A stretch of DNA of 64,000 nt, from the IMG/VR virus record IMGVR_UViG_3300038441_001119, positions 124,001 to 188,000 of that record; one strand, given 5' to 3'. The first letter of the stretch is position 1. Each line of letters begins with the position of its first letter. Both the position numbers and the translations under genes were made by a program. Shown in pieces: positions 1-64,000 of the stretch. The notes beneath the pieces were generated by a model. The model saw only the letters and a program-made list of their open reading frames with translations. It ran no database searches and was not told the origin of the DNA.

Positions 1-148
1 TGGAGCTTGGTGCGAGTTTGTAAATCTCTTCCAAGGTTTCACATGCGTCCTCAGGTTCGAATTTATAGGTCCTTGAACCTGAAAGACTGTAGAGAGTTCC
101 GATGCCTGCGTGATACAAAACTGGAATTAAAAGTGCTGACATACTCAT
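1..148 (-). CDS. Hypothetical protein, truncated by window edge (MSMSALLIPVLYHAGIG...)
   Basis: ATG at 148 overlaps the TGA of 145..564 (ATGA); frame is open to position 1 (hand-translated). Confidence 0.5.
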   Translation of the reverse strand, partial: MSMSALLIPVLYHAGIGTLYSLSGSRTYKFEPEDACETLEEIYKLAPSS

Positions 149-564
149 ACGAAAATATATTCTTCGGTTATTGGTTCGGTTGTTGGTTCTATTGTGGTGA
201 AGTCGTTGCAGTGTCCTACGTCTTTCATCATAATGGCGAAAGCAAGGGCACCCCATGTAATACTCTGCGATCCTGCGGAATTGAGATACATCTTCTTCAT
301 GGAAGCAGGCATATGGTCCTCTTCGAACTCCTTTGCAACCGCCAGTATATTTCCGGCATGCCCCCAAATATCGTAAGACAGATCCAGAATTTTATTCACG
401 CACGCATTAATGTTCATGAGGACATCCTCTAGTGGAACAGTGTGCTTGTCAGGTTGAATGACTACTCCGTCTGGTTCTCTGGCTATGTGCGCAAATCCGG
501 GGATGTACACATCAGTCCAGTGCCTCTTGGGTCTACCTTCTTTGGGCTTATGGTACGGTATCAT
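145..564 (-). CDS. Hypothetical protein with C-terminal tag (EPITEEYIFV); paralogue of 561..968
   Basis: Starts MIPYH; aligns by eye with 561..968 (IP..., DL.Y.+G..G.I); ATGA-coupled. Confidence 0.85.
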   Translation of the reverse strand: MIPYHKPKEGRPKRHWTDVYIPGFAHIAREPDGVVIQPDKHTVPLEDVLMNINACVNKILDLSYDIWGHAGNILAVAKEFEEDHMPASMKKMYLNSAGSQSITWGALAFAIMMKDVGHCNDFTTIEPTTEPITEEYIFV

Positions 565-968
565 ACGAATACGTATTCCTCGGTTACTGGTTCCAGAACA
601 GAGGCAGTTATCACTGAATCACCTAAGTAACCATTATAATGCCCCGTAGCTTTTTCCATTATTTCCAAGGGTAAGATTGACCAAATGGAACCTCTACTTG
701 CCTCTATGTACTCAGGTGTAAGTACGCCTGAAGAATTAAAAGCACTGGAGGCATCTACGATTTGGCCTACAGTACCGTAGACTGCGTAGAACAGGTCATG
801 CATCTGCCCTGACTGGTGGCCGAGCGCCTCTACCACCTGTTTGATGGTTCCCGGTTCGGCTGGCTCTATCCTAATACCTTCCTTTTCGTAAATTACCTTA
901 CCGTAGTAAGGAATAGAGAAAGATGGGTAAGTGCGGTAGCTAGCAGATCTGCTGTGGTACGGTATCAT
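561..968 (-). CDS. Hypothetical protein with C-terminal tag (EPVTEEYVFV)
   Basis: Starts MIPYH; paralogue of 145..564; ATGA overlaps at both ends. Confidence 0.85.
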   Translation of the reverse strand: MIPYHSRSASYRTYPSFSIPYYGKVIYEKEGIRIEPAEPGTIKQVVEALGHQSGQMHDLFYAVYGTVGQIVDASSAFNSSGVLTPEYIEASRGSIWSILPLEIMEKATGHYNGYLGDSVITASVLEPVTEEYVFV

Positions 969-1531
969 ACGAATACATATTCCTCGGTTATGGGTTCGGT
1001 GGGCGCGTCAAAGAATTCATCCGCAAAGAAAACACCGCAGATGCGCTTGCGAGTGTAAGCCACCATAGAGCTATCGAAGTGAGTAAATGTTCCCGCCTTT
1101 CTACGTAGATTAATCTCAACCTGATAAGCATGATAGTATGCGGTCATGATGTTGTCATGATGCACACTGGCGGTATCAAATACCTTCCTGAACATCTTCT
1201 CCATAGCCCTTGTTTTCTTGGACATAGCGGAGATGCTGAGTGTAGACATTTCCTCTAACTTCAGGAACTCCGCCAGATAGGCTCTGTCTGGGTTCTTGGG
1301 AAGGGCCAGAAGTTCTGGAGGTGTGTAGACAGAGTCGTATTCCTCTTCCTCTTCATCCTCATCATACACGTCAAGCTCGTCATCATAATCGTCGTCTTCG
1401 TATTCCTCGGTATTGTCTTCGTCCATTGGTTCTTGGGTTGCTATTGTTGTGGTTGTCTCGCGATATGCCCAAGTGCCTTCCAACATTATCGTATCTTCTC
1501 TTCTGGTTAGGATTTCTAGCTCCATGGGCAT
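965..1531 (-). CDS. Acidic hypothetical protein with C-terminal tag (EPITEEYVFV)
   Basis: Long D/E tract; ends in the shared motif. Confidence 0.85.
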   Translation of the reverse strand: MPMELEILTRREDTIMLEGTWAYRETTTTIATQEPMDEDNTEEYEDDDYDDELDVYDEDEEEEEYDSVYTPPELLALPKNPDRAYLAEFLKLEEMSTLSISAMSKKTRAMEKMFRKVFDTASVHHDNIMTAYYHAYQVEINLRRKAGTFTHFDSSMVAYTRKRICGVFFADEFFDAPTEPITEEYVFV

Positions 1532-1546
1532 ATTTGTTGTGGTTGT

Positions 1547-2458
1547 TTAGATGAAGGTCATTTCCTCATCGATAGGTTCGAGACACTTCGGATCTACCGA
1601 GGTGTCTACTGCTGCCTTTGCCTTTTTACCGAATACTTGGCCGTACAGATTCCTGTTACCTTCGCCGATGAGTGCGTCTCGTAGCACTGAATTCATCATC
1701 TCGTCTAAATTTCGCATGTAAGCCTCGCGGTCGCGATTGGCTTGTGCGAGTTCTTCATCGGTTGGTGCACGAACTTCACGAACCTGCACTCCAACCGGTC
1801 TACCGAAGCGATCCAGTTGGTACGTAGGAGCATAAGTGTGGTCGGTAGGTAATACTGTGTTAGCATTAACCGTAGCGCCCTCATTGTTCAAAGCTTCCGC
1901 AGCAGCTACGCCCGCATCGTACGCTTCTCGTGCTATACGATCTGCAGGAACAGCTACGAACGTAGGGGGTTCTGCAAACGTTGCTGGAGGGTAAGCATAG
2001 TGGTTAGTAGGTCGAATCCAGCCTCGTCCTTGCGTGGGAGGTGCAGGGACTGCAGGGGCACCCTCAGGTTCGTCCATAGCGCGTGCTGTCTGCTCTAATA
2101 ACTCCTGCACCTCGTTCGTAACCCGCATAGCTTCCACATGTTGTCGCGCAATGCCTGCCCAGTTGACCGTTGTATGTCCCACGGTTTCCGTCGTGACGGT
2201 TCCTCCGTTATTCACCGATACATTGTTACCATGGGCATCGTTGATATGGACGGCACCGCCCGCTGGGTATGTTACCCGCAGTGTATCGGTGTTACTCATC
2301 CACTCGACGGGCATCTGTGTTGTTGTCATGTAACGCTGATACAAGGCATCGTCCGTAGGGCTTGCATATACTTGGTACCCGGTTGCTGTGTTGTAATCAG
2401 CTGCAGTATGGGTATGGGCACGGAGTGCGCGACCTACCATTTGAATATCTTCATTCAT
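1547..2458 (-). CDS. Low-complexity (A/T/P-rich) hypothetical protein with C-terminal tag (EPIDEEMTFI)
   Basis: Track ORF 1547..2533; ATG 2458 (MNEDIQ) preferred because it overlaps the upstream stop. Confidence 0.8.
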   Translation of the reverse strand: MNEDIQMVGRALRAHTHTAADYNTATGYQVYASPTDDALYQRYMTTTQMPVEWMSNTDTLRVTYPAGGAVHINDAHGNNVSVNNGGTVTTETVGHTTVNWAGIARQHVEAMRVTNEVQELLEQTARAMDEPEGAPAVPAPPTQGRGWIRPTNHYAYPPATFAEPPTFVAVPADRIAREAYDAGVAAAEALNNEGATVNANTVLPTDHTYAPTYQLDRFGRPVGVQVREVRAPTDEELAQANRDREAYMRNLDEMMNSVLRDALIGEGNRNLYGQVFGKKAKAAVDTSVDPKCLEPIDEEMTFI

Positions 2459-2969
2459 ATAACGTGTATACGTATTTTCTAAGTGCTTCCTGCGTATCAG
2501 TTTCTCCAGTGATGTCTTGCAGGAATTTGACATTCACGTTTTTCCGGTCCTCCATGCTGACCACGCGGGCATCAGGGAAGAACAGATTGGTTAAGTTGCA
2601 TATGCGTATGTTTGTAGGCACGTAGAAGCTCTTGGTTCCGCTGACTATGTTGGCATGTTCCATAATCAAGCGTAAGACCTTCTCAGGATGTGCTGTACAA
2701 ACTACCGCACTTTTGGATTCATCTGCTATCTGCTGTAACCATCCGGTTAGCTGACCTGCAATTAGAATCGAAAAGTCGAAGTAGTTGGTTTTCTTTACCA
2801 CTTCGACCGTCTTGGGAACATAGGGTATCAAGGTCTTCACTCCTTCATACGACATGTCCATCACTTTGGCTAATGTAAGTCCATTACCCTCCCTGTACGC
2901 TTCGTACGCACAGAGAGGATAGAATGGTTCACCGCCAAGTGTGATTTCAGCGGTGTATATGGGGATCAT
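2451..2969 (-). CDS. Hypothetical protein
   Basis: 172-aa ORF, TAATG-coupled to the upstream gene. Confidence 0.75.
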   Translation of the reverse strand: MIPIYTAEITLGGEPFYPLCAYEAYREGNGLTLAKVMDMSYEGVKTLIPYVPKTVEVVKKTNYFDFSILIAGQLTGWLQQIADESKSAVVCTAHPEKVLRLIMEHANIVSGTKSFYVPTNIRICNLTNLFFPDARVVSMEDRKNVNVKFLQDITGETDTQEALRKYVYTLYE

Positions 2970-3208
2970 TATACTTCCTCGTCGGCAAGCAAGCCGCGAT
3001 TGATCATCTCCTTTTGTAGGGCGAACATCCGGTGAAGCCTACGGGATTCAATCCTATAGGCGCTCTTCAGGTGATCATCCTCCATCTTGGAGACTTGTAT
3101 GGTTCTTTCATCCTTGGTGCTCCATAGAACATCATCGGGATCACATCGCTTACAAGCTAGTCTTGCCAAACACATGGCAAATCTGAATACAAAATTTTGA
3201 CTTTTCAT
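2969..3208 (-). CDS. Small phage protein (W-x-TKD...M-x-DDHL type)
   Basis: Motif WSTKDERTIQVSKMEDDHL; start 3208 lies just downstream of the hairpin. Confidence 0.65.
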   Translation of the reverse strand: MKSQNFVFRFAMCLARLACKRCDPDDVLWSTKDERTIQVSKMEDDHLKSAYRIESRRLHRMFALQKEMINRGLLADEEV

Positions 3209-3221
3209 TTTTAACAGCAGA

Positions 3222-3246
3222 AAGGCCCCGGGGTTACCGGAGCCTT
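3222..3246 (-). terminator. Probable intrinsic terminator hairpin
   Basis: AAGGCTCCGG-TAACC-CCGGGGCCTT followed by TCTGCTGTT; weak U-tract. Confidence 0.55.
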
Positions 3247-3284
3247 CCATCAGATCGTTAGATCCGTATATTTATCTTCCTTGT

Positions 3285-3755
3285 TTATAGCATCGCCAAC
3301 CCGATACGACTCTTCTCATGAACGGAGTACCCTCTCGCAAGATTGGGATACTTCTTTCTGAGAACCTTGATCGTATCTCGGGTAACTAGAACGAGAGTGT
3401 AGGGGTTACGAATCTCGTAATGTACGTCTTTGTTATCATACGCATAACGCATGACCGGGTGCATAATAATGACGTCACCTTCTTTGAGACCTCTATTGGA
3501 TACATTACCTATTACTGCCCGACCATGCTCCTCACCGAAGTGCATGTACAGGTCCAGACCTCGTGACATTTCGAGATCGAATTCAGCAAGCGGTACTTTG
3601 GATGGAATATGGAAGTAGTCTTTGTCAGCACGACGTTCCGCAGGCGTCGACTTAGAAGTTACTTCGGTCAGTTTCTTGTTATCCCAAGCTATGTCTGGCG
3701 ATAAAGTCAGAAAATTAGCATAGCCTGTGAATGTCTCTTTAATCAGCTTTCGCAT
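3285..3755 (-). CDS. Hypothetical protein
   Basis: 156-aa ORF in the operon. Confidence 0.75.
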   Translation of the reverse strand: MRKLIKETFTGYANFLTLSPDIAWDNKKLTEVTSKSTPAERRADKDYFHIPSKVPLAEFDLEMSRGLDLYMHFGEEHGRAVIGNVSNRGLKEGDVIIMHPVMRYAYDNKDVHYEIRNPYTLVLVTRDTIKVLRKKYPNLARGYSVHEKSRIGLAML

Positions 3756-4198
3756 ATAACATCGGCGGATGACGCCGTTCTATTCAAAAATGCATGTAGT
3801 GGATAAATATAGTATACCCCGTTTGTCGAGGGGTACGCTATCGAAGAGCAACCTTGTTTCAGGTCGATGTTCTCTCCGTCATGTTCCTGTGGAACCAATA
3901 TGAAGCCCGAGTGTCGAGGATGCATAAGAGGATCGAAGGCGATCAATGTTCGGTCTTCGTAAATCTCATGCCACTCATCGATTACCTTGGAAGGTTTCGG
4001 ACTCATCAACTCCTGAAACAGAGGAATCTTCTCCTCTACAAGAACCTTAACACTCAAGGCGGTGCTGAGAGGGTTGTCTTCCCTGTCATCAATTTCCTTG
4101 AATGCGTCATACAGATTATCCGAATAGATTTTGCCAACATACGGTTTGAGTCTTTGGATGATCTCCTTAGCCTCCCAAATCCGAATCTGCTTCGCCAT
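3743..4198 (-). CDS. Hypothetical protein
   Basis: 151-aa ORF overlapping the end of recA. Confidence 0.7.
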   Translation of the reverse strand: MAKQIRIWEAKEIIQRLKPYVGKIYSDNLYDAFKEIDDREDNPLSTALSVKVLVEEKIPLFQELMSPKPSKVIDEWHEIYEDRTLIAFDPLMHPRHSGFILVPQEHDGENIDLKQGCSSIAYPSTNGVYYIYPLHAFLNRTASSADVICES

Positions 4199-5609
4199 TA
4201 CTTACCTCCTGTGTTCCCCACTCATCTTCTTCTCCCCAGTCGTTGCCGTCCTGAAGAGATTCGCCAATGGAACCCTCAATAGTCTCAAGTGGATCATGGT
4301 AGCCTTGAATCTTGAGATTCTTGGCTGTCTGGTCCAGTATATCCGTGTCGGCGTGCAGCGCCCTGTAGAACTCCGTGTAGGTTGCCCCTGTGAGTTCCAG
4401 TACTGGTGCGCTGATACGTCTCAACTTGATACTGCAGTCTATTGCCTTGTTTTCCGCCAACCATTCAGCGTTGTACCGATCAAAGCGAATCACCCGGTCA
4501 AGGTAACCTTCGCTCTTATCAGATGCCGGAATATCGACGTACTTGTCGTTATGTAGGTCGTACTCGATCACACGGGACTCGGCGCCCCATGAGTTCTTAT
4601 GCATACGTGCCCTGATTGTCTTACCAACGGTGTCTCCGCCAGAGTTCTTAACCAGACCCTTACGGGACAGTAGAATCTGCATGGAGTCCAGCTGGTTGAA
4701 TGCCTTACCACCCACCTTGGTGACGTTGAACAGGGCAGCAGCATCGGCGGCAAGCTGAGGACCGCCCTTACCAGACATGTCCACCTTGTCGTTTTGGTGC
4801 TGAATCAGAAACAACGTAACATTGTTTTCACCCAGAATGTACGGAAGTCGACGTACCATACGGTGGGCCGCTTTAGCGTGACCCATGTTGGAGTGGTCGA
4901 TGATGTCTTTCTGTTTGTCGCTCATGTTGTCTCCGAAGTCGTAGAAGCCCTGTGCCTCGTCTTGAGACATCAGCTTACCCCACGGGTCGATGACAGCGAT
5001 GAGCGGGACATGCATAGGGATGGAAACCGAAGCCTTCCGACCTCCGGTTTGCTTACCTCGCATGACCTCAATCCAGTCGATCAGCTTCTGATAACTCTCC
5101 ACAACCGACCGTGCCGTGTCATAGTGAAGGGCCTTTACCAGTCGCTTGGCCATTGCTGGATTTGAATGCATGATACGAGCCACATGGTTTTTACGCAGGG
5201 GCTTGTTCTCACATTCTTGGTGATAAACAGGTGAACCGTTAAGAAGGGCTACGCCTTCCAGATAGTGCACCAAGGAACTTTTACCAGTACCTTCCGCACC
5301 GATAATCTCAATCAGACCGCCACTGGGGAAGCCCGGATTATCGAACAGGTACTTGAGAGGGAGGTCGTGGACAGGAATCATTTCCCGTTCGACATCTCCG
5401 AATGATTTGAATTGTGTCGGTTTGTTCTTTCGGCGTGCGCTCAAGGTGTGAATCGTTTCCTGCACCTTTTCGCTAACCTCATCCGCATGATCTAGGAAGC
5501 TGTATCCGTAAATAGATTCCGCTTTCTGAGCCGGTTTCTTTACAGCCTTGACTTCTTTAACTTCTTGAATTTCATCAGTTTGTGTGTCTTCTTTCTTCTT
5601 TCTTGCCAT
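4167..5609 (-). CDS. recA: RecA/UvsX-like recombinase
   Basis: GFPSGGLIEIIGAEGTGKSS Walker A; IAVID Walker B; GGKAFN and KNS motifs. Confidence 0.88.
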   Translation of the reverse strand: MARKKKEDTQTDEIQEVKEVKAVKKPAQKAESIYGYSFLDHADEVSEKVQETIHTLSARRKNKPTQFKSFGDVEREMIPVHDLPLKYLFDNPGFPSGGLIEIIGAEGTGKSSLVHYLEGVALLNGSPVYHQECENKPLRKNHVARIMHSNPAMAKRLVKALHYDTARSVVESYQKLIDWIEVMRGKQTGGRKASVSIPMHVPLIAVIDPWGKLMSQDEAQGFYDFGDNMSDKQKDIIDHSNMGHAKAAHRMVRRLPYILGENNVTLFLIQHQNDKVDMSGKGGPQLAADAAALFNVTKVGGKAFNQLDSMQILLSRKGLVKNSGGDTVGKTIRARMHKNSWGAESRVIEYDLHNDKYVDIPASDKSEGYLDRVIRFDRYNAEWLAENKAIDCSIKLRRISAPVLELTGATYTEFYRALHADTDILDQTAKNLKIQGYHDPLETIEGSIGESLQDGNDWGEEDEWGTQEVSNGEADSDLGG

Positions 5610-5623
5610 ATTATACAGTTGTA

Positions 5624-5654
5624 GAGGAGGGGCAGTATAACACCGCCCCTCCTC
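5624..5654 (-). promoter_or_regulatory. Intergenic GC-rich hairpin (processing, attenuation or weak terminator)
   Basis: GAGGAGGGGC...GCCCCTCCTC 10-bp stem with no U-tract. Confidence 0.5.
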
Positions 5655-5661
5655 CGGTCAA

Positions 5662-6960
5662 TTATTCAACCGCTGCTTCTTTCTTCTTTTTGGCAAGGGT
5701 GAAGTACTGGACCATGGCTTGTGCGCCGAGATCACTGATTCGCCCATTGTCAAAAGCGTCCTGAAGTTCGGCAAAGGTTGCCTCTTCTTCATCCGTAAGT
5801 CCGGAGATAGTGGCTGCAACTTTGGTTGCCGTTTCCTTGGGTCCCTTGTCCGTTGCGTGGGACATAGGGATGTCGTCATCATCATCCACAGGGGCGGAAC
5901 TCTTGAATTGCGTTGGGGGTCTACGCGCCTCAGAGGCTTCCTGTACCGGTGGTTGTCGCTTGGTGGTGTCTTTGTATTGTGCCGTACGCTCTGGTACCTG
6001 CACATAGTCACCGCAAGCTTCTTTAATCAGTTCCACAGGTAGATCGGTTTCCTCAATGAGGTAAGTGACGATCTCATGTGCGGAAGGAATATACATGGTG
6101 TTCTCGAAGTCGAGGAACCGAGTACGGTTTACAAGTGCTTCAGGGGGAACCGCGATAGCTTCATGACCTTTGAGGAAGTCCTCTTGGGTACTGAAGATCA
6201 TGGTGTTGGCTGGCTTGCCTGCGCCTTTGGCCGCGCCTACTGCTTTCTGCGTGGACCAAGCATTGAGACCAGTCTTTGGATCAGTAACATCACCAAGGAG
6301 ATAGTCAGGCCAGTTCGCGTCGTGGTATGCTGGGTTACCGCGAGGCCCTTTGTTAAGAGCATCTTGGATCAGCGAGAATCCACCTTGCGACAAACCAAGC
6401 AGGAAGTTCTGCGCGACTTGTTCTTCATCATCTTTCACCGTGTAGGTACCGAAGAAGTTACACAGACCGATCTTCTGAGGCATCGTCAGCAGACGTTTCT
6501 CACTTGAGTTGAAGACGGTGTGATAAGAGAGGTGTTTCCACTTCTCATCATTTCGGACCATATAGTTCATTCTATCCAGAGGATCGAAAGAGTCTGCTCG
6601 GGTTTCCGCGATACCAAGTGCTCGCTTGGTACGCGGCGAGAAGAAGCTCCGGTTCTCTGGACCCCAGAATCGATAAACTTCGAATTCTGCATAGTACCAC
6701 CAGTTGAAATGCGGATGTCCCGAAGAGGAAATCGCTTCTGCATCTCGATACGGGAGGTACGAGGTTTGGAACGCTTCATCAGTAAGTGGTAGAGTGTGAT
6801 CAAAGGCAGGAAGAATCCGACCTTCGACTTTGTTTTTCTCTGACGGGAAAACGATCTTCACATTCTCTTTCTTCGAGAAGATTACTCTTCCTCCGAAAGT
6901 GGGATCGTTTTTGTTCACTTGCTTTTCAGGTTCTTCGCCGGGACGTGTACGAGGAGTCAT
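5662..6960 (-). CDS. Putative ssDNA-binding/recombination protein
   Basis: Lies between DNA polymerase and recA; RILPA strand; disordered linker with DDDDDIPM. Confidence 0.5.
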   Translation of the reverse strand: MTPRTRPGEEPEKQVNKNDPTFGGRVIFSKKENVKIVFPSEKNKVEGRILPAFDHTLPLTDEAFQTSYLPYRDAEAISSSGHPHFNWWYYAEFEVYRFWGPENRSFFSPRTKRALGIAETRADSFDPLDRMNYMVRNDEKWKHLSYHTVFNSSEKRLLTMPQKIGLCNFFGTYTVKDDEEQVAQNFLLGLSQGGFSLIQDALNKGPRGNPAYHDANWPDYLLGDVTDPKTGLNAWSTQKAVGAAKGAGKPANTMIFSTQEDFLKGHEAIAVPPEALVNRTRFLDFENTMYIPSAHEIVTYLIEETDLPVELIKEACGDYVQVPERTAQYKDTTKRQPPVQEASEARRPPTQFKSSAPVDDDDDIPMSHATDKGPKETATKVAATISGLTDEEEATFAELQDAFDNGRISDLGAQAMVQYFTLAKKKKEAAVE

Positions 6961-6974
6961 ATTTGCTTTATTAC

Positions 6975-9900
6975 TTACGTGGAGACAGTTGTCTCTTTTC
7001 TTGTTTTCTTGTTGATCACGGCTTCCGCCATGTTCTTCTTGTAATAACCGATCATCGCTTCCAGTTCGTCTTCAAGATGTTCAAGCTCCTTGGGAGTTGT
7101 TATCTCCTTCAAAGCCTCATCATCAAGCTTCCCTGACGACCATGAGCGGTTAATTTCAGTTTCAATAGGGTAATTGAGGTATCTACCGTCGTAGTCCCAA
7201 ACCACCTTCCTGAACATGAAAAGTTCATGTGCCTTCTGCCAAATGTTGACCTCCGCAATAGGACAGAGGGTCACAACAGCATCATACAGTAGCACCATTG
7301 GTCGGCCTATCAAGCCTCTTGTGATGCCAAAATGCAAAAGATTCTGAGCAGCGATTGCAGACGTGGAGGCGACACTTTCCTGTAGAGGGGTGTTACGACA
7401 TTCACGTCCCTGTGCGCTCATCAGGGCATCCCATACACGAGGGTCCATCGTTTTTCTGGAATGGGTCCCCAACCAGTGTCGAATACGACCTGAGGCAAGC
7501 CTGAGGTGGTCTTCTGACTTAGGCAGCTCCTGTTGCTCTTCCAGATACGCCGTTGCGACGGGCTGGCGTTCCTGTAGAGCATCAAGGATACCCTGCCCGT
7601 CTCCGGGGTTGGGTTTGGCCCCTGTATCCGCTTCAATTTTGCGTTCAAGACTATTACCCGAGGCCCCGTATGCAGATGAGAAATTCCCCACCTTACCTGA
7701 GCCGTCACGGTCTTTCTTCTTATCCAACGCTTCCCGTGGTAACTTCTTGAACATCTCAGCGAGCGACCAGTGCAGGTCCTCCTTTCCGGGATGAACGATG
7801 TTACCGTTTTCATCACGAAGCAGATCGTCTTCAGTGATTTTCACCCATACAGTCGGTTCCTTTTCCTTACCTTTCTCTTTGGCTTCAGGGTAGGCTAGGA
7901 TGTACTTATCAAATTGGTTTTCTTCGGGAATACCGCAATCCTTCTTATAGTTCAGACGGACCGGGTTCTTTTTCTTTTTGTCCGACTTAAGGAAGCCGAA
8001 CTGTTTATCCGGGAGAGTGACCAGATCAATCAAGTTCTGATCTCCTGAGATGAATGCAAGTCCACGAATCTCAGCGGTCTCATAGTCTGATTCCACCATG
8101 AGCATACCCTCTGGAGCAGTGACTACCGAACGGATGGACGGCAGTGCTTTCTCCAGATAGATGTGCCAACGCTCAGGAAGTTCACCTTCCTTGTGCAGAG
8201 ATTTGAACAGGGCTGCTACCCCTTCCTCGATACGCTTGTTCACGTACGACGGCCAGTTGAGGATGTTTGGTTTCCAACAACGGTTACGGGCGGTTTCGGT
8301 TACAGAGGAGTTATAGTGCACCCTACCGTCTTTTGCGATCCAGTAGTGCAAACCATTCTCTTTAACCAACTCACCATCGTCATCATACTCTGCGGGTTTG
8401 AGGAACGCCTTTGCGGCGTTACCGACAGCATTGAAGTCCAACAGGAGGTTCAGAACCGGGTCCTTGTAGGTCACGGAGAACATCTGCAGGGACTGTTTGT
8501 CCACGGAAGGTGCGTAGTTTTGTCTTACATCTTTGGGCAGGTTCTTGACCTTGCTCCAATCCATTGACGGGAACCCTTGTTCCTTTTTATTAGTACTTTT
8601 TACTGGTTCGTACTGCTTAATATCGAACAGCCACCGTCGCATCTGTTCCGGGGCGCGAATATTAAATTCAGGTGCGTTCAGGTAATGACCGTGAATGGCG
8701 ATAGCATCGGATACATGATCCGTACCGAATGCTGCTTTGAGTTTGTCCAAACTAGGACCCTCAGGGTCGCTCATGTAATCACACGCGAGCGCCAACCCTT
8801 CTTCTTCATCTCCGACTACCCGCTGGCAAACTTGTACAACCAAATGAGTGGCTTCTCTGGTCATGGTGACTTGGAATCTCTTCTCAAGTTCAACCTTGGC
8901 GAATTGGTACAAGTCACGCAGCTCATTGAGCTTCTCCATGTCCACAGGCAAACCTTCATAAGAGAAGTTGGTGAACACGTCGGTCGTGAAGGGATTAAAG
9001 ATAGTTTCGTAGTACTGCGTCAGCTGTTGTCGCTCCATCTCTTGTACGAGGTATGGATAAGCTCGCATTACCACGTCAACGTCCGCCATTGCATACGGTA
9101 GCAACAGATCGTCAGGGATGTCGGCATATCCATCGGAGTGACCCAGAGGATGTGTCTTCAACCATATGACGAGAGGCAGGTCATACCGACCCAAGTCCGT
9201 ATACTTCAGAGCAAGATTGTCCAAACCGAGATCTGCGTGTTCGTTACAGCATTGCTGCGCGAACTCAGTGTCCAGAAGACACTTCTTATAGATCTCAAGG
9301 TTCAGCCACTTCTTCATCCATACGGCGTCCGCAGAATAATGGTGACCCAGATACTTTACCTCTTTTCTGTTCAACCAAGCACCCAGCACCTGACCCACCT
9401 TTTCATAGGAAGCATCAAATACATAGTTACGTTGGTCGTCCATGAATCGAATGGCACATGCATGCCCTTCTTTCCAACAGAACTGGATGGTACGTAGGTT
9501 ACCGTCGATAAAGTTGTTCCCACCCCACTCGCAGTCCACCGAGATGAGGGTGTGATTTTCTTGTGCCCACATAGTCACCAGATCCACAACTTGTTCAAGG
9601 TTGTTGATCACGTGATACGAGGTCTTCATGCGTTTGGTTTCGAAGCCACGTATGGAGTCATACATGTTTCGAATTTCAAATAGATTGATCCTGAATTTCT
9701 CCACGTAGTCTGGACGTGAAGCAAGCAGGTGAACTGGGTCAAGGAGGATGAAGCGACAGTCATACTCCTTGTTATAGAACCACCCCGCTTTGATGTCATC
9801 AGCTCGGTATTTGACCGGGCTGAAGAAATCAAATACCGCCTTACCGAGACATACGACTATCTTCGGTTTTACTTCCCTCACTTCACTGTCGAAGGAGGGG

Positions 9901-10322
9901 GAGGCAAAGCGTAGCGAGGTGGCGTCTGGCTTCAAACGTTTAGCCTTTGGTAGAAGCCACTTACACATCGCAGTGAAGTAGCAGTCATCTAGGCTTATTC
10001 CCGATTGCTGGATGAGGTCCTTGAGGACGCTACCAGCGAGACACTTCATGTATTCCGGAGTTTCCTTGATCGGCTTCTCATATCGTTCACCCTGCCGGTA
10101 TTCAACCGCGTCCTCAGACAGTAGGGAGGGCATCACGAACATGATATCTGCAGGGCTTTTACCGTTCCCTGCTACATACAAAACTTCGTCTTTCCTGCGG
10201 GTCGTAGTAATCTTGGCAGGTGGTTCTTCCTCGAAGTTAGGTTGTGTCGGATTGTCAGGGACGTCTGTGCGTGGTCCCTGCTTCTTTTTTTGCTTTCTCT
10301 CAAAGTACTCGTTGAAATCCAT
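6975..10322 (-). CDS. polA: Family A DNA polymerase with N-terminal UDG-like domain and 3'-5' exonuclease
   Basis: Exo I SVDCE; Exo III YAMAD; motif A SDYETAEIR; motif B R...KVGNFSSAYG; motif C LLYDAV; N-terminal YFTAMCK/PKIVVCLGK family-4 UDG pattern. Confidence 0.92.
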   Translation of the reverse strand: MDFNEYFERKQKKKQGPRTDVPDNPTQPNFEEEPPAKITTTRRKDEVLYVAGNGKSPADIMFVMPSLLSEDAVEYRQGERYEKPIKETPEYMKCLAGSVLKDLIQQSGISLDDCYFTAMCKWLLPKAKRLKPDATSLRFASPSFDSEVREVKPKIVVCLGKAVFDFFSPVKYRADDIKAGWFYNKEYDCRFILLDPVHLLASRPDYVEKFRINLFEIRNMYDSIRGFETKRMKTSYHVINNLEQVVDLVTMWAQENHTLISVDCEWGGNNFIDGNLRTIQFCWKEGHACAIRFMDDQRNYVFDASYEKVGQVLGAWLNRKEVKYLGHHYSADAVWMKKWLNLEIYKKCLLDTEFAQQCCNEHADLGLDNLALKYTDLGRYDLPLVIWLKTHPLGHSDGYADIPDDLLLPYAMADVDVVMRAYPYLVQEMERQQLTQYYETIFNPFTTDVFTNFSYEGLPVDMEKLNELRDLYQFAKVELEKRFQVTMTREATHLVVQVCQRVVGDEEEGLALACDYMSDPEGPSLDKLKAAFGTDHVSDAIAIHGHYLNAPEFNIRAPEQMRRWLFDIKQYEPVKSTNKKEQGFPSMDWSKVKNLPKDVRQNYAPSVDKQSLQMFSVTYKDPVLNLLLDFNAVGNAAKAFLKPAEYDDDGELVKENGLHYWIAKDGRVHYNSSVTETARNRCWKPNILNWPSYVNKRIEEGVAALFKSLHKEGELPERWHIYLEKALPSIRSVVTAPEGMLMVESDYETAEIRGLAFISGDQNLIDLVTLPDKQFGFLKSDKKKKNPVRLNYKKDCGIPEENQFDKYILAYPEAKEKGKEKEPTVWVKITEDDLLRDENGNIVHPGKEDLHWSLAEMFKKLPREALDKKKDRDGSGKVGNFSSAYGASGNSLERKIEADTGAKPNPGDGQGILDALQERQPVATAYLEEQQELPKSEDHLRLASGRIRHWLGTHSRKTMDPRVWDALMSAQGRECRNTPLQESVASTSAIAAQNLLHFGITRGLIGRPMVLLYDAVVTLCPIAEVNIWQKAHELFMFRKVVWDYDGRYLNYPIETEINRSWSSGKLDDEALKEITTPKELEHLEDELEAMIGYYKKNMAEAVINKKTRKETTVST

Positions 10323-10336
10323 ATGTGTCTATTTAA

Positions 10337-10618
10337 TCAAGAAGCTGACAAGTTAGGCGCCGGTGGTTGCTCTGACTTGTAGATAGGCTTACGTGAAATG
10401 GTCAGCCAGTCAATTACCGATTCCCATTTCCACGCTGTCTCATCGTCATCATAAACCTGTCGTTGAAATTTCTGGTATTTCTGAACCCTCTCAAATCGCT
10501 CCAACCACACTATGACGAGCCTACCGTCATCGTCATACAACCATCTGGGAAACAGAGCGAAGACATGCTGTGTGCGTGTGTCACCCAGTTTCGGGGGCTT
10601 CTTCAGGTGGAACTTCAT
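10337..10618 (-). CDS. Hypothetical protein
   Basis: FALFPRW...VWLE pattern typical of small phage proteins; start inferred. Confidence 0.6.
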   Translation of the reverse strand: MKFHLKKPPKLGDTRTQHVFALFPRWLYDDDGRLVIVWLERFERVQKYQKFQRQVYDDDETAWKWESVIDWLTISRKPIYKSEQPPAPNLSAS

Positions 10619-10769
10619 CTTGTAAGGTGCGTGGCGCTTTGCGCTCGTGTACAACACCTTCTAGGAAGGCATAGTTGAATGCGCTGATGACGATCTCACT
10701 AGGGATAGCGATACCGGCATCTTTCTTCCACTTTTCTAGGGCAGCTTCTGCTGCATGTTTAATCATCAT
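10581..10769 (-). CDS. Small hypothetical protein
   Basis: 3' part of track ORF 10581..10901; ATG overlaps the upstream gene end. Confidence 0.45.
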   Translation of the reverse strand: MMIKHAAEAALEKWKKDAGIAIPSEIVISAFNYAFLEGVVHERKAPRTLQDEVPPEEAPETG

Positions 10770-10941
10770 CGTCTTCGTCGCCAAACTGTTCTGCATAGTC
10801 TTCTTTCGCGTAGTCGTACCCTTCCCAGTTATCAACTCCTGCGCCTTGTAGACAGAGCAGGAAATTTGAGTCACTGAGGAGAGACTTGTACTCTTCTTCA
10901 CTAATAGTAACAGTTGCCGAGCTTAGTTTTTCTTTTGCCAT
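10759..10941 (-). CDS. Small phage protein (GVDNWEGY family)
   Basis: LLCLQGAGVDNWEGY motif, recurrent in phage small proteins. Confidence 0.7.
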   Translation of the reverse strand: MAKEKLSSATVTISEEEYKSLLSDSNFLLCLQGAGVDNWEGYDYAKEDYAEQFGDEDDDD

Positions 10942-10943
10942 AA

Positions 10944-11327
10944 TTAGAGTTTCATAACGCGGTGGCAGCGGAGGCCGTCGTCGCTCTTACGGAAAGAGAA
11001 CTTGGTATCCGGATTGCGTTTGCTGAAGTATTGAGCTGCTGCCACACAGGCACGTCCTTCTGTAGTAGTGTAGTCTTCTCCTTCCATGAAGAAGCTGTCG
11101 CCAACTTGCATGTTGAGGAAAGGATACTGGTCCATCGAGGCGCGTTTGCGACGAGGGAAGGGGATACCTTTCTCGATCACATATTTCGAAGACGCCAACA
11201 GCACTCCGGTGTCTGCTTCGATTTTGCTGACACTGGTGGTGATCTTCGGATTCCGAACACCGCTGACGGTAGTGGTTTTGATGGAAGTGAAGATTTCCGA
11301 GCTGGTTTTGATATTACGGGTACTCAT
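10944..11327 (-). CDS. Small putative DNA-binding phage protein
   Basis: IEKGIPFP...YPFLNMQVGDSFF...FSFR motif. Confidence 0.7.
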   Translation of the reverse strand: MSTRNIKTSSEIFTSIKTTTVSGVRNPKITTSVSKIEADTGVLLASSKYVIEKGIPFPRRKRASMDQYPFLNMQVGDSFFMEGEDYTTTEGRACVAAAQYFSKRNPDTKFSFRKSDDGLRCHRVMKL

Positions 11328-12526
11328 TTAGATTTAGGCCAATTATTTTTGATAATACTTTCACACTTTTTGTCGCTCATTTCCCCGAAGTCTTTGTATT
11401 TGTCCGGTGGTGCAATGAGGACAACTTGTAGTCCAACACTAGACAGCATTTCAACTGCCTTGGTTACGCTGGCTTTACCAGTATCATCGTTATCCCGTGC
11501 ATAGAACACGAGATCAGTCGACTCTTTGATCTTGGATGCTTGTACATAGGACACTGTGGGACCGCACATAGGGAGACCCTCAAAGCCGAATCTAGCGGCG
11601 TCTAGGGGTCCTTCTGTGAGTACTGCGTGCCTGTCTTTCCGTGGGATATCCTTAATATGTTCTATGTAAGGATCGTAGCCCATCCATATTCCAGACTTAC
11701 TCTGCCCAGTACCATTTTTGTACTTGGATGGAGGCCATTTGAATTTGGCTGGTGTAAGTTCTGGTATGAAGTGAGGTTTTCCCGATTTACCTTTTCCAGT
11801 GGCTACCTTCACCATCTCGTGTTTGTACGGATGGTAATAGTAGATATTTCCTTCATCATCTTCCGCTTCGATCAACCTTGCCTGCCACCCTTTACGGATG
11901 CCATTCATGTAACCGAAGAAAACAACCCGACCCTGTGGAGTATCTTTCCAGTCCTTGATAAGGTATGGATAGTAGACTCCGTTTTCTGTTGTCGGCGTCA
12001 GTTCTGTTTTACAGAACGATGTACGAAACTTGTCGTACAGGAAACCAACATCGTATCCACGGTTTTCCAGATACCACCGGGCCATGTGGTCTGGTTTTAG
12101 ATCCTTGAGAGGTATACACTCGCCGGGTCCAAACGGAAATTTGTTCCCATGCTCGTCCTCTTCAAGGATGTGTTCTTTAGACGTGGAATTTAGAACGAAC
12201 AAGGTGGTGCTAACCTTCTGTTTGAGTCGTGTAGACACGGGCGGCATACCTAGTAGGGTCTTACCCTTGTATCCGGTCCCTTCTTTCATACAGGTTGCAA
12301 CCCATCCCTCTTCTTTCTCGCCGTCCATCTGAGACAACCATTCATCCAAACGGATGGCGAGGTGACGGCTGTTGAGTTCCTTGGACCCATCTTTGCGCAA
12401 GCACTCAGGGCATGGTATGTACAGGACACTACCGGAGCGTTCCTGTTTCATGTGACCATTACCATGAAGTCTGCACAGCGTGGATGCTAGGATCTTCAGC
12501 CGCTGTTGTCTCATGTTCTCGCTCAT
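11324..12526 (-). CDS. dnaG: DnaG-type DNA primase
   Basis: N-terminal Zn finger CPEC...H...C; TOPRIM TEGPLDA and RDNDDTG. Confidence 0.88.
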   Translation of the reverse strand: MSENMRQQRLKILASTLCRLHGNGHMKQERSGSVLYIPCPECLRKDGSKELNSRHLAIRLDEWLSQMDGEKEEGWVATCMKEGTGYKGKTLLGMPPVSTRLKQKVSTTLFVLNSTSKEHILEEDEHGNKFPFGPGECIPLKDLKPDHMARWYLENRGYDVGFLYDKFRTSFCKTELTPTTENGVYYPYLIKDWKDTPQGRVVFFGYMNGIRKGWQARLIEAEDDEGNIYYYHPYKHEMVKVATGKGKSGKPHFIPELTPAKFKWPPSKYKNGTGQSKSGIWMGYDPYIEHIKDIPRKDRHAVLTEGPLDAARFGFEGLPMCGPTVSYVQASKIKESTDLVFYARDNDDTGKASVTKAVEMLSSVGLQVVLIAPPDKYKDFGEMSDKKCESIIKNNWPKSK

Positions 12527-12726
12527 TAACTTCCGTTGTAAGAAATGCTGAAGCTATCAGGCGATCCCATCGAAGAGCTGTAGATGAAATTGTCACCTAG
12601 GGTGATTTCAGACAACTGCTGCTTGAGTTCTCGAATGGTTTCAGCCTGTTCATCAATGACGACCTGCATCCGCAAGATCGCGGACGTCTCGGTCTGTTCT
12701 GCTGTTTTAGGAGTAGTTTGGAACAT
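12526..12726 (-). CDS. Small coiled-coil hypothetical protein
   Basis: TAATG-coupled to primase. Confidence 0.6.
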   Translation of the reverse strand: MFQTTPKTAEQTETSAILRMQVVIDEQAETIRELKQQLSEITLGDNFIYSSSMGSPDSFSISYNGS

Positions 12727-12781
12727 GTATTTGTTGTGCTAGATAAAAACAATGACCACGGGTTTTGCCGACAGAGGGTTA

Positions 12782-12812
12782 GCCAACCCGGAGTATGCCT
12801 CTCCGGGTTGGC
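12782..12812. terminator. Perfect 12-bp hairpin downstream of 12820..13245
   Basis: GCCAACCCGGAG-TATGCCT-CTCCGGGTTGGC. Confidence 0.55.
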
Positions 12813-12819
12813 GTTGGCC

Positions 12820-13245
12820 TCACGCTCCCGCTTTGGAAGCGTTGAGGTATCTTGCGTGCTGGTTGGCAGCGTAAGCACCGGTTCTGTCGATTCTCCAAGC
12901 AGCGATCCCGTGTTTGCGGAGCTGCTTGTAGACTTCGTAAACGGTCTTTCCGGTGATTTCCATCGGGGCGCCGTTCACGTCTTGCGCCATATACTTCCCG
13001 GAGAAACGTTGCGATCCCACCTTTTTACCGCCACGAGTCACGTCAACAACACGGACGGCTGCGGTACGAAGGACGCTGTATTTCGGCGTGGCCTCGCGAT
13101 GGGCTGCTCGTGAAGCTGGGGCCGTTGCGGACCGCAGTTTCCGACGCTTCTCATGGCGAAGTTTGTTGCTGTTGGTGCGTGCCTTCTGGGTGGAATGGCT
13201 GGTGCTTCTCAGGTAACGCTTATGGCGTTTGCTTGCTTGGGGCAT
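12820..13245 (-). CDS. Highly basic hypothetical protein (possibly nucleic-acid binding)
   Basis: K/R/H-rich N-terminus; A/C-rich leader; followed by a hairpin. Confidence 0.65.
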   Translation of the reverse strand: MPQASKRHKRYLRSTSHSTQKARTNSNKLRHEKRRKLRSATAPASRAAHREATPKYSVLRTAAVRVVDVTRGGKKVGSQRFSGKYMAQDVNGAPMEITGKTVYEVYKQLRKHGIAAWRIDRTGAYAANQHARYLNASKAGA

Positions 13246-13277
13246 TGTGTGCTATAGGTGTATGGTTACATAAAACC

Positions 13278-13336
13278 AAGTCCCCCGTCACCACCCGCAA
13301 CGAACAGCGACGGACATTGCAGGTGGATAGGGACTT
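13278..13336 (-). ncRNA. Candidate structured leader RNA
   Basis: AAGUCCC/GGGACUU outer stem; CCACCUGCAA/UUGCGGGUGG inner stem; alternative CCGUCG/UGACGG pairing. Confidence 0.4.
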
Positions 13337-13386
13337 TTCGAACTTGTAGGATATTAGGTTTTTGAGACCTAATACACTATCATGGT

Positions 13387-13396
13387 TATATAGCAC
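13387..13396 (-). promoter_or_regulatory. GTGCTATATA promoter-like motif, copy 1
   Basis: Exact match to 39394..39403; both copies are intergenic at operon heads; resembles an extended -10. Confidence 0.5.
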
Positions 13397-13418
13397 GAAA
13401 CCCCAAGTAGATGCCGAC

Positions 13419-13450
13419 AAAAAGGGGCTGTAGTGAATTACCGCAGCCCC
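13419..13450 (-). terminator. Rho-independent terminator
   Basis: GGGGCTGCGGT-AATTC-ACTACAGCCCC-TTTTT. Confidence 0.8.
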
Positions 13451-13470
13451 AACATCTTTACGTCTTTCTA

Positions 13471-13545
13471 TTAGTAGGTGAAGTTGAACTCCAGTTGAGC
13501 GTTATCAGAGGTGGAGGTCTCGTTCGTGTCGTTTTTAATTTCCAT
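13471..13545 (-). CDS. 24-aa peptide MEIKNDTNETSTSDNAQLEFNFTY
   Basis: Hand-translated; TAA TAG double stop; TTGACT -35 upstream (13580..13585); terminator directly downstream. Confidence 0.6.
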   Translation of the reverse strand: MEIKNDTNETSTSDNAQLEFNFTY

Positions 13546-13701
13546 AGGAGCTGATAGTTTTGCCACATTTTGAGGGTATAGTCAAACAGAGTAGTTTCTC
13601 TAGGTTCCGGCTAAAGTGTTGACTCTGGTTGCATACACTCGGTAGTGACTGATACATATGGACTACTAAGTCCTGTTATGGAGTGTAAAGATGGAAAATT
13701 T

Positions 13702-15195
13702 TTATTTCCTCTCCTCCATTCTCTGCATTCCGAAATTCCGACGGAAGGGGACTGCACCGCCCTTGCCGTATCGACACTTTCCCACGAACAAGATCTGTTC
13801 AGGTAGATACAGCTCAGCCGTACCTCCGGACTCAGAAATGTTCTTATTCTGCATAGCTGACATGCCGATAACGGCAGCTACACCTTTTGCAGGAGCAAAG
13901 GATTCACCCAGATGCTCCTGACTGACGAAGGGTGTGTTGACCCCCTTCCTGTTTGTCTGTGCCAGATAGAGCACACAGATACTATGCTTACGAGCTGCTT
14001 GCAGCAACTGGGAAGCGGCATCTGCATAAACGTGACGGAGCTTGTCTCCTTCATCACTGGTACCCTTGGTGCCGGTCATGGTGTCTAGAGCGCCACCAAG
14101 CCAGTCAAGGATAATGAAGTCAGGAGCTTGCCCCTTGGCCTCCTTGAATTTGGCGATGATGTCCTCGAAAGACTCGTCGACATTGTCTGGAATAGTCCAG
14201 TCAATCATCCACAGGTTTTCGGTCATCTTCTCTTTCATCTCCTTATACTGAGCCTGCTTCTTCGGATCAGGCATGTCTTTCTTCGGATCGAAGTGACCCG
14301 CTATGTTGGACAAGTGCTCCCAGTCATAATGACAACAGTGGGAGATCAGACGTAGCTTGATGGAGGAAGGCGTTTCCTCAGTGGAGATAACTATACCCTT
14401 CAGGTTTTGAAGGATACAAAAGTTGGCGAGCATCTGGATAGTGAACGTGGTTTTACCCACACCAGTGTACGCCAGAACGAGATAGGTATTGGCTTTTCGA
14501 TAACCGCCTCCAAGAGCGCGGTCAAGCGCCTTCATACCAGTAGAAAGGCGCTCAAGGTCGTCCTTGGTTGCAAGCTCGACTTCATCGAATGAGAAAATAG
14601 TCTTCCCTTTTGGAGTATCACTAACATCCAAATCAGAAGCCTGTTTGAGAAGGCGTTTAAGGAGTGCGTTTGGGTTACGCTTGATTTCTCCAGAGTTCTC
14701 AGCTCTGGACATCTCCTTCTCGTACCGTACAGCCGTAAGCCACAGCTTGTACATCCCCGGAATAAGCATCACCGCTCGTTCCGATTTGGAGATCTTGATG
14801 ATCTCCTTCCATTCATTCTCCAGATCAGGAAGATCTCCCGCATTACCCATGTCCGGGTACTTCGAGAAGAAAATCTCACAGATCTGCGCCATGATCTTCC
14901 AATCAGGCGTTGTTACCGCTTTCTTTGATCCATCGACACCGACCAGTACCATGTACATGCGGAATGCCACAAACAGGATGTTCCGCGCCCGGGAATTGAA
15001 GTCCAGATGGAATCGACCATTTGGTTTATCCTGACAGACAAGATCAAGCCACTTCTTATGCTGTCCATAGTCCAAGACCACGGCAGCCATTGCGTTACGT
15101 TCAAACTCGTCCGGGTTGTCGTTGTAAAGTTTCTCGAAGAACGTGGCCGTGATGTCTATGGTCGGAGCAGCTTGCTTCGTATTAATGTGCGTCAT
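13702..15195 (-). CDS. dnaB: DnaB-like replicative helicase
   Basis: TGMKALDRALGGG; Walker A AYTGVGKTT; STEE; IILDW; LAQTNR; KCRYG. Confidence 0.9.
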   Translation of the reverse strand: MTHINTKQAAPTIDITATFFEKLYNDNPDEFERNAMAAVVLDYGQHKKWLDLVCQDKPNGRFHLDFNSRARNILFVAFRMYMVLVGVDGSKKAVTTPDWKIMAQICEIFFSKYPDMGNAGDLPDLENEWKEIIKISKSERAVMLIPGMYKLWLTAVRYEKEMSRAENSGEIKRNPNALLKRLLKQASDLDVSDTPKGKTIFSFDEVELATKDDLERLSTGMKALDRALGGGYRKANTYLVLAYTGVGKTTFTIQMLANFCILQNLKGIVISTEETPSSIKLRLISHCCHYDWEHLSNIAGHFDPKKDMPDPKKQAQYKEMKEKMTENLWMIDWTIPDNVDESFEDIIAKFKEAKGQAPDFIILDWLGGALDTMTGTKGTSDEGDKLRHVYADAASQLLQAARKHSICVLYLAQTNRKGVNTPFVSQEHLGESFAPAKGVAAVIGMSAMQNKNISESGGTAELYLPEQILFVGKCRYGKGGAVPFRRNFGMQRMEERK

Positions 15196-15871
15196 CTTCT
15201 TCTGCCTTCTTCGTCAAATTGTTATAGCTTTTACGGACATCCTCGACGGTTATTCCGGCGATTTCTTCCAAAGCGATGGGACGATAGTTTGATGCATCCA
15301 GCCAGTCAAGTGCCTCCTTACCATACTCTCTCATAATCCTTGCGGACTGAGGTAGAACAGCTACACGAGTCACTGCCATACAATCAAGTAGAACAGATCC
15401 GACCACCTTCTCTTTTTCTTCCATGTGGGAAGCCGAGAAAGGGTCCAGCTTACGAGCTTGCATACAGCTGAAGACTGTCTGTATATCAAATGCCAATTCA
15501 AGACTGTCCGGATTGGCGCAGTCTGCGATACTCAATTCAAAGATATCCAAGGCTTTAACATACTCGTCCCAACAGTTGTTGACGAACGATGCAGATTTCA
15601 GCTGGTTCTTGAATAGCTTCCTAGCCGCGTAGGGGTTTGAGTGTTGTCGTAATACCGATTGCTTGAAAACAGCACGAGTTACAAATGACGGGGGTGCTCC
15701 GATCTCCTTGCAGATAGCAGCAAATGTAGCCCACTCTGAGGGCACTTCACCACACTGACGACCCGGATCACCGTCGCGTTTTACTTCGTTAGCCCATGCG
15801 GCTTCGCAAGCCTCCCAAGCAGGATTTTTCTTCTTGGGTCTATCCTCTTCATAAAAGAATTCTTCACTCAT
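15182..15871 (-). CDS. Hypothetical protein (possibly helicase-associated)
   Basis: Directly upstream of dnaB; start MSEEFF inferred. Confidence 0.7.
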   Translation of the reverse strand: MSEEFFYEEDRPKKKNPAWEACEAAWANEVKRDGDPGRQCGEVPSEWATFAAICKEIGAPPSFVTRAVFKQSVLRQHSNPYAARKLFKNQLKSASFVNNCWDEYVKALDIFELSIADCANPDSLELAFDIQTVFSCMQARKLDPFSASHMEEKEKVVGSVLLDCMAVTRVAVLPQSARIMREYGKEALDWLDASNYRPIALEEIAGITVEDVRKSYNNLTKKAEEDDAH

Positions 15872-16043
15872 CTTCTTGAAACTCCTTACCACAGGAACGA
15901 CACACATCGTTTGGCTTCGCTGTTACAACTTTATGAACCCATAAACACGGATCGTGGTCCGGCATATTTGGGTCTGAAGTTTCCTCGTAACAATGAGGAC
16001 ATATGAACGTGTCATCCTCGGTAAGATAAAGTGTCTTATTCAT
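15864..16043 (-). CDS. 59-aa zinc-ribbon protein
   Basis: Hand-translated MNKTLYLTEDDTFICPHC...CRSCGKEFQEDE; overlaps both neighbours; fills the gap. Confidence 0.7.
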   Translation of the reverse strand: MNKTLYLTEDDTFICPHCYEETSDPNMPDHDPCLWVHKVVTAKPNDVCRSCGKEFQEDE

Positions 16044-17524
16044 TTTGCTGTGTTCTTTTTGACCAGCTCTTGCATTTTGACAATAAGCTCGTCTCTAGTG
16101 TTCACCCAGTGAATGTTGTACCCTTTTTCCTTGTAGATAGCATAGCGATTATTTGAATCCCTCGCGAGATTGTTGTAGGCACTTTGCGGTCTTGAGTCAT
16201 CAAATGGGAACATGAAATCCACCATGATTCCGGTGACTTTACCTGTGCCCGGCCGGATCTCCGCGAGACGACCGGGTTTCTGGACTGCGTTGGTGTAGGG
16301 GCCGCCTCCTGAGAGGTTGACCACAACACGAACATCGCTGAAGGTGACTCCCTGTGAATAGATGTCAGACGCAAGACAACGTTTGAGCACATTGTCTTTC
16401 ATCATCTCAGTCAACTCATAGCGTTCGTCGCCTTTGAGGAGCTTGTCCATCGCGATAAGCGGGTTGCCTCTCGTGATGAAATCCTTCTGGTACTTGGCCT
16501 GCTTCTCATTCTTGATGAACATCAGCGTCTGCCAGTCCTGCGGGATAAGCTCGTCGCAAATATGCCCTGTTATTCCACCCACGACGGGGTTTTGGAACAG
16601 GTACTTGCGTATGGCAGCATCTCTGTTGGCAGGACACTGCCCCTTGTCTGCCGGATCAACTACGACCAGCACGACATCCAACTGACAAATCGCCCCCTCC
16701 TTAACCGCCTCTTGATAAGTGCGGTTAACAAGAACGGGTCCGAGCAGTCCCTCGATCAATGGGTCCTTCCCATCGAATCTACCTGTAAGGGACGCGCCGT
16801 ACCCGTAACGCAATGCACGACTGAAGGCCCTCATATAGGGAATGCGGGAGTCTGTTACGCATGCGTGTGGTTCGTCTACAAGCAGTAGTTTGGTCTTGGA
16901 GAAGCTACACTTATCCAAGCTATCCATACTGCAAACAGTGACATCATCGGACTGGAAGCGAGTCTTTGAACCCGCTCCAATCAGTTTGACTTCCCGATCA
17001 GGAAGCCATTGGAGTGCAGCTTCATACATCTGGATCACTAGATCCTTGCCGGGAGCCGTCATCACCGTAGTGGTGTGCGGCATTGCCCGGACTGTGTTGT
17101 ATATGAGAGCACTCTTTCCATAGCGTGTCGGTGCTCCGATGAGACCACTCTGACGTCGCTTCAGTGCTTTCGTCAGAAGGTCACCTTGGGAGAATCTGAA
17201 GCCGTACATTTTAGAAAGGTCCAGCGCCGGTAGAGCCTCGCGCTGATCATGTACTTCAATCATAACCTCGTTTTCCACGGCCCACATCATTACCCGCTCA
17301 ATGAAGCCTTGGTCTGTCTGGATGGTTCTATAAGGTTTTTCCTTAAGAACCTCAAACAGCTCGTGCTTGACCCTACGGGTAATGCGTTTCCATGGACACT
17401 TGGGGTCCTGTACCAGCTCTTTCACATAGATCGTGAGAGCTTCCTTTTCCAGCTTCTTGGCACTATTGACAACAGTAAGAGTGTCAGTAGTCCATATCAA
17501 ATGCATCTTTCCTTTTTTATCCAT
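16040..17524 (-). CDS. Superfamily 2 helicase (UvsW-like)
   Basis: APTRYGKS, DEPH, SQGVTF, QKPGR motifs. Confidence 0.88.
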   Translation of the reverse strand: MDKKGKMHLIWTTDTLTVVNSAKKLEKEALTIYVKELVQDPKCPWKRITRRVKHELFEVLKEKPYRTIQTDQGFIERVMMWAVENEVMIEVHDQREALPALDLSKMYGFRFSQGDLLTKALKRRQSGLIGAPTRYGKSALIYNTVRAMPHTTTVMTAPGKDLVIQMYEAALQWLPDREVKLIGAGSKTRFQSDDVTVCSMDSLDKCSFSKTKLLLVDEPHACVTDSRIPYMRAFSRALRYGYGASLTGRFDGKDPLIEGLLGPVLVNRTYQEAVKEGAICQLDVVLVVVDPADKGQCPANRDAAIRKYLFQNPVVGGITGHICDELIPQDWQTLMFIKNEKQAKYQKDFITRGNPLIAMDKLLKGDERYELTEMMKDNVLKRCLASDIYSQGVTFSDVRVVVNLSGGGPYTNAVQKPGRLAEIRPGTGKVTGIMVDFMFPFDDSRPQSAYNNLARDSNNRYAIYKEKGYNIHWVNTRDELIVKMQELVKKNTAK

Positions 17525-17540
17525 TCAACAAAGGTTCTTC

Positions 17541-19640
17541 TTAGATGAAGACCATTTCTTCTTCAAATTCAGAAAACATTCCCGGAGCAGTTACGCTGAC
17601 AGGAATTGCGTCTTCAAGTTGTCTGTCGAAGAATTCCCAAGATGATCGCGGACTGGGACCACAGCCAAACCGATGCATCAGGGACGTGGTCTTTTCTGGA
17701 ATAGTCGCATCACTGAAATTAGTGAGAACCATTTCCTGTGAGATGTAGTTACCATCGAACAGACGACCAGTACCGTTTACAAGGGGTACATTGAGAAGAG
17801 TCTCTGTATCTTCGCAGTTGGCAATCTGATCTCTGGCAAAGGCCAACAGTTTCCTGTAGTCGTACTCTCCAGAGGTAACAAATTGTTCAACAAAGCCAAT
17901 AACAGGGTACAGCTCTTTTGCTATGTCTTCCAGTTGTTTCCACTGTGCGACAGTGGCTGCATGTTGGTTCGGAGCGACAAGATGGGCGTGGTGGCTGGCG
18001 GCGCTCAGGGAAAGAGTCATGTTGATGCTGGCCAACCACGGCAGCCCTGTTCTAGACAGACCTCCGGGGACAGCTTTGACCATGGCGGGCATGACGAAAT
18101 CCTCATCTTCCAGTCTTCCCCACTCGTTCTCAGTAGTAGGAATCCAACTTGGTCCCATGTGGTTGTTGCAGACGTCCGCAGGAGACATCCACAGAGTGGT
18201 CAGATAAGTGCAATACAGCGTATCAACTTGAACGTGGTTACCGCGCATGAGCATGTCTGCAGACTGTCCCGCAGCATACATCTGGGGATGCTGCATAGAA
18301 ATACCATAGCTGTAAGGGTCGTTTCTGGCGTAGACGCCCCAGCCTTCCGCAGTATTAGCTTCAGCCCTAAAAGACGTCGTCCAGCGCGTGGTTCCCCGAG
18401 GATTATCACCCGGACCAAGCTGTGGTAGCCACCAAGTGTTCCGCTTATCTTCCTCCGCAACGGCGGTATAACCTCCTTTACGGATGTCGACGGTCATCTT
18501 GGTGTCAGTGCAACTTCCATTTTCCACCTCACGAATAGTGCGGTTACGATGAAAGACCTTCATCTTGTGATTGGTCTGAAACGCCCGGAACATGTGTTCC
18601 GTTCTCCGAAGACGCAGCAGGTTCACACGAATGTTACCCTCTCCTTCGACGTCGGTGGTAAGGCCGCTCACGTAGAGATTACAGAAGCCAACATCTACGG
18701 GCATCTCACGGAAAGGCGCTTTGACTTTGTACGCCAAGGTGAGTTTGCGGTTCTTGAGTCTAGCCATACCTTTGGCGTAATTCTCCACCTCAACCGTACC
18801 TGTATTTTTGTACAGAGAGAAAGTAGACTCCATGAACCGGTCACCGTTGGATGCCATCTCCATCGTGTGATGTGCTTGCTGCACTCGGTCACTGATGTAA
18901 TGAACAATGGTACTCTCGATCCGAATGTTACCGTTATCCATCATCTTGATAAACAAGCTGACAGGACGCTGGTCACCTGAAGGATCATGGACCATACATT
19001 GATGCCCCTTTACCCGAACCAGTTCCCCGTCCTTGGTTCCCCACAGTTGCTTGCCTTCCGCATTGGTGTGCGTAAAGACTTCGATGGACGAGGTTACCCG
19101 TGTGTCCGTACTGGGGATATACCTTGCGAAGTGATGCGCATTGCTCTCACTGTAAGTACGTGAGACAACACCTCCTCTAGAAAGAGGAGCAACTGCCAAA
19201 GAAGTCCCTCCTCCATTGATGGCGGCGAAAAGCGGAGTGTCAATGGACATAGATGAATCTATACCGTTGGTCCTCATAATCGTGAACGAATCGCTTCCCG
19301 AAACCAGCTGCAGTCGCTCCGAAGAGGTGTTGAGGTTGATGTTCATGGCTGCTGCTAGAAAATCCTCCATCGTAGACAGAGTCATTCCAGTTGCCTCACC
19401 TATCGTGACATCTACTGGAGAGCCAATCGTCTTGGAAAGAACATCGCGGTCAAAGCCAGTAGCAAAACGCATGAAAAAATGAACAGGGGAGAGGGTTGCA
19501 CCTTCTCCGTCTGGTCGATGGTAGTCCTCACGTTGCTGAGGACCGTACCGAACGGCGCCGATGACGCTGTTCGGGTGCGTTGGGCTGATGTAACGTTGAT
19601 ACGTGTCCCCTCCGCGTACGAAATAGTTGATTACTCTCAT
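17541..19640 (-). CDS. 699-aa hypothetical protein with C-terminal tag (SEFEEEMVFI)
   Basis: Long ORF, ATGA-coupled to the RAMP gene; no recognisable catalytic motif. Confidence 0.8.
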   Translation of the reverse strand: MRVINYFVRGGDTYQRYISPTHPNSVIGAVRYGPQQREDYHRPDGEGATLSPVHFFMRFATGFDRDVLSKTIGSPVDVTIGEATGMTLSTMEDFLAAAMNINLNTSSERLQLVSGSDSFTIMRTNGIDSSMSIDTPLFAAINGGGTSLAVAPLSRGGVVSRTYSESNAHHFARYIPSTDTRVTSSIEVFTHTNAEGKQLWGTKDGELVRVKGHQCMVHDPSGDQRPVSLFIKMMDNGNIRIESTIVHYISDRVQQAHHTMEMASNGDRFMESTFSLYKNTGTVEVENYAKGMARLKNRKLTLAYKVKAPFREMPVDVGFCNLYVSGLTTDVEGEGNIRVNLLRLRRTEHMFRAFQTNHKMKVFHRNRTIREVENGSCTDTKMTVDIRKGGYTAVAEEDKRNTWWLPQLGPGDNPRGTTRWTTSFRAEANTAEGWGVYARNDPYSYGISMQHPQMYAAGQSADMLMRGNHVQVDTLYCTYLTTLWMSPADVCNNHMGPSWIPTTENEWGRLEDEDFVMPAMVKAVPGGLSRTGLPWLASINMTLSLSAASHHAHLVAPNQHAATVAQWKQLEDIAKELYPVIGFVEQFVTSGEYDYRKLLAFARDQIANCEDTETLLNVPLVNGTGRLFDGNYISQEMVLTNFSDATIPEKTTSLMHRFGCGPSPRSSWEFFDRQLEDAIPVSVTAPGMFSEFEEEMVFI

Positions 19641-20200
19641 TCTTTTTTGGTGTCAGTCTTAACAGCAGTACTCGGTAGTCCGAGTATGCTGGCGATTTCG
19701 GCTGGAGTAGCCCGCTCTAGTTCGAGCAGGCTAAACCTTCCGTATTGATATTTGTTTCCCCATTGCGAGATCCCATAGAACTTCCCGATGCAATGCAGAA
19801 TGTCTGCCACATCTTTTTCATCGGGAGGCATGAGTCTCGTAGAGGATTGCTTTTGTCGTTCTTTGGGTACAGCCGTTGAAGCGAGAACATTCACTGTAAG
19901 CACAGCGCCTGCTCTGACAGCTTCGAATACTTCCTGTTTTGGAGCACCACCAACCTTGAAGTTGCGTCGATGCTCCACGGTGGTTGGAGCCGCAAACGGA
20001 AGGATCTCCCGTAAGCACTCCGAGTCCAAGTCTCCTTCCCTGTTCATAGTCGAGAGGGATTCAGTTACAGCCCACTGCCAGTGATCCAGAGGAACCACGA
20101 CATTGAAGTCACGGTCACGTAAGAGTGTCCGTATCTGGTTCTTTCCTCTGACCACACCAAGCAAGGCTGATGTCATTTTCAATTTGGCAGTGTAAAACAT
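19637..20200 (-). CDS. Stand-alone Cas7/Csm3-like RAMP-fold protein
   Basis: First strand ending in conserved G (YTAKLKMTSALLG); FEAVRAGAVLTV; C-terminal G-rich loop IGKFYGISQWGNKYQYGRF. Confidence 0.6.
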   Translation of the reverse strand: MFYTAKLKMTSALLGVVRGKNQIRTLLRDRDFNVVVPLDHWQWAVTESLSTMNREGDLDSECLREILPFAAPTTVEHRRNFKVGGAPKQEVFEAVRAGAVLTVNVLASTAVPKERQKQSSTRLMPPDEKDVADILHCIGKFYGISQWGNKYQYGRFSLLELERATPAEIASILGLPSTAVKTDTKKE

Positions 20201-20203
20201 ATT

Positions 20204-20662
20204 TTATGCTATTGCTAAAGCTGGCTTGTTATAAGCCGCTTTCAGTTCAGTGACTACTTCCTTTCCCTGCGCAGACAGGGAACGTGTCCGAGACCATGGT
20301 CCTTCCTCCTTCCAACAGTCGTCACGGTCATGTAGGGCCTGTATGTCATTCCAGAATCCCTTAAGAGGGTAATACGGAGCTTGTGGCGGAATATAGTGCC
20401 CCCGGAATTCAGGTTTCAGAATATCCTCACCTCCTCCACAACCTCCGATACTTTGGAGGTTTTCGATAGCGGAGATATTTTCTATTAGTTTCTTCCTGCC
20501 TTCATCGGTACAACAAAGAGAGAAGGCACATACAACACCGTTCCCGCCGTCGTAACGGCAGGAAGTCGTGATTCCTTCATCTCCATCATCCATATCGACT
20601 ACCGATCTGGGATTGTTTTCGTAGTGTTTGACTACGTAATCAATGATTTCTATTTTGGTCAT
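20204..20662 (-). CDS. Hypothetical phage protein
   Basis: SCRY...CAFS...IQALHD pattern. Confidence 0.7.
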   Translation of the reverse strand: MTKIEIIDYVVKHYENNPRSVVDMDDGDEGITTSCRYDGGNGVVCAFSLCCTDEGRKKLIENISAIENLQSIGGCGGGEDILKPEFRGHYIPPQAPYYPLKGFWNDIQALHDRDDCWKEEGPWSRTRSLSAQGKEVVTELKAAYNKPALAIA

Positions 20663-23115
20663 TTGCTTTCAATGTGTAGGATGTTGCCGCAGTTCTCCAA
20701 GACCTTCTTATCGTGGTCACACACGATGATCTGGGAGTTACCTGCGAACAGCGTCTCACTCAATTTACCCAATAGCTCGGACAACTGCCGCTTGCTCTCG
20801 TCATCCAAGTGGAGCGAGGGTTCGTCCAAGACAAGCAACCCGATATTCGGGAGCAGTGTCCTCTGAACAGCGATAAGGAACGCCAAGGAAAGTCGAACCT
20901 TCTGACCACCCGACAGATAATCCTGCGGAAGCCAGACGGAGTTCGGTTTCATCATACGGAAGTCGAAGGTAAGAGGAACCGTGGCGGACGGGCGGATCTC
21001 ATAAGTGGTGTCCAGCGAAGCGAGGATATCCGAGACTGCGTCCGTGATATACTCGAATTGCCGTCTGATATACAGTTTGGGTATCTCATCCAGCTTAGCT
21101 GACAACCTCTCCAGACCGGCGATGAAACTAATCTTCTTCTCTCCTTTACGAACCTTATCCTCGTAGTCCGCAACCTCTTTTGCAAGGGCTACGAGACGTG
21201 CGGTTAGTGCGCGTTTTGAGGCTTGAAGCTCTTGGTATTCCGCTTTTCGGTCGGAAAAATCCAGAGCAATATCTGAGACACGATCAAGACTAAAGTCAGG
21301 AAGGTCAAGCTCAGCAATTTTAGCGTCAAGCTTTTCAGAGTCGCCCTTTCGCTCATGTTCAAGATTTTGGATCTCACGTGTGTTGCGTTCTATTGTGGTT
21401 AATGTGGTGTGGCGCACTTTTTGTGCATTGGTGAGTTGCTGAAGCTCCTCATCAATCTTAGCAATACCTTTGTCCAGTTCCTCCACGGAAGTACCCTCGG
21501 CCTTGATGTCGGGGATCTCGCGTAGGGCTTTGTTAGTCCACTCCAGTTTCTCAGTCAGAGACTTGATCTTCTTGTCATAGAAGTCACGGGCACCTTTCAT
21601 TGCTGAATACTGTGCTGCCTCTTTTCGTGCTACCGCGATAGGGTTGTCACTCTTGAGTTCCTCGAAGTCGTCAATGTTCACGAATCGCTTGAACAGTTTC
21701 ACACCGGGGTAGTTGGAGATACGTTCCAGATCCGTACGTTTTTTGAACCACTTCTCAGTGAGAGTCTTCAGTGCCTGACTGTGTTCCGCTATAGCGCCCT
21801 TGTAGACCGCTGCAGCGTTGGTTAACTCAGTCAAGTTAGCTTCCTGCTTGTCGGTCCACTGAAGTCGCTCAGAATCCACCTGAGACTCACAGAAGGGGCA
21901 GTCACAACCAGCCTTATTTGACAGCCGGAAGGCTCTGACTTCTTTGAGTAGGGCAATCCTGTCGACCAGCCTTTCCAGCTCCTCTTCCACCTTGGAGATC
22001 TTTCCCGCATCATCTTTCAGGTCATCCACCGATTTCTTCAGTCGGTCAACTTCCTTACTGGTGACACAGTACTCATGGAGGTTACCATCCCAGTTTACAG
22101 TAGCCGCAAGTCCTGCTTTATCCCATTCCGCTACAATAACTTCACCTATGGGGCAAAGAGTCTGCAGGTCAGGTAGAGCGAACAAGTCAGTGTGCGCTTG
22201 TACGATACCATCAGTGTATTCCTTTTGTTCAGCCTTAAGCTTGGCAGCCGTAGCTGCAAGCGAATGCGAAAGTTTAGCGGAAGTCAGTTGTGCCTTCTGA
22301 CCGTCCAGTTCCTTTCTTTTACTATTGTCAGCATCAATATCTGGTCCAAGGGTAGATCCTAGTATGGAATTTTCCTGCGAAAGAGCTGCACGTCGCTTCG
22401 AGAAATAGATCATTCCCGTCGCAAGCGTTTCGATCTCTGTAAGCAGAGTGTGCTTTGCTACGACCCCTTCTTCATCCAGAACTTTGAGCTTATCATTGGT
22501 TTCTTCTAATTGGGTCTGCGTTTGGGTGTACGCCGCTACAGAGGATTCCAATAGCGGCATATAGTTGATCGCTCCTGCTTTGAGGAGCTGTACTCGGCTC
22601 TTTACGTGTCCAGACGCTGCGCGCATGTAGTCTGCGTCCAGCACCCGCATAAAGAGCTTCTCACGTTCAGAACCTATGCTACCGAGCAGGTGTGCTAGTG
22701 TCCCCTGTGAGATAAAAACAAGACGCCCGAGTGTGGAAGGGTCGGCACCAAACATGGAGGCCAACCGTTCGTCCACTTTCTTCGCTGCGGTAATGATTGG
22801 TTCATCACCTATCCGAAGAGTGCGCTCAGTGCTTGAGTGTTTGATCGTTTTAACAATCTCCACCAGTTCTCCTTGCGGGGATTCGAGAACGGTTTCGATT
22901 ACTGCCTTACCTTTTGGGTCGAGGTCTTTGATGTAGGAAGATGCTTTACGCGAAGCTTCCGAGAATTCATTGGCTACCACATACCTGAGGGTATTGAGTA
23001 GCACCGATTTACCGGAACCGTTTGCACCGATGACACCGAAGAGGTTACTCCCCAAGTCGACATCAAGTTTCGCATGAGGTCCTACATTCGTTAGCTTATG
23101 CGAAAGAATTTTCAT
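20659..23115 (-). CDS. sbcC: SbcC/Rad50-like SMC ATPase
   Basis: GANGSGKS Walker A; CPFC zinc hook in coiled coil; LSGGQ signature; LVLDEPS Walker B; H-loop. Confidence 0.93.
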   Translation of the reverse strand: MKILSHKLTNVGPHAKLDVDLGSNLFGVIGANGSGKSVLLNTLRYVVANEFSEASRKASSYIKDLDPKGKAVIETVLESPQGELVEIVKTIKHSSTERTLRIGDEPIITAAKKVDERLASMFGADPSTLGRLVFISQGTLAHLLGSIGSEREKLFMRVLDADYMRAASGHVKSRVQLLKAGAINYMPLLESSVAAYTQTQTQLEETNDKLKVLDEEGVVAKHTLLTEIETLATGMIYFSKRRAALSQENSILGSTLGPDIDADNSKRKELDGQKAQLTSAKLSHSLAATAAKLKAEQKEYTDGIVQAHTDLFALPDLQTLCPIGEVIVAEWDKAGLAATVNWDGNLHEYCVTSKEVDRLKKSVDDLKDDAGKISKVEEELERLVDRIALLKEVRAFRLSNKAGCDCPFCESQVDSERLQWTDKQEANLTELTNAAAVYKGAIAEHSQALKTLTEKWFKKRTDLERISNYPGVKLFKRFVNIDDFEELKSDNPIAVARKEAAQYSAMKGARDFYDKKIKSLTEKLEWTNKALREIPDIKAEGTSVEELDKGIAKIDEELQQLTNAQKVRHTTLTTIERNTREIQNLEHERKGDSEKLDAKIAELDLPDFSLDRVSDIALDFSDRKAEYQELQASKRALTARLVALAKEVADYEDKVRKGEKKISFIAGLERLSAKLDEIPKLYIRRQFEYITDAVSDILASLDTTYEIRPSATVPLTFDFRMMKPNSVWLPQDYLSGGQKVRLSLAFLIAVQRTLLPNIGLLVLDEPSLHLDDESKRQLSELLGKLSETLFAGNSQIIVCDHDKKVLENCGNILHIESK

Positions 23116-24196
23116 GTTTCGTAATATACTGCTCCAACACTGCGTGCGGGCTATTGTCCTTTTTGACGATATTGAAGGCGAGTGCCTGCAGATCGTCGTC
23201 TTCTCCTTCCATCAGTTCCTGAGCCACATCAATGATAGACACGGACACAACGTCTCCGGTCATAACCTCGTGAACGGCTTTCGCTGTTCTTGGGGTGATG
23301 TTCTTCTTTCGTACAATGTCAAATGGACCAGTGTGGATGTGCAGAGCATTGACCACGTCCTCGTACTCATTGGTGTAGTGAAACCAAACAAACCTAGGAA
23401 CACCGCCTGTAGAATGTAGTAACTTTTCAGCAGGTTCCACATCTTCAGGAGCAGCCACTTTAACAATCACTACGGGTGTGGTTGGAATCTTGTGCTGCTT
23501 GAATCCTTCAAACTTACCGGTCTCGACGTTAAACTCATGGACCACGATGTACTTGCTGGGGTCCTCATCAACGTCCGTCATTTCCACAGGACCGGGATAT
23601 CCGATCACGGAGTCTTCCGTCGTAATGTACGAGCATACGTGGATATCTCCAAGCATCCAGTTCCGTGTGTAGGATCTGTCAAAGAATTCCTGCGCTGCCG
23701 GATATTTACCTCCACCAGTGAACTCAATAACGCCTCCATGCCATAGAGCGATATCGGTAGGTTCTCCGGGGTTCTCCTTCAATCGTTCAAACAGTTCGTT
23801 AGGGGTTTTGGTTTTGTACCCCACTATATGCAGTTTCGTACCACGGATGTTGATCCGTTTGTTATCCACACTGACAATGCCAACGCCGTCAGGATGGTTG
23901 TACTTCTCAATCCACGGGGGTTCATCCCAGTCATGGTTACCCGTCAGGGTGAACATTGTCATGCTGCGTTTCACAAGCTCTTCGTGGAGCCTGTCCAGTA
24001 GTGACACTGGATACGAGCCATTACGACTCGCATCCAGAATGTCACCCGAATTCACGATGTACCTGACGTCGTTATCGAAGAATGCTTTGATGCCCTCTAG
24101 GCAAGCATTGTAGATAGCGTCAGCGCGAAATTTCTTACCGTACTGAGTAGCACACAAGTGCCAGTCAGATGTATGTCCAATTTTTATCTTTGCCAT
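23096..24196 (-). CDS. sbcD: SbcD/Mre11-like nuclease
   Basis: SDWH, GDILD, GNHD, LGDIH, YPG metallophosphoesterase motifs; adjacent to sbcC. Confidence 0.92.
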   Translation of the reverse strand: MAKIKIGHTSDWHLCATQYGKKFRADAIYNACLEGIKAFFDNDVRYIVNSGDILDASRNGSYPVSLLDRLHEELVKRSMTMFTLTGNHDWDEPPWIEKYNHPDGVGIVSVDNKRINIRGTKLHIVGYKTKTPNELFERLKENPGEPTDIALWHGGVIEFTGGGKYPAAQEFFDRSYTRNWMLGDIHVCSYITTEDSVIGYPGPVEMTDVDEDPSKYIVVHEFNVETGKFEGFKQHKIPTTPVVIVKVAAPEDVEPAEKLLHSTGGVPRFVWFHYTNEYEDVVNALHIHTGPFDIVRKKNITPRTAKAVHEVMTGDVVSVSIIDVAQELMEGEDDDLQALAFNIVKKDNSPHAVLEQYITKHENSFA

Positions 24197-24211
24197 TAAA
24201 TCTGGTCTATC

Positions 24212-24361
24212 TTAGCAGCCGCCGTAATACTGACCGCTCCAAGGTCCCAAGCTATTGGGATCGTATTTCTTTCTCTTGATCAGAGCCTTCTTTCGCCTTG
24301 CGCGAATCGCATCTGCTTTCTCCTGCCTCTCCGGATTTGGTTTTGGCTTTTTGTCTGGCAT
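24212..24361 (-). CDS. Possible 49-aa basic peptide (MPDKKPKPNPERQEK...QYYGGC)
   Basis: Hand-translated; fills the gap; a competing 58-aa frame starts at 24428. Confidence 0.35.
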   Translation of the reverse strand: MPDKKPKPNPERQEKADAIRARRKKALIKRKKYDPNSLGPWSGQYYGGC

Positions 24362-24402
24362 TGCGTTCTTTCTTTTGCTGATCCTTGTTATACTTGAACC
24401 AC

Positions 24403-24723
24403 TTAGCGTCGTCTCGGTGACTTGCCATTGCGTTTCACTTTCATCTTGGGGCGCAGCTTCGACTTCAGACGTATGGTCGAGGCGAGGAACTTGCGTGCCT
24501 CTCGATCAATGGTCCGTGATTTCCTTTCGTCGTACTGCAGGGTTGCCTCCTTGATGACCAGTCCATCAATGGAGGTGATGGTCCAAGCATTGTAGAGGTA
24601 TTTCAGTTCAGGGTCGTTGTCAGGTGTCTCGAAAACAAGAATGGCGCCAAGTTCCGGCTTGTTACCATGCTCGTCCTTGATGTCACTAGTCAGTTCAATC
24701 TTTTTTGTCAGGGGTTCCGTCAT
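24403..24723 (-). CDS. Hypothetical protein
   Basis: 106-aa ORF in the operon. Confidence 0.6.
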   Translation of the reverse strand: MTEPLTKKIELTSDIKDEHGNKPELGAILVFETPDNDPELKYLYNAWTITSIDGLVIKEATLQYDERKSRTIDREARKFLASTIRLKSKLRPKMKVKRNGKSPRRR

Positions 24724-25252
24724 CTTTTACTTTCAGTAGGAGGATGTCAGTCAAACCGGGATGGATAAACACATCGAACATTGCTGTTTCCTGTGGTTTC
24801 ATCTGTACGATCCCGGTATTGACTACGTGTCGTACAGTATAGATTCTGTGTTCGTTGCCAAGATAAACCCACGCAATGCTGTCACGTCTTTCTTTGAGGG
24901 TTACCTTAAGTCGCTTCGGCTTAATGTTGTTCGCACGGAAGATTTTATCAATCTTTTGCTCCATGGTTGCATTAGCCTCCACTCCCCGTGCACCTTGCCC
25001 AAGCACTTCACATGCACGGAAGTACATGCGGTCAATGCCTACGGTGTCCCAGCGTTCAATGAACTCTACGAGGGCTTCAGCTTTCTTGTAAGCCGTCTCC
25101 CTTCCTTTGAGTTCATTGTGATAAATCATGTGAGAGTGCATCCGAGCAAGGATGTCTGTAGTTGTGACATCGAGGGTAGCTTCCGGGTCTACCGTAACAC
25201 CCAACTGTTCAGCCATTCTCTTGACGAACTCTTCAAACTGATTCTCCGACAT
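24695..25252 (-). CDS. Hypothetical protein
   Basis: Start MSENQF chosen to avoid a long overlap with 25233..25511. Confidence 0.7.
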   Translation of the reverse strand: MSENQFEEFVKRMAEQLGVTVDPEATLDVTTTDILARMHSHMIYHNELKGRETAYKKAEALVEFIERWDTVGIDRMYFRACEVLGQGARGVEANATMEQKIDKIFRANNIKPKRLKVTLKERRDSIAWVYLGNEHRIYTVRHVVNTGIVQMKPQETAMFDVFIHPGLTDILLLKVKDDGTPDKKD

Positions 25253-25511
25253 TTCCTTGTTCCTCTGAAGCTGGGTGAAGGCATTTGTACATTCCCTCCG
25301 CATCTTCTTTGGTAAGAACGTGTAGATAGAGATTTTCCCTTTCGTCGAGGCGAAGGGCAACGAAACAGGGGAACTGCCTCGGAACCTCGACTTGCTTTTG
25401 TCGGAAGAAGGGGAGTCCGCTACGGTGTTTGACCCACCTTGCAAACGCGGCGGCGTCTTGCTGGAAACAGAAATCATTTGAGTAGTGATTGTTTATTTTT
25501 GTCAGATCCAT
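25233..25511 (-). CDS. Hypothetical protein, paralogue of 25474..25779
   Basis: PRQFPCFV versus PESYPCFV shared motif. Confidence 0.65.
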   Translation of the reverse strand: MDLTKINNHYSNDFCFQQDAAAFARWVKHRSGLPFFRQKQVEVPRQFPCFVALRLDERENLYLHVLTKEDAEGMYKCLHPASEEQGNVGESV

Positions 25512-25779
25512 CGAACTTCATGGGAGAGTATGTGATCCCGATGACGGCCTCGTTCATCTTCTTCAGGTAGGGAATCTCTAGAAAGGTGAACCGGTAGTCC
25601 ATCAGATCGTCGTCTATACTGTAATCAACAAAGCAGGGGTAGCTTTCCGGATAATGCACAGGAGGGGCAGAGAAGCCAGTCTCTCGCAGATACGACTCAT
25701 AGTGTTCCTTGTTTCGTATCAGGCGGAAGTCTGGGCGTCGTGCTGTCTGTAGTGGGAATTGATCGTCAAACTGGCTCAT
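25474..25779 (-). CDS. Hypothetical protein (PxxYPCFV motif)
   Basis: Tandem paralogue of 25233..25511. Confidence 0.7.
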   Translation of the reverse strand: MSQFDDQFPLQTARRPDFRLIRNKEHYESYLRETGFSAPPVHYPESYPCFVDYSIDDDLMDYRFTFLEIPYLKKMNEAVIGITYSPMKFDGSDKNKQSLLK

Positions 25780-26248
25780 CGGGGTGATTTTCTTTGAATA
25801 GTGTGTGGTATTTAGCGAACAGGTATCGTTGTCTCTTGGGTACTCTGAGTTTGACCCGCCATTTATACAGCTCTACCATGTAGGCCAGTTGTTTCGCAGG
25901 AATGTACCTATCGAGAATAGATAGGACACTCCTGCGCTCGTCCTCCGTAACAAAGGGAAGCATCGTAATAATCCACAAGGCGTAGTCCACCCTGTCGTAC
26001 GCGAGGTTCGGATTTTCGTCGTACGGAAAGCACGACTTCATGTCCATACGCCTCTCGATGACTTCCATGGTTACGCCCATGGAGCCAAACATATGGGTGA
26101 ATAACTGCACCCCTTTGGGACATGCACCGAAGTAGAGCAGTACGTCTGGAGAAATCTTTGTGCTACCCTGAGGTTTGAGAATTTCCTTCTCAAACAGACT
26201 CCACTTGATTCGCGTCAGTAGGCTTGGTTTCTTCATGGTTGTTGACAA
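25766..26248 (-). CDS. Hypothetical protein
   Basis: GACPKGVQLF pattern; start uncertain. Confidence 0.65.
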   Translation of the reverse strand: MSTTMKKPSLLTRIKWSLFEKEILKPQGSTKISPDVLLYFGACPKGVQLFTHMFGSMGVTMEVIERRMDMKSCFPYDENPNLAYDRVDYALWIITMLPFVTEDERRSVLSILDRYIPAKQLAYMVELYKWRVKLRVPKRQRYLFAKYHTLFKENHPDEPV

Positions 26249-26450
26249 CAGTTACGGTGATGGATGGAGATTGAGCGGAGTATTTCATACGCTCTCCTTC
26301 TTTTTTGATCTCTGCTCTGAGGGCGTCGAGAAAAGTATCAACGCCCTTTGAAAAACCGTCACGGTAACCTGCATCGCGGTCATCCATAACGATTTGTGAG
26401 TCTGCGAATGTCTCCCAGACCTGCATAGCTATTTTGTCGAAGTTGATCAT
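26190..26450 (-). CDS. Hypothetical protein
   Basis: ATGA-coupled to the upstream gene. Confidence 0.55.
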   Translation of the reverse strand: MINFDKIAMQVWETFADSQIVMDDRDAGYRDGFSKGVDTFLDALRAEIKKEGERMKYSAQSPSITVTVVNNHEETKPTDANQVESV

Positions 26451-26902
26451 TGTTCGGTGGCTTTGTCCCAGAGTTCGTAAACAAGGGCGAATTTAAGTGG
26501 GAGGATGTGGACGGTCTGTTTGTCTGAAGTGACGACCTCGAAACCTCCGCGTTTGAAGTCCGCCTTGTGGTGTGCATCGCCCTTGTGGCGGACGAGCTTC
26601 ACTTTCTCACAGTCTTCTTCATTGATCCTGATGGGAGCGCGGTCCCCAATGAAGTTGAATGCGATGGTCTCCAGATCGATCATTTCAATTTCAGCAAGGG
26701 CGCCGTCAATGAAGACACCTTGGGTGCTGAAAAGTGCATTGCACATATCACGCCAGTTGGAGAAGGCGACGATGTCGTGATTCTTTGGAGAAGCAACGGC
26801 TTCGATATCCTTCTTGGGTTTCGCTGGAGGAGCCGGGACCTTCGGGGTTTGATTCGACTTGTCAACGATGGTGATAGTGGGCTTGGTGGTAGTGGTGGAC
26901 AT
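26447..26902 (-). CDS. Hypothetical protein
   Basis: 151-aa ORF following a terminator. Confidence 0.7.
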   Translation of the reverse strand: MSTTTTKPTITIVDKSNQTPKVPAPPAKPKKDIEAVASPKNHDIVAFSNWRDMCNALFSTQGVFIDGALAEIEMIDLETIAFNFIGDRAPIRINEEDCEKVKLVRHKGDAHHKADFKRGGFEVVTSDKQTVHILPLKFALVYELWDKATEQ

Positions 26903-26917
26903 TATGGGTGTATAAAT

Positions 26918-26948
26918 AAAAACCCCGGCTCTTTGCAGAGACGGGGTT
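26918..26948 (-). terminator. Rho-independent terminator
   Basis: AACCCCGTCTCT-GCAA-AGAGCCGGGGTT followed by TTTATTT. Confidence 0.75.
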
Positions 26949-26968
26949 GGGTGTCGAGAAATCTGACT

Positions 26969-27457
26969 TTATTTAGTTAGGAACGGATCGTCAGTCAGTA
27001 CGTTCCTGTCGTCGCTATCCGGGGCGTGACCGATTCGTGGGATCGACTTGTCATCAGAGTCAATGGACTTGGACAAGTGAGCTTGGAATGCGGTAAGGAG
27101 AGGACGAATAATGACCGTTTGCAGTAGCTGATCGAAACCTTCATGCGCATACCCGATCATGCCGGGGTCCAGCGCATTGGGCATAGCGTTTTCACCGAAG
27201 ATGCGAGCGATTTCACCTTCCTTGGAGACAAGCCGGATGTCACTGATTAGCACAACGTCGGAGAGTTTCCTCTGCGCGAGTTTTGCTACGATGACATCCG
27301 TTGCGTCTCCGTAACCGGAAGCGGAAATGATTTTCTCAAACGTGGCTTGATTGGCTGCCAAAAGCAGTGCAGCTTTAGCCAAAAGCTCCGGTACATCCGC
27401 CTCAGTCGGTGTTTGGTTTGTACCTGTCTTTTCGTTCTTGTCTTTCGATACGCTCAT
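26969..27457 (-). CDS. Hypothetical protein
   Basis: 162-aa ORF ending before the terminator. Confidence 0.75.
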   Translation of the reverse strand: MSVSKDKNEKTGTNQTPTEADVPELLAKAALLLAANQATFEKIISASGYGDATDVIVAKLAQRKLSDVVLISDIRLVSKEGEIARIFGENAMPNALDPGMIGYAHEGFDQLLQTVIIRPLLTAFQAHLSKSIDSDDKSIPRIGHAPDSDDRNVLTDDPFLTK

Positions 27458-27620
27458 CTTCAGTTCGATCCTGCTCTATTTCCTCCTTGACTGCAAGATC
27501 TTTATCGGCTTTTATTTTATCTGTACACGCTTTAATAGCAGCCTCGTACGCAGAATTGCGTGGGCGACGGGTGTTCCAGTTGTTCCGATTGAGGAACAAA
27601 GCAGCAGTACGAGCAATCAT
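27402..27620 (-). CDS. Small hypothetical protein, back-to-back with terminase
   Basis: 72-aa charged ORF; ATG abuts the terminase ATG (CAT|ATG). Confidence 0.45.
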   Translation of the reverse strand: MIARTAALFLNRNNWNTRRPRNSAYEAAIKACTDKIKADKDLAVKEEIEQDRTEDERIERQERKDRYKPNTD

Positions 27621-29501
27621 ATGTATAAGTCTAACAAAGACCTTTATTCGCGAATTAGTAACGATACTAACTTCCGACTCAATATTAACAAACTATTTGG
27701 GAGATTTCAAATAGAAGCAGCGGAAGCAGCAAAAGGTCGTCCCGGCGCTGAGGAGAAGCGGGACAAGACGATGATGGAACTATTCCAGTATTGTGGTTGG
27801 AACGTTGGCATTTTCTTTCCCCTGTTCTTCCCCAAGATGATTGAAGGGGGTCCTCTGAATGTGATGCGTCGTCCGTTCGGATTCATGATGACCGAGCTGA
27901 ACGTCTCTGGTTACACCTGTATCAGGGGTAGTCGTCAGATCGCAAAGTCCACCAATCTTGTTGGCAGGCAGCTTGTTAAGGGATTCCTGTTTCCTCGGTT
28001 CAAGTCGATGTACATCTGTCCTCACAACAACCACAAGAAAACCTATCAGAACAGGTTTGCTGAAATGGAGGCGGCATGTCCGTTCATGGACTTCGTGTAC
28101 AAGAACCCTCGTCTCCGCACCAACCTTTCGTACAAGCAGTATCCTCTGGAAGGTGAAGTAAACATTGTGAACTGTCTGACCGACTCTTCGCAGGCGCGTT
28201 CGAAAACCACTGATGAGCTTCTGTACGACGAGTACCAGCTCTTTGACTGGACTCTTGAAGGTGATATTCGTCCCTGCCAATCGGTCTCTAAGATTCCGAT
28301 GACTGTGTATGCAGGAACCTCCACCACTGTCGACTCCCCTCTGGAGTTCCGGTACCAAGAGGGAAGCCAACATACGTGGAAGGTCAGAAGTCCGAACGGT
28401 AAGGATTGGATTGATTTCGGTGACGAGGAGTTGATGATCAAATGCATACGTCCTCGCGGTTTGGTGTGTCCTTACACTGAACGTCCCCTGAATGTCGCAC
28501 AAGGCGAGTACACTCCTACTTACAAGGATAGACATGAATATGGTTACACCAGTATCCATGTTCCTCAGCTTATTATCAAAGACAAGGTGGAGCACCGTAT
28601 CGACTGGGCTAAGATCTACGAAGCTTTTGAGGAGTTCGATAGACCGAAGTTCATGGAAGAGTTCCTTGGTATCCCCTCGGAACTGGGTGCTCGGGAAATT
28701 ACTGAGGCAGACCTTAAGGCGATCTGCACTCTTGGGAGCAAAGACGAGGTCTTTGAAAGGGTCAAACGCGGTGACTACAGTATTATTGTCTCTGGCTTTG
28801 ACTGGGGTGGTTCTGACCACATTCCACACATCAAAGCTTCCCGCGTTAGTTTCACTGCCAATGCTGTTCTTGGTCTATCTGCTGATGGATACGTTGATAT
28901 CCTTCATATGAGGCAGCACCATGGTATGAACTATGACTTCATTACCGGGCAGATTGCTGAGGACTACAGGAAGTACCAGTGTAACGCACTAGCTTGTGAC
29001 GCTGCTGGTGGTCAAGTCTACCTCAACAATCTTGATAAGCTTCTGAATCATAAGACTAACTTCCGGTTCGGTTACCACGCGCATGTCTTCCAACTGATGG
29101 GAGTTCCTTCGCATGGAGCGCCGAACCATTACACGTTGAACAAGCACGAGTCTATCGCCCAGCTGTTCCAAGCCATCAAGCACAAGAAGATTCGCTGCTA
29201 CAAGTGGGAGGAGTCCGGGCCGCGTCTTAGCGAGATCCTGAATGTACAACGTGTTCTTATCGAACCGCAGTCGGGACCTCCGAAGTATCACTATCACATG
29301 ACACCTCGGAATCCCGACGATACGGTTCATGCTTTGAACTACTCATATATTCTGATGCGCTTGCTTGCTGGTGAAAACGTTGTTCACGACGAACGCTTGA
29401 TGCGTACTATTCAACAGGCTGTGCGGGGCGAGAATACTTTCTCCCCATTCCAGACATTCGGTGGTGTACCGAATCTGTTCGGGGAAATCGTTTCCGGTTA
29501 A
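27621..29501 (+). CDS. terL: Terminase large subunit
   Basis: GSRQIAKST Walker A variant; LLYDEYQ Walker B; GTS coupling motif; GFDWGG and PDDTVHALNY nuclease motifs; start MYKSNK inferred. Confidence 0.88.
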   Translation: MYKSNKDLYSRISNDTNFRLNINKLFGRFQIEAAEAAKGRPGAEEKRDKTMMELFQYCGWNVGIFFPLFFPKMIEGGPLNVMRRPFGFMMTELNVSGYTCIRGSRQIAKSTNLVGRQLVKGFLFPRFKSMYICPHNNHKKTYQNRFAEMEAACPFMDFVYKNPRLRTNLSYKQYPLEGEVNIVNCLTDSSQARSKTTDELLYDEYQLFDWTLEGDIRPCQSVSKIPMTVYAGTSTTVDSPLEFRYQEGSQHTWKVRSPNGKDWIDFGDEELMIKCIRPRGLVCPYTERPLNVAQGEYTPTYKDRHEYGYTSIHVPQLIIKDKVEHRIDWAKIYEAFEEFDRPKFMEEFLGIPSELGAREITEADLKAICTLGSKDEVFERVKRGDYSIIVSGFDWGGSDHIPHIKASRVSFTANAVLGLSADGYVDILHMRQHHGMNYDFITGQIAEDYRKYQCNALACDAAGGQVYLNNLDKLLNHKTNFRFGYHAHVFQLMGVPSHGAPNHYTLNKHESIAQLFQAIKHKKIRCYKWEESGPRLSEILNVQRVLIEPQSGPPKYHYHMTPRNPDDTVHALNYSYILMRLLAGENVVHDERLMRTIQQAVRGENTFSPFQTFGGVPNLFGEIVSG

Positions 29502-30298
29502 ACCCAGACAAATTCCTCGGTCACCTCATCGCGGGTCTCAGCGAACTTGTGTTCGAGGTACTTGGGTGCGAGTTCGTTCCACTTAGCTTCGGCTAACAGT
29601 TTCACCTCCGTACTGTCGGGGTTATGTAGGGCGTACTTTGCCATATTGACCGCGTGTACGGTTACACCTTGCATCACACGGGGGAATATGTGCAAGTTTT
29701 TGGTGAATACGTCTACGTGCCTCGTGGTCTCGCTTCCATAGTTGAATAAGTTCAACGTACCGATCACCACCTTCTCCGGTGACACTTCATACATCGAATG
29801 GACATCGAGCTGAGAGTGCCCAAATAGAGCCGACCTTGTTTGTAGCGATTTACCAATCAATACTTCTCCACTAACGAACTGCACTTCTGCTCCAGAAGAA
29901 ACGTGACCCCTCACGTTGACGCTTTCTCTGAACTCTATCTTGGTACCAGAAGGACGAGCGTGGATACTATCGAGGGATTCCACGCTTGATCGGAACACAA
30001 GATCCCCGTCCGATTCGATACGACCATGCGCGTGAACACTTTCTAGGAAAATTGTCGTTCCAGTTCTCCGACGAGTAAAGTCCATGTTCTTGAACATTAC
30101 TACCGTACCAACTCCCACAGTCAATCCTTCATAAGTATGGCCTGCTGGTAGATGTACGATACCAAGTCCGGATTCTAGGACAAGTCTCGACTCTCTTGAA
30201 AGAGTGAGCAGCGTTGACTGTAGAGCTGGAAGAAGGATCTTCTCTTTGGAGAACCTATGCGCAGTCGTCAGGTCTTCTTTAGATATATGAAAGTCCAT
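29498..30298 (-). CDS. Beta-helix paralogue 4 with C-terminal tag (DEVTEEFVWV)
   Basis: GLG...LTVGVGT shared N-terminal motif; V/I/G-rich short strands. Confidence 0.75.
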   Translation of the reverse strand: MDFHISKEDLTTAHRFSKEKILLPALQSTLLTLSRESRLVLESGLGIVHLPAGHTYEGLTVGVGTVVMFKNMDFTRRRTGTTIFLESVHAHGRIESDGDLVFRSSVESLDSIHARPSGTKIEFRESVNVRGHVSSGAEVQFVSGEVLIGKSLQTRSALFGHSQLDVHSMYEVSPEKVVIGTLNLFNYGSETTRHVDVFTKNLHIFPRVMQGVTVHAVNMAKYALHNPDSTEVKLLAEAKWNELAPKYLEHKFAETRDEVTEEFVWV

Positions 30299-31098
30299 TA
30301 TATGAATACGTACTCTTCTTCGAGGACAGAGGTTGGCAGCTGAGGTCCATTGATGATGACTTTGGACTCCAGCTGTTTGGCGTAGGTCGGATGTCCCTTG
30401 AACAGGAACTCGTCACACCTGACAGGGTACTGCACATCGTTGGAATCGACGTTGTGGTGCCACAGTCCTTCCACGGTAACTGTGGGTAACGTTTTTTGTG
30501 CTGGGATGTCGGCGGGCCAGAGCTGGATCATACCTGTAGTCTCCAGTTTGGGGCATTTGACATTGCACTGTGCCATATGTATCTTGACAACCTTCACGGG
30601 ACTATCGAAGACGATATTGGCGAACTTCTCAGAATCGTTCTCAGCCATCGTGACAGGAACGACAATGATATAGTCGGCCTCGGCAGGACCCTTGATGTGA
30701 ATGAACATGTCACTCAATGCTACACCAGATGGACGTAACGACAGATTCAGTACAAGATCAGCTCCGGATGACCCTTTGTAGCTACCAGCAACAACAAGTT
30801 TATGCTTAACGATAATCTGCCGATTGTGCTCAAGGTTACCTCCTAAGTTTCCTGTAGTTAAAGTAAATTGGCAGGAATTAATCCTGATATTCGTTCCGCT
30901 ACCTACTTCGAGATGCCCTACGACACAGGTGGAACTAATATCGTATGCACCGAGGTCAGGAGCGATGGCAACATTGGGTAGACGGGATGGTTGTCCTTGC
31001 CTGCCTTGCTCTCGTCCCCATGCTGTAATAGCTGCGCTAAGGTTCGTAGTACGGGAGGTGATATTGATGTCGATTGTTGGTATTTCAGGTGGTTTCAT
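30298..31098 (-). CDS. Beta-helix paralogue 3 with C-terminal tag (SVLEEEYVFI)
   Basis: PDLG...LEVGSGT motif. Confidence 0.75.
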   Translation of the reverse strand: MKPPEIPTIDINITSRTTNLSAAITAWGREQGRQGQPSRLPNVAIAPDLGAYDISSTCVVGHLEVGSGTNIRINSCQFTLTTGNLGGNLEHNRQIIVKHKLVVAGSYKGSSGADLVLNLSLRPSGVALSDMFIHIKGPAEADYIIVVPVTMAENDSEKFANIVFDSPVKVVKIHMAQCNVKCPKLETTGMIQLWPADIPAQKTLPTVTVEGLWHHNVDSNDVQYPVRCDEFLFKGHPTYAKQLESKVIINGPQLPTSVLEEEYVFI

Positions 31099-31101
31099 AA
31101 T

Positions 31102-31860
31102 TTAGATCCACACGAATTCTTCTGTGATGGGTTCTGTAATGATGGCGACCTTTTTGAAGGCTATATTGGTGAACTTAAGTGACCCATGGTTAACCTTAGG
31201 TCCAAGTTCCTCCGTGCGCACCGCTACTGACAGGGTGGAATTGGTTGGCGGTACGTTGAACTCCGTACAATCTACAACAATATGCTCGGTTGAGCGTCTA
31301 CTGTTGGTAGCCGCAATACTCAACGCTGTAAGGGTACCATCTACACTCAGATGAGAGTACATACCGCGAGCCACTACCATGTGGCTGAGGGTGACATCTC
31401 CTTCTACAGTCAGGCTACCTGTTATTAGCAGCTTGTTGGTACCTGATACTTCTTTGCTGATAGGACCGCATATGGTACCTGACGACTTGGTCATACAATA
31501 CAAAGTACCGAAAGCGTGGTTGGCGAACGAGGCATTACCTGCTGGTCGACTTATCCCATTTTCAAACAGGAACTTTCCGTACAAGTCCATGGAGTACTGG
31601 TACCCCATTTTCCCCTGTACATGCACAGTACCATGTATGGAAATTCCAGATTCGAAATACAGTTCCGTACCTGCGCCGATCCGAAGGTGACGTACCACTG
31701 CCCAGAAAGCGATATAGACCACACCTAGTCCTCCGGGAACATCCCAGTCAATCGTGCGTCCCCGGTTGTTCATCGTGGACATACTGACCACTCTGTGAGT
31801 CATGCGAGGACGAAGCTCACAGTGATCCCACCCGTTTTGTGTTATGGTTGGAAATTTCAT
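31102..31860 (-). CDS. Beta-helix paralogue 2 with C-terminal tag (EPITEEFVWI)
   Basis: GLG...LRIGAGT; ITGSLTVEGDV repeats; ATG 31860 overlaps the upstream TGA. Confidence 0.75.
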   Translation of the reverse strand: MKFPTITQNGWDHCELRPRMTHRVVSMSTMNNRGRTIDWDVPGGLGVVYIAFWAVVRHLRIGAGTELYFESGISIHGTVHVQGKMGYQYSMDLYGKFLFENGISRPAGNASFANHAFGTLYCMTKSSGTICGPISKEVSGTNKLLITGSLTVEGDVTLSHMVVARGMYSHLSVDGTLTALSIAATNSRRSTEHIVVDCTEFNVPPTNSTLSVAVRTEELGPKVNHGSLKFTNIAFKKVAIITEPITEEFVWI

Positions 31861-32621
31861 ACAAATACGTACTCCTCTTCTATTGGACTGGTGACTGGTG
31901 CATATCCTTGCTTTGGTACATGCATAGGTTTTTCGCGAACATGGACGCTCTTGAAGTGTTCCTTGGTAGTACCATCTCCGAGACGGTCGCATATTACGTG
32001 GGTAGGCAAGGGACCACCGGCTCTGTCAGAGGACCATCCTGCCTCAAACGTACCGGCGTCAATATATGGAGGTGTGTTTCCGACAGGGAAGTCATAATGT
32101 TGTACCCAGTCGGCTAAGCTAAATGTACCACTGACAGTTACCTCCGAGCTTCCAGCAGAACCATCAGTATATTTTCCAGTGCAGGTGAGGTCTCCTTTGA
32201 CGATAAGCTGGGTTTGCTGCCCGTCCATTCTGATGGAGGTTGTTTCGCAGTTTCCGTCTACTGTAACAACGTCTTTTACAATGATGCGAACACCATACGA
32301 CGATTTGACGATAAGATCGCCTTTGACATGGCACGTTTCGTAGAACCCTAGGTCACCCTTAAGGACAGTGAGGTCGCCTCCGAAAACCGAATCGCGGTAA
32401 CAGAACGTAATCCCGTCCTGCATGGTTAGGTTAGTTCCATCGCCTACAATCGCGGTTCCGATAACAAGCGATCCATCATGGTAAATATCTCCCAAGTCTG
32501 GATCAATATGCAAGTCCATGTCACCTTTGCTGATGACTCTGTTGCTGTGTACCGGGAATGGCCAGACGATCTGACCGTCATGTGAAATGTTGTCTTTTGT
32601 GATTACTATTTTTTCTCTCAT
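31857..32621 (-). CDS. Beta-helix (bactofilin-like repeat) paralogue 1 with C-terminal tag (SPIEEEYVFV)
   Basis: PDLG...IVGDGT; VKGDL, VDGNC, VKGDL, VSGTF repeats. Confidence 0.78.
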   Translation of the reverse strand: MREKIVITKDNISHDGQIVWPFPVHSNRVISKGDMDLHIDPDLGDIYHDGSLVIGTAIVGDGTNLTMQDGITFCYRDSVFGGDLTVLKGDLGFYETCHVKGDLIVKSSYGVRIIVKDVVTVDGNCETTSIRMDGQQTQLIVKGDLTCTGKYTDGSAGSSEVTVSGTFSLADWVQHYDFPVGNTPPYIDAGTFEAGWSSDRAGGPLPTHVICDRLGDGTTKEHFKSVHVREKPMHVPKQGYAPVTSPIEEEYVFV

Positions 32622-32633
32622 TTTGGTTACACG

Positions 32634-32666
32634 AAAAAGCCCCGGAAGATTGCTCCTCCGGGGCTT
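32634..32666 (-). terminator. Rho-independent terminator
   Basis: AAGCCCCGGA...TCCGGGGCTT followed by TTT. Confidence 0.75.
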
Positions 32667-32699
32667 CGGTTTAGTTGAGTTTAGGAATTGTCTTCCATC

Positions 32700-32852
32700 T
32701 TATTGGCAGGATTCGCATGTACCATCAAGGTTGCATGCTGGTACGCCTAGTTCTGGCCAATCTTCATCTTCAACTTGGGACGGACCTTTCTGACCGATAA
32801 GTTCGTCTTCCTGTTCCTTACTCAACCGTTGCGTTTCGTTCTCCTTGCTCAT
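32700..32852 (-). CDS. 50-aa acidic peptide ending ACNLDGTCESCQ (RNR C-terminal tail-like)
   Basis: Hand-translated MSKENETQRL...WPELGVPACNLDGTCESCQ; sits between the AAA gene and the terminator. Confidence 0.65.
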   Translation of the reverse strand: MSKENETQRLSKEQEDELIGQKGPSQVEDEDWPELGVPACNLDGTCESCQ

Positions 32853-34203
32853 CTTCTTTTACAGAATCTTTAAGGTGGTGCTGCCAGTACCACTTGAAAG
32901 CCGCCTGAATACATTCGTTCTCCCAATTGGCGGCAGGCTGATCCTTCGAACTTTCGACCATAGCATCAATCTCGGCTTGAGGCAAACCATTCATGATACG
33001 ATTGGCGAGGGAGGTGCGTCCTTCCTTGCTCAAATAGGGAACTTCCACCTTACGATCCACGCGTCCCGGTCTGAGCAGCGCCGGGTCCAGTTTCTCGATG
33101 TGATTGGTTGTCATGATGACCATACCCAACAGTGGGTCGACACCTGACAGCATGTTCAGCAGCGTTTCGAACGACAGCTTGGGACCATCGTGTTTCACTT
33201 GGTTTTCACGTCCAACAAAGATGGCATCAATGTCTTCCAGAAGGATGATCTTCGGTTCCCCCGCAGTCACCTTCTTATATAGTTTCTCCACGTCCGCATC
33301 ACAGAAGGTAGCCAAGTGAACCTTCAGGATCGGAATACCGTACTCTTCGGCGAGCACGCGTACAAGGGCGCTCTTACCGGTACCGGGGGCACCATAGAGC
33401 ATCAAACCACGTTTGCAGGGGATACCTCGTTCACGCATCCATGTCTTTGCTTTGATGAAGGTTTCAAATTCATCACGAAGGACCTGCATGCTTGGGTCCA
33501 GATAGTACCGGGAGAATGGCTTGATCTTCTTGGAAGTACCGAACTCATCAACCACACGGTTATACATTGGGTATACGTCCACAGCCCGTTTACCGGCTCC
33601 ACGAACAATTCTGAGAACCGAGTCCATGGAACCTGCTCCGGGAGAGTCGTGGGCCATTTTAGCTCCGCCTCCACCATGGGGAGCTGGGTCGGCATTACCG
33701 AACATACTGTCCACCGCATTCTTGTTGTTGGTAGTGATGGAGCCGTAGACGTTCTCCACGTAGAAGTTATCAGACCTTAGGGAGGCCAGACTCTCATTCT
33801 CGTGCCCATACCAGCTTTGTCCTGCCTTTTCGATCAGCTTTTTGCCATTCACCCAGCCACGTATGTAAGTGAGCGTACCTTGACTCTCACTTTCCACAGT
33901 CCAGATTACCAGCTTGCCTTTCAACCAGAAGATAGCAGGCTTTGTATCCACTTCGATCATGACCGGGGCTAGGTCATTGATCTCTCGGTGTCGTTCAAAG
34001 ACGCCTACAAATTGAGTGGGACCAAACTTGATATGCTTCCACTCTTTCCATAGTTGGCAGTGTAAGTGAGAAGCAGGTCTCCCTGTGATCTTCACCCTTA
34101 CCACCAGAATTGTACTAAGGCGCAACAAGAAGGACTTGATCTGCCCATACAGCATGATGATAGGAGCCAGCCATGCCAGTCCTGCGATATTGCTTAAATT
34201 CAT
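32818..34203 (-). CDS. BCS1-like membrane-anchored AAA+ ATPase
   Basis: N-terminal hydrophobic segment; RGIPCKRGLMLYGAPGTGKS; LLEDID; TTNHIEKLDPALLRPGRVD (SRH). Confidence 0.88.
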   Translation of the reverse strand: MNLSNIAGLAWLAPIIMLYGQIKSFLLRLSTILVVRVKITGRPASHLHCQLWKEWKHIKFGPTQFVGVFERHREINDLAPVMIEVDTKPAIFWLKGKLVIWTVESESQGTLTYIRGWVNGKKLIEKAGQSWYGHENESLASLRSDNFYVENVYGSITTNNKNAVDSMFGNADPAPHGGGGAKMAHDSPGAGSMDSVLRIVRGAGKRAVDVYPMYNRVVDEFGTSKKIKPFSRYYLDPSMQVLRDEFETFIKAKTWMRERGIPCKRGLMLYGAPGTGKSALVRVLAEEYGIPILKVHLATFCDADVEKLYKKVTAGEPKIILLEDIDAIFVGRENQVKHDGPKLSFETLLNMLSGVDPLLGMVIMTTNHIEKLDPALLRPGRVDRKVEVPYLSKEGRTSLANRIMNGLPQAEIDAMVESSKDQPAANWENECIQAAFKWYWQHHLKDSVKEDEQGERNATVE

Positions 34204-35018
34204 ACGATAAGGTTAAGGGTCTTTGCGAAAAACTTGATGTCGACATCTGGGTCGATTCCTTCAAGCCCAGTTTCAAGGGACCATGGTTTGCCATAGTGCG
34301 TTAGGAACAGATCGGTCTTCAACTTCTTATTGCGCCAATGTTTGGTCAGCTCAGAGAAGTGACAGTGGTTACCTCCCACCACTTTACCGTGATTCTTGGC
34401 ATCATGTATGACGATGTCAGATTGCTCACACAGGTCATGAGGCTCCATACAGTCGGACGTGAAAAGAACACGGTTACCGTTGTCACTGACGAACCAGAGA
34501 CCATAGTTGGACTTGAACTGGTCATCGTACATGCTGCCCGCTTGCTGCTTGAAGAGAGGCATGTGCCGTGAGAACTGATACTGGAACCGAATACCTTGCC
34601 AGACGAATGACTTGTAGTTGGGCATAGCATCGCGATCAAAGTAATCGTCAACAGTGATACCCCTTCCATCGTAGAACGCTTCCAGACCATGCATCAGTGC
34701 GGTGTCCAGTTCGTCCATAACGTCAGGGTGTCCGAACAACTTGGGACGTATCCTCTTTCCGTTCTCGTCAGTCTTGGGGATGTAGTACCTCGAATGGGCC
34801 AGCATCTCCAGACCTCCCATATGGTCACCGTGAATGTGGGAGATATAGACGGCATCAATATCCGTGAAGGGAATCTTGAACTCGTCCCTAAGGATGTAGG
34901 GAGTCGTGGTACCGCAGTCGAAAAGTAGTTTCTTGTTGTTGTGTTCAATAAGGAAGGAAGAGTTGCCTTCGTCCATAGTCGCGAAGGCTCCACCGTTTCC
35001 GAGGGAAGTGATTTTCAT
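34200..35018 (-). CDS. MBL-fold hydrolase (RNase Z / Apyc1-like cyclic nucleotide phosphodiesterase)
   Basis: LGNGGAF...NSSFLI...LLFDCG...SHIHGDHMGGLE; FTSD; HDA; THY; start MKITSLG. Confidence 0.85.
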   Translation of the reverse strand: MKITSLGNGGAFATMDEGNSSFLIEHNNKKLLFDCGTTTPYILRDEFKIPFTDIDAVYISHIHGDHMGGLEMLAHSRYYIPKTDENGKRIRPKLFGHPDVMDELDTALMHGLEAFYDGRGITVDDYFDRDAMPNYKSFVWQGIRFQYQFSRHMPLFKQQAGSMYDDQFKSNYGLWFVSDNGNRVLFTSDCMEPHDLCEQSDIVIHDAKNHGKVVGGNHCHFSELTKHWRNKKLKTDLFLTHYGKPWSLETGLEGIDPDVDIKFFAKTLNLIV

Positions 35019-35061
35019 GTATTGGGTGCTAGTGGTAGGTAAAAAGAGGGAACGACGAAAT

Positions 35062-35100
35062 CCTAGCCCACTCGCCTCGTGAAAGGACAGGTGGGCTAGG
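35062..35100. promoter_or_regulatory. Intergenic hairpin
   Basis: CCTAGCCCAC...GTGGGCTAGG 10-bp stem. Confidence 0.5.
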
Positions 35101-35104
35101 ACGG

Positions 35105-35620
35105 TCATTTAAAGCTCGGATGGCACGCTATCACACGTACATTCCGAGACTTAAGGCATTCCGCCAAAGTTTCTATGAAGCTGACCATATGATCAAAGTC
35201 CGGTGGTGGGCCTAGAGGGTTAGCTAAGCCCTCTTTCCCTGCGCCTACACCCGGAATGGGTAAGGCAACCGTGTATTCGTTTTTAGCCAGCTCCCAAGGT
35301 GGTAGATGTTTCTGCACCAGCCGTGTCGCGTCGATAATGGCGGTTTCACACCATTCAGCACACGTCTGCACTGAGTACAGATCCTTAACTATGAGGTCGC
35401 CTATTGCGAGGTTATCGAGGGTAAATACAGCAGGATAAATATAGGCGTTCCCCGCTTCCGGGTACTCTTTCGCTTCTATCTTCCTACGGTATAACTGGAA
35501 GTACAACGGGAACCGCTGCTTGAACTCCAGCGCCAATCCTTTACCCATAGCACCAGCCCTGTTGGTGGTATTGAATATCAGATTGGCTCCACAATTGAAG
35601 AGGTCAGGAGCTTTTTCCAT
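35105..35620 (-). CDS. Macrodomain protein (DarG/Poa1p-like ADP-ribosyl hydrolase)
   Basis: NTTNRAGAMGKGLALEFKQRFP and ALPIPGVGAG macrodomain loops. Confidence 0.8.
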   Translation of the reverse strand: MEKAPDLFNCGANLIFNTTNRAGAMGKGLALEFKQRFPLYFQLYRRKIEAKEYPEAGNAYIYPAVFTLDNLAIGDLIVKDLYSVQTCAEWCETAIIDATRLVQKHLPPWELAKNEYTVALPIPGVGAGKEGLANPLGPPPDFDHMVSFIETLAECLKSRNVRVIACHPSFK

Positions 35621-35807
35621 CGAAGAATTCTCGTAGTTGTTTGACTACTTTAAATGCTGCAAATGGTTTGGCGAACCAGAAGGTGAAGGTGTAAGACATC
35701 AAGACACAGAACACGAAGTACCTCTGTCTCGCTGCTTCTTCTTTCACTTTTTCCAGTTCTCCTTTCAGCTGAGTAATCTCGGCTTCAAGTTCCAGCACCG
35801 ACCTCAA
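35604..35807 (-). CDS. Small protein with coiled coil and hydrophobic segment
   Basis: 67-aa ORF filling the gap. Confidence 0.5.
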   Translation of the reverse strand: MRSVLELEAEITQLKGELEKVKEEAARQRYFVFCVLMSYTFTFWFAKPFAAFKVVKQLREFFDGKSS

Positions 35808-37092
35808 GGGTGTACCCTCCCGTCTTTTTGCTGAGGTCCCAGTTGCGTTCGACGAACTTGATGAGTTTGTCAGGGGCGGTAGTGCGCTTGAAGACTATGT
35901 TTGGACCATGTTGCTCCAGCATCACCGCTTTGATGTCATCTTCGAAGGTTTCAAGACCATCACTCGTGTTTTGCCCACACTGGTGGGAACCGCATTCCAC
36001 GTTGCGCTGTGACCTGACGGGGATCTTGTCCGGAGCGTCTGGTCTCATTGGTGAGTGGAAGTGCAGGATACAGTCGTAACCGGGATGATCCCTGAATACC
36101 ATACGCTGACTTTGACCCCCTACGGACGGTTTGGCGCCGTAGGCAAGTACTGTATCAGGTCCGTCCGTCCTGACATAAACCATCCCGATCTCAGGCAGTT
36201 TATTGAAGTCAGACTTTCGGATTGAAGTGACGAATTCCGTATCGGACATCTTGAACGCGAAATGTCCTACGGTTGCTCCATTGAACGGCTTGTAGGCGTT
36301 ACCGGCGATACAGTGCTCGACGGCTGCTTTCAGTGGAGCTGGGATACGTTCATCCCAAGGGACCAAGTCGCTTGCGATCACTGTCGACTGGGTGAAGGTC
36401 AACTGTGATCTGTAGAACGACATGTCCACCAAGTTGGCAAGTACCTCGTCACGGTTAGCCGTTTCGTGATACGCCGCTTCCTCTGGTGTTACAATCATGT
36501 TCCAATGCCTTGCAGCATCATTGACCAGCACAAGGTTGCAGGATGCTTCCTTGCACAGTCTCAGGCCAGCCTCGAACATCTCCTGATTGCTCTTGCCCAC
36601 AGTGGTCTTGAATCCTACAAGGAAGATGTCTTTACGACCATTCCTGATAGATTGAATGACTTTGTTGGCAGGAGCGAAACTGAGGTGAATGTGTGGGTTT
36701 TCCCGAGTTTCCAGACGACGGGTGTACTTGCCGAACTCCTTGATCATTTCCTTCTCCCCAGCGAGTTGCAAGGTGTCTGGAATCCAATCAAGAAGTGCAC
36801 AAGAGAAGAACACGATCTTTGAATCGGCTCTGCTCTTGATCATGTCTACCCTTGCCTGAATGTCATTATTGGTTGCCAAGGTTTTGTAACCGCCATCGAC
36901 CTGATACGTGAGGTGCGGTGCAAGTCCCATGTTTGGGAACTTTGCTTTGCACAACTTGTACAATGCTTTGGCGGTAGTACCCTTGGCCTCCGCTTCGACT
37001 TTGAAGTGGTGCGCTACATCGAAACGTGTTCCTCCTCCAAAGATGTGGATGTATTTTCGGTCAGTTTTTGAAGAGTCCTGTTTTTGGCTCAT
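35785..37092 (-). CDS. CoaB-like (PPC synthetase fold) domain fused to a class II aldolase-like domain
   Basis: GGGT...; CALLDW; FLVGFKTT; CNLVLVND; then GHFAFK, PSVG, ILHFHSP, CGS, EQHG. Confidence 0.7.
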   Translation of the reverse strand: MSQKQDSSKTDRKYIHIFGGGTRFDVAHHFKVEAEAKGTTAKALYKLCKAKFPNMGLAPHLTYQVDGGYKTLATNNDIQARVDMIKSRADSKIVFFSCALLDWIPDTLQLAGEKEMIKEFGKYTRRLETRENPHIHLSFAPANKVIQSIRNGRKDIFLVGFKTTVGKSNQEMFEAGLRLCKEASCNLVLVNDAARHWNMIVTPEEAAYHETANRDEVLANLVDMSFYRSQLTFTQSTVIASDLVPWDERIPAPLKAAVEHCIAGNAYKPFNGATVGHFAFKMSDTEFVTSIRKSDFNKLPEIGMVYVRTDGPDTVLAYGAKPSVGGQSQRMVFRDHPGYDCILHFHSPMRPDAPDKIPVRSQRNVECGSHQCGQNTSDGLETFEDDIKAVMLEQHGPNIVFKRTTAPDKLIKFVERNWDLSKKTGGYTLEVGAGT

Positions 37093-37408
37093 TTCTTTCT
37101 GCGCTGAATGGTTGGAAGTATTTGCCTGTGTCGTACTCCCGGGCACGAGTGTTGAAGCCTCCCGTTGTAGTGATGACTTCCCAGTAGGTGACTGGAAACA
37201 ACCTTCGACACATCTCCTGCCGAATCCGCGTCACTTCCTCCGTTGAGAGAAGTTTTTGCTTCTCTCCAAACACAATATCCATTTCCCGCTGCAGCAGCTG
37301 TTGGTCAGCTTCCGTAATGGGTACGTTTCTCCGTTCGTACGTGGTGTACGTTTTCGAACACGCAGACAGTGCTGCTGCGAGTACGAGCATGAATAGACAT
37401 CTTTTCAT
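37061..37408 (-). CDS. Lipoprotein
   Basis: MKR + hydrophobic stretch + LSAC lipobox. Confidence 0.7.
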   Translation of the reverse strand: MKRCLFMLVLAAALSACSKTYTTYERRNVPITEADQQLLQREMDIVFGEKQKLLSTEEVTRIRQEMCRRLFPVTYWEVITTTGGFNTRAREYDTGKYFQPFSAERNEPKTGLFKN

Positions 37409-37593
37409 CGGTTGGTTGCGAGGGGTTGGTATTGTATTAACGAGGGGGCGGGGCCTGCAAATGTCGCTTTGACTTTCACAGGCTGTACCGGACTACACGA
37501 TACGGACAGCCACATCAATACGGTGATCAATATGGCAAGTCCTAACGTGTTAATCAGGCATACGGATTCGGGGTCTGGGTCTTTAAACATCAT
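37405..37593 (-). CDS. Small membrane protein, possible lipoprotein
   Basis: Hydrophobic helix followed by LSVSC. Confidence 0.55.
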   Translation of the reverse strand: MMFKDPDPESVCLINTLGLAILITVLMWLSVSCSPVQPVKVKATFAGPAPSLIQYQPLATNR

Positions 37594-38362
37594 TTCCTAC
37601 ATTGGCATATTCACTATGCCCTGTAGCTGCTTTACGACGCATTTCGTTGAAGTCGACAATAGCCCGTGCGGCGATAACAGCTTCAGGGATGAATCTGACA
37701 ATCTTACGATCAGTCGAATTGCTGTCCATGAGGACGTAATCCGCTTTATTCGTAAGGGTCAGACGGCTAGCTTCGGGGAGGTTCTCCCAGTTGAAGATGA
37801 TGCGTTGGGTTACGATTTCGAGTGCTCGCTCGTAACGACGATCATACTCGTCATGGAAGTGCAGAAGATATGTCAGCAGGTGATAAAAATAAACAGCCTC
37901 CTTACCGCCGCAAGCGGTCAGGAATCCAATTGTGGAGAAATCGAGATCACAGGCACCTTCCCGGATAGTTTCGAGCTTTTCCTGGTCGGGGTATGTGCTC
38001 TCGTCGTAACAGATGACAGCTTCAAATACTGCCAGTTCTTCTGCGATTCGCTCTTCCTCAGACTCTGGCTCATCACGTAATTCCAGCGGTTCACCATCCA
38101 GAATCACAGAAGAGCCACCTGTTGCCACAGCGCCATGGACACTTGGAATCCAATCATCAGCGCGGACACGTCCAGCTGGAGACTTGGGTTCTTCATGCGA
38201 TACCGTGATGACAGGTTTTGTTTTGTTAACAAGAGAAACCACCGGCAGCGGAGCCACCGGTGGTTTACCTGAAACTTGTTCCTGTGACAGCTTTGCAGCT
38301 GCAACAGAAGAGGGAGAGGGAGAAGGAATAAATAACGCTTTTTTAGGTAATTGTTCGGACAT
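37583..38362 (-). CDS. Hypothetical protein
   Basis: Disordered P/S-rich N-terminus and helical C-terminus. Confidence 0.75.
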   Translation of the reverse strand: MSEQLPKKALFIPSPSPSSVAAAKLSQEQVSGKPPVAPLPVVSLVNKTKPVITVSHEEPKSPAGRVRADDWIPSVHGAVATGGSSVILDGEPLELRDEPESEEERIAEELAVFEAVICYDESTYPDQEKLETIREGACDLDFSTIGFLTACGGKEAVYFYHLLTYLLHFHDEYDRRYERALEIVTQRIIFNWENLPEASRLTLTNKADYVLMDSNSTDRKIVRFIPEAVIAARAIVDFNEMRRKAATGHSEYANVGNDV

Positions 38363-39284
38363 AGTGTGGCGACTGGTGTTGCAGACAACTGAGGGCGGCC
38401 TCGACTGTATCGAAGGTCGCCTGAGTTTTTGATTTGGACAAATGCCTCATAGACTTGTGGTGTTTAAGATGAAAACCCTTAATCTGAAGCACGTACTGAT
38501 CACGCCTGCTTTCCAGTAGAGAAGGTGAAATGACTGCTGACAGCGGCCTGTTCACCTGCTTTTCCGCCCACATAATGGACGAAATATTTATCACATCCGA
38601 AATAAGTATGCTGCCTCCGTGATCGTCTGTCTCGTAGGAAGTATACTTGGAGTTGCTAATCAGATTACCACGGATGGTTCGTATTGCTACTGACCAGATA
38701 GTGGCTCGGAGCGACGTATCGAGGAAGTCTTTGGCTTTCTCGAACGGCACACCTACATCGGACATTGAGGCTATCACAGCCGATAGACTACAGTTCCGCC
38801 CTATTGGGTATTTACCGTAGTCCCACATGTCGATGGGAATGATGAATTTTTCATTCACTTGTTCCGCAATGGATGTCAGGACCTGCCGATCATTAGCACA
38901 ATCGAGCAAGTCTCGCTCCACACGTTCGTCGGTGAAGTCGAAGGGGATATCTTTGTTTCTCAGTTGGGTTTTTATTACACGGGAGACAACGGTGTCTCCC
39001 ATAAAGTCCCACACAAGACCCGCTGAGGCCATGAGTGGACTATCTTCCGAATTGTGCATCTTCGAGAACCCTTTTTGGTGGTGATCGAATCTGCGCAAGT
39101 TTCTGTTGTACTCTTGACCACAGTCGACCACGTAATCCGCAATACGAATTTGGTCAAGGTAGTCTGTATCCCTGTAGATTCTGGCACCGGGGTTTTCGAT
39201 GAGGATGATCGCCACGGCTGTGAGATCATCTGCATGGTACGACCCTGAATGTGTCACAATCAGTGGACCGAGTTCAGTAGACAT
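38343..39284 (-). CDS. MYG1-like DHH-family exonuclease
   Basis: IVTHSGSYHADD; VVDCGQEY; FDHHQ; ASAGLVW; PIDMWD. Confidence 0.85.
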   Translation of the reverse strand: MSTELGPLIVTHSGSYHADDLTAVAIILIENPGARIYRDTDYLDQIRIADYVVDCGQEYNRNLRRFDHHQKGFSKMHNSEDSPLMASAGLVWDFMGDTVVSRVIKTQLRNKDIPFDFTDERVERDLLDCANDRQVLTSIAEQVNEKFIIPIDMWDYGKYPIGRNCSLSAVIASMSDVGVPFEKAKDFLDTSLRATIWSVAIRTIRGNLISNSKYTSYETDDHGGSILISDVINISSIMWAEKQVNRPLSAVISPSLLESRRDQYVLQIKGFHLKHHKSMRHLSKSKTQATFDTVEAALSCLQHQSPHYVRTIT

Positions 39285-39393
39285 GTTATGGCTGGTTGTA
39301 CACGGATGGTTAGACACCGTGTTGGTTTATGTCAGAACCTCACTAAAAAATGAAGACTGACTGCCTAATGTCAGTGACATAGGCGTTCACATG

Positions 39394-39403
39394 TATATAG
39401 CAC
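39394..39403 (-). promoter_or_regulatory. GTGCTATATA promoter-like motif, copy 2
   Basis: Exact match to 13387..13396; heads the accessory operon; followed by hairpins. Confidence 0.5.
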
Positions 39404-39424
39404 TAGGGGGTCCCTTTTTGCCCC

Positions 39425-40015
39425 TTAAGCAAGCAACTGTTCTGCCTGTGCAATGAACTCATCTGGTACGCCGACAGCCTTCAACTCAGCGAACAGTTCG
39501 GCTTTGATTCTAGCCTCGTCATCGTTGAGTTCAGGGTCTTCCAGAGTGTCAATGGACTCCTTGTTCAGGATGTCCTTAATGAATTCCTCCATGGTAGGAG
39601 TGAATTCGGTTTCAGCATCATGGTTAAGCTGGACTTCCATGATGCCAAGAAGCATTTCGGGCACTGTAGGCTCGTCGAAAGCTCCGTTTACAATGTCTCC
39701 AAGGTCTCCGGAGGCGATTGCTATACAAATAGACGAGAACGCCATTGGATTCTCGAAAAATACCTCCGTAGCGGTCGCAAGGAGGATAGCGTTGAGCTTG
39801 TTTTCGACTTCCAGAGGGATTTTGACCGAAAAGTCCTCCTCTAGGTTCGCAAAAAGCTCCAACGGGTCCATTGGCTCATCGTCGTTAAGAGGATCGCCGT
39901 AAATAGCCTCTATTCCGTACTGTTTGAGTACGATAGCATGTAAAGTGGAGGCGAAGGACTCGGTGTTACCCAGTACTTCCCTCGCCGCGTCCTTATTAAG
40001 CTCCCAGTTATTCAT
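39425..40015 (-). CDS. Acidic hypothetical (probably virion or assembly) protein
   Basis: 196-aa ORF coupled to 40008..41090. Confidence 0.75.
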   Translation of the reverse strand: MNNWELNKDAAREVLGNTESFASTLHAIVLKQYGIEAIYGDPLNDDEPMDPLELFANLEEDFSVKIPLEVENKLNAILLATATEVFFENPMAFSSICIAIASGDLGDIVNGAFDEPTVPEMLLGIMEVQLNHDAETEFTPTMEEFIKDILNKESIDTLEDPELNDDEARIKAELFAELKAVGVPDEFIAQAEQLLA

Positions 40016-41090
40016 TTGCAGCCAGCGTTACCCGTACAATATCCTTACGAATGTCTGCGTCAAGGCCATTTACGAGTGCGGTGGCTTCAAAAGCGTCGTT
40101 TTTGGTCGCTTCAAAGAATTCTTGGACTTTCCCAGAGTTAGGACCAGCAAAAACATGGTCAATGGTCTTGGAAGCCACTTTTGTGAAGGCTTCTGCAGGG
40201 ATAAGGACGTTCTCTTCGTGGAAATAGACCTGCGTGGAGGCATATTTCTCAATGACTTCGTCTTCAGCACCTGCGTGGAGGCAGTCATAGGCCGATTGCA
40301 GTCTGTGTTCGATTGCAAAGGCATCTTTCACAAGGAAAGTCTCGTCCAGTTCTTCCCACATAGAGGTAAGTTCAAAGAGATACTCTTCATCAGCACCTGC
40401 AGCACTCTTAACGATGTCGTTGTAGAGTTCCAGAGTGTCAGCTTCGACGAAGTTGGAGCGAAGGCGTACCTGACGTTCAGCATTGCCTGCTTCGAAGATA
40501 CGTGGAGTACCCATGGTAATCACATCTTGATGGATGTAGTTAAGGTTACCATACTCCTTGGCGGACTTGACGATCTCACGAGCGACGGAGATCGCGATGT
40601 CTGCTGGCATACTGTCTTTCTGAGAGAGGAATGCCTTGGCGGACTCTTCGACTTGGAAATCGTTGTTCAGTGGAAAGTAACCAAGGGTGTTGCCGTTTTC
40701 GTCTTCCATTGAGAAGGCGTACTTAACAAGAGGCTTCTCTTGTGCAGCAGCCTGTTTAACAACTGCTTCGGCAAAGATATCCTCGACCTTCGTGTAGAAG
40801 TCAGACATACCGAAGTTGGCACATGCCTTCTTGATGCGCTGACCAACAACGACGTCTCCTTCAGCTTTGCCAAGGAAGTCCATCGCGGAGTAAGCGGTCG
40901 TAGTCTGGTCGTAAACAGGATACTGACGATTCAGAGGATCAGCGAAACCTGTATTCGAAATGGATGCCAGTTTGGTGATATCAGGCAGATTAGCCTCAGC
41001 GACATATGCTGGAAGCTCGCCCTTATCGGTCAGCGTGTCAATCACGTGGAAGACAGCGGTAGGGTTATTGGAGTGCAAATAATCTGCCAT
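40008..41090 (-). CDS. Probable head-associated protein with repeated K-x-A motifs
   Basis: FADPLNRQYP motif; KLAS, KQAA, KYAF, KSAK, KSAA, KDAF, KYAS, KVAS. Confidence 0.65.
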   Translation of the reverse strand: MADYLHSNNPTAVFHVIDTLTDKGELPAYVAEANLPDITKLASISNTGFADPLNRQYPVYDQTTTAYSAMDFLGKAEGDVVVGQRIKKACANFGMSDFYTKVEDIFAEAVVKQAAAQEKPLVKYAFSMEDENGNTLGYFPLNNDFQVEESAKAFLSQKDSMPADIAISVAREIVKSAKEYGNLNYIHQDVITMGTPRIFEAGNAERQVRLRSNFVEADTLELYNDIVKSAAGADEEYLFELTSMWEELDETFLVKDAFAIEHRLQSAYDCLHAGAEDEVIEKYASTQVYFHEENVLIPAEAFTKVASKTIDHVFAGPNSGKVQEFFEATKNDAFEATALVNGLDADIRKDIVRVTLAANE

Positions 41091-41101
41091 GACTTTCGCT
41101 T

Positions 41102-41130
41102 AGCTTACCATGCAAAGACCGTCAACTCAA
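41102..41130 (-). promoter_or_regulatory. Sigma70-like promoter
   Basis: TTGAGT-N17-TAAGCT with TG extension, 11 nt before ATG 41090. Confidence 0.45.
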
Positions 41131-41192
41131 TAGTTTCTTTTGTTGTGTAGGACAAAGTGTTATTATACATTTCCTTGATAAACAAGTAATTC

Positions 41193-43631
41193 ATGGGTCC
41201 CTATAGCAATCAGTTCCTGTCGACTGTCTCCCCCTTCTCGATCATCTCCGAGACTGGAGTTGATACCGAGTTCACATCTCGTGGAGAAGTCAAAACGACC
41301 TGCCCGTGCTGCGGTTCCGATATGTATGTTCTTAAGAATGACTTCTTGTGTACCAACAAGTCATGCTCTTTGAAAGCAGGTAACATTGTAGACTACGTTG
41401 CAGCCAGCGAAGGTCACTACAGTTACAAGAAAGCTATTGAGTCCATTAACCTGATTGTTAATGCGGAGAAACAGATCGGCGACCTCAGACAGGTTGAAGA
41501 AGATTTGAAGTTGGGTAGGCAGGTGTTTTCGTTCTTCAGAAACACTGCCCAACTCTACGCAAAGAACCGCACACAGCAACGCGTGTTGTCTGAGGCTTGG
41601 CTGCGTAAACTAGGACACAACGTTGAGGATGTCGCCAACACAGCTGTTCTGTGGACGTCTAAGGAGATTGCGGAGTTCAATAAGATCCTGCTTAAGATGC
41701 AGATCACCCCTATCACTCCTCCCTCCGCTGGCTACCTGCTCGCCATTCCTTATTTCAGTTCGTACAGTATGATTGGAGCGGTTCTGATCGTTAAGCCCAA
41801 TACGAACAATCCGCAGCTGATACGCTTCAGCGGTGAGAAATTCCTTTGGTCCGGTCTGATGGATGCTGTCAGACCCGTCTACGATTATCGGGTTACTCAG
41901 AATTTTGCATTGAACATGCGCATTCTCGGTCACTCAAAGTTTAACACTCCGGGATTTCCGGTACTTGGTTTGTTATACAATGGCAAAGGTTCTTCGAGTG
42001 GTTTTGTTCCTCCTCATCCTGTTTACCTTCATTATCCTGACTTGGAGCCTAACATGGCTGCTGTCTCTGCTCTTGCAGATGCTGCCAAGGAAATGGTGAT
42101 CCAACCATACTTGAAGCCTATTGCACAGGAGCATCAGAAGACGTGGAGCAGTTACATTGTCGACTTCTTGGCGGATCGTATAAGTCCCGGGACTTTGAGC
42201 GAGCAGATGCTCCATTTCATCGACTCCTGCAGGCTTACTCTGACTCAGCGGCACAGCCTTGTACGTAAGATTCAGTACACCGGCAAGTTCGTCACTGGAG
42301 AGCAGCTCAAGAAGCACTTCGATACGCACATCATTCTGGTCAATGACAAGCATCAGATTAGAAGCTCGCCGGAAGGTTACTTTGCACAGGAAATTAAGAA
42401 CGGACTGCGCACTGACATCGCCAATTTCACTCTTGAGGTCAAAAGGAACGTAATTTTCCCCTCCAAGAAGGAAATTTTGACCGAATGTATCGCTACGTTC
42501 GGTTCTACGAGTGCAAAAGTGTCAATTCCGACCAATTCCCTCGATAATAACGGAAAAGTGGAGGATGCAGTGCGTATGGCGTGGATTTCCACCGCTGGAG
42601 AGTCAGAAACGGCCCTTCCTATCATCAAAGACAAGAATTTGTTCAGAAAGTACATTTCGCCGCACCTCAAGGAAGAAGCAAGCCGTGTACCGTCTCTGGA
42701 GGGTATCTCGATGCTCGGCTGGAGCCATGATAAGTCCAAATTCCAAGGTCCGGGCTGGATTTTCACTAAAGATGGCTATAAAGCCACAAATTCCACCTTA
42801 CACAGTGAAATTCCCTTCCTTGAGTGCTTCAGCGTACGAAATATGCTGTCTTCCATCCTCGTTAAGGAGCTTCCTATCGAGGTACGGGATTGTATTGCCA
42901 TTTTGGTAGCCAATATGGTCCGTGGCTCTCTTTCTCTGAAGAACCACACTGTTGCATACGATTCTACGCCTGAGTCTAGGAGCCTTCTCTCTGCCGTTTT
43001 CTCTGCTTTGGGACAGGAAACCCCTTTCCAGCTCCCACAGAGCAAGATCGCAGACATCGAGGGGTGTCGGGACTTCCCCTTCTACGCCGGTGAGTCTCGT
43101 TTCAGCACTTCTAGGCTGTTCATGCCTATGTTCTACCTTGATAAGGATGGACGTGAGGAAGGTATCTATCTGGATGACAAGGAAGTCGCTGCTATCCGCA
43201 ATACGGTAAGCTACATCGTTCATCAGGTGCTCGATTGGATCTTCTCTGAAGAACACAAGAGCTTTGAGCCTATTCACAGTCTGTATACTGGAAATTCCCT
43301 TAAACTAGAGGGAGCCAACATCATTAAGCAGGCTTGTGGCTTTAATTGGGAGGTTTCCGAGGGCCGGTGGCAGGAAATGGACAAATTCCTCGCTTCAATC
43401 GACAAGGATAACCTTGGGAAGGTGTTCGCTCTCGATATTTCCACCCAGAATGTCGTTATCAACAGAAATGCCGCTAAAATCAGTGATGCAGCTATCACGG
43501 AGCTTAGCGGCTTGGTAACTGTTGACGAGGTTAATGACCGATGCTTGAAAGTAAGCATGGTGGGGATGGCAGACGTACTGCAGACCTACTATCAGGTAGG
43601 TACGATCAACTATGGTCGTTGGACCGATTAA
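41193..43631 (+). CDS. Large primase/helicase-related protein with N-terminal zinc finger
   Basis: CPCC...CTNKSC...GNIVDY zinc-binding domain like primase ZBDs; IANF and LGWS segments; no clear Walker A. Confidence 0.5.
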   Translation: MGPYSNQFLSTVSPFSIISETGVDTEFTSRGEVKTTCPCCGSDMYVLKNDFLCTNKSCSLKAGNIVDYVAASEGHYSYKKAIESINLIVNAEKQIGDLRQVEEDLKLGRQVFSFFRNTAQLYAKNRTQQRVLSEAWLRKLGHNVEDVANTAVLWTSKEIAEFNKILLKMQITPITPPSAGYLLAIPYFSSYSMIGAVLIVKPNTNNPQLIRFSGEKFLWSGLMDAVRPVYDYRVTQNFALNMRILGHSKFNTPGFPVLGLLYNGKGSSSGFVPPHPVYLHYPDLEPNMAAVSALADAAKEMVIQPYLKPIAQEHQKTWSSYIVDFLADRISPGTLSEQMLHFIDSCRLTLTQRHSLVRKIQYTGKFVTGEQLKKHFDTHIILVNDKHQIRSSPEGYFAQEIKNGLRTDIANFTLEVKRNVIFPSKKEILTECIATFGSTSAKVSIPTNSLDNNGKVEDAVRMAWISTAGESETALPIIKDKNLFRKYISPHLKEEASRVPSLEGISMLGWSHDKSKFQGPGWIFTKDGYKATNSTLHSEIPFLECFSVRNMLSSILVKELPIEVRDCIAILVANMVRGSLSLKNHTVAYDSTPESRSLLSAVFSALGQETPFQLPQSKIADIEGCRDFPFYAGESRFSTSRLFMPMFYLDKDGREEGIYLDDKEVAAIRNTVSYIVHQVLDWIFSEEHKSFEPIHSLYTGNSLKLEGANIIKQACGFNWEVSEGRWQEMDKFLASIDKDNLGKVFALDISTQNVVINRNAAKISDAAITELSGLVTVDEVNDRCLKVSMVGMADVLQTYYQVGTINYGRWTD

Positions 43632-44329
43632 GGATCGTAATGGTAAGGACCAACTTCAGGATCAACCCCCAGAATAACAAGCGGGGTTGACTTGGTCCAA
43701 ACTACCCACTCCAGACGGTAAGTACCTTCCTCTGGAACAGCCGGGTCAAAGTCCACATGGAACGAAACGTCCGTGACCTGTTTGACGATAGTGCTGATTG
43801 GCTGTGAAAGGCCCTCTTTGGTGACATTGACCAGAACAAGACCGGGCGTAGTGGAGAACTGCCGTGGGAATTGTACCATCGTTGTCTCTACTCCTGCGTC
43901 AAGAGTGACATTACCACGAATAACGAACACGTAGTTGTTCGCCAGTGGAAGCCTGAAGGACGAGTTTGCTCCCTTATTGAAGGGGTTGTCCTTATGTTGG
44001 ATGTAAAACGTCTTCAGCACGCCGTTACCGAGCACGTCAAGCCTGCTGGTACCTACTGGAAGGAACTCGTCTTCACTATCCAGAACAAAGTAATACGAGG
44101 TCTTGCCGTCTTCTCCTTCTTCGGGAAATATATAGGCGCCTCCATTGTCCATAAGAAGGACCTTGTTGTCAGGAGTGGTTACCGAAGCTTGGAAAAGGAT
44201 TTCTTCTTCCGAGTCAGCCTCCCATACCTTCACAACAACAGACCCGTCCGGGTTTGCGAAGATTTGCGCTTCAGAAAGCGGGGACTTCGTGGGGAAAAGC
44301 CCGGGGATGGAGAAGGGAGCAACGTTCAT
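43628..44329 (-). CDS. Virion structural protein (tail-associated)
   Basis: C-terminal G...VQFPRQFSTTPGLV beta-sandwich pattern; end of the baseplate operon. Confidence 0.55.
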   Translation of the reverse strand: MNVAPFSIPGLFPTKSPLSEAQIFANPDGSVVVKVWEADSEEEILFQASVTTPDNKVLLMDNGGAYIFPEEGEDGKTSYYFVLDSEDEFLPVGTSRLDVLGNGVLKTFYIQHKDNPFNKGANSSFRLPLANNYVFVIRGNVTLDAGVETTMVQFPRQFSTTPGLVLVNVTKEGLSQPISTIVKQVTDVSFHVDFDPAVPEEGTYRLEWVVWTKSTPLVILGVDPEVGPYHYDP

Positions 44330-44736
44330 TACGGATCAATGTTGACGGTTAAAGAATCTTCCAATTCCGCCGCCAAACGATGAGACCGTACGAGAGCCGT
44401 AGTGTCTTGCACAATGATGTTCCAAGCGTCTTCCAATTCTTCAGGATTTGTAAAGAATGCTTCAAACACCGCTAGGCGGTAGAAGGGGTTTAAATCCTCA
44501 GGATCATCAGATGGCTCATCTTCTGGTATATCCTGCATTTGTTTGATCGACGCGACGCAGGTGAAGATATCTCCCGGATATGAACCGGAGAAATCATCCG
44601 AGTATGCGTGATATACAAAGATCTTCGAGGTCAGCCCTTCTTCCGAAGATTCGGCAGTAACTTTCAGGTACCAGACGTGATCAGGATTGATCTCTTCTGG
44701 GTCGAGTGCTTCTCTGGTTAGTGCAATACCTGCCAT
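44329..44736 (-). CDS. Hypothetical structural protein
   Basis: TAATG-coupled on both sides within the baseplate operon. Confidence 0.65.
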   Translation of the reverse strand: MAGIALTREALDPEEINPDHVWYLKVTAESSEEGLTSKIFVYHAYSDDFSGSYPGDIFTCVASIKQMQDIPEDEPSDDPEDLNPFYRLAVFEAFFTNPEELEDAWNIIVQDTTALVRSHRLAAELEDSLTVNIDP

Positions 44737-46097
44737 TAGTTAATAATGGTTACTACGTTTATCGGGCGGTTGTTCTCTATGAAATTGAGAATGGATGCGT
44801 AGCTGTCAGGGTACAACGCATCTTGGTTGATTGTAACAACTAGTCCGTTCCATTTAAAGAAGTTTTCCATGAAGAAGTCCAAGCCATTCACATAGATGGA
44901 ATCGCCGGGAGAAAGTGAGTGCTCGTCGATGAGGGTCTGCGACAAGTTATAGTCCGCTTGGTTCTCATAATACCATCTGACTTCGTTCCAAGCATCGACC
45001 TGCTCCTTCGTACCGGACAGGTAGAAGTATAGCTGGTCAGTTTCATTGGCCTGCAGTCGAATAGTGGCGTTTGGTACTTCTACTTCAAGGAAGCCGAACA
45101 TACCTTTCAGGGCTGCTCCGGGCTTCCACTGAACTCCCTGCCACCATCTGTCCCCATGGGTGGACCAAGATCTACATTCAATTGCCTTACCGGGGATGAA
45201 ACCTTTGGGATATGTCTTACCCACTTCCAACCGCTGGTGGAACTGGGGAACAACCATACGACCAAGATCATCGTTATAGAGGGTGAAGTCCTGATACAGG
45301 TCATAACCTGAAATAGGACTGAAGTCTCTGTCGAACACCGTCAGCCCGCCAAGCTCATTGAGAGCAGCTTCAAAGACAGGGAGAGATTGTTTACCACGGA
45401 TGTATCTGGAAGTCCACAAGCCTGTACCCGGAGTGGGGTCTACAGACTGAACGTAGGAACTAGGATTGAGGTTAACAACGTCAGCCCGAAGAATCCTCAT
45501 GTATCCCGAGGGGAACAGTATGTTTGGGTCTTCTTTGAAGAAGAGAAGGTTGCCTGCGTTGTGGAAATCAATACCACTGACAAGAGGTCCATCATCAGAA
45601 AGGATCGCTGAAGGGTTTATCTCAGTAGTAACCAGATCAACGTAGAATACCGGTTCGCGAGGTATAAACTCATACCAAGCAGTGTGTCCAAACCCCTCCG
45701 AAATAGGGAAGAGAAGGAACCTGTTGTCTTCATATAGGATGTTAAGTTGTCCATCCTCGATATAGGTGACTCTGGAGGTCTGTGAGAGAGGATCAACGAT
45801 ATGCTTCGGAAGGATACCCACCCGTGAACCGTTCTCCAAACCATGCGCGTCCCAGTCAACTTCAAGCGAACCGATCTGACCTGCTATATCCAAGGTAAAG
45901 TTCGTCCTTACCCGCATGAAATCCTTGTTACCGTAGATTGCCTGTGGATAGTCAGGAAAATTCCAAGCAGGAGTCATGTCCGTCAGCCTTGCGATGCCAC
46001 GGATTAGATTAAGGTCCTTCTTTTCTCTTAACTGAGACGACCAGAAGGAGCCAGCCTTTGACAGCTGGTCTACCTTTGTTTCGGTAATAGGGTTCAC
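44736..46097 (-). CDS. Baseplate wedge-like protein
   Basis: GSFWS and LVSGIDF motifs; follows the baseplate J-like gene. Confidence 0.55.
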   Translation of the reverse strand: MNPITETKVDQLSKAGSFWSSQLREKKDLNLIRGIARLTDMTPAWNFPDYPQAIYGNKDFMRVRTNFTLDIAGQIGSLEVDWDAHGLENGSRVGILPKHIVDPLSQTSRVTYIEDGQLNILYEDNRFLLFPISEGFGHTAWYEFIPREPVFYVDLVTTEINPSAILSDDGPLVSGIDFHNAGNLLFFKEDPNILFPSGYMRILRADVVNLNPSSYVQSVDPTPGTGLWTSRYIRGKQSLPVFEAALNELGGLTVFDRDFSPISGYDLYQDFTLYNDDLGRMVVPQFHQRLEVGKTYPKGFIPGKAIECRSWSTHGDRWWQGVQWKPGAALKGMFGFLEVEVPNATIRLQANETDQLYFYLSGTKEQVDAWNEVRWYYENQADYNLSQTLIDEHSLSPGDSIYVNGLDFFMENFFKWNGLVVTINQDALYPDSYASILNFIENNRPINVVTIIN

Positions 46098-47797
46098 TGT
46101 TCGCTGAACTTGATGTTAGCAGGGTCGAGGATGAAAGCTGCGTTGCGAGGCCCGTAGGCGTATCTAAGGTTCTCCTCGAAGTCAGGATTGTTGTCCTTGA
46201 ATGGGCTGAGGAAGTAGGTTGACGATGCGATGAACGGAGCATCGACCAGAACACTCAGGTCATCCAGATCATCAGGCTCTCCAATGGAACCTTCAAGAAC
46301 ATAATAGTCTGCAGGCGCCACGCAGGCATTGGCACTAGACTGAATGGAAGTCACGGTAGTCGCGCCAGAGTAGAACATGGAATCGATCACCTTGGAGTCG
46401 CTATAGGACTCTGTAGGAGAGAACCTAGCAAACAATTCACCAATCTCAGTCACAGCCTTGGACTTGTTGAAGATAGTTCCTTTCTTACGGGTGTACCCAA
46501 TCAGGAGCTGGGTGAAAATAAGCGGATCTGGGAGTCTCACATTGATGGAAACACCCATTGGACGGTTATCATCCGACATGATGAAGTCTTTGACGCCTTC
46601 ATACACAGGATCGCTCATGTAGGACACCTCAAAGTACTGATAGCCTTCCCCGTCATCGGTGAAAGCAGGTGGGACGAGCGGATTGTTGGTCAGAGCATCC
46701 CGTGGCATCGGCACCTTGATCCAGTACTCCATATTGTCACTGAACGCGGCAGACAGCATCGGGAACTCCGTGCTGGTGGAGCGGCAGTATGACGAGAAGG
46801 TGAGAGGGGAATCAGGGTTACCTGTGTATTCCACCTGAGTGAACTTCAGAGGAACGTGCGCAGGACTGAACGCAGCCATGTAAACGTCATCAGCTTCGAA
46901 GTAAACCAAACGAACAACCTCTTTGAAGACCGACCCGTACAGCGAAGAGCGGACGTAGATGTCAGCTGTCGGAGGATTGATACCGAAGATGTTCTCAACC
47001 CCGCGCATCATTTCGTAGTCACCTGCGAGAACAGGACTGACATATTCAACATCGGGGAACTCACGACTGACAGCCCGAACAACTCCTGCCCGAGTGTTGA
47101 GGGAGATGGCATGGAAAGCAGTCGTTGCCTTCTTTGCTTTGTTCACCAAACCAACCGAAGAAGGCGGCAGATAAAAGTCAGCAATAGCAGTAACGGACAC
47201 AAGGTTGGGCACATCGTCCGACGTAGCGAACGTAGATCCTTTCGGAACTGCGATGACCGCAGAACCGTAAACAGGGATATCCACAAAGTACCGTGTGATG
47301 GAGGTCTGTCTGAGAATGAAGCTGTTCGTGTTGGGTTCAGCAACGTTGTTAACAGGAAGAATCTTGATCGGACCGGTATTATAGACACGAACAGCGAACT
47401 CTTCGTCACTTGGAGAAATAAACGTCATACCCTTGTCGAGTTCGATGTCTACCTCAGCATCGAACACCAGTCGGAGGTACCCGGATGCTACGTTTGCTTC
47501 GACGTCGTCTGGTACAAAGTTACGGAGGTACTGTGCGACGAACGGGCAGTTGTATATGGTTCCAGCTGCGACGTTCTCCAGAGCAAAGTCCGACAGTACA
47601 TTCTCCAGTCCTTGTTCAATGGAAGCCAGCATAGCTGCACTAGGCTGGACCATGAGGTCGCCGAAGACAGAGCCGGGACGTGTATCCAGTGTTGGATCTT
47701 GTTTGGCAAGCCATGCCGCCACGCGTGCACGCATCGAAACCAGACGGTCAAGTTGCACGTCCGATGGTTCCGGGAAGTAGGTGTCAATAATATCCAT
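46094..47797 (-). CDS. Baseplate wedge subunit (J/gp6-like)
   Basis: PTLDTRPGSVFGDLMV; ASGYLRL; ADIYVR. Confidence 0.75.
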   Translation of the reverse strand: MDIIDTYFPEPSDVQLDRLVSMRARVAAWLAKQDPTLDTRPGSVFGDLMVQPSAAMLASIEQGLENVLSDFALENVAAGTIYNCPFVAQYLRNFVPDDVEANVASGYLRLVFDAEVDIELDKGMTFISPSDEEFAVRVYNTGPIKILPVNNVAEPNTNSFILRQTSITRYFVDIPVYGSAVIAVPKGSTFATSDDVPNLVSVTAIADFYLPPSSVGLVNKAKKATTAFHAISLNTRAGVVRAVSREFPDVEYVSPVLAGDYEMMRGVENIFGINPPTADIYVRSSLYGSVFKEVVRLVYFEADDVYMAAFSPAHVPLKFTQVEYTGNPDSPLTFSSYCRSTSTEFPMLSAAFSDNMEYWIKVPMPRDALTNNPLVPPAFTDDGEGYQYFEVSYMSDPVYEGVKDFIMSDDNRPMGVSINVRLPDPLIFTQLLIGYTRKKGTIFNKSKAVTEIGELFARFSPTESYSDSKVIDSMFYSGATTVTSIQSSANACVAPADYYVLEGSIGEPDDLDDLSVLVDAPFIASSTYFLSPFKDNNPDFEENLRYAYGPRNAAFILDPANIKFSEQ

Positions 47798-48195
47798 TAC
47801 ACTACAATTTCAGTGAGAATCTCGTCGCTATTACCAAAGCCAAGAGTGACACCCATTCTAAGGGAGTCAATACTTACAGGTGTTACCTTAAAAGACACTG
47901 TGTTCAAAGCAGTATCTTCCGTTGATTTCACCCTATTATAATGGGTTTTGATATCCAATGCAGCAAAGTTAGCTTTATGTTGAGCCGCATTAACAGAAAC
48001 AAACCCGGATTGCGCGAAGAACTTGAGCAGGTTAGTACCTCTGATAGCGTCGAACTCATCAGTCCCTTGTTGGGTTCCAATGTTAACCCCAATGTTCTGC
48101 ACAGTACATTTGTCTCCAAGTGTACTTGTATTTGGACTCAGCGTAGGCCCTGTGTCCTTTGAGAAGTCAATTGCTAGTCCACGCCAGTTACTCAT
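47797..48195 (-). CDS. gp25-like baseplate/sheath initiator
   Basis: T..GTD....RGT.L pattern; size and position upstream of J. Confidence 0.55.
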   Translation of the reverse strand: MSNWRGLAIDFSKDTGPTLSPNTSTLGDKCTVQNIGVNIGTQQGTDEFDAIRGTNLLKFFAQSGFVSVNAAQHKANFAALDIKTHYNRVKSTEDTALNTVSFKVTPVSIDSLRMGVTLGFGNSDEILTEIVV

Positions 48196-48542
48196 AGTCC
48201 AACGTCTGCTGCCAGTTTACCGCCTCCGTAGTTCTCTTGGTACAGATTGTCCAAGCCGACCTGTTCAACCCATCCACGACCTCTGTAGGCGTACTGGGCA
48301 TCGCGAAAGAGGGATGCCATGAAGAGCCACTTCTGACGCTTGCGCAAGTCCTTTGGACTGGCTTTGAATGCCTCAGCTGCCGACTCAAGCTCACCTTTGA
48401 TCTCCTCGAAGTCTAGGCTCTCGAACAGCTCGCTGAAAGACAGCACAGAAGTGCCTTTGATGTAGTCATCAATAGCCTTGGCGCCTTCCCCTGTGCGGGT
48501 CTTGGTGTCGAAGTGTTGTCTGAATTTAGCTGCGTTAGGCAC
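48192..48542 (-). CDS. Hypothetical protein
   Basis: 116-aa ORF with GTG start, in the operon. Confidence 0.6.
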   Translation of the reverse strand: MPNAAKFRQHFDTKTRTGEGAKAIDDYIKGTSVLSFSELFESLDFEEIKGELESAAEAFKASPKDLRKRQKWLFMASLFRDAQYAYRGRGWVEQVGLDNLYQENYGGGKLAADVGL

Positions 48543-49311
48543 CGTGAGATTGGTTTAGAAGTGAGTGAACACGCTCAAGCTGCGTACCGAGACGTTTACT
48601 GCGTTTGCTGATAACGTCAGGACGGGTGTTCAGTTTTGCGGCGAGTTCCGATGTGGAAAGGATAGGAGAACCGCCGTAACCGGTACGATGTTCTAGGATC
48701 TTCTTGTTGATGTAGTCCGAGTCGTCGTAGATGTAGGCGACTGCTTCGTGCATGAAATCCACTTCGCTGTTGGAAGTAGCGTCATCTGAAATAGCACCGG
48801 AACCGGGAACCTTGAAGAACTGCTCGCGGACCTTAGCGATACGTTTGACAGGCATCTTCGCTTTGTCAGCCAGTTCGTGTACGTCAGGGTCACGTCCGTA
48901 CTCCTCAACGAAGTCCTTGGTAACTTTGTCCAGATGATATGCGTCGATCTGGATACGCTCCGGAACTTTGATAGGAGAGTTCGAGGTACGGCGGGCACGG
49001 CGAAGCTGCATCAGCTGATTGGTCACCCACGTATGAATCTGGGCACCGTGCGATGGGTCAAACTTCTTAACTGCCTTAGCTGCATAGAGTCGTGCCTGAT
49101 TTCTGAGAAGCGGATTATCGGCTTCACCGATGCCAACCAGAGTCTTGTTAATGACAGGCTCAAGACTTTTAACCACCATGCCAAGATTGTCAGGCGTGGG
49201 GTCATTGCTATATGCATTAAAGTAGTCCAAGGGTCCCATCTTCGGCTTCAATGCCGGGGTAGACGGGGCTTGGACTACTTCTTCTTGATGATCTTCAGCA
49301 GGCAGCTCCAC
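48535..49311 (-). CDS. Phage-encoded sigma70-family factor
   Basis: AVKKFDPSHGAQIHTW (region 2); PIKVPER; GRDPDVHELAD (region 3); C-terminal HTH. Confidence 0.8.
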   Translation of the reverse strand: MELPAEDHQEEVVQAPSTPALKPKMGPLDYFNAYSNDPTPDNLGMVVKSLEPVINKTLVGIGEADNPLLRNQARLYAAKAVKKFDPSHGAQIHTWVTNQLMQLRRARRTSNSPIKVPERIQIDAYHLDKVTKDFVEEYGRDPDVHELADKAKMPVKRIAKVREQFFKVPGSGAISDDATSNSEVDFMHEAVAYIYDDSDYINKKILEHRTGYGGSPILSTSELAAKLNTRPDVISKRSKRLGTQLERVHSLLNQSHGA

Positions 49312-49318
49312 GACTTGT

Positions 49319-49346
49319 ATTGTATCGTTTTACTACCCTATTACAA
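49319..49346 (-). promoter_or_regulatory. Sigma70-like promoter, probably leaderless
   Basis: TTGTAA-N16-TACAAT, 7 nt before GTG 49311. Confidence 0.5.
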
Positions 49347-49523
49347 CTACTTTGATCTGAAGGATGCGTCTCTCTTACGAGCAATATCCAGATACTTTTC
49401 GATGATCGCTCCCTCGTTGCAACTTTTCTTACAAGTACGGGAGTTGGCTGTACGTATGATCTCTATCCTCGCTCTCATTACAAGATCGGGATATTTGGCA
49501 AGCACTGGAGGGAAATGCGGCAT
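49347..49523 (-). CDS. 58-aa protein similar to the C-terminal Cys motif of 49528..50406
   Basis: Hand-translated ...CKKSCNEGAIIEKY versus CTQCELNAIRTKY. Confidence 0.55.
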   Translation of the reverse strand: MPHFPPVLAKYPDLVMRARIEIIRTANSRTCKKSCNEGAIIEKYLDIARKRDASFRSK

Positions 49524-49527
49524 GGGG

Positions 49528-50406
49528 TTAAATGTAGAGAGCCTTAACTTGATCGTAGTATTTAGTACGAATAGCGTTCAGCTCACACTGTGTACATTGT
49601 CGCTTATTCTTACTCTTTGTAGCAGCTAATTCTTCGTTGTACTGTTCTTTTACACGCTTTTCCTCTGGGTTAGTGGGAACGTATGTATCGGAGAAGAAGG
49701 CGAACACTTTCTTCCTATATTTATCACTTTTCAGAAGTCGCATTGGACGGTGGTCGGCAACTTCCCAGATACCTCCATTACGCTCCTTGGTACGAAATCC
49801 CGGAAGATCGGCGTACTTAGGTTCACTGACCAATTCGTAACCATCGTCATCCACAATAGGTTTGAATGGATCCTTGTACTCTCCCACCAAATCAATGTAC
49901 TCACCATGTGGATCTGGTGATTGGTTTTCCGGAGATATCATCCCTACCACATCGTGTATAACCTTCTGATGTGCTCTATTGATACGCTCCAGTTCTTCTT
50001 CTGAAACTTTATATTCATCCTCTACAGTTGCTTCTATAGCGACAGGTGGTGCGGCTTGTTTGTATCTGATCAGCTCCGTGATCCCCAAGGCGGAAAACCA
50101 TATAGGGAAGAGCAAGGAAAAGTTACCTGTAGTAGTACTGAGAGCAACACTGGAGATTGCACCTGTCCAAAAAGACACGCAGAGAGGACATTGGAACAGC
50201 TTGTATAGCATGTACGGAAAGTTATCCGATGCGTAGAAGTCCCAGTCTTCTTTGGTGTATAGTTTGTTTGTCCCTTTCAGCTTCTTGAAAAAGGTTGTCC
50301 AAGTGGCCAGAGCAGGAGTGTTAAACAGTACGTTCTCCATGTAATGAATAAACATCACAGAAGAGAAAGTACAAACAACGTAGGCGAGTAGGTGGTGTAG
50401 TGTCAT
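49528..50406 (-). CDS. Membrane protein with CPLC motif
   Basis: Hydrophobic segments; LFQCPLCVSFW. Confidence 0.7.
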   Translation of the reverse strand: MTLHHLLAYVVCTFSSVMFIHYMENVLFNTPALATWTTFFKKLKGTNKLYTKEDWDFYASDNFPYMLYKLFQCPLCVSFWTGAISSVALSTTTGNFSLLFPIWFSALGITELIRYKQAAPPVAIEATVEDEYKVSEEELERINRAHQKVIHDVVGMISPENQSPDPHGEYIDLVGEYKDPFKPIVDDDGYELVSEPKYADLPGFRTKERNGGIWEVADHRPMRLLKSDKYRKKVFAFFSDTYVPTNPEEKRVKEQYNEELAATKSKNKRQCTQCELNAIRTKYYDQVKALYI

Positions 50407-50411
50407 AATTA

Positions 50412-52181
50412 TTAGTCCTCCGTGGAAACACAGTAAAACTGCGTGCCCCCTCCGCCGCCTTCATATGTGGTGAAAGCGCCATCCTCAAATCCGATTGAAA
50501 CGGTCGAGGTGGAAAGCGTACAGTTATCAGATCCCCAGATATTGATCATCAACTCCGGCGATCTGTAATTTGGAATAGGTTTTTGTACTTCGTAGTACCC
50601 TTCCGGGTAAATTTCACAACGAAGATTGATATCGACTCCGTTGCCTCCTTCACCGGGTTGATCTGGGTTCAAGCCATCAGGAATTGCTTCCAGCGAAAAT
50701 GCAACTGGTTGCGACACGATACCAATGACGCCAGCTCTTACTTCTTCGAATCCGTGGATGTGCGCCGCGCATGTTCCCCCTGCTCCGACATCTGGTGGTG
50801 GAGGTTCTGGTGGATCAGGATCTCCATCTCCCCCATCTCCGATATCACCGCATCGCGTACGGTCCATCGCCATTTCCATAGCGATCTGGTTGGCATCGGC
50901 TTTACTGTCACAACTGATGACTTCGCGTGCAGCAGCTACGCCGGGTTCAGCTACATAGCCGCTCGGGCAAGTGCCGTCAACCTGTCTGTCATTGAAGAAA
51001 CAGCATTTAAGATTCTCTTGGCAAAGCTCGTTGGCTTGTTGCTGCGCGTCTTCCTGAGACTCTCCCGTCACACTTCCTGATGGGATGGTGACACTCCAAG
51101 AATCCGATGCGTCGGGATGCGACCCTGCTACGTCTTGGCAATCGCACACGACCTCAATGTTAGGCCAGATACAAAGTGGCTCCAGATTGATAAGTTCGTC
51201 TAGGAATGCTCTGATGGACTCGTAGTCAGGGAAACACCGAGACAGCGGAGGGATAACAATAGGATTACCCACCGCACCGGGAGGACACTCAATACGGATC
51301 TCGTTCTCGTTGCAGAAGCTACAAGGAGGAGAAAAGCTCTTATAAAGCTCTATAGCGTCAGCGAGTTCTTCCGGGGTACTACGGCAGAGGAATCCTGCCG
51401 GATAAGTCTTACCGCCAGTTACGACGATACCCGTCATGTCAGCTCCCTCTGGAATTACGCAGGGAACAGAAAATGGCTCATTACAGTAAACGCATCGGAT
51501 CTCCCGGTCTGCGTCACGCTGGGCTTTGCGGTCTGCGTCCTCCTGTGAAACGTAGGAAATCGCATAACCTTCTTCCTTGGTTACTGAGTCTCCAAGTGCT
51601 CCTTCAGGACAGGAAACAGTATATGGTGCGCTTTTCCAGTAACAGGTTAGGAGACTAAGCGCATACTGATTGGCAGACTCGTCCAGAATGGCTTGCGTAC
51701 TGGATATTGCTTCTGCTAGCTGTGCTGCTTGGTTCAGAGTAAGCAGAAGGGCACCGGCGATCTCACTGATCGTCATAGTACCGGACGCAAGCAGTGCGCG
51801 AAGATCGTCCGTCAGAACCCGTCCAATGTACATCTCCTGAGATGTAGTCAGGTTATTGATGTTATAAAAGGAGATTTCCGCCGTCTCATAACCTGCTGTC
51901 ACGGTAACGCTGTCTCCATGAGGAGCCGGGTGGTCAGTACCGCAAACCTTTGTAATCTCTGCGCTAAGCAAGCGCAGTGGGTTAATATTGGGGATCTCAG
52001 GTGGGGGAGAAGGATTACCTTCCTCCGGGACATACGTCCGCTTCGGTACAGTACCTTCCTGAGGATCACATGGCGGAGTTGGCTTCTTCTTAAGAGGCAG
52101 CCAACTGAATATAGACGGGGCAGAAACGTTCTCGCAAGAAGGTTGATCCCGCCTGCGATTTCTTTCTTCGTCGCTAGGCAT
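50412..52181 (-). CDS. Cys-rich repeat virion protein
   Basis: Repeats of [FW].N.....C....G.........SQ.DA...A; start MPSDEE is TAATG-coupled. Confidence 0.65.
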   Translation of the reverse strand: MPSDEERNRRRDQPSCENVSAPSIFSWLPLKKKPTPPCDPQEGTVPKRTYVPEEGNPSPPPEIPNINPLRLLSAEITKVCGTDHPAPHGDSVTVTAGYETAEISFYNINNLTTSQEMYIGRVLTDDLRALLASGTMTISEIAGALLLTLNQAAQLAEAISSTQAILDESANQYALSLLTCYWKSAPYTVSCPEGALGDSVTKEEGYAISYVSQEDADRKAQRDADREIRCVYCNEPFSVPCVIPEGADMTGIVVTGGKTYPAGFLCRSTPEELADAIELYKSFSPPCSFCNENEIRIECPPGAVGNPIVIPPLSRCFPDYESIRAFLDELINLEPLCIWPNIEVVCDCQDVAGSHPDASDSWSVTIPSGSVTGESQEDAQQQANELCQENLKCCFFNDRQVDGTCPSGYVAEPGVAAAREVISCDSKADANQIAMEMAMDRTRCGDIGDGGDGDPDPPEPPPPDVGAGGTCAAHIHGFEEVRAGVIGIVSQPVAFSLEAIPDGLNPDQPGEGGNGVDINLRCEIYPEGYYEVQKPIPNYRSPELMINIWGSDNCTLSTSTVSIGFEDGAFTTYEGGGGGTQFYCVSTED

Positions 52182-53704
52182 TATGTTAATCTGACGTGAG
52201 TAAACGAAAGCATGGTACTGCATTCCCCTGCTTGCTTGTCGACTTTAACAGTGTGCACCACTCTGTCAAGGAAACCTTTGAAAGTAGTAGCTTCTGTGTC
52301 CTCACGCTCGATCTTGATCTCGTACTGATACCCAGCCTTCCAAGAAAAGTCCAAAAGGGTCTTGGCGACCATAGAGTACGGCGAGTACTGCGCGTCAGCC
52401 AGTACGTTCTCGGAATATTCCTCAAGGATCTTGTGGAAGTTATCCGTATAGGTTCTGGTGACCTTGCTGACGATCTCGCTTTTCTTGGCTTTGTACTGGC
52501 TGATATCCACCACGTTCTCACTGGTATCCTCTTCTCCCGTGATCACATGAATCAGGCTGCTGAAAGGAATCCATTGGGGAAGAGGAATGTTGACCATGTT
52601 GCCTGCGTCGACTCCATTGGTAACAGCGAAATACGTAGGATAATTGATGAGAGGAAGAATGGTAGCCTCTGCCTTGTTATCAAGATCGCTCACCTCTGGA
52701 GTCACAGGAGCACCGGAGATGACCACACCGGTCGTTACATCCAGTTTCATCTCCGAGCAGGACATACCAACATAGGATGGAGACAGAGTGGCTTGTTCCG
52801 ACTCTGCTTCATCCGATGCCATTTGCTTGAATGGACGCATGAACCCAGCTGTTGACCCATCGTCGTTCCTATTGGAAACAGAAGGAGGAACATAGAACAT
52901 CTGCGAACCATTGGCAAACGTCATAATATTCGAGAAGAAGTCATCTTTCGAACCAGACACGAACTCCCCGATGTAGGCGTTGATACGTCGATTGAAGGCT
53001 GTGGCGATAGCTTGTTCACCCAGAGCACCTGAAAGGGATTCATAGGTGTCTTCAGTGGAGTCATCACACAGAGCTTCAAGTAACGCAAAGTGGTTCTTGT
53101 TCCTAGTGTGCACTGTAGCGATCTGTGACAACGTAGAGCCGTCGATCCACTGGTTGGTACGCTCACTATCAAAATTATCCATCCGTGCCTTCACGACAGC
53201 CTTGAGGCGTTCCATGAAGTTACCAGTGGAAGGAATGTCAGCATTGTCTGCTTGAACCTGCTCTTGATAAGGATCATCGAGGTCCGCATTGGGAACACCC
53301 GGAACGACTGCATAGATGTAAGGCTGAAAGGTATTCAGAGTTGCACAGGGGTGCAGCAACCTAATTGAGTTGGCATAGTAAGAAGTACTGCACTGTATCT
53401 CCGGACCGAGAGGATATCCTTGGAAAACAGCAGTCTGTGCGTCGTCACCTTCCAAATTGATTGTAACAGTGATCTTGTTTCCCTGCTGTCCGCTTACACG
53501 TGTCTGCTGTAGCAGACCATAGGCATCCATGGTCTTCTGATCCATAGGAGGCTTCACTGAAATATCCTCAGCCTCGTGCAAGCTGATAGTTGCCGTGGGA
53601 ATCTGATTAATCTGCTCCGTAATAGTAACCGAGTCAACTGAATTACCCAGTCCGCCCAGACCCTCTACAGTTACCTTCGGAAAAATGACTTTCGTCTTAC
53701 TCAT
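52181..53704 (-). CDS. Baseplate hub (gp27/VgrG-N-like) protein
   Basis: NQIPTATI; VFQGY; C-terminal G.LDRVVHTV...T.LSFTHVR. Confidence 0.6.
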   Translation of the reverse strand: MSKTKVIFPKVTVEGLGGLGNSVDSVTITEQINQIPTATISLHEAEDISVKPPMDQKTMDAYGLLQQTRVSGQQGNKITVTINLEGDDAQTAVFQGYPLGPEIQCSTSYYANSIRLLHPCATLNTFQPYIYAVVPGVPNADLDDPYQEQVQADNADIPSTGNFMERLKAVVKARMDNFDSERTNQWIDGSTLSQIATVHTRNKNHFALLEALCDDSTEDTYESLSGALGEQAIATAFNRRINAYIGEFVSGSKDDFFSNIMTFANGSQMFYVPPSVSNRNDDGSTAGFMRPFKQMASDEAESEQATLSPSYVGMSCSEMKLDVTTGVVISGAPVTPEVSDLDNKAEATILPLINYPTYFAVTNGVDAGNMVNIPLPQWIPFSSLIHVITGEEDTSENVVDISQYKAKKSEIVSKVTRTYTDNFHKILEEYSENVLADAQYSPYSMVAKTLLDFSWKAGYQYEIKIEREDTEATTFKGFLDRVVHTVKVDKQAGECSTMLSFTHVRLT

Positions 53705-54432
53705 TTACGCAGTTTTATATCAGAAAGAACAATAGCACAAGCAACGACTGCCACTTTGTAGAATGGATCAGGGGAAGCATGGAAAGAGTCCAGAAGCCCA
53801 TGGGAGTTGATCAAGGACATCGTGGGAGCATGCGACAGCAGACGGTCCGCTACAGCCTTGTATGGGTATCTAGATGGGTGTATATTCAGCCGTATGATCG
53901 TACCTTCTTCCCACATGGTAGGAATGATACCGAAGTTGCAACCTGCCAGCACATCTTGGAAACCCTTACCGAAGAACATAGCCCTGTCATCGAACCATTG
54001 GATAGGGACGATCTTACTGGTAAACGAGGTTGATATGGCGGCTGCGTTGTCTGCTACATACTGGAAAGTCACCTGAATGCTATCCGGTAGATCCTGCGGT
54101 TTCCAGCAGAGGGAAAGCTTGTCGTTTGTAGTCGTAAAGACCCCGCCTTCCAGTGTTGCGCTGTTCATCTTCACCATGGAAGGGTAGAACCAATCCACAC
54201 CTTGGTCTGGGATCATATTTACTAGCTCAGGGTATGAGTATAGTGCTTGGAGGGGTCCAACAGTGTAAAAATCGCTGTCTTTACTATTTAGTCGAAGAGC
54301 TTCCCGGGTTTTAACCAAGGCGTCATCCCTTGTACGGTACGAGGGAAGGTTTACGCTATTGTTCCATGGCGCAAAGGAAAAGCCTCCACGCTCTGGAGAC
54401 AGATGGTGAACAATGGCGTTATTAATTTTCAT
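53701..54432 (-). CDS. Hypothetical structural protein
   Basis: Coupled ORF in the tail operon. Confidence 0.65.
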   Translation of the reverse strand: MKINNAIVHHLSPERGGFSFAPWNNSVNLPSYRTRDDALVKTREALRLNSKDSDFYTVGPLQALYSYPELVNMIPDQGVDWFYPSMVKMNSATLEGGVFTTTNDKLSLCWKPQDLPDSIQVTFQYVADNAAAISTSFTSKIVPIQWFDDRAMFFGKGFQDVLAGCNFGIIPTMWEEGTIIRLNIHPSRYPYKAVADRLLSHAPTMSLINSHGLLDSFHASPDPFYKVAVVACAIVLSDIKLRK

Positions 54433-54905
54433 TAGGCAGCAGTAGAGTCAGCAATGATAGCACCGAATGCAAAGTCGTGCATATTAAGTTCAGCGTCAGC
54501 TTGGGAAATGACGATGGACTTAAGGTAAATACTGTAAGAAACATTACCGGGAATTGAGAACTTCACAGGTGCGGTCGACTCTCCTCGTGCTACAGCCTTC
54601 TTATTGAAGTAACTAACGACAGGTCCTAGTCCCGAAGTACTCTCTCCTGCTGGACCAAGGAACACTGACCCTGAAATCTGGATGGAACCAAAGTCCTCGC
54701 CGAATACGTAGAGCACCTTCTTCTTGTCCAAAGTAGATACAGGAAGAACAATATCTTCATCGTTAAGTGAAATGTTACGCAGTATGATGGGATGCTCTTT
54801 ATCAGAGAAATCGAAACCCTCCAGCTCAAATCCTGCGTTGTTTCCTCCGCCTTTGGAGTGCTTGACCACACACCCACGCGGGCTATTGTAAAAGTCCGTT
54901 GCCAT
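54432..54905 (-). CDS. Tail tube-fold baseplate/tube initiator-like protein
   Basis: LYVFGEDFGSIQISG resembles tube YWGFGNAEGTLNIG; follows the tape measure. Confidence 0.55.
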   Translation of the reverse strand: MATDFYNSPRGCVVKHSKGGGNNAGFELEGFDFSDKEHPIILRNISLNDEDIVLPVSTLDKKKVLYVFGEDFGSIQISGSVFLGPAGESTSGLGPVVSYFNKKAVARGESTAPVKFSIPGNVSYSIYLKSIVISQADAELNMHDFAFGAIIADSTAA

Positions 54906-54906
54906 A

Positions 54907-57768
54907 TTATTTACGTGCGTCGTGAACCACTTCCAGACGATCAACTTTCATGGTCCCCACAGAGGTGATACCTCCTGCTTTTTCTTTCGCTTCTTCTTCT
55001 TTGGTTTTCTTATCCAGCCACTGACGAATCGCATCAATACCTCCTTTATCGGCTCCCTTGATCATGTCGTCAGTAATCTTGATGCCAGTTTCTTTCTCCA
55101 GCATCGTCTTGTTGTCCTTCATGAAGTTCTGCTCCCAATGCCATCTGGCGTCCGAGTTCATCTGGACACCTTCTTCACCTCGGTAAGCACGACGGAGGGC
55201 GAGCTTGGCAGACTCGTCACCACGTACGGCAAGTCTACCGAGCTTGGACATCATTCTGTCGCCGCCTTCTTCGTTGTAGCCGAACGTAGTTTTACCGCCG
55301 AACTTCCACATCTGTTTGGTACGCACCAGCATCTCCTCACGCAGCTTAGCCGACTTCTCCGGGTCACCGAAAGCTAGGGTGTTACGTTCGGAGTCCGTAA
55401 GGTTCTTGCCAGTGATGTAGGAATAGTAGTCACCAAGAGATTGTTTACGGAGATCCCCCTCGTACTGCTCGTACTGTGACTCTGACATTAGTGTCATACG
55501 GTTGGTGTCGCCTTCCAGCATTTTAGTCCTGAAGCCCGCAGCTCCAAGTGCCTTCATGATCTCGGTAGCATTACCGGTTCCATTAAGGATACCATTCAGA
55601 CCTTTCATGTCCCCTACAGAGAGACCGAGAGCGCCCATGAATTTAGCATCTTTGCCGAACAGATCTCTTTGGTTGTCGGAGAATCTCAGGCTACCTACTT
55701 TCTCATCAAGAGCAATACCACCCATAGCCGCACCTTTGGCTGCCGCATACCGGAAGACTTCGTTCTCCGACAGAGAAGCCGTGCCTCCCGATACGAGGTT
55801 ATCGAAGATTGTCTGCTGAATACTGGCTTTGCCTGCGGCTGCATCGCCGCCGATCTTAGCTCTCTGAATGGAATTGAAGGCGGCATCCTTCTGTCCCTGC
55901 AGTAGTGCCTCTTGCGTAATAAAATTCTCTCCATTACCATGCGCAGCCCATTGGGCTTCACCCATGGTAAGAGCAGAAGACAGTTTACCCAGACCTCCCA
56001 TATCACCGGCGACAAGGGCAATCTGACCCATCACGTCGTCAATGGATGAACCACTTCGGGCAAGAACTTCAGCGCCGTCACCTGTAGCTAGGATCTCACG
56101 GACACGAGCCATATCACCTGCAGCAATGGCACCACGGATGGTATCCATCTTCTCTCCGCCGAAAGAGCCGAGGAGTGTTTCCAATAACCTGCCACCGTTT
56201 TTCTGGAAGCCTGCGAGAGTCTTGTCGCCTGCTACGTTTTTGGCAAGATGCTGGAAGCTGAGACCTTTCTGGAAGCGCGTCTGCTTGATGATACCTTTGG
56301 CGTAGGCTTCTCCGTGGACACTGTTGGAGATACCTGCGATAAGTTTCTCCGATGAAATGTCCAAGCGACCATGTGGTGCCATTAGACGTGAGGCATTGGC
56401 AAACGCCTGCGCACGCTCACGTGGATTCTTGGCGTTCTCCATAGCTTCCACAGCTTGCCTCATTTCAGGCGTATCGAAGCGACCGGGATCCTCAGTCATT
56501 CTCCATCGCATTTCCAGACCAAGTCGAGTCTCCTTCTGCATAGCGATTTGACCACCTTCCTCAGCCGACCGTTGAGTGAAAGTTTCTGGAGTTACGGTAG
56601 GGCGATATAGACCCTGCCTTGTAGCATTACCCGCCCAGCCTAAAGTAGACTTGTTCTGAATAGTCGCCAAGATGGCAGTCTGCATCGCAAAATGACTGCT
56701 ACCGACACCAAACCCTGCTTGCTGATAAGCTACCTGCGCTCCAGCAGCTCTTTCGAACATTACCTGAGAGTCAACCCCAGACGCAGCAGCGTGGTCCTTC
56801 AGCGCCTGTACTTTGGCGGTCATAGCTCGAATACTGCCTGCAGAGCTGCCTCCAGTGATACGACGGCTGATATCCAGAGTCTCGAACTCGGAGATCTTGC
56901 CATACACATCAGCCAGTGCATCTGTGAGTTTGAAGAAGTCAGTGATCTTCTCGCCTGTCTTCTCAATATTGTCCTTGATGGCTGTGAACCCCATGTTGGT
57001 GTTCTTAACGTTGTCCAAGGACTTCACAAGACCACTAAGACCAGCTTTACCAGCTCGGTTACTCAGCGAGTCAATACCAGCTGATAGTTCCGCGTCAGAC
57101 CCACCTCTGCGAAGGAGGTCGTTGACCATGTTGGACTCAGAGATACGGTTATTGTGTCTGAGATCCGAAGATGCATCCGAAAGGCGGTCTCTGAGCGACT
57201 TGGAACCAAAGGTGAACATTCGCTCACCGGCAAAGGCTCCATCAGCCGAGAGAGCCTGCATTGCGCGGGAAATCTGTGTAGGGTCGCGACCTTGGGTTCG
57301 AGTCGAAATACCGAAGCCATTCTGGTTGTAGAAATGGTCCGTCATCCGGTCGTAGAACATCTTAGCCATGGCGTCATTGGCGGCACCACCTCCGGAGATC
57401 ATCCGAGTAGTGTTACCCATGCCCATGTACATACCTGCATTCGGCAAGGATTGCTGAACGCCATATGCAAGGTCCACAAATGAACCTGATCCCATCATGC
57501 CCTGCAAAAGGGAGGAACCAAACCTGACATTAGCTCCACCAGAGGAGTAATGCAAATAGTCATACATCCGGTTGGCATTTTTAGCGCCAATACGGGCTAG
57601 TGCGGCCTGTCTCTCCATAGCTCGTACACGCGGATTGTTCATCTGCGCGTACTCCATCAGGTTCATCGACGAGTTCTTGCGAACATCCGCTTCCCATTGC
57701 CCGAAGGGATCGGGATTGAACCCACCCCCGGCATACCCACCTGAGCCACTGGCGTTATATTCGAACAC
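54907..57768 (-). CDS. Tail tape measure protein
   Basis: 953 aa, A/G/M-rich and helical; directly after the chaperone pair. Confidence 0.7.
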   Translation of the reverse strand: MFEYNASGSGGYAGGGFNPDPFGQWEADVRKNSSMNLMEYAQMNNPRVRAMERQAALARIGAKNANRMYDYLHYSSGGANVRFGSSLLQGMMGSGSFVDLAYGVQQSLPNAGMYMGMGNTTRMISGGGAANDAMAKMFYDRMTDHFYNQNGFGISTRTQGRDPTQISRAMQALSADGAFAGERMFTFGSKSLRDRLSDASSDLRHNNRISESNMVNDLLRRGGSDAELSAGIDSLSNRAGKAGLSGLVKSLDNVKNTNMGFTAIKDNIEKTGEKITDFFKLTDALADVYGKISEFETLDISRRITGGSSAGSIRAMTAKVQALKDHAAASGVDSQVMFERAAGAQVAYQQAGFGVGSSHFAMQTAILATIQNKSTLGWAGNATRQGLYRPTVTPETFTQRSAEEGGQIAMQKETRLGLEMRWRMTEDPGRFDTPEMRQAVEAMENAKNPRERAQAFANASRLMAPHGRLDISSEKLIAGISNSVHGEAYAKGIIKQTRFQKGLSFQHLAKNVAGDKTLAGFQKNGGRLLETLLGSFGGEKMDTIRGAIAAGDMARVREILATGDGAEVLARSGSSIDDVMGQIALVAGDMGGLGKLSSALTMGEAQWAAHGNGENFITQEALLQGQKDAAFNSIQRAKIGGDAAAGKASIQQTIFDNLVSGGTASLSENEVFRYAAAKGAAMGGIALDEKVGSLRFSDNQRDLFGKDAKFMGALGLSVGDMKGLNGILNGTGNATEIMKALGAAGFRTKMLEGDTNRMTLMSESQYEQYEGDLRKQSLGDYYSYITGKNLTDSERNTLAFGDPEKSAKLREEMLVRTKQMWKFGGKTTFGYNEEGGDRMMSKLGRLAVRGDESAKLALRRAYRGEEGVQMNSDARWHWEQNFMKDNKTMLEKETGIKITDDMIKGADKGGIDAIRQWLDKKTKEEEAKEKAGGITSVGTMKVDRLEVVHDARK

Positions 57769-57774
57769 GGTCTA

Positions 57775-58233
57775 TTAACTGGTCACGGATTTCTTGGCAT
57801 CCTCTTTGGCTTTGGCTTCCTCGGCTTTAGCTTCTTTGAGATCTTGCATGATACTACGAATATCGTCTTCAGTAAAGGATTCGGAGTCGTCGCCCACAAT
57901 GTTGTGTTTCGAGAGAACCTTGTGCAGGTTAATCATCTTACCACTACGAGACATTGGGTTGAGGGCCTCCAGACCTTTGAAGTTAAATGCCTTGGCTGCA
58001 GAGATGTAGGAAGCCGCCTCCACAACTTGATGCATCAATTCAGCGCGACCCTGCGCATCATTGGAAGCAGAGACTAGACGCGACGTTAGGTCGAACCGTA
58101 ACTGATGGGTCCGTGCAACATCTTCAGCAGCCATTACGCCAAGAACTAGTTCCTGACGTACGATGGACCGAAAACCTTGAGGGTAGTCTGGAGGTATTAG
58201 TGAGTTATCCCGCAGATAGGCTGCCAGCATCAA
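57775..58233 (-). CDS. Tail assembly chaperone, T segment (-1 frame extension)
   Basis: Frame is open back to the slippery site at 58254..58260. Confidence 0.6.
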   Translation of the reverse strand: MMLAAYLRDNSLIPPDYPQGFRSIVRQELVLGVMAAEDVARTHQLRFDLTSRLVSASNDAQGRAELMHQVVEAASYISAAKAFNFKGLEALNPMSRSGKMINLHKVLSKHNIVGDDSESFTEDDIRSIMQDLKEAKAEEAKAKEDAKKSVTS

Positions 58234-58955
58234 CTGATACCTGCGGTCGGCCAGAAATTTTGCTTTCGCAGGTTGTCGTTACAGATCTTCTCTTTGGCAT
58301 CAAACATACGGACAGCCATGGTGATAGCATTCCACTTAACACGGTGAACGTTACCGTAGGTGTCATCCACATGCTTCTTGAGTGCCTTGTGCTGTGCCGT
58401 GAAGTTACCTGTTGGACGTTGGAACAGCATTGAGGTATTGCCGAACTTCTCGACTTGGAAAGAGGCGATGTAGTATTGCAGGCGGGTGTAGTACCCCTCG
58501 ATACCTATGATCTCTCCTTTCTCACGCTCTGTTTTCAAACATTGATAGATGAAGTCCTCTTCTCCCATGGTACGAGAGCGAACTGTAATCTTCACCGTGT
58601 CAAAAGGTTCAACCGTGAGCCGGAAGGTCGTGTCATTCAGGAGCGCCTTGATATACAAATCCTTCTCCAGATCCGTAACGTCAATAGTTCCCAGATCAGG
58701 GAGCTTCTCCTCGAAAGTGATATGGTTACTTACCGTGGGAACATCCTTATCAAAATCATGATGTGTAGGGGACTCGATAAACTCGGCTTCTTTGGCTGCC
58801 TCTGGGGACGAGGTGATTGCCTCCAAGTCCTCTTTATCCAGTTGACTGTTATCGATAAGAACCTCGTTATCCGAAAAGAAGCCTCCTTTTTTAGCTGAAC
58901 CGCGCACGAAATTAACAACGTCGTCGCTGGTTACGTCTTGTAATTCTTCACTCAT
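58230..58955 (-). CDS. Tail assembly chaperone (G-like)
   Basis: Acidic; ends KQNFWPTAGIS with in-frame A-AAT-TTC heptamer; upstream of the tape measure. Confidence 0.65.
   Translation of the reverse strand: MSEELQDVTSDDVVNFVRGSAKKGGFFSDNEVLIDNSQLDKEDLEAITSSPEAAKEAEFIESPTHHDFDKDVPTVSNHITFEEKLPDLGTIDVTDLEKDLYIKALLNDTTFRLTVEPFDTVKITVRSRTMGEEDFIYQCLKTEREKGEIIGIEGYYTRLQYYIASFQVEKFGNTSMLFQRPTGNFTAQHKALKKHVDDTYGNVHRVKWNAITMAVRMFDAKEKICNDNLRKQNFWPTAGIS
58254..58260 (-). other. Programmed -1 frameshift heptamer A AAU UUC
   Basis: X XXY YYZ in the correct phase; the -1 frame reads FLADRRYQLMLAAYL into 57775..58233. Confidence 0.7.
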
Positions 58956-61330
58956 TAAGGTCTCACTTTCCGCTTTGTAGGTCTAGATGTCAAGTCAGTT
59001 TGATTCCAAGTATCTTCTGTCGATGGTTTATCCAGAACCTCACCTGCGTCGAACGGATGTATCTTCTCTTCGGTGTTGTTCTTACCGGGCCACGGAAGGG
59101 AGCTGGCATCAGTTCTGATCTGATTCTGAAGGTGGTCGTCCGAGAATTCCCATTCTTCATACTCACTATAGTCACTATCCTCATCCGAGTGCGTCTCGAT
59201 ATAGTCTTGGGCGTGTGGAAGATGCAAGGCATCCTCGGAGTCCTGCTCATACTGATGGTGGGCATCATCGTTGTACTTCCACTCGTAACCAGCCGCAACC
59301 TCCTGAACTGTCTGCTTGAGACGTTCATTGATGTCATTCTGGATGTTCTCAGAGTTGCCGTCTCCGTTGATGGAGATGTTACCCGGTCCCCCGACACGGA
59401 TGTGGTTAGTGTGAGCCGGGTCACCTTTCGAGATAGCAGGTCCGAAGATGTTACCGCCAACACGCAGGGTGTCTGCGACAGCCACCTTCTTAGCAAATGA
59501 AGCGTTACCGGAACTATTGATCTTGAACTTGTCACTTACGATGAAGTCACCTGATGGACGGAAGAAGGCGTCATTACCGTTGAACTGGAAGTCTCTGGTG
59601 GCGACACAGGTAATGTTACGCTTACTGTCCAATTTGATCAGTTTCTTACCATCCAAGATGATCTTCTCTCTGGTAGCCGTCAGACCAATGTCACCCTTCT
59701 CGGATTCCGCCAAGATGTCCTTGTTAGCGAGTATGGTGAGGCTGTGTTTAGGGACGTCAATGAAGACACCTGTCTTGACACTGTTCTCGCCTCCTTCTCC
59801 AGACTCACTGGTAGACTCAGTGTCTTCCTCAGCGTCGGACTTGATATACACAGTTCCCTCTTCCGAGAGTATGTTCATACCTTTCCGGGCTTTCAGGAAC
59901 ATATCCTCTTCTACAGAGGTGATCTCAACGGTCTTACGGGCTTTCTGGAAGATGTTATTGGCTACAACCACGAAGTCGCCGCCACAGTCAACGTGGACAT
60001 CCCTAGGAGCCGAAATCTGCACGAACCCGCGTCCCATGTAGACGGAAGAGCCGTATCCATCCATCAGAACAATAGAACCGTCACGGAAGATACGGATAGT
60101 GCTGTAGGTCTCAATGTACACCAGACCTGAATTGGTCTTGCGTTTGTCCTCTTCCCAGTTGTTTGGATCTGGTGCCGGGGTATCCTCTTCTGTAGCAATC
60201 TCGAAGTCTTTCTTGAGCTGACGGAAACGCTCCAGTGATTTGAAGTTCGACAGGTAACGTGCATACTCCCTCATCTGGTAAGCCATGTCCTGCGGAGTAT
60301 CTCCTTCTTTCCAAGTGCGGATAGGTTCAGTGTCCAAATCTTCAAAGTCTTCCGCCTTGTCACCCTCTGGGTCGTAGTGGCGCTTGAGTCGTTTGGGTAC
60401 GAGCTGACGACAGACGCGTTCGAGGACGATCTCCCCGGTAGTGCGCTGCAGGAAGGAGCCGTCGGCATTTACGTGGTGACTACCTTTGCCCGTCAATATA
60501 GCTGATGCCGAGCGTGCTGGCTCTTTGATGAACTCATGGATGAAGTCGCCAAGCCATCCTTCATACTGCCTGTAACGATCTTGGAAGTTATCCACGATGT
60601 CTTTCTCGTGGTTGTACTTCACCTGATTCTTTTTGGTAGCAGCTTTTGGCGTCTTTGCGGACAAACGGTTACCGGTCTCGTGTTCGTAGCTATTAAGTGA
60701 ACGCTCCACATTAACCCTACCGTCATTATAGATGTCCTCTGAACCAGCAGAGTGGAAGTGCTCAAAGTTCTCGCTGATGACGCGCACCATGTCGCGCAGC
60801 AGATGCGTCTCAATCTTGGCCTTGTCGCCAGATTTCATCATCATTAGGTTATTCAGGAATAGAAGACCCACGCCGAATGCGTTGGATAGGTCGAACTCAC
60901 CTTCCAAAATGTCACCAGTAGTCAGAGCATGGAAAGTACCTGCGGTTTTACCATAAACTTTACTCTCTTTACGGGTGTAAGAGCCGGTAGAGGTCTTAGC
61001 ACCCCCTGCGACCATATCGCCGGGTTCAGTGGGGAGAGCCTGAATGACAAACGACGTATTACCATATAGCACAGCCACACGCCCGCCCACTGGTGGAACT
61101 GTTTTAATCTTGAAGCCGAGTAGGGGCGCCATGATAGCTCCTGCGGCCCAGTAAACGTTCTCCAGCGTTGCAGCAGGGTTGTCTGTACGAATAACGCAGT
61201 GACCTGACGCAGCATTAACGCTAACAACGGTTCCTGTGTATATTTTACCCACATCAAAGAGGGCATTGCCGGAAGCATTCATTACTCCAGCCTGTTTGAC
61301 CGCTGCTACACCTACAAAGTCGTCTGACAT
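58955..61330 (-). CDS. Baseplate hub/spike protein (gp5/VgrG-like)
   Basis: N-terminal OB-fold (GTVVSV...PPVGGRVAV); DGSIVLMDGYGS and beta-helix strands; HTNH tip. Confidence 0.7.
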   Translation of the reverse strand: MSDDFVGVAAVKQAGVMNASGNALFDVGKIYTGTVVSVNAASGHCVIRTDNPAATLENVYWAAGAIMAPLLGFKIKTVPPVGGRVAVLYGNTSFVIQALPTEPGDMVAGGAKTSTGSYTRKESKVYGKTAGTFHALTTGDILEGEFDLSNAFGVGLLFLNNLMMMKSGDKAKIETHLLRDMVRVISENFEHFHSAGSEDIYNDGRVNVERSLNSYEHETGNRLSAKTPKAATKKNQVKYNHEKDIVDNFQDRYRQYEGWLGDFIHEFIKEPARSASAILTGKGSHHVNADGSFLQRTTGEIVLERVCRQLVPKRLKRHYDPEGDKAEDFEDLDTEPIRTWKEGDTPQDMAYQMREYARYLSNFKSLERFRQLKKDFEIATEEDTPAPDPNNWEEDKRKTNSGLVYIETYSTIRIFRDGSIVLMDGYGSSVYMGRGFVQISAPRDVHVDCGGDFVVVANNIFQKARKTVEITSVEEDMFLKARKGMNILSEEGTVYIKSDAEEDTESTSESGEGGENSVKTGVFIDVPKHSLTILANKDILAESEKGDIGLTATREKIILDGKKLIKLDSKRNITCVATRDFQFNGNDAFFRPSGDFIVSDKFKINSSGNASFAKKVAVADTLRVGGNIFGPAISKGDPAHTNHIRVGGPGNISINGDGNSENIQNDINERLKQTVQEVAAGYEWKYNDDAHHQYEQDSEDALHLPHAQDYIETHSDEDSDYSEYEEWEFSDDHLQNQIRTDASSLPWPGKNNTEEKIHPFDAGEVLDKPSTEDTWNQTDLTSRPTKRKVRP

Positions 61331-61336
61331 ACAGCG

Positions 61337-61364
61337 ACAATACAGAAAATACCCCTAAAGTCAA
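61337..61364 (-). promoter_or_regulatory. Sigma70-like promoter, probably leaderless
   Basis: TTGACT-N16-TATTGT, 6 nt before ATG 61330. Confidence 0.55.
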
Positions 61365-61372
61365 TAAATAGC

Positions 61373-61399
61373 AAACCCCATCCCTTGTGGGGATGGGGT
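61373..61399 (-). terminator. Rho-independent terminator after tail tube
   Basis: ACCCCATCCC-CACAA-GGGATGGGGT followed by TTGCTATTT. Confidence 0.75.
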
Positions 61400-61424
61400 C
61401 GCACTCCTGTTATGGAGGGGTTAA

Positions 61425-61862
61425 TTATTTGGCTGCCATATCGGCAACCTTAAGATTGATTGTTTCTTGGATGGTGGTTTCACCAGCGGCGATATTGAAA
61501 CCGACCGAAGTGATAGCAGCACCAGTAAAGACCAGACCACCGCTACCGCAGACGCACTCATTTCCCTCTTTGAGGTCGATGGAGATCGTCTTGATGATTC
61601 CACACTTGGAGCCTTTCCAACCCGAGAAGAAACCATTACATCCGACATAACGTCCGATGTTTAGCGTTCCTTCCGCGTTACCGAAGCCCCAATACACACT
61701 GGCATCGCCAACCACCGCAATCGAGTCGATCCGACGACCGTACTCACCACGGATGGATTGTACAAGTTTACCGCCATCACCTTGGGTGGTGAGGATCGCA
61801 TACTCGGGAGCGGCGAATTGGGCGTCCGCCTTAACTTCCCTGTTGATACCGAAGAATCCCAT
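61425..61862 (-). CDS. Tail tube protein
   Basis: 145 aa, beta-rich; immediately after the sheath gene; own terminator. Confidence 0.75.
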   Translation of the reverse strand: MGFFGINREVKADAQFAAPEYAILTTQGDGGKLVQSIRGEYGRRIDSIAVVGDASVYWGFGNAEGTLNIGRYVGCNGFFSGWKGSKCGIIKTISIDLKEGNECVCGSGGLVFTGAAITSVGFNIAAGETTIQETINLKVADMAAK

Positions 61863-61878
61863 ATACGTGAATTATAGA

Positions 61879-64000
61879 TTAGAGAGTGAGACCTGTCACG
61901 GCTTCAAGTTCCACAGCCGTCACATTGTTCGGCACAGGGACTTCAAGTTTTGCTTTAACGAGAATCCGATCTTTGAACTTCGGATGAACTTTGACGGTGA
62001 CCGCTTCAAGTTCGCTGTTCTCGTCTGCGAAGGCGATCAGCTGAGGACCAACTTCCGAGGTAGCGTCTGCCATCGTTGCGCTCTTAAGGATTTCGAATGC
62101 CTTATTGCGAACCCATGCCAGCGTAGTTGCATTGACGTTCCGGCGTCCGATAACGGGGTCGATTTCGTCTTTGAACTGGAAGGAGATACTGTCGACGTTG
62201 GTTCCAACCGAATCTTCGTAGTAGAGGATACCGTCGGAAACATCCGTGGTCAGCTGGTGACGGATGAACACTTCACCACCTTCGAGTTCTTGGGTGATGA
62301 TGAACACACCGTTTGCAGCAGCGCGGTCAAGGTCAGCAGTCTCGTACTTGGAGTACATGAGAGGTGCTTCGACCACCGAGGTGATTTCCGTCTTCGAGAG
62401 ACCGATCCAAGGCACTTGAGCGCAACGGAGGCCAGCCACTTCACAAGCAAGGTACTTGTTTGGAATAGTGACGTATTCACCGTAGACATCGTAACCTAGA
62501 CCGTTGTCGCACCAGACGTTAACTGCGCGGCGGTTGTTGACGAACTTCGAGCGATTGATGATGTAGTCGATTTCGTTGTCGACGTTATCTTCTTTCGTGA
62601 TCACGACTGCGACTGGTTCAGCGATAGCAACCGCTGGACCGGTCGTCAGAATGATTTCCGTGTTCGAAACCACCGAACTGACTTTGTAAGTTCCACCGTC
62701 GATTGTGAGGCTGTCCCCATTAGCAACCAGAGTCGAGAGATTCTGAATTGCAGCGGTGAAGGTCACGAGGCGGTTACTACCTGCGTAGTCGGTAACGGTT
62801 GCGAGGTATGGGTTACCAGCGGAATCTTCGTCGATGATGTTGTAGGCTCCCGGATTGTCAGTACCGAAGTAGCAACGGCGGAAGTTCTTATGAGTCTCAT
62901 CGGACATCACCGAGCAGTGGTCGGCAACCGCTTTGATTGCACCAATGTCAGAGGTGAGGATTGCCAGAGCGTAGACGAGGTCATTGCGCTCAATCTTCTT
63001 GAGGGCTGCGACGTAGTCTGCGCGAGAGTAACCGTTCGTGCGAAGAGCGTAGACTCGGGTGTTCTGGGAACCTTTACGAGCACTGTAGACACCGTAGGCG
63101 AGGTCGTTCTGGATGTCGATACGTCCAAGCTTATCTTCGAAATCGCTTTCGTCGATGATGACTGCTTTGTCGCTCACCGAAACCGGAACCACTGCACGCC
63201 AGCTGGCTTTCAGTTCACCAATTCCATCAAGGAGGGTGATGTACTTGTATCCAGTGCTGCGGGCGGCTTGGTAGAGAGTGAGACCAGCTGCGTATTCCAG
63301 AGTGGAGGTTTCAGAGTCAAAGGTGAACGGGTTACCGTAGGCGAGGTTCGTTGCGAGATACTCACCAGTGAAGACCCGACGGATCTGAACTTCAAACTCA
63401 GCGTCTGTTTCACCAACCGCGAACTTGACTGGACCATCGAGGATCAGACCGTTGAATTCCGTCGCGGACTTGGCAGCTGCCTTGACTTTGATATAGAACA
63501 CATCGTTACCGCGAAGACCGGAGGCTGCGAGGGTGTTGAGGCTGTCGAACCTAACCGAGATACCCGAGGAACCGAGCGGGATGACTGTAACACCCGTGGA
63601 GGCGACGTTGTGGTCAGCAGCAGGAACCGCACCGAGTTGGTCGTAGATGGTGACCACCGCAGGACTTGCAGTGCCTTTACCAGTCTTGACCTTGATGTAG
63701 AGAGTATTGTCAACTTCACCGACGTAAGCCGAACCACTGTTTGCAGTGATCTGGGTCGAGAAGTTAGCTGCGCCGTAGACAAGGTTCACTTTGACTACGA
63801 ACTGTTCACCAACCGTAGGATCAACCGCACCGTTGGTCATGTCATAGACGAGGACTGCAACGTCTGGGAGAGTGATCGTGATGATATAAGCGCCGCCACC
63901 AGAATCGGTGATTGCGTAAGTACCAGAGCCAGTCACTTGACCGTTCGAGGAAGTGAAAGTAACCGTACCAGTGTCAGAGCCGGAATCAACCGTTGCCACC
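61879..64000 (-). CDS. Tail sheath protein (5' truncated)
   Basis: YLACEVAGLR; GVFIITQ; IRHQLTT; NVDSIS; VPVPNN sheath C-terminal motifs. Confidence 0.88.
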   Translation of the reverse strand, partial: VATVDSGSDTGTVTFTSSNGQVTGSGTYAITDSGGGAYIITITLPDVAVLVYDMTNGAVDPTVGEQFVVKVNLVYGAANFSTQITANSGSAYVGEVDNTLYIKVKTGKGTASPAVVTIYDQLGAVPAADHNVASTGVTVIPLGSSGISVRFDSLNTLAASGLRGNDVFYIKVKAAAKSATEFNGLILDGPVKFAVGETDAEFEVQIRRVFTGEYLATNLAYGNPFTFDSETSTLEYAAGLTLYQAARSTGYKYITLLDGIGELKASWRAVVPVSVSDKAVIIDESDFEDKLGRIDIQNDLAYGVYSARKGSQNTRVYALRTNGYSRADYVAALKKIERNDLVYALAILTSDIGAIKAVADHCSVMSDETHKNFRRCYFGTDNPGAYNIIDEDSAGNPYLATVTDYAGSNRLVTFTAAIQNLSTLVANGDSLTIDGGTYKVSSVVSNTEIILTTGPAVAIAEPVAVVITKEDNVDNEIDYIINRSKFVNNRRAVNVWCDNGLGYDVYGEYVTIPNKYLACEVAGLRCAQVPWIGLSKTEITSVVEAPLMYSKYETADLDRAAANGVFIITQELEGGEVFIRHQLTTDVSDGILYYEDSVGTNVDSISFQFKDEIDPVIGRRNVNATTLAWVRNKAFEILKSATMADATSEVGPQLIAFADENSELEAVTVKVHPKFKDRILVKAKLEVPVPNNVTAVELEAVTGLTL

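What the first reader, a model, noticed from the sequence alone, without database searches (positions are those of the whole stretch)
19637..20200. Orphan minimal Cas7-like RAMP in a phage replication operon, with no CRISPR array or cas genes
Seen: a 187-aa protein with the ordered hallmarks of Cas7-group RAMPs: first strand ending in G, a P-containing strand/helix, E-x-[VI]-x-x-G-x-x-phi, and the C-terminal G-rich loop G..YGISQWGNKYQYGRF. Established: such proteins normally oligomerise on crRNA. Context is sbcD-sbcC-orf-RAMP-orphan-SF2 helicase-Zn ribbon-dnaB. Inference: a non-CRISPR RNA- or ssDNA-binding filament, used in recombination, as an anti-CRISPR decoy subunit, or guided by an RNA encoded elsewhere. 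I found no adjacent repeat RNA.
Basis: partly seen in the sequence, partly recalled or inferred. Interest (0 to 1): 0.75.

Follow-up and report, generated by a model that had tools for sequence, protein, structure and literature searches.

The report
Repeat-less Vipr/Cas7-like RAMP in phage recombination operon
A 187-aa gene in a 212-kb soil phage is predicted to fold like the CRISPR Cas7 / viral Vipr RNA-binding subunits, yet it has no repeat RNA and is a fixed gene of the phage's DNA-repair and replication operon, which bears on what such proteins did before RNA-guided immunity.

Summary

It is not a standard VIPR. No pentanucleotide repeat RNA occurs in the whole 212-kb genome or in 44 related loci, while the same scans recover all four SUSP1 vrRNAs. 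The model also lacks a helical bundle between β1 and helix-1, where I place the SUSP1 Vipr bundle.

The gene lies between SbcC and an XPB-like SF2 helicase in 42 of 42 informative loci. It diverges in step with both neighbours.

My best reading (inference) is a guide-less, single-strand nucleic-acid-binding RAMP that serves recombination and replication. A trans-guided VIPR-like role is not excluded. I file it as a new variant of a known kind; interest is moderate to high.

The parts
19637..20200 (-). Gene for the 187-aa single-RRM RAMP (Vipr/Cas7-like). Topology: β1, α1, β2, thumb hairpin, β3, α2, G-loop, β4, then a short C-terminal tail.
   Evidence: ORF; family of at least 150 representative clusters; AF2 pLDDT 95.8; RAMP fold matches
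20156..20197 (-). Codons 2-15: strand β1 with conserved basic K6 and K8, ending in the nearly invariant L14-G15.
   Evidence: Alignment A1 and column statistics; DSSP of the model
19916..19981 (-). Codons 74-95: long β-hairpin (thumb) carrying conserved Y/H77, R79, F92 and E93.
   Evidence: Strands E74-83 and E86-95 in the model; conservation
19733..19786 (-). Codons 139-156: end of helix α2 plus the glycine-rich loop (G139, G143, S145, W147, G148, G154, R155, F156). This is the only stretch with detectable sequence similarity to Vipr.
   Evidence: Invariant columns; profile hit to PDB 36pp_D SUSP1 Vipr; hhalign 85% over 41 columns
19640..19711 (-). Codons 164-187: lineage-specific C-terminal tail with a weak sigma-70 region 4-like helix-turn-helix signal. 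It is absent from most homologues.
   Evidence: PF08281 E 0.011, below cut-off; homologues end near residue 162
23096..24196 (-). SbcD/Mre11-like nuclease, first gene of the conserved module.
   Evidence: Metallophos, phrog_100, NCBIfam SbcD/Mre11
20659..23115 (-). SbcC/Rad50-like ATPase. In relatives the RAMP gene follows it directly.
   Evidence: SMC_N, phrog_77, Rad50 NCBIfam; synteny
20204..20662 (-). orf152, an insert between SbcC and the RAMP gene that was not found in the related loci compared.
   Evidence: No phmmer hit in 36 IMG/VR loci; in L003, L005 and L009 no separate gene is called between SbcC and the RAMP gene; belongs to widespread viral hypothetical clusters
17541..19640 (-). 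orf699, an orphan in the variable slot between the RAMP gene and the helicase.
   Evidence: No family hit; no similarity to the 618-aa and 681-aa ORFs in the same slot of L003 and L009; ESM pLDDT 0.25
16040..17524 (-). SF2 helicase (ResIII + Helicase_C), nearest solved relative archaeal XPBII. It is the conserved downstream partner of the RAMP gene.
   Evidence: its start overlaps the RAMP gene in L012, L020 and L022
13702..15195 (-). DnaB-like replicative helicase, at the end of the tight operon. A Zn-ribbon ORF (15864-16043) and orf241 (15182-15907) lie between it and the SF2 helicase.

Best explanation
**What it is.** The gene encodes a minimal single-RRM RAMP of about 160 core residues: an RRM core, a thumb β-hairpin and a glycine-rich loop. 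No helical bundle is inserted between β1 and helix-1. It belongs to a previously unannotated family that I found only in metagenomic sequence, in contigs sharing this replication module with the 212-kb soil phage here.

**Where it sits.** In that clade it is a fixed, vertically inherited gene of the operon SbcD - SbcC - RAMP - XPB-like SF2 helicase - DnaB-like helicase. It is not part of a mobile interference island, and it has no cis-encoded repeat guide RNA.

**Proposed mechanism (inferred).** Protomers bind single-stranded nucleic acid on the RAMP face. That face comprises β1 K6/K8, the basic loop at residues 24-28, helix-1 W41/W43, thumb H77/R79 and G-loop S145-W147-G148...G154-R155-F156. 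As with Cas7 and Vipr, the protomers would polymerise along the strand.

The likeliest substrate is the ssDNA, or an RNA-DNA hybrid, exposed when SbcCD and the SF2 helicase process ends or forks during recombination-dependent replication. Four Pfam models (SSB, gp32, Enc34/gp2.5-type, RecA) detected no SSB or RecA-type recombinase in this phage.

**Shown versus inferred.** Shown: fold, family, conservation pattern, synteny, co-divergence and absence of repeats. Inferred: nucleic-acid binding, polymerisation, the substrate and the role.
For: **Fold.**
- AF2 pLDDT is 95.8 and pTM 0.89.
- Foldseek against PDB: type VII Cas7 8z4j_J E 5e-7, Csm3 6xn3_F TM 0.58.
- AFDB clusters: ranks 1, 2, 6 and 29 are four of the five published Vipr seed proteins (seeds listed).

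**Sequence.** The A1 profile's only RAMP hit in PDB is SUSP1 Vipr. hhalign against a type II Vipr alignment gives 85% probability over α2, the G-loop and β4, pairing W147 with Vipr W178.

**Binding surface.** Conserved basic and aromatic residues lie on β1, helix-1, the thumb and the G-loop. Median family pI is about 8.9.

**Context.**
- 8 of 8 informative family branches have the order SbcC - RAMP - helicase.
- Starting instead from the helicase, 34 of 34 IMG/VR loci have the RAMP gene in that slot.
- RAMP pairwise identities track those of the helicase and SbcC (Pearson 0.88, Mantel p about 0.001). Median identity is 27%, between SbcC at 23% and the helicase at 42%.

**No guide RNA.**
- Base-agnostic period-5 scans find 4 of 4 SUSP1 vrRNAs but nothing above shuffles in the genome, in 7 loci, or in 710 kb of 36 further loci.
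- The most degenerate form, G every fifth base, gives 94 hits against 101 in shuffles, and none is intergenic.
- No CRISPR-like repeats were found and no hammerhead ribozymes.
- No conserved non-coding DNA is shared with relatives.

**No SSB or RecA detected**.
Against: - No experiment or computation here shows binding to any nucleic acid, oligomerisation, or contact with SbcCD or the helicase.
- The failure to detect an SSB or RecA is weak evidence. Most ORFs of this phage are unannotated and any of them could supply that function. The gp32 and Enc34 models also rang in none of the control genomes.
- Synteny within one phage clade could reflect shared ancestry rather than functional coupling.
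- Both junctions of the gene are insertion hot-spots, so it is not always adjacent to either neighbour.
- A thumb Arg plus G-loop Trp pair cradles a specific guanine in SUSP1 Vipr. A similar pair here would fit sequence-specific RNA binding at least as well as generic ssDNA coating.
- vrRNAs can be supplied in trans in VIPR biology.
Confidence: 0.45

Rival explanations
1. It is a genuine VIPR-type RNA-guided DNA-binding or silencing protein. Its guide is supplied in trans (by the host, a satellite or another phage), or has a form my scans cannot see, such as a non-periodic or non-pentameric guide. The neighbouring SF2 helicase would then act as its accessory (vap-like) protein.
For: - Its best AFDB structural neighbours are the published Vipr seed proteins.
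- The only sequence-detectable relative in PDB is SUSP1 Vipr.
- Some VIPR types carry helicase or nuclease accessory genes, and some encode only one, degenerate vrRNA.
- Orphan vrRNAs that act in trans exist.
- A conserved thumb Arg (R79) and G-loop Trp (W147) recall the R138/W178 pair that cradles G2 of the GGY motif in SUSP1 Vipr.
Against: - No period-5 array of any composition occurs in the complete 212-kb genome or in 44 related loci, while the positive control is recovered in full.
- The gene has no flanking intergenic space and sits in a tight operon.
- The model shows no helical bundle between β1 and helix-1. The thumb and the α-bundle are the two domains said to enable gapped base pairing in VIPR.
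- It is strictly core and co-diverges with replication genes, unlike the small VIPR loci, which relatives of SUSP1 have lost by deletion.
Confidence: 0.25
2. It is an RNA-DNA hybrid (R-loop or primer) handling factor. The RAMP would bind phage transcripts or primer RNA and stabilise or mark R-loops at replication origins or stalled forks. The XPB-like helicase and SbcCD would then resolve them.
For: - RAMPs are RNA binders by ancestry, and SUSP1 Vipr forms R-loop triplexes.
- In several relatives (L012, L020, L022) the gene overlaps the start of an SF2 helicase.
- It lies in the same operon as the DnaB-like helicase and close to the primase-like gene and the PolA fusion.
Against: The evidence is purely contextual. 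No origin-like element or conserved non-coding RNA was detected near the module. Nothing here separates this reading from plain ssDNA binding.
Confidence: 0.12
3. It is an anti-CRISPR or anti-VIPR decoy. As a Cas7/Vipr mimic it would poison host effector complexes or soak up rival guide RNAs.
For: It has a RAMP fold without its own array. Competition for VIPR components between mobile elements is documented.
Against: - It shows no sequence similarity to any Cas7 model in Pfam, NCBIfam or PADLOC.
- It occupies the same slot in 42 of 42 loci, whose SbcC proteins share as little as about 18% identity. Known counter-defence genes, to my knowledge, tend to be patchy and fast-turnover.
- It lies inside the replication operon.
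Confidence: 0.05
4. It is a degenerate RAMP fold used only as a protein-protein adaptor of the SbcCD/helicase machine, with no nucleic-acid binding.
For: It has tight operon coupling with both neighbours.
Against: The most conserved residues are those that form the RNA-binding surfaces in Cas7 and Vipr: the G-loop, the helix-1 aromatics, the thumb Arg and basic β1. The family is also basic overall.
Confidence: 0.06

Closest known systems
Vipr proteins of VIPR systems (Escherichia phage SUSP1 Vipr, PDB 36pp; seed X1U2U4; bioRxiv 10.64898/2026.04.26.720920 and .720927)
   Same: - Both are phage-encoded, roughly 20-kDa, single-RRM RAMPs with a thumb and a G-loop, outside any CRISPR locus.
- X1U2U4 is the best AFDB structural hit (E 2.8e-7, TM 0.55-0.57).
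- They share a motif spanning α2, the G-loop and β4, including the G-loop Trp and the final G-R-F.
- Both have a DNA-acting gene next door.
   Different: - No pentanucleotide vrRNA is present anywhere.
- No flanking intergenic regions are present.
- The model lacks a helical bundle between β1 and helix-1. I place the SUSP1 bundle there from K33 being an α-bundle residue and from the A2 consensus; no SUSP1 model was superposed.
- Sequence similarity is limited to 41 columns.
- It is a core gene of a replication/recombination operon rather than a two-gene accessory locus.
- The family is known only from metagenomes and is absent from the GenBank phage collection, and no family member appears among AFDB or BFVD hits.
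CRISPR Cas7-group RAMPs (Csm3, Cmr4/Cmr6, type VII Cas7, Csf2)
   Different: - There is no CRISPR array or Cas10, and no other RAMP in the genome matches PF03787. Other cas families were not searched genome-wide.
- It matches no Cas7 sequence model.
- It is much smaller than most Cas7s.
- No conserved acidic residue occupies the loop after β1, where Csm3 and Cmr4 carry their catalytic Asp (position of that Asp from my own knowledge; conservation).
Cascade plus Cas3, or type IV Csf plus DinG (a RAMP filament that recruits an SF2 helicase/nuclease)
   Same: The gene-neighbourhood logic is similar: RAMP + SF2 helicase + nuclease (SbcCD).
   Different: - The helicase is XPB-like, not Cas3 or DinG.
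- There is no large or small subunit, no Cas5/Cas6 and no guide.
- The resemblance is a lead from my own knowledge, not a tested relationship.
Phage ssDNA-binding proteins and recombination mediators that work with Mre11-Rad50 homologues (for example T4 gp32/UvsY with gp46/gp47)
   Same: This is the proposed functional niche: a small basic protein encoded with the end-processing nuclease and helicases of a phage replisome. The four Pfam models tried detected no SSB or RecA in that phage.
   Different: The fold is unrelated (RRM/RAMP rather than OB fold). The function is inferred only.

Membership tests
RAMP superfamily (structural) | Ferredoxin-like RRM core (β1-α1-β2-β3-α2-β4) | tested here: met
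RAMP superfamily (structural) | Glycine-rich loop between α2 and β4 | tested here: met
   G139, G143 and G154 are invariant and G148 is nearly invariant (97%) across 74 sequences.
RAMP superfamily (structural) | Thumb β-hairpin (Cas7-group feature) | tested here: met
CRISPR-Cas Cas7 (Csm3/Cmr4/Csf2) | Match to a curated Cas7/RAMP sequence model | tested here: not met
   No hit in Pfam (including PF03787), NCBIfam or PADLOC for the protein, nor in Pfam for any of the 74 family members at E<=0.1.
CRISPR-Cas Cas7 (Csm3/Cmr4/Csf2) | Encoded with other cas genes and a CRISPR array | tested here: not met
   No repeat arrays in 212 kb. No PF03787 match elsewhere in the genome. The neighbours are SbcCD and helicases. 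Other cas families were not searched genome-wide.
VIPR system (Vipr + vrRNA) | Single-RRM RAMP structurally similar to Vipr (X1U2U4) | tested here: met
   X1U2U4 is rank 1 in AFDB clusters. Three more of the five published seeds rank 2, 6 and 29. CRISPR RAMPs score about the same.
VIPR system (Vipr + vrRNA) | Sequence homology to Vipr | tested here: inconclusive
   Profile against PDB: SUSP1 Vipr is the top hit but E is 0.2. hhalign against a type II Vipr alignment gives 85% probability over the C-terminal 41 columns only.
VIPR system (Vipr + vrRNA) | vrRNA: tandem pentanucleotide repeats (YNNGG or NNNGG/YNNNG/NNNNG, or other fixed trinucleotides) in or near the locus | tested here: not met
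   Nothing above shuffles in the complete genome or in 44 related loci. The control locus L002 gives 4 of 4 vrRNAs.
VIPR system (Vipr + vrRNA) | α-helical bundle domain that, with the thumb, enables gapped base pairing | tested here: not met
   Residues 10-37 between β1 and α1 form short strands, not helices. Whether every VIPR type has the bundle is not known to me.
VIPR system (Vipr + vrRNA) | Small accessory locus (vipr + vap) flanked by long intergenic regions | tested here: not met
   It sits in a nine-gene operon with overlapping or near-touching junctions. It is present in 42 of 42 clade loci and co-diverges with SbcC and the helicase.
VIPR system (Vipr + vrRNA) | Membership of one of the seven published VIPR types (for example a helicase-associated type) | not testable with these tools
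   The figure and data files that define the types are not held. The text says only that types III-V encode nucleases or helicases.
VIPR system (Vipr + vrRNA) | Forms an RNP filament on RNA and binds dsDNA programmably | not testable with these tools
   This needs biochemistry or RIP-seq. No RNA run holding this sequence was listed.

The most novel reading that the evidence does not exclude
RAMPs have a housekeeping form. In this phage clade a guide-less (or transcript-using) Vipr/Cas7-like protein would be an integral subunit of an Mre11-Rad50 / XPB-like helicase recombination-replication machine. This repair-associated state could be the ancestral role from which RNA-guided VIPR, and later CRISPR effector backbones, were derived.
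Probability: 0.18. Interest if true: 0.88.

Novelty: new variant of a known kind. Interest (0 to 1): 0.66.

Why it matters
VIPR, described in 2026 preprints, moved the proposed origin of CRISPR effector subunits into phages. Every RAMP characterised so far works with a repeat-derived guide RNA.

This is a deep RAMP family with at least 150 clusters at 50% identity. It has no repeat RNA and sits permanently in a DNA end-processing and replication operon.

If it binds ssDNA or arbitrary RNA, it shows what a RAMP does without a guide. It would then be a candidate for the pre-interference state of the fold. If it uses a hidden guide instead, it extends RNA-guided DNA recognition to a replication-coupled setting with a nuclease and a helicase attached.

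Either outcome can be tested directly with one small, well-folding protein.

Tried and rejected
**Searches that found nothing**
- Word-indexed protein search with the protein: only itself. With the family alignment: three hits only, because of candidate limits.
- tblastn of three family members and of the helicase against 50,697 GenBank phage records: no match.
I went through the helicase instead.
- Public sequencing runs: only soil-metagenome DNA runs hold the locus, and no RNA run was listed.
- Promoter and terminator scan of the operon: fewer promoter-like sites than in shuffles, so uninformative.

**Candidate guide RNAs examined and rejected**
- The run of G at every fifth base at genome 207340-207400 lies inside a 535-aa ORF.
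- The GGNNN x5 run at genome 71543-71567 lies inside the tmRNA.
- The gaps between SbcC and the RAMP gene in some relatives are filled by variable protein-coding inserts, not RNA genes.
- Intergenic gaps of the genome show no period-5 signal and no conservation with relatives.

**Readings rejected**
- orf699 as a conserved large-subunit-like partner: the same-slot ORFs in L003 and L009 are not detectably similar, and most relatives lack any such gene.
Full report
**Observation**

Window 19637-20200 (-) is an intact 187-aa ORF. It lies in a tight minus-strand operon:
- SbcD 23096-24196
- SbcC 20659-23115
- orf152 20204-20662
- the target gene
- orf699 17541-19640
- SF2 helicase 16040-17524
- Zn ribbon 15864-16043
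- orf241 15182-15907
- DnaB-like helicase 13702-15195

A primase-like gene (11324-12526) and a 1115-aa UDG-PolA fusion (6975-10322) lie further on. Junctions overlap or are a few bases apart. The window is bases 124001-188000 of a 212,352-bp virus record that CheckV rates as complete. The DNA runs that hold it are soil metagenomes.

**Family**

Pfam, PHROGs, NCBIfam and PADLOC give no significant hit for the protein. The only signals are a sub-threshold sigma-70 region 4 match in the C-terminal tail and one weaker sub-threshold hit.

An exhaustive HMMER scan of 1.84 billion representatives finds at least 150 clusters at E<=1e-3, 58 of them at E<=1e-10. Members are 130-250 aa long and cover query residues 1 to about 162.

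In a 74-sequence alignment the invariant or nearly invariant columns are L14, G15, W43, E93, P126, G139, G143, S145, G148, G154, R155 and F156. Conserved basic residues (K6, K8, R24, R28, R79, R155) and aromatic residues (W41, W43, Y77, F92, W147, Y153, F156) are also present. Median family pI is about 8.9.

All ten sampled clusters come from Logan, ENA or JGI metagenome assemblies, and none from NCBI or UniRef. GenBank phages have no homologue.

**Fold**

AlphaFold2 with the family alignment gives pLDDT 95.8 and pTM 0.89. The element order is β1 (2-9), α1 (38-51), β2 (63-66), a long hairpin (74-83 and 86-95), β3 (100-107), α2 (128-142), the G-loop, and β4 (156-163).

| Search | Result |
|---|---|
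| Foldseek vs PDB | 84 hits at E<=1e-3; all 50 listed are CRISPR effector complexes or RAMP subunits, led by type VII Cas7 and Csm3, probability 1.00, TM about 0.55 |
| ESM Atlas | TM 0.66 to a PF03787 cluster |

**Link to VIPR**

The family profile's best PDB sequence hit is 'SUSP1 Vipr protein' (36pp_D, E 0.2), aligned over α2, the G-loop and β4. This led to three 2026 preprints from one laboratory and a fourth that recovers VIPR arrays independently.

According to these papers:
- VIPR systems are phage-encoded single-RRM RAMPs (Vipr) that polymerise on vrRNAs.
- vrRNAs consist of 9-16 YNNGG pentanucleotide repeats, or variants of that motif.
- The complex binds dsDNA by a gapped code and silences competing mobile elements.
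- Seven types are described, with accessory vap genes that include helicases and nucleases.

In AFDB clusters, the best hit for my model is X1U2U4, the paper's PSI-BLAST seed. A0A1F4YLN4, A0A2D6XG06 and A0A0F9A1L0, three more of the five published seeds, rank 2, 6 and 29. CRISPR type III RAMPs are interleaved with them at similar scores.

I fetched the SUSP1 locus (L002). Profile-profile comparison with a 38-sequence type II Vipr alignment gives 85% probability over 41 C-terminal columns. It pairs W147 with Vipr W178 and G154-R155-F156 with G183-R184-F185.

**Why it is not a standard VIPR**

*No vrRNA.*
- Base-agnostic column-information and conserved-column scans at period 5 recover all four SUSP1 vrRNAs. 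Their scores are 4.8-6.1 against a shuffled maximum of 3.4.
- The same scans find nothing above shuffles in the complete 212-kb genome, in seven 16-21-kb loci of relatives, or in 710 kb of 36 further loci.
- The weakest published form, NNNNG, shows no excess (94 hits against 101 in shuffles), and no hit is intergenic.
- There are no CRISPR-like repeats and no hammerhead ribozymes.
- Intergenic gaps show no period-5 signal, and no non-coding DNA is conserved with relatives.

*No helical bundle.* The model has short strands, not helices, between β1 and α1. In SUSP1 the α-bundle contacts the target backbone next to the skipped base (K33), and the thumb and bundle are the two domains said to enable gapped pairing. 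I place that bundle between β1 and helix-1 from K33 and the A2 consensus; I did not superpose a SUSP1 structure.

*Different context.* VIPR loci are two-gene units flanked by long intergenic regions. This gene has no intergenic flank on either side.

**Context is the strongest new result**

- Eight of eight informative family branches, down to 21-25% identity, have the order SbcD - SbcC - RAMP - (0-1 variable ORF) - XPB-like SF2 helicase - x - DnaB-like. A UDG-PolA fusion follows in the three loci that reach far enough (L015, L020, L022).
- Starting from the helicase instead, 36 IMG/VR loci were fetched. All 34 whose upstream region is held carry the RAMP gene between SbcC and the helicase.
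- Across 42 loci, RAMP pairwise identities correlate with those of the helicase and SbcC (Pearson 0.88, Mantel p about 0.001).
- Median identities are 27% for the RAMP, 23% for SbcC and 42% for the helicase.
- orf152 and orf699 of this window are lineage-specific inserts in two insertion hot-spots flanking the RAMP gene.
- The helicase's nearest solved relative is archaeal XPBII.

**Mechanism**

Fold, conservation, synteny, co-divergence and absence of repeats are shown. The rest is inferred.

The protein most likely binds a single-stranded nucleic acid on the canonical RAMP surface and polymerises along it. It would serve the SbcCD/helicase end-processing and recombination-dependent replication machinery.

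Four Pfam models (SSB, gp32, Enc34/gp2.5-type, RecA) detected no SSB or RecA in the phage. This is weak support for such a role. I put this reading at about 0.45.

The main rival is a VIPR-like RNA-guided function with a trans-encoded or unrecognisable guide (about 0.25). It is kept alive by the Vipr-like thumb Arg and G-loop Trp pair, and by documented trans-acting orphan vrRNAs. An R-loop or primer-handling role (about 0.12), a decoy (about 0.05) and a pure adaptor (about 0.06) follow.

**Novelty**

The fold and the idea of phage RAMPs outside CRISPR are now known, so the finding is not categorically new. This family does not appear in the databases the VIPR authors mined, and it fails three VIPR features (vrRNA, α-bundle, accessory-locus organisation). 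It is instead a core gene of a repair and replication operon.

I could not check whether it equals one of the seven published types, because the defining figure and data files are not held. I therefore file it as a new variant of a known kind.

Noticed in passing
L064:11696-12156 (genome about 71396-71856, outside the window): The phage encodes a full-length tmRNA (Rfam RF00023, 103 bits).
   Followed up: no
L061:723-1272; L062:10277-10351; L064:5922-6075 and 11424-11591; L065:8553-8627: The genome has about ten tRNA genes. ARAGORN calls three of them with odd 4-nt anticodons (ccta, gaaa, tttg), although Rfam scores them as tRNAs.
   Followed up: no
L066:4210-4246 (genome about 103710-103746): An 'abiF RNA' motif sits just above its Rfam gathering score (38.8 against 37 bits, E 0.004). 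It may be chance.
   Followed up: no
window 17541-19640 (-); L003:10567-12423; L009:10498-12543: The slot between the RAMP gene and the helicase holds a 600-700-aa orphan ORF in three related phages. The window's ORF shows no BLASTP similarity to either of the other two. Other relatives have an RNA ligase, a small ORF or nothing there. ESM gives pLDDT 0.25 for orf699.
   Followed up: partly
window 20204-20662 (-): orf152 is a Cys-rich 152-aa protein from widespread viral hypothetical clusters (TM 0.67-0.68). It is inserted between SbcC and the RAMP gene in this genome only, among those sampled.
   Followed up: partly
whole genome G000: No SSB (PF00436), gp32, Enc34/gp2.5-type SSB or RecA was detected in a 212-kb phage that encodes its own PolA, DnaB-like helicase, primase and SbcCD.
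   Followed up: partly
window 6975-10322 (-): The DNA polymerase is a 1115-aa fusion of a family-4 uracil-DNA glycosylase domain with PolA exonuclease and polymerase domains. The same fusion occurs in relatives (L015, L020, L022).
   Followed up: no
P0063 (L020:10001-10750) and relatives P0041, P0073: Some family members carry a 60-90-aa C-terminal extension. AF2 models it as three helices (160-171, 176-188, 201-223; pLDDT about 82-90). It may be a DNA-binding or small-subunit-like module. The window's protein has only a short tail with a weak HTH-like signal.
   Followed up: partly
window 20174-20200: The public gene call for this protein starts at the second ATG (179 aa, P0001). That start would remove strand β1. 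Homology supports the 187-aa start.
   Followed up: yes
L039:8744-11242 and L045:8573-11098: In two relatives the helicase open frame (stop to stop) is about 830-840 codons instead of about 490. This suggests an N-terminal fusion or an insertion such as an intein.
   Followed up: no
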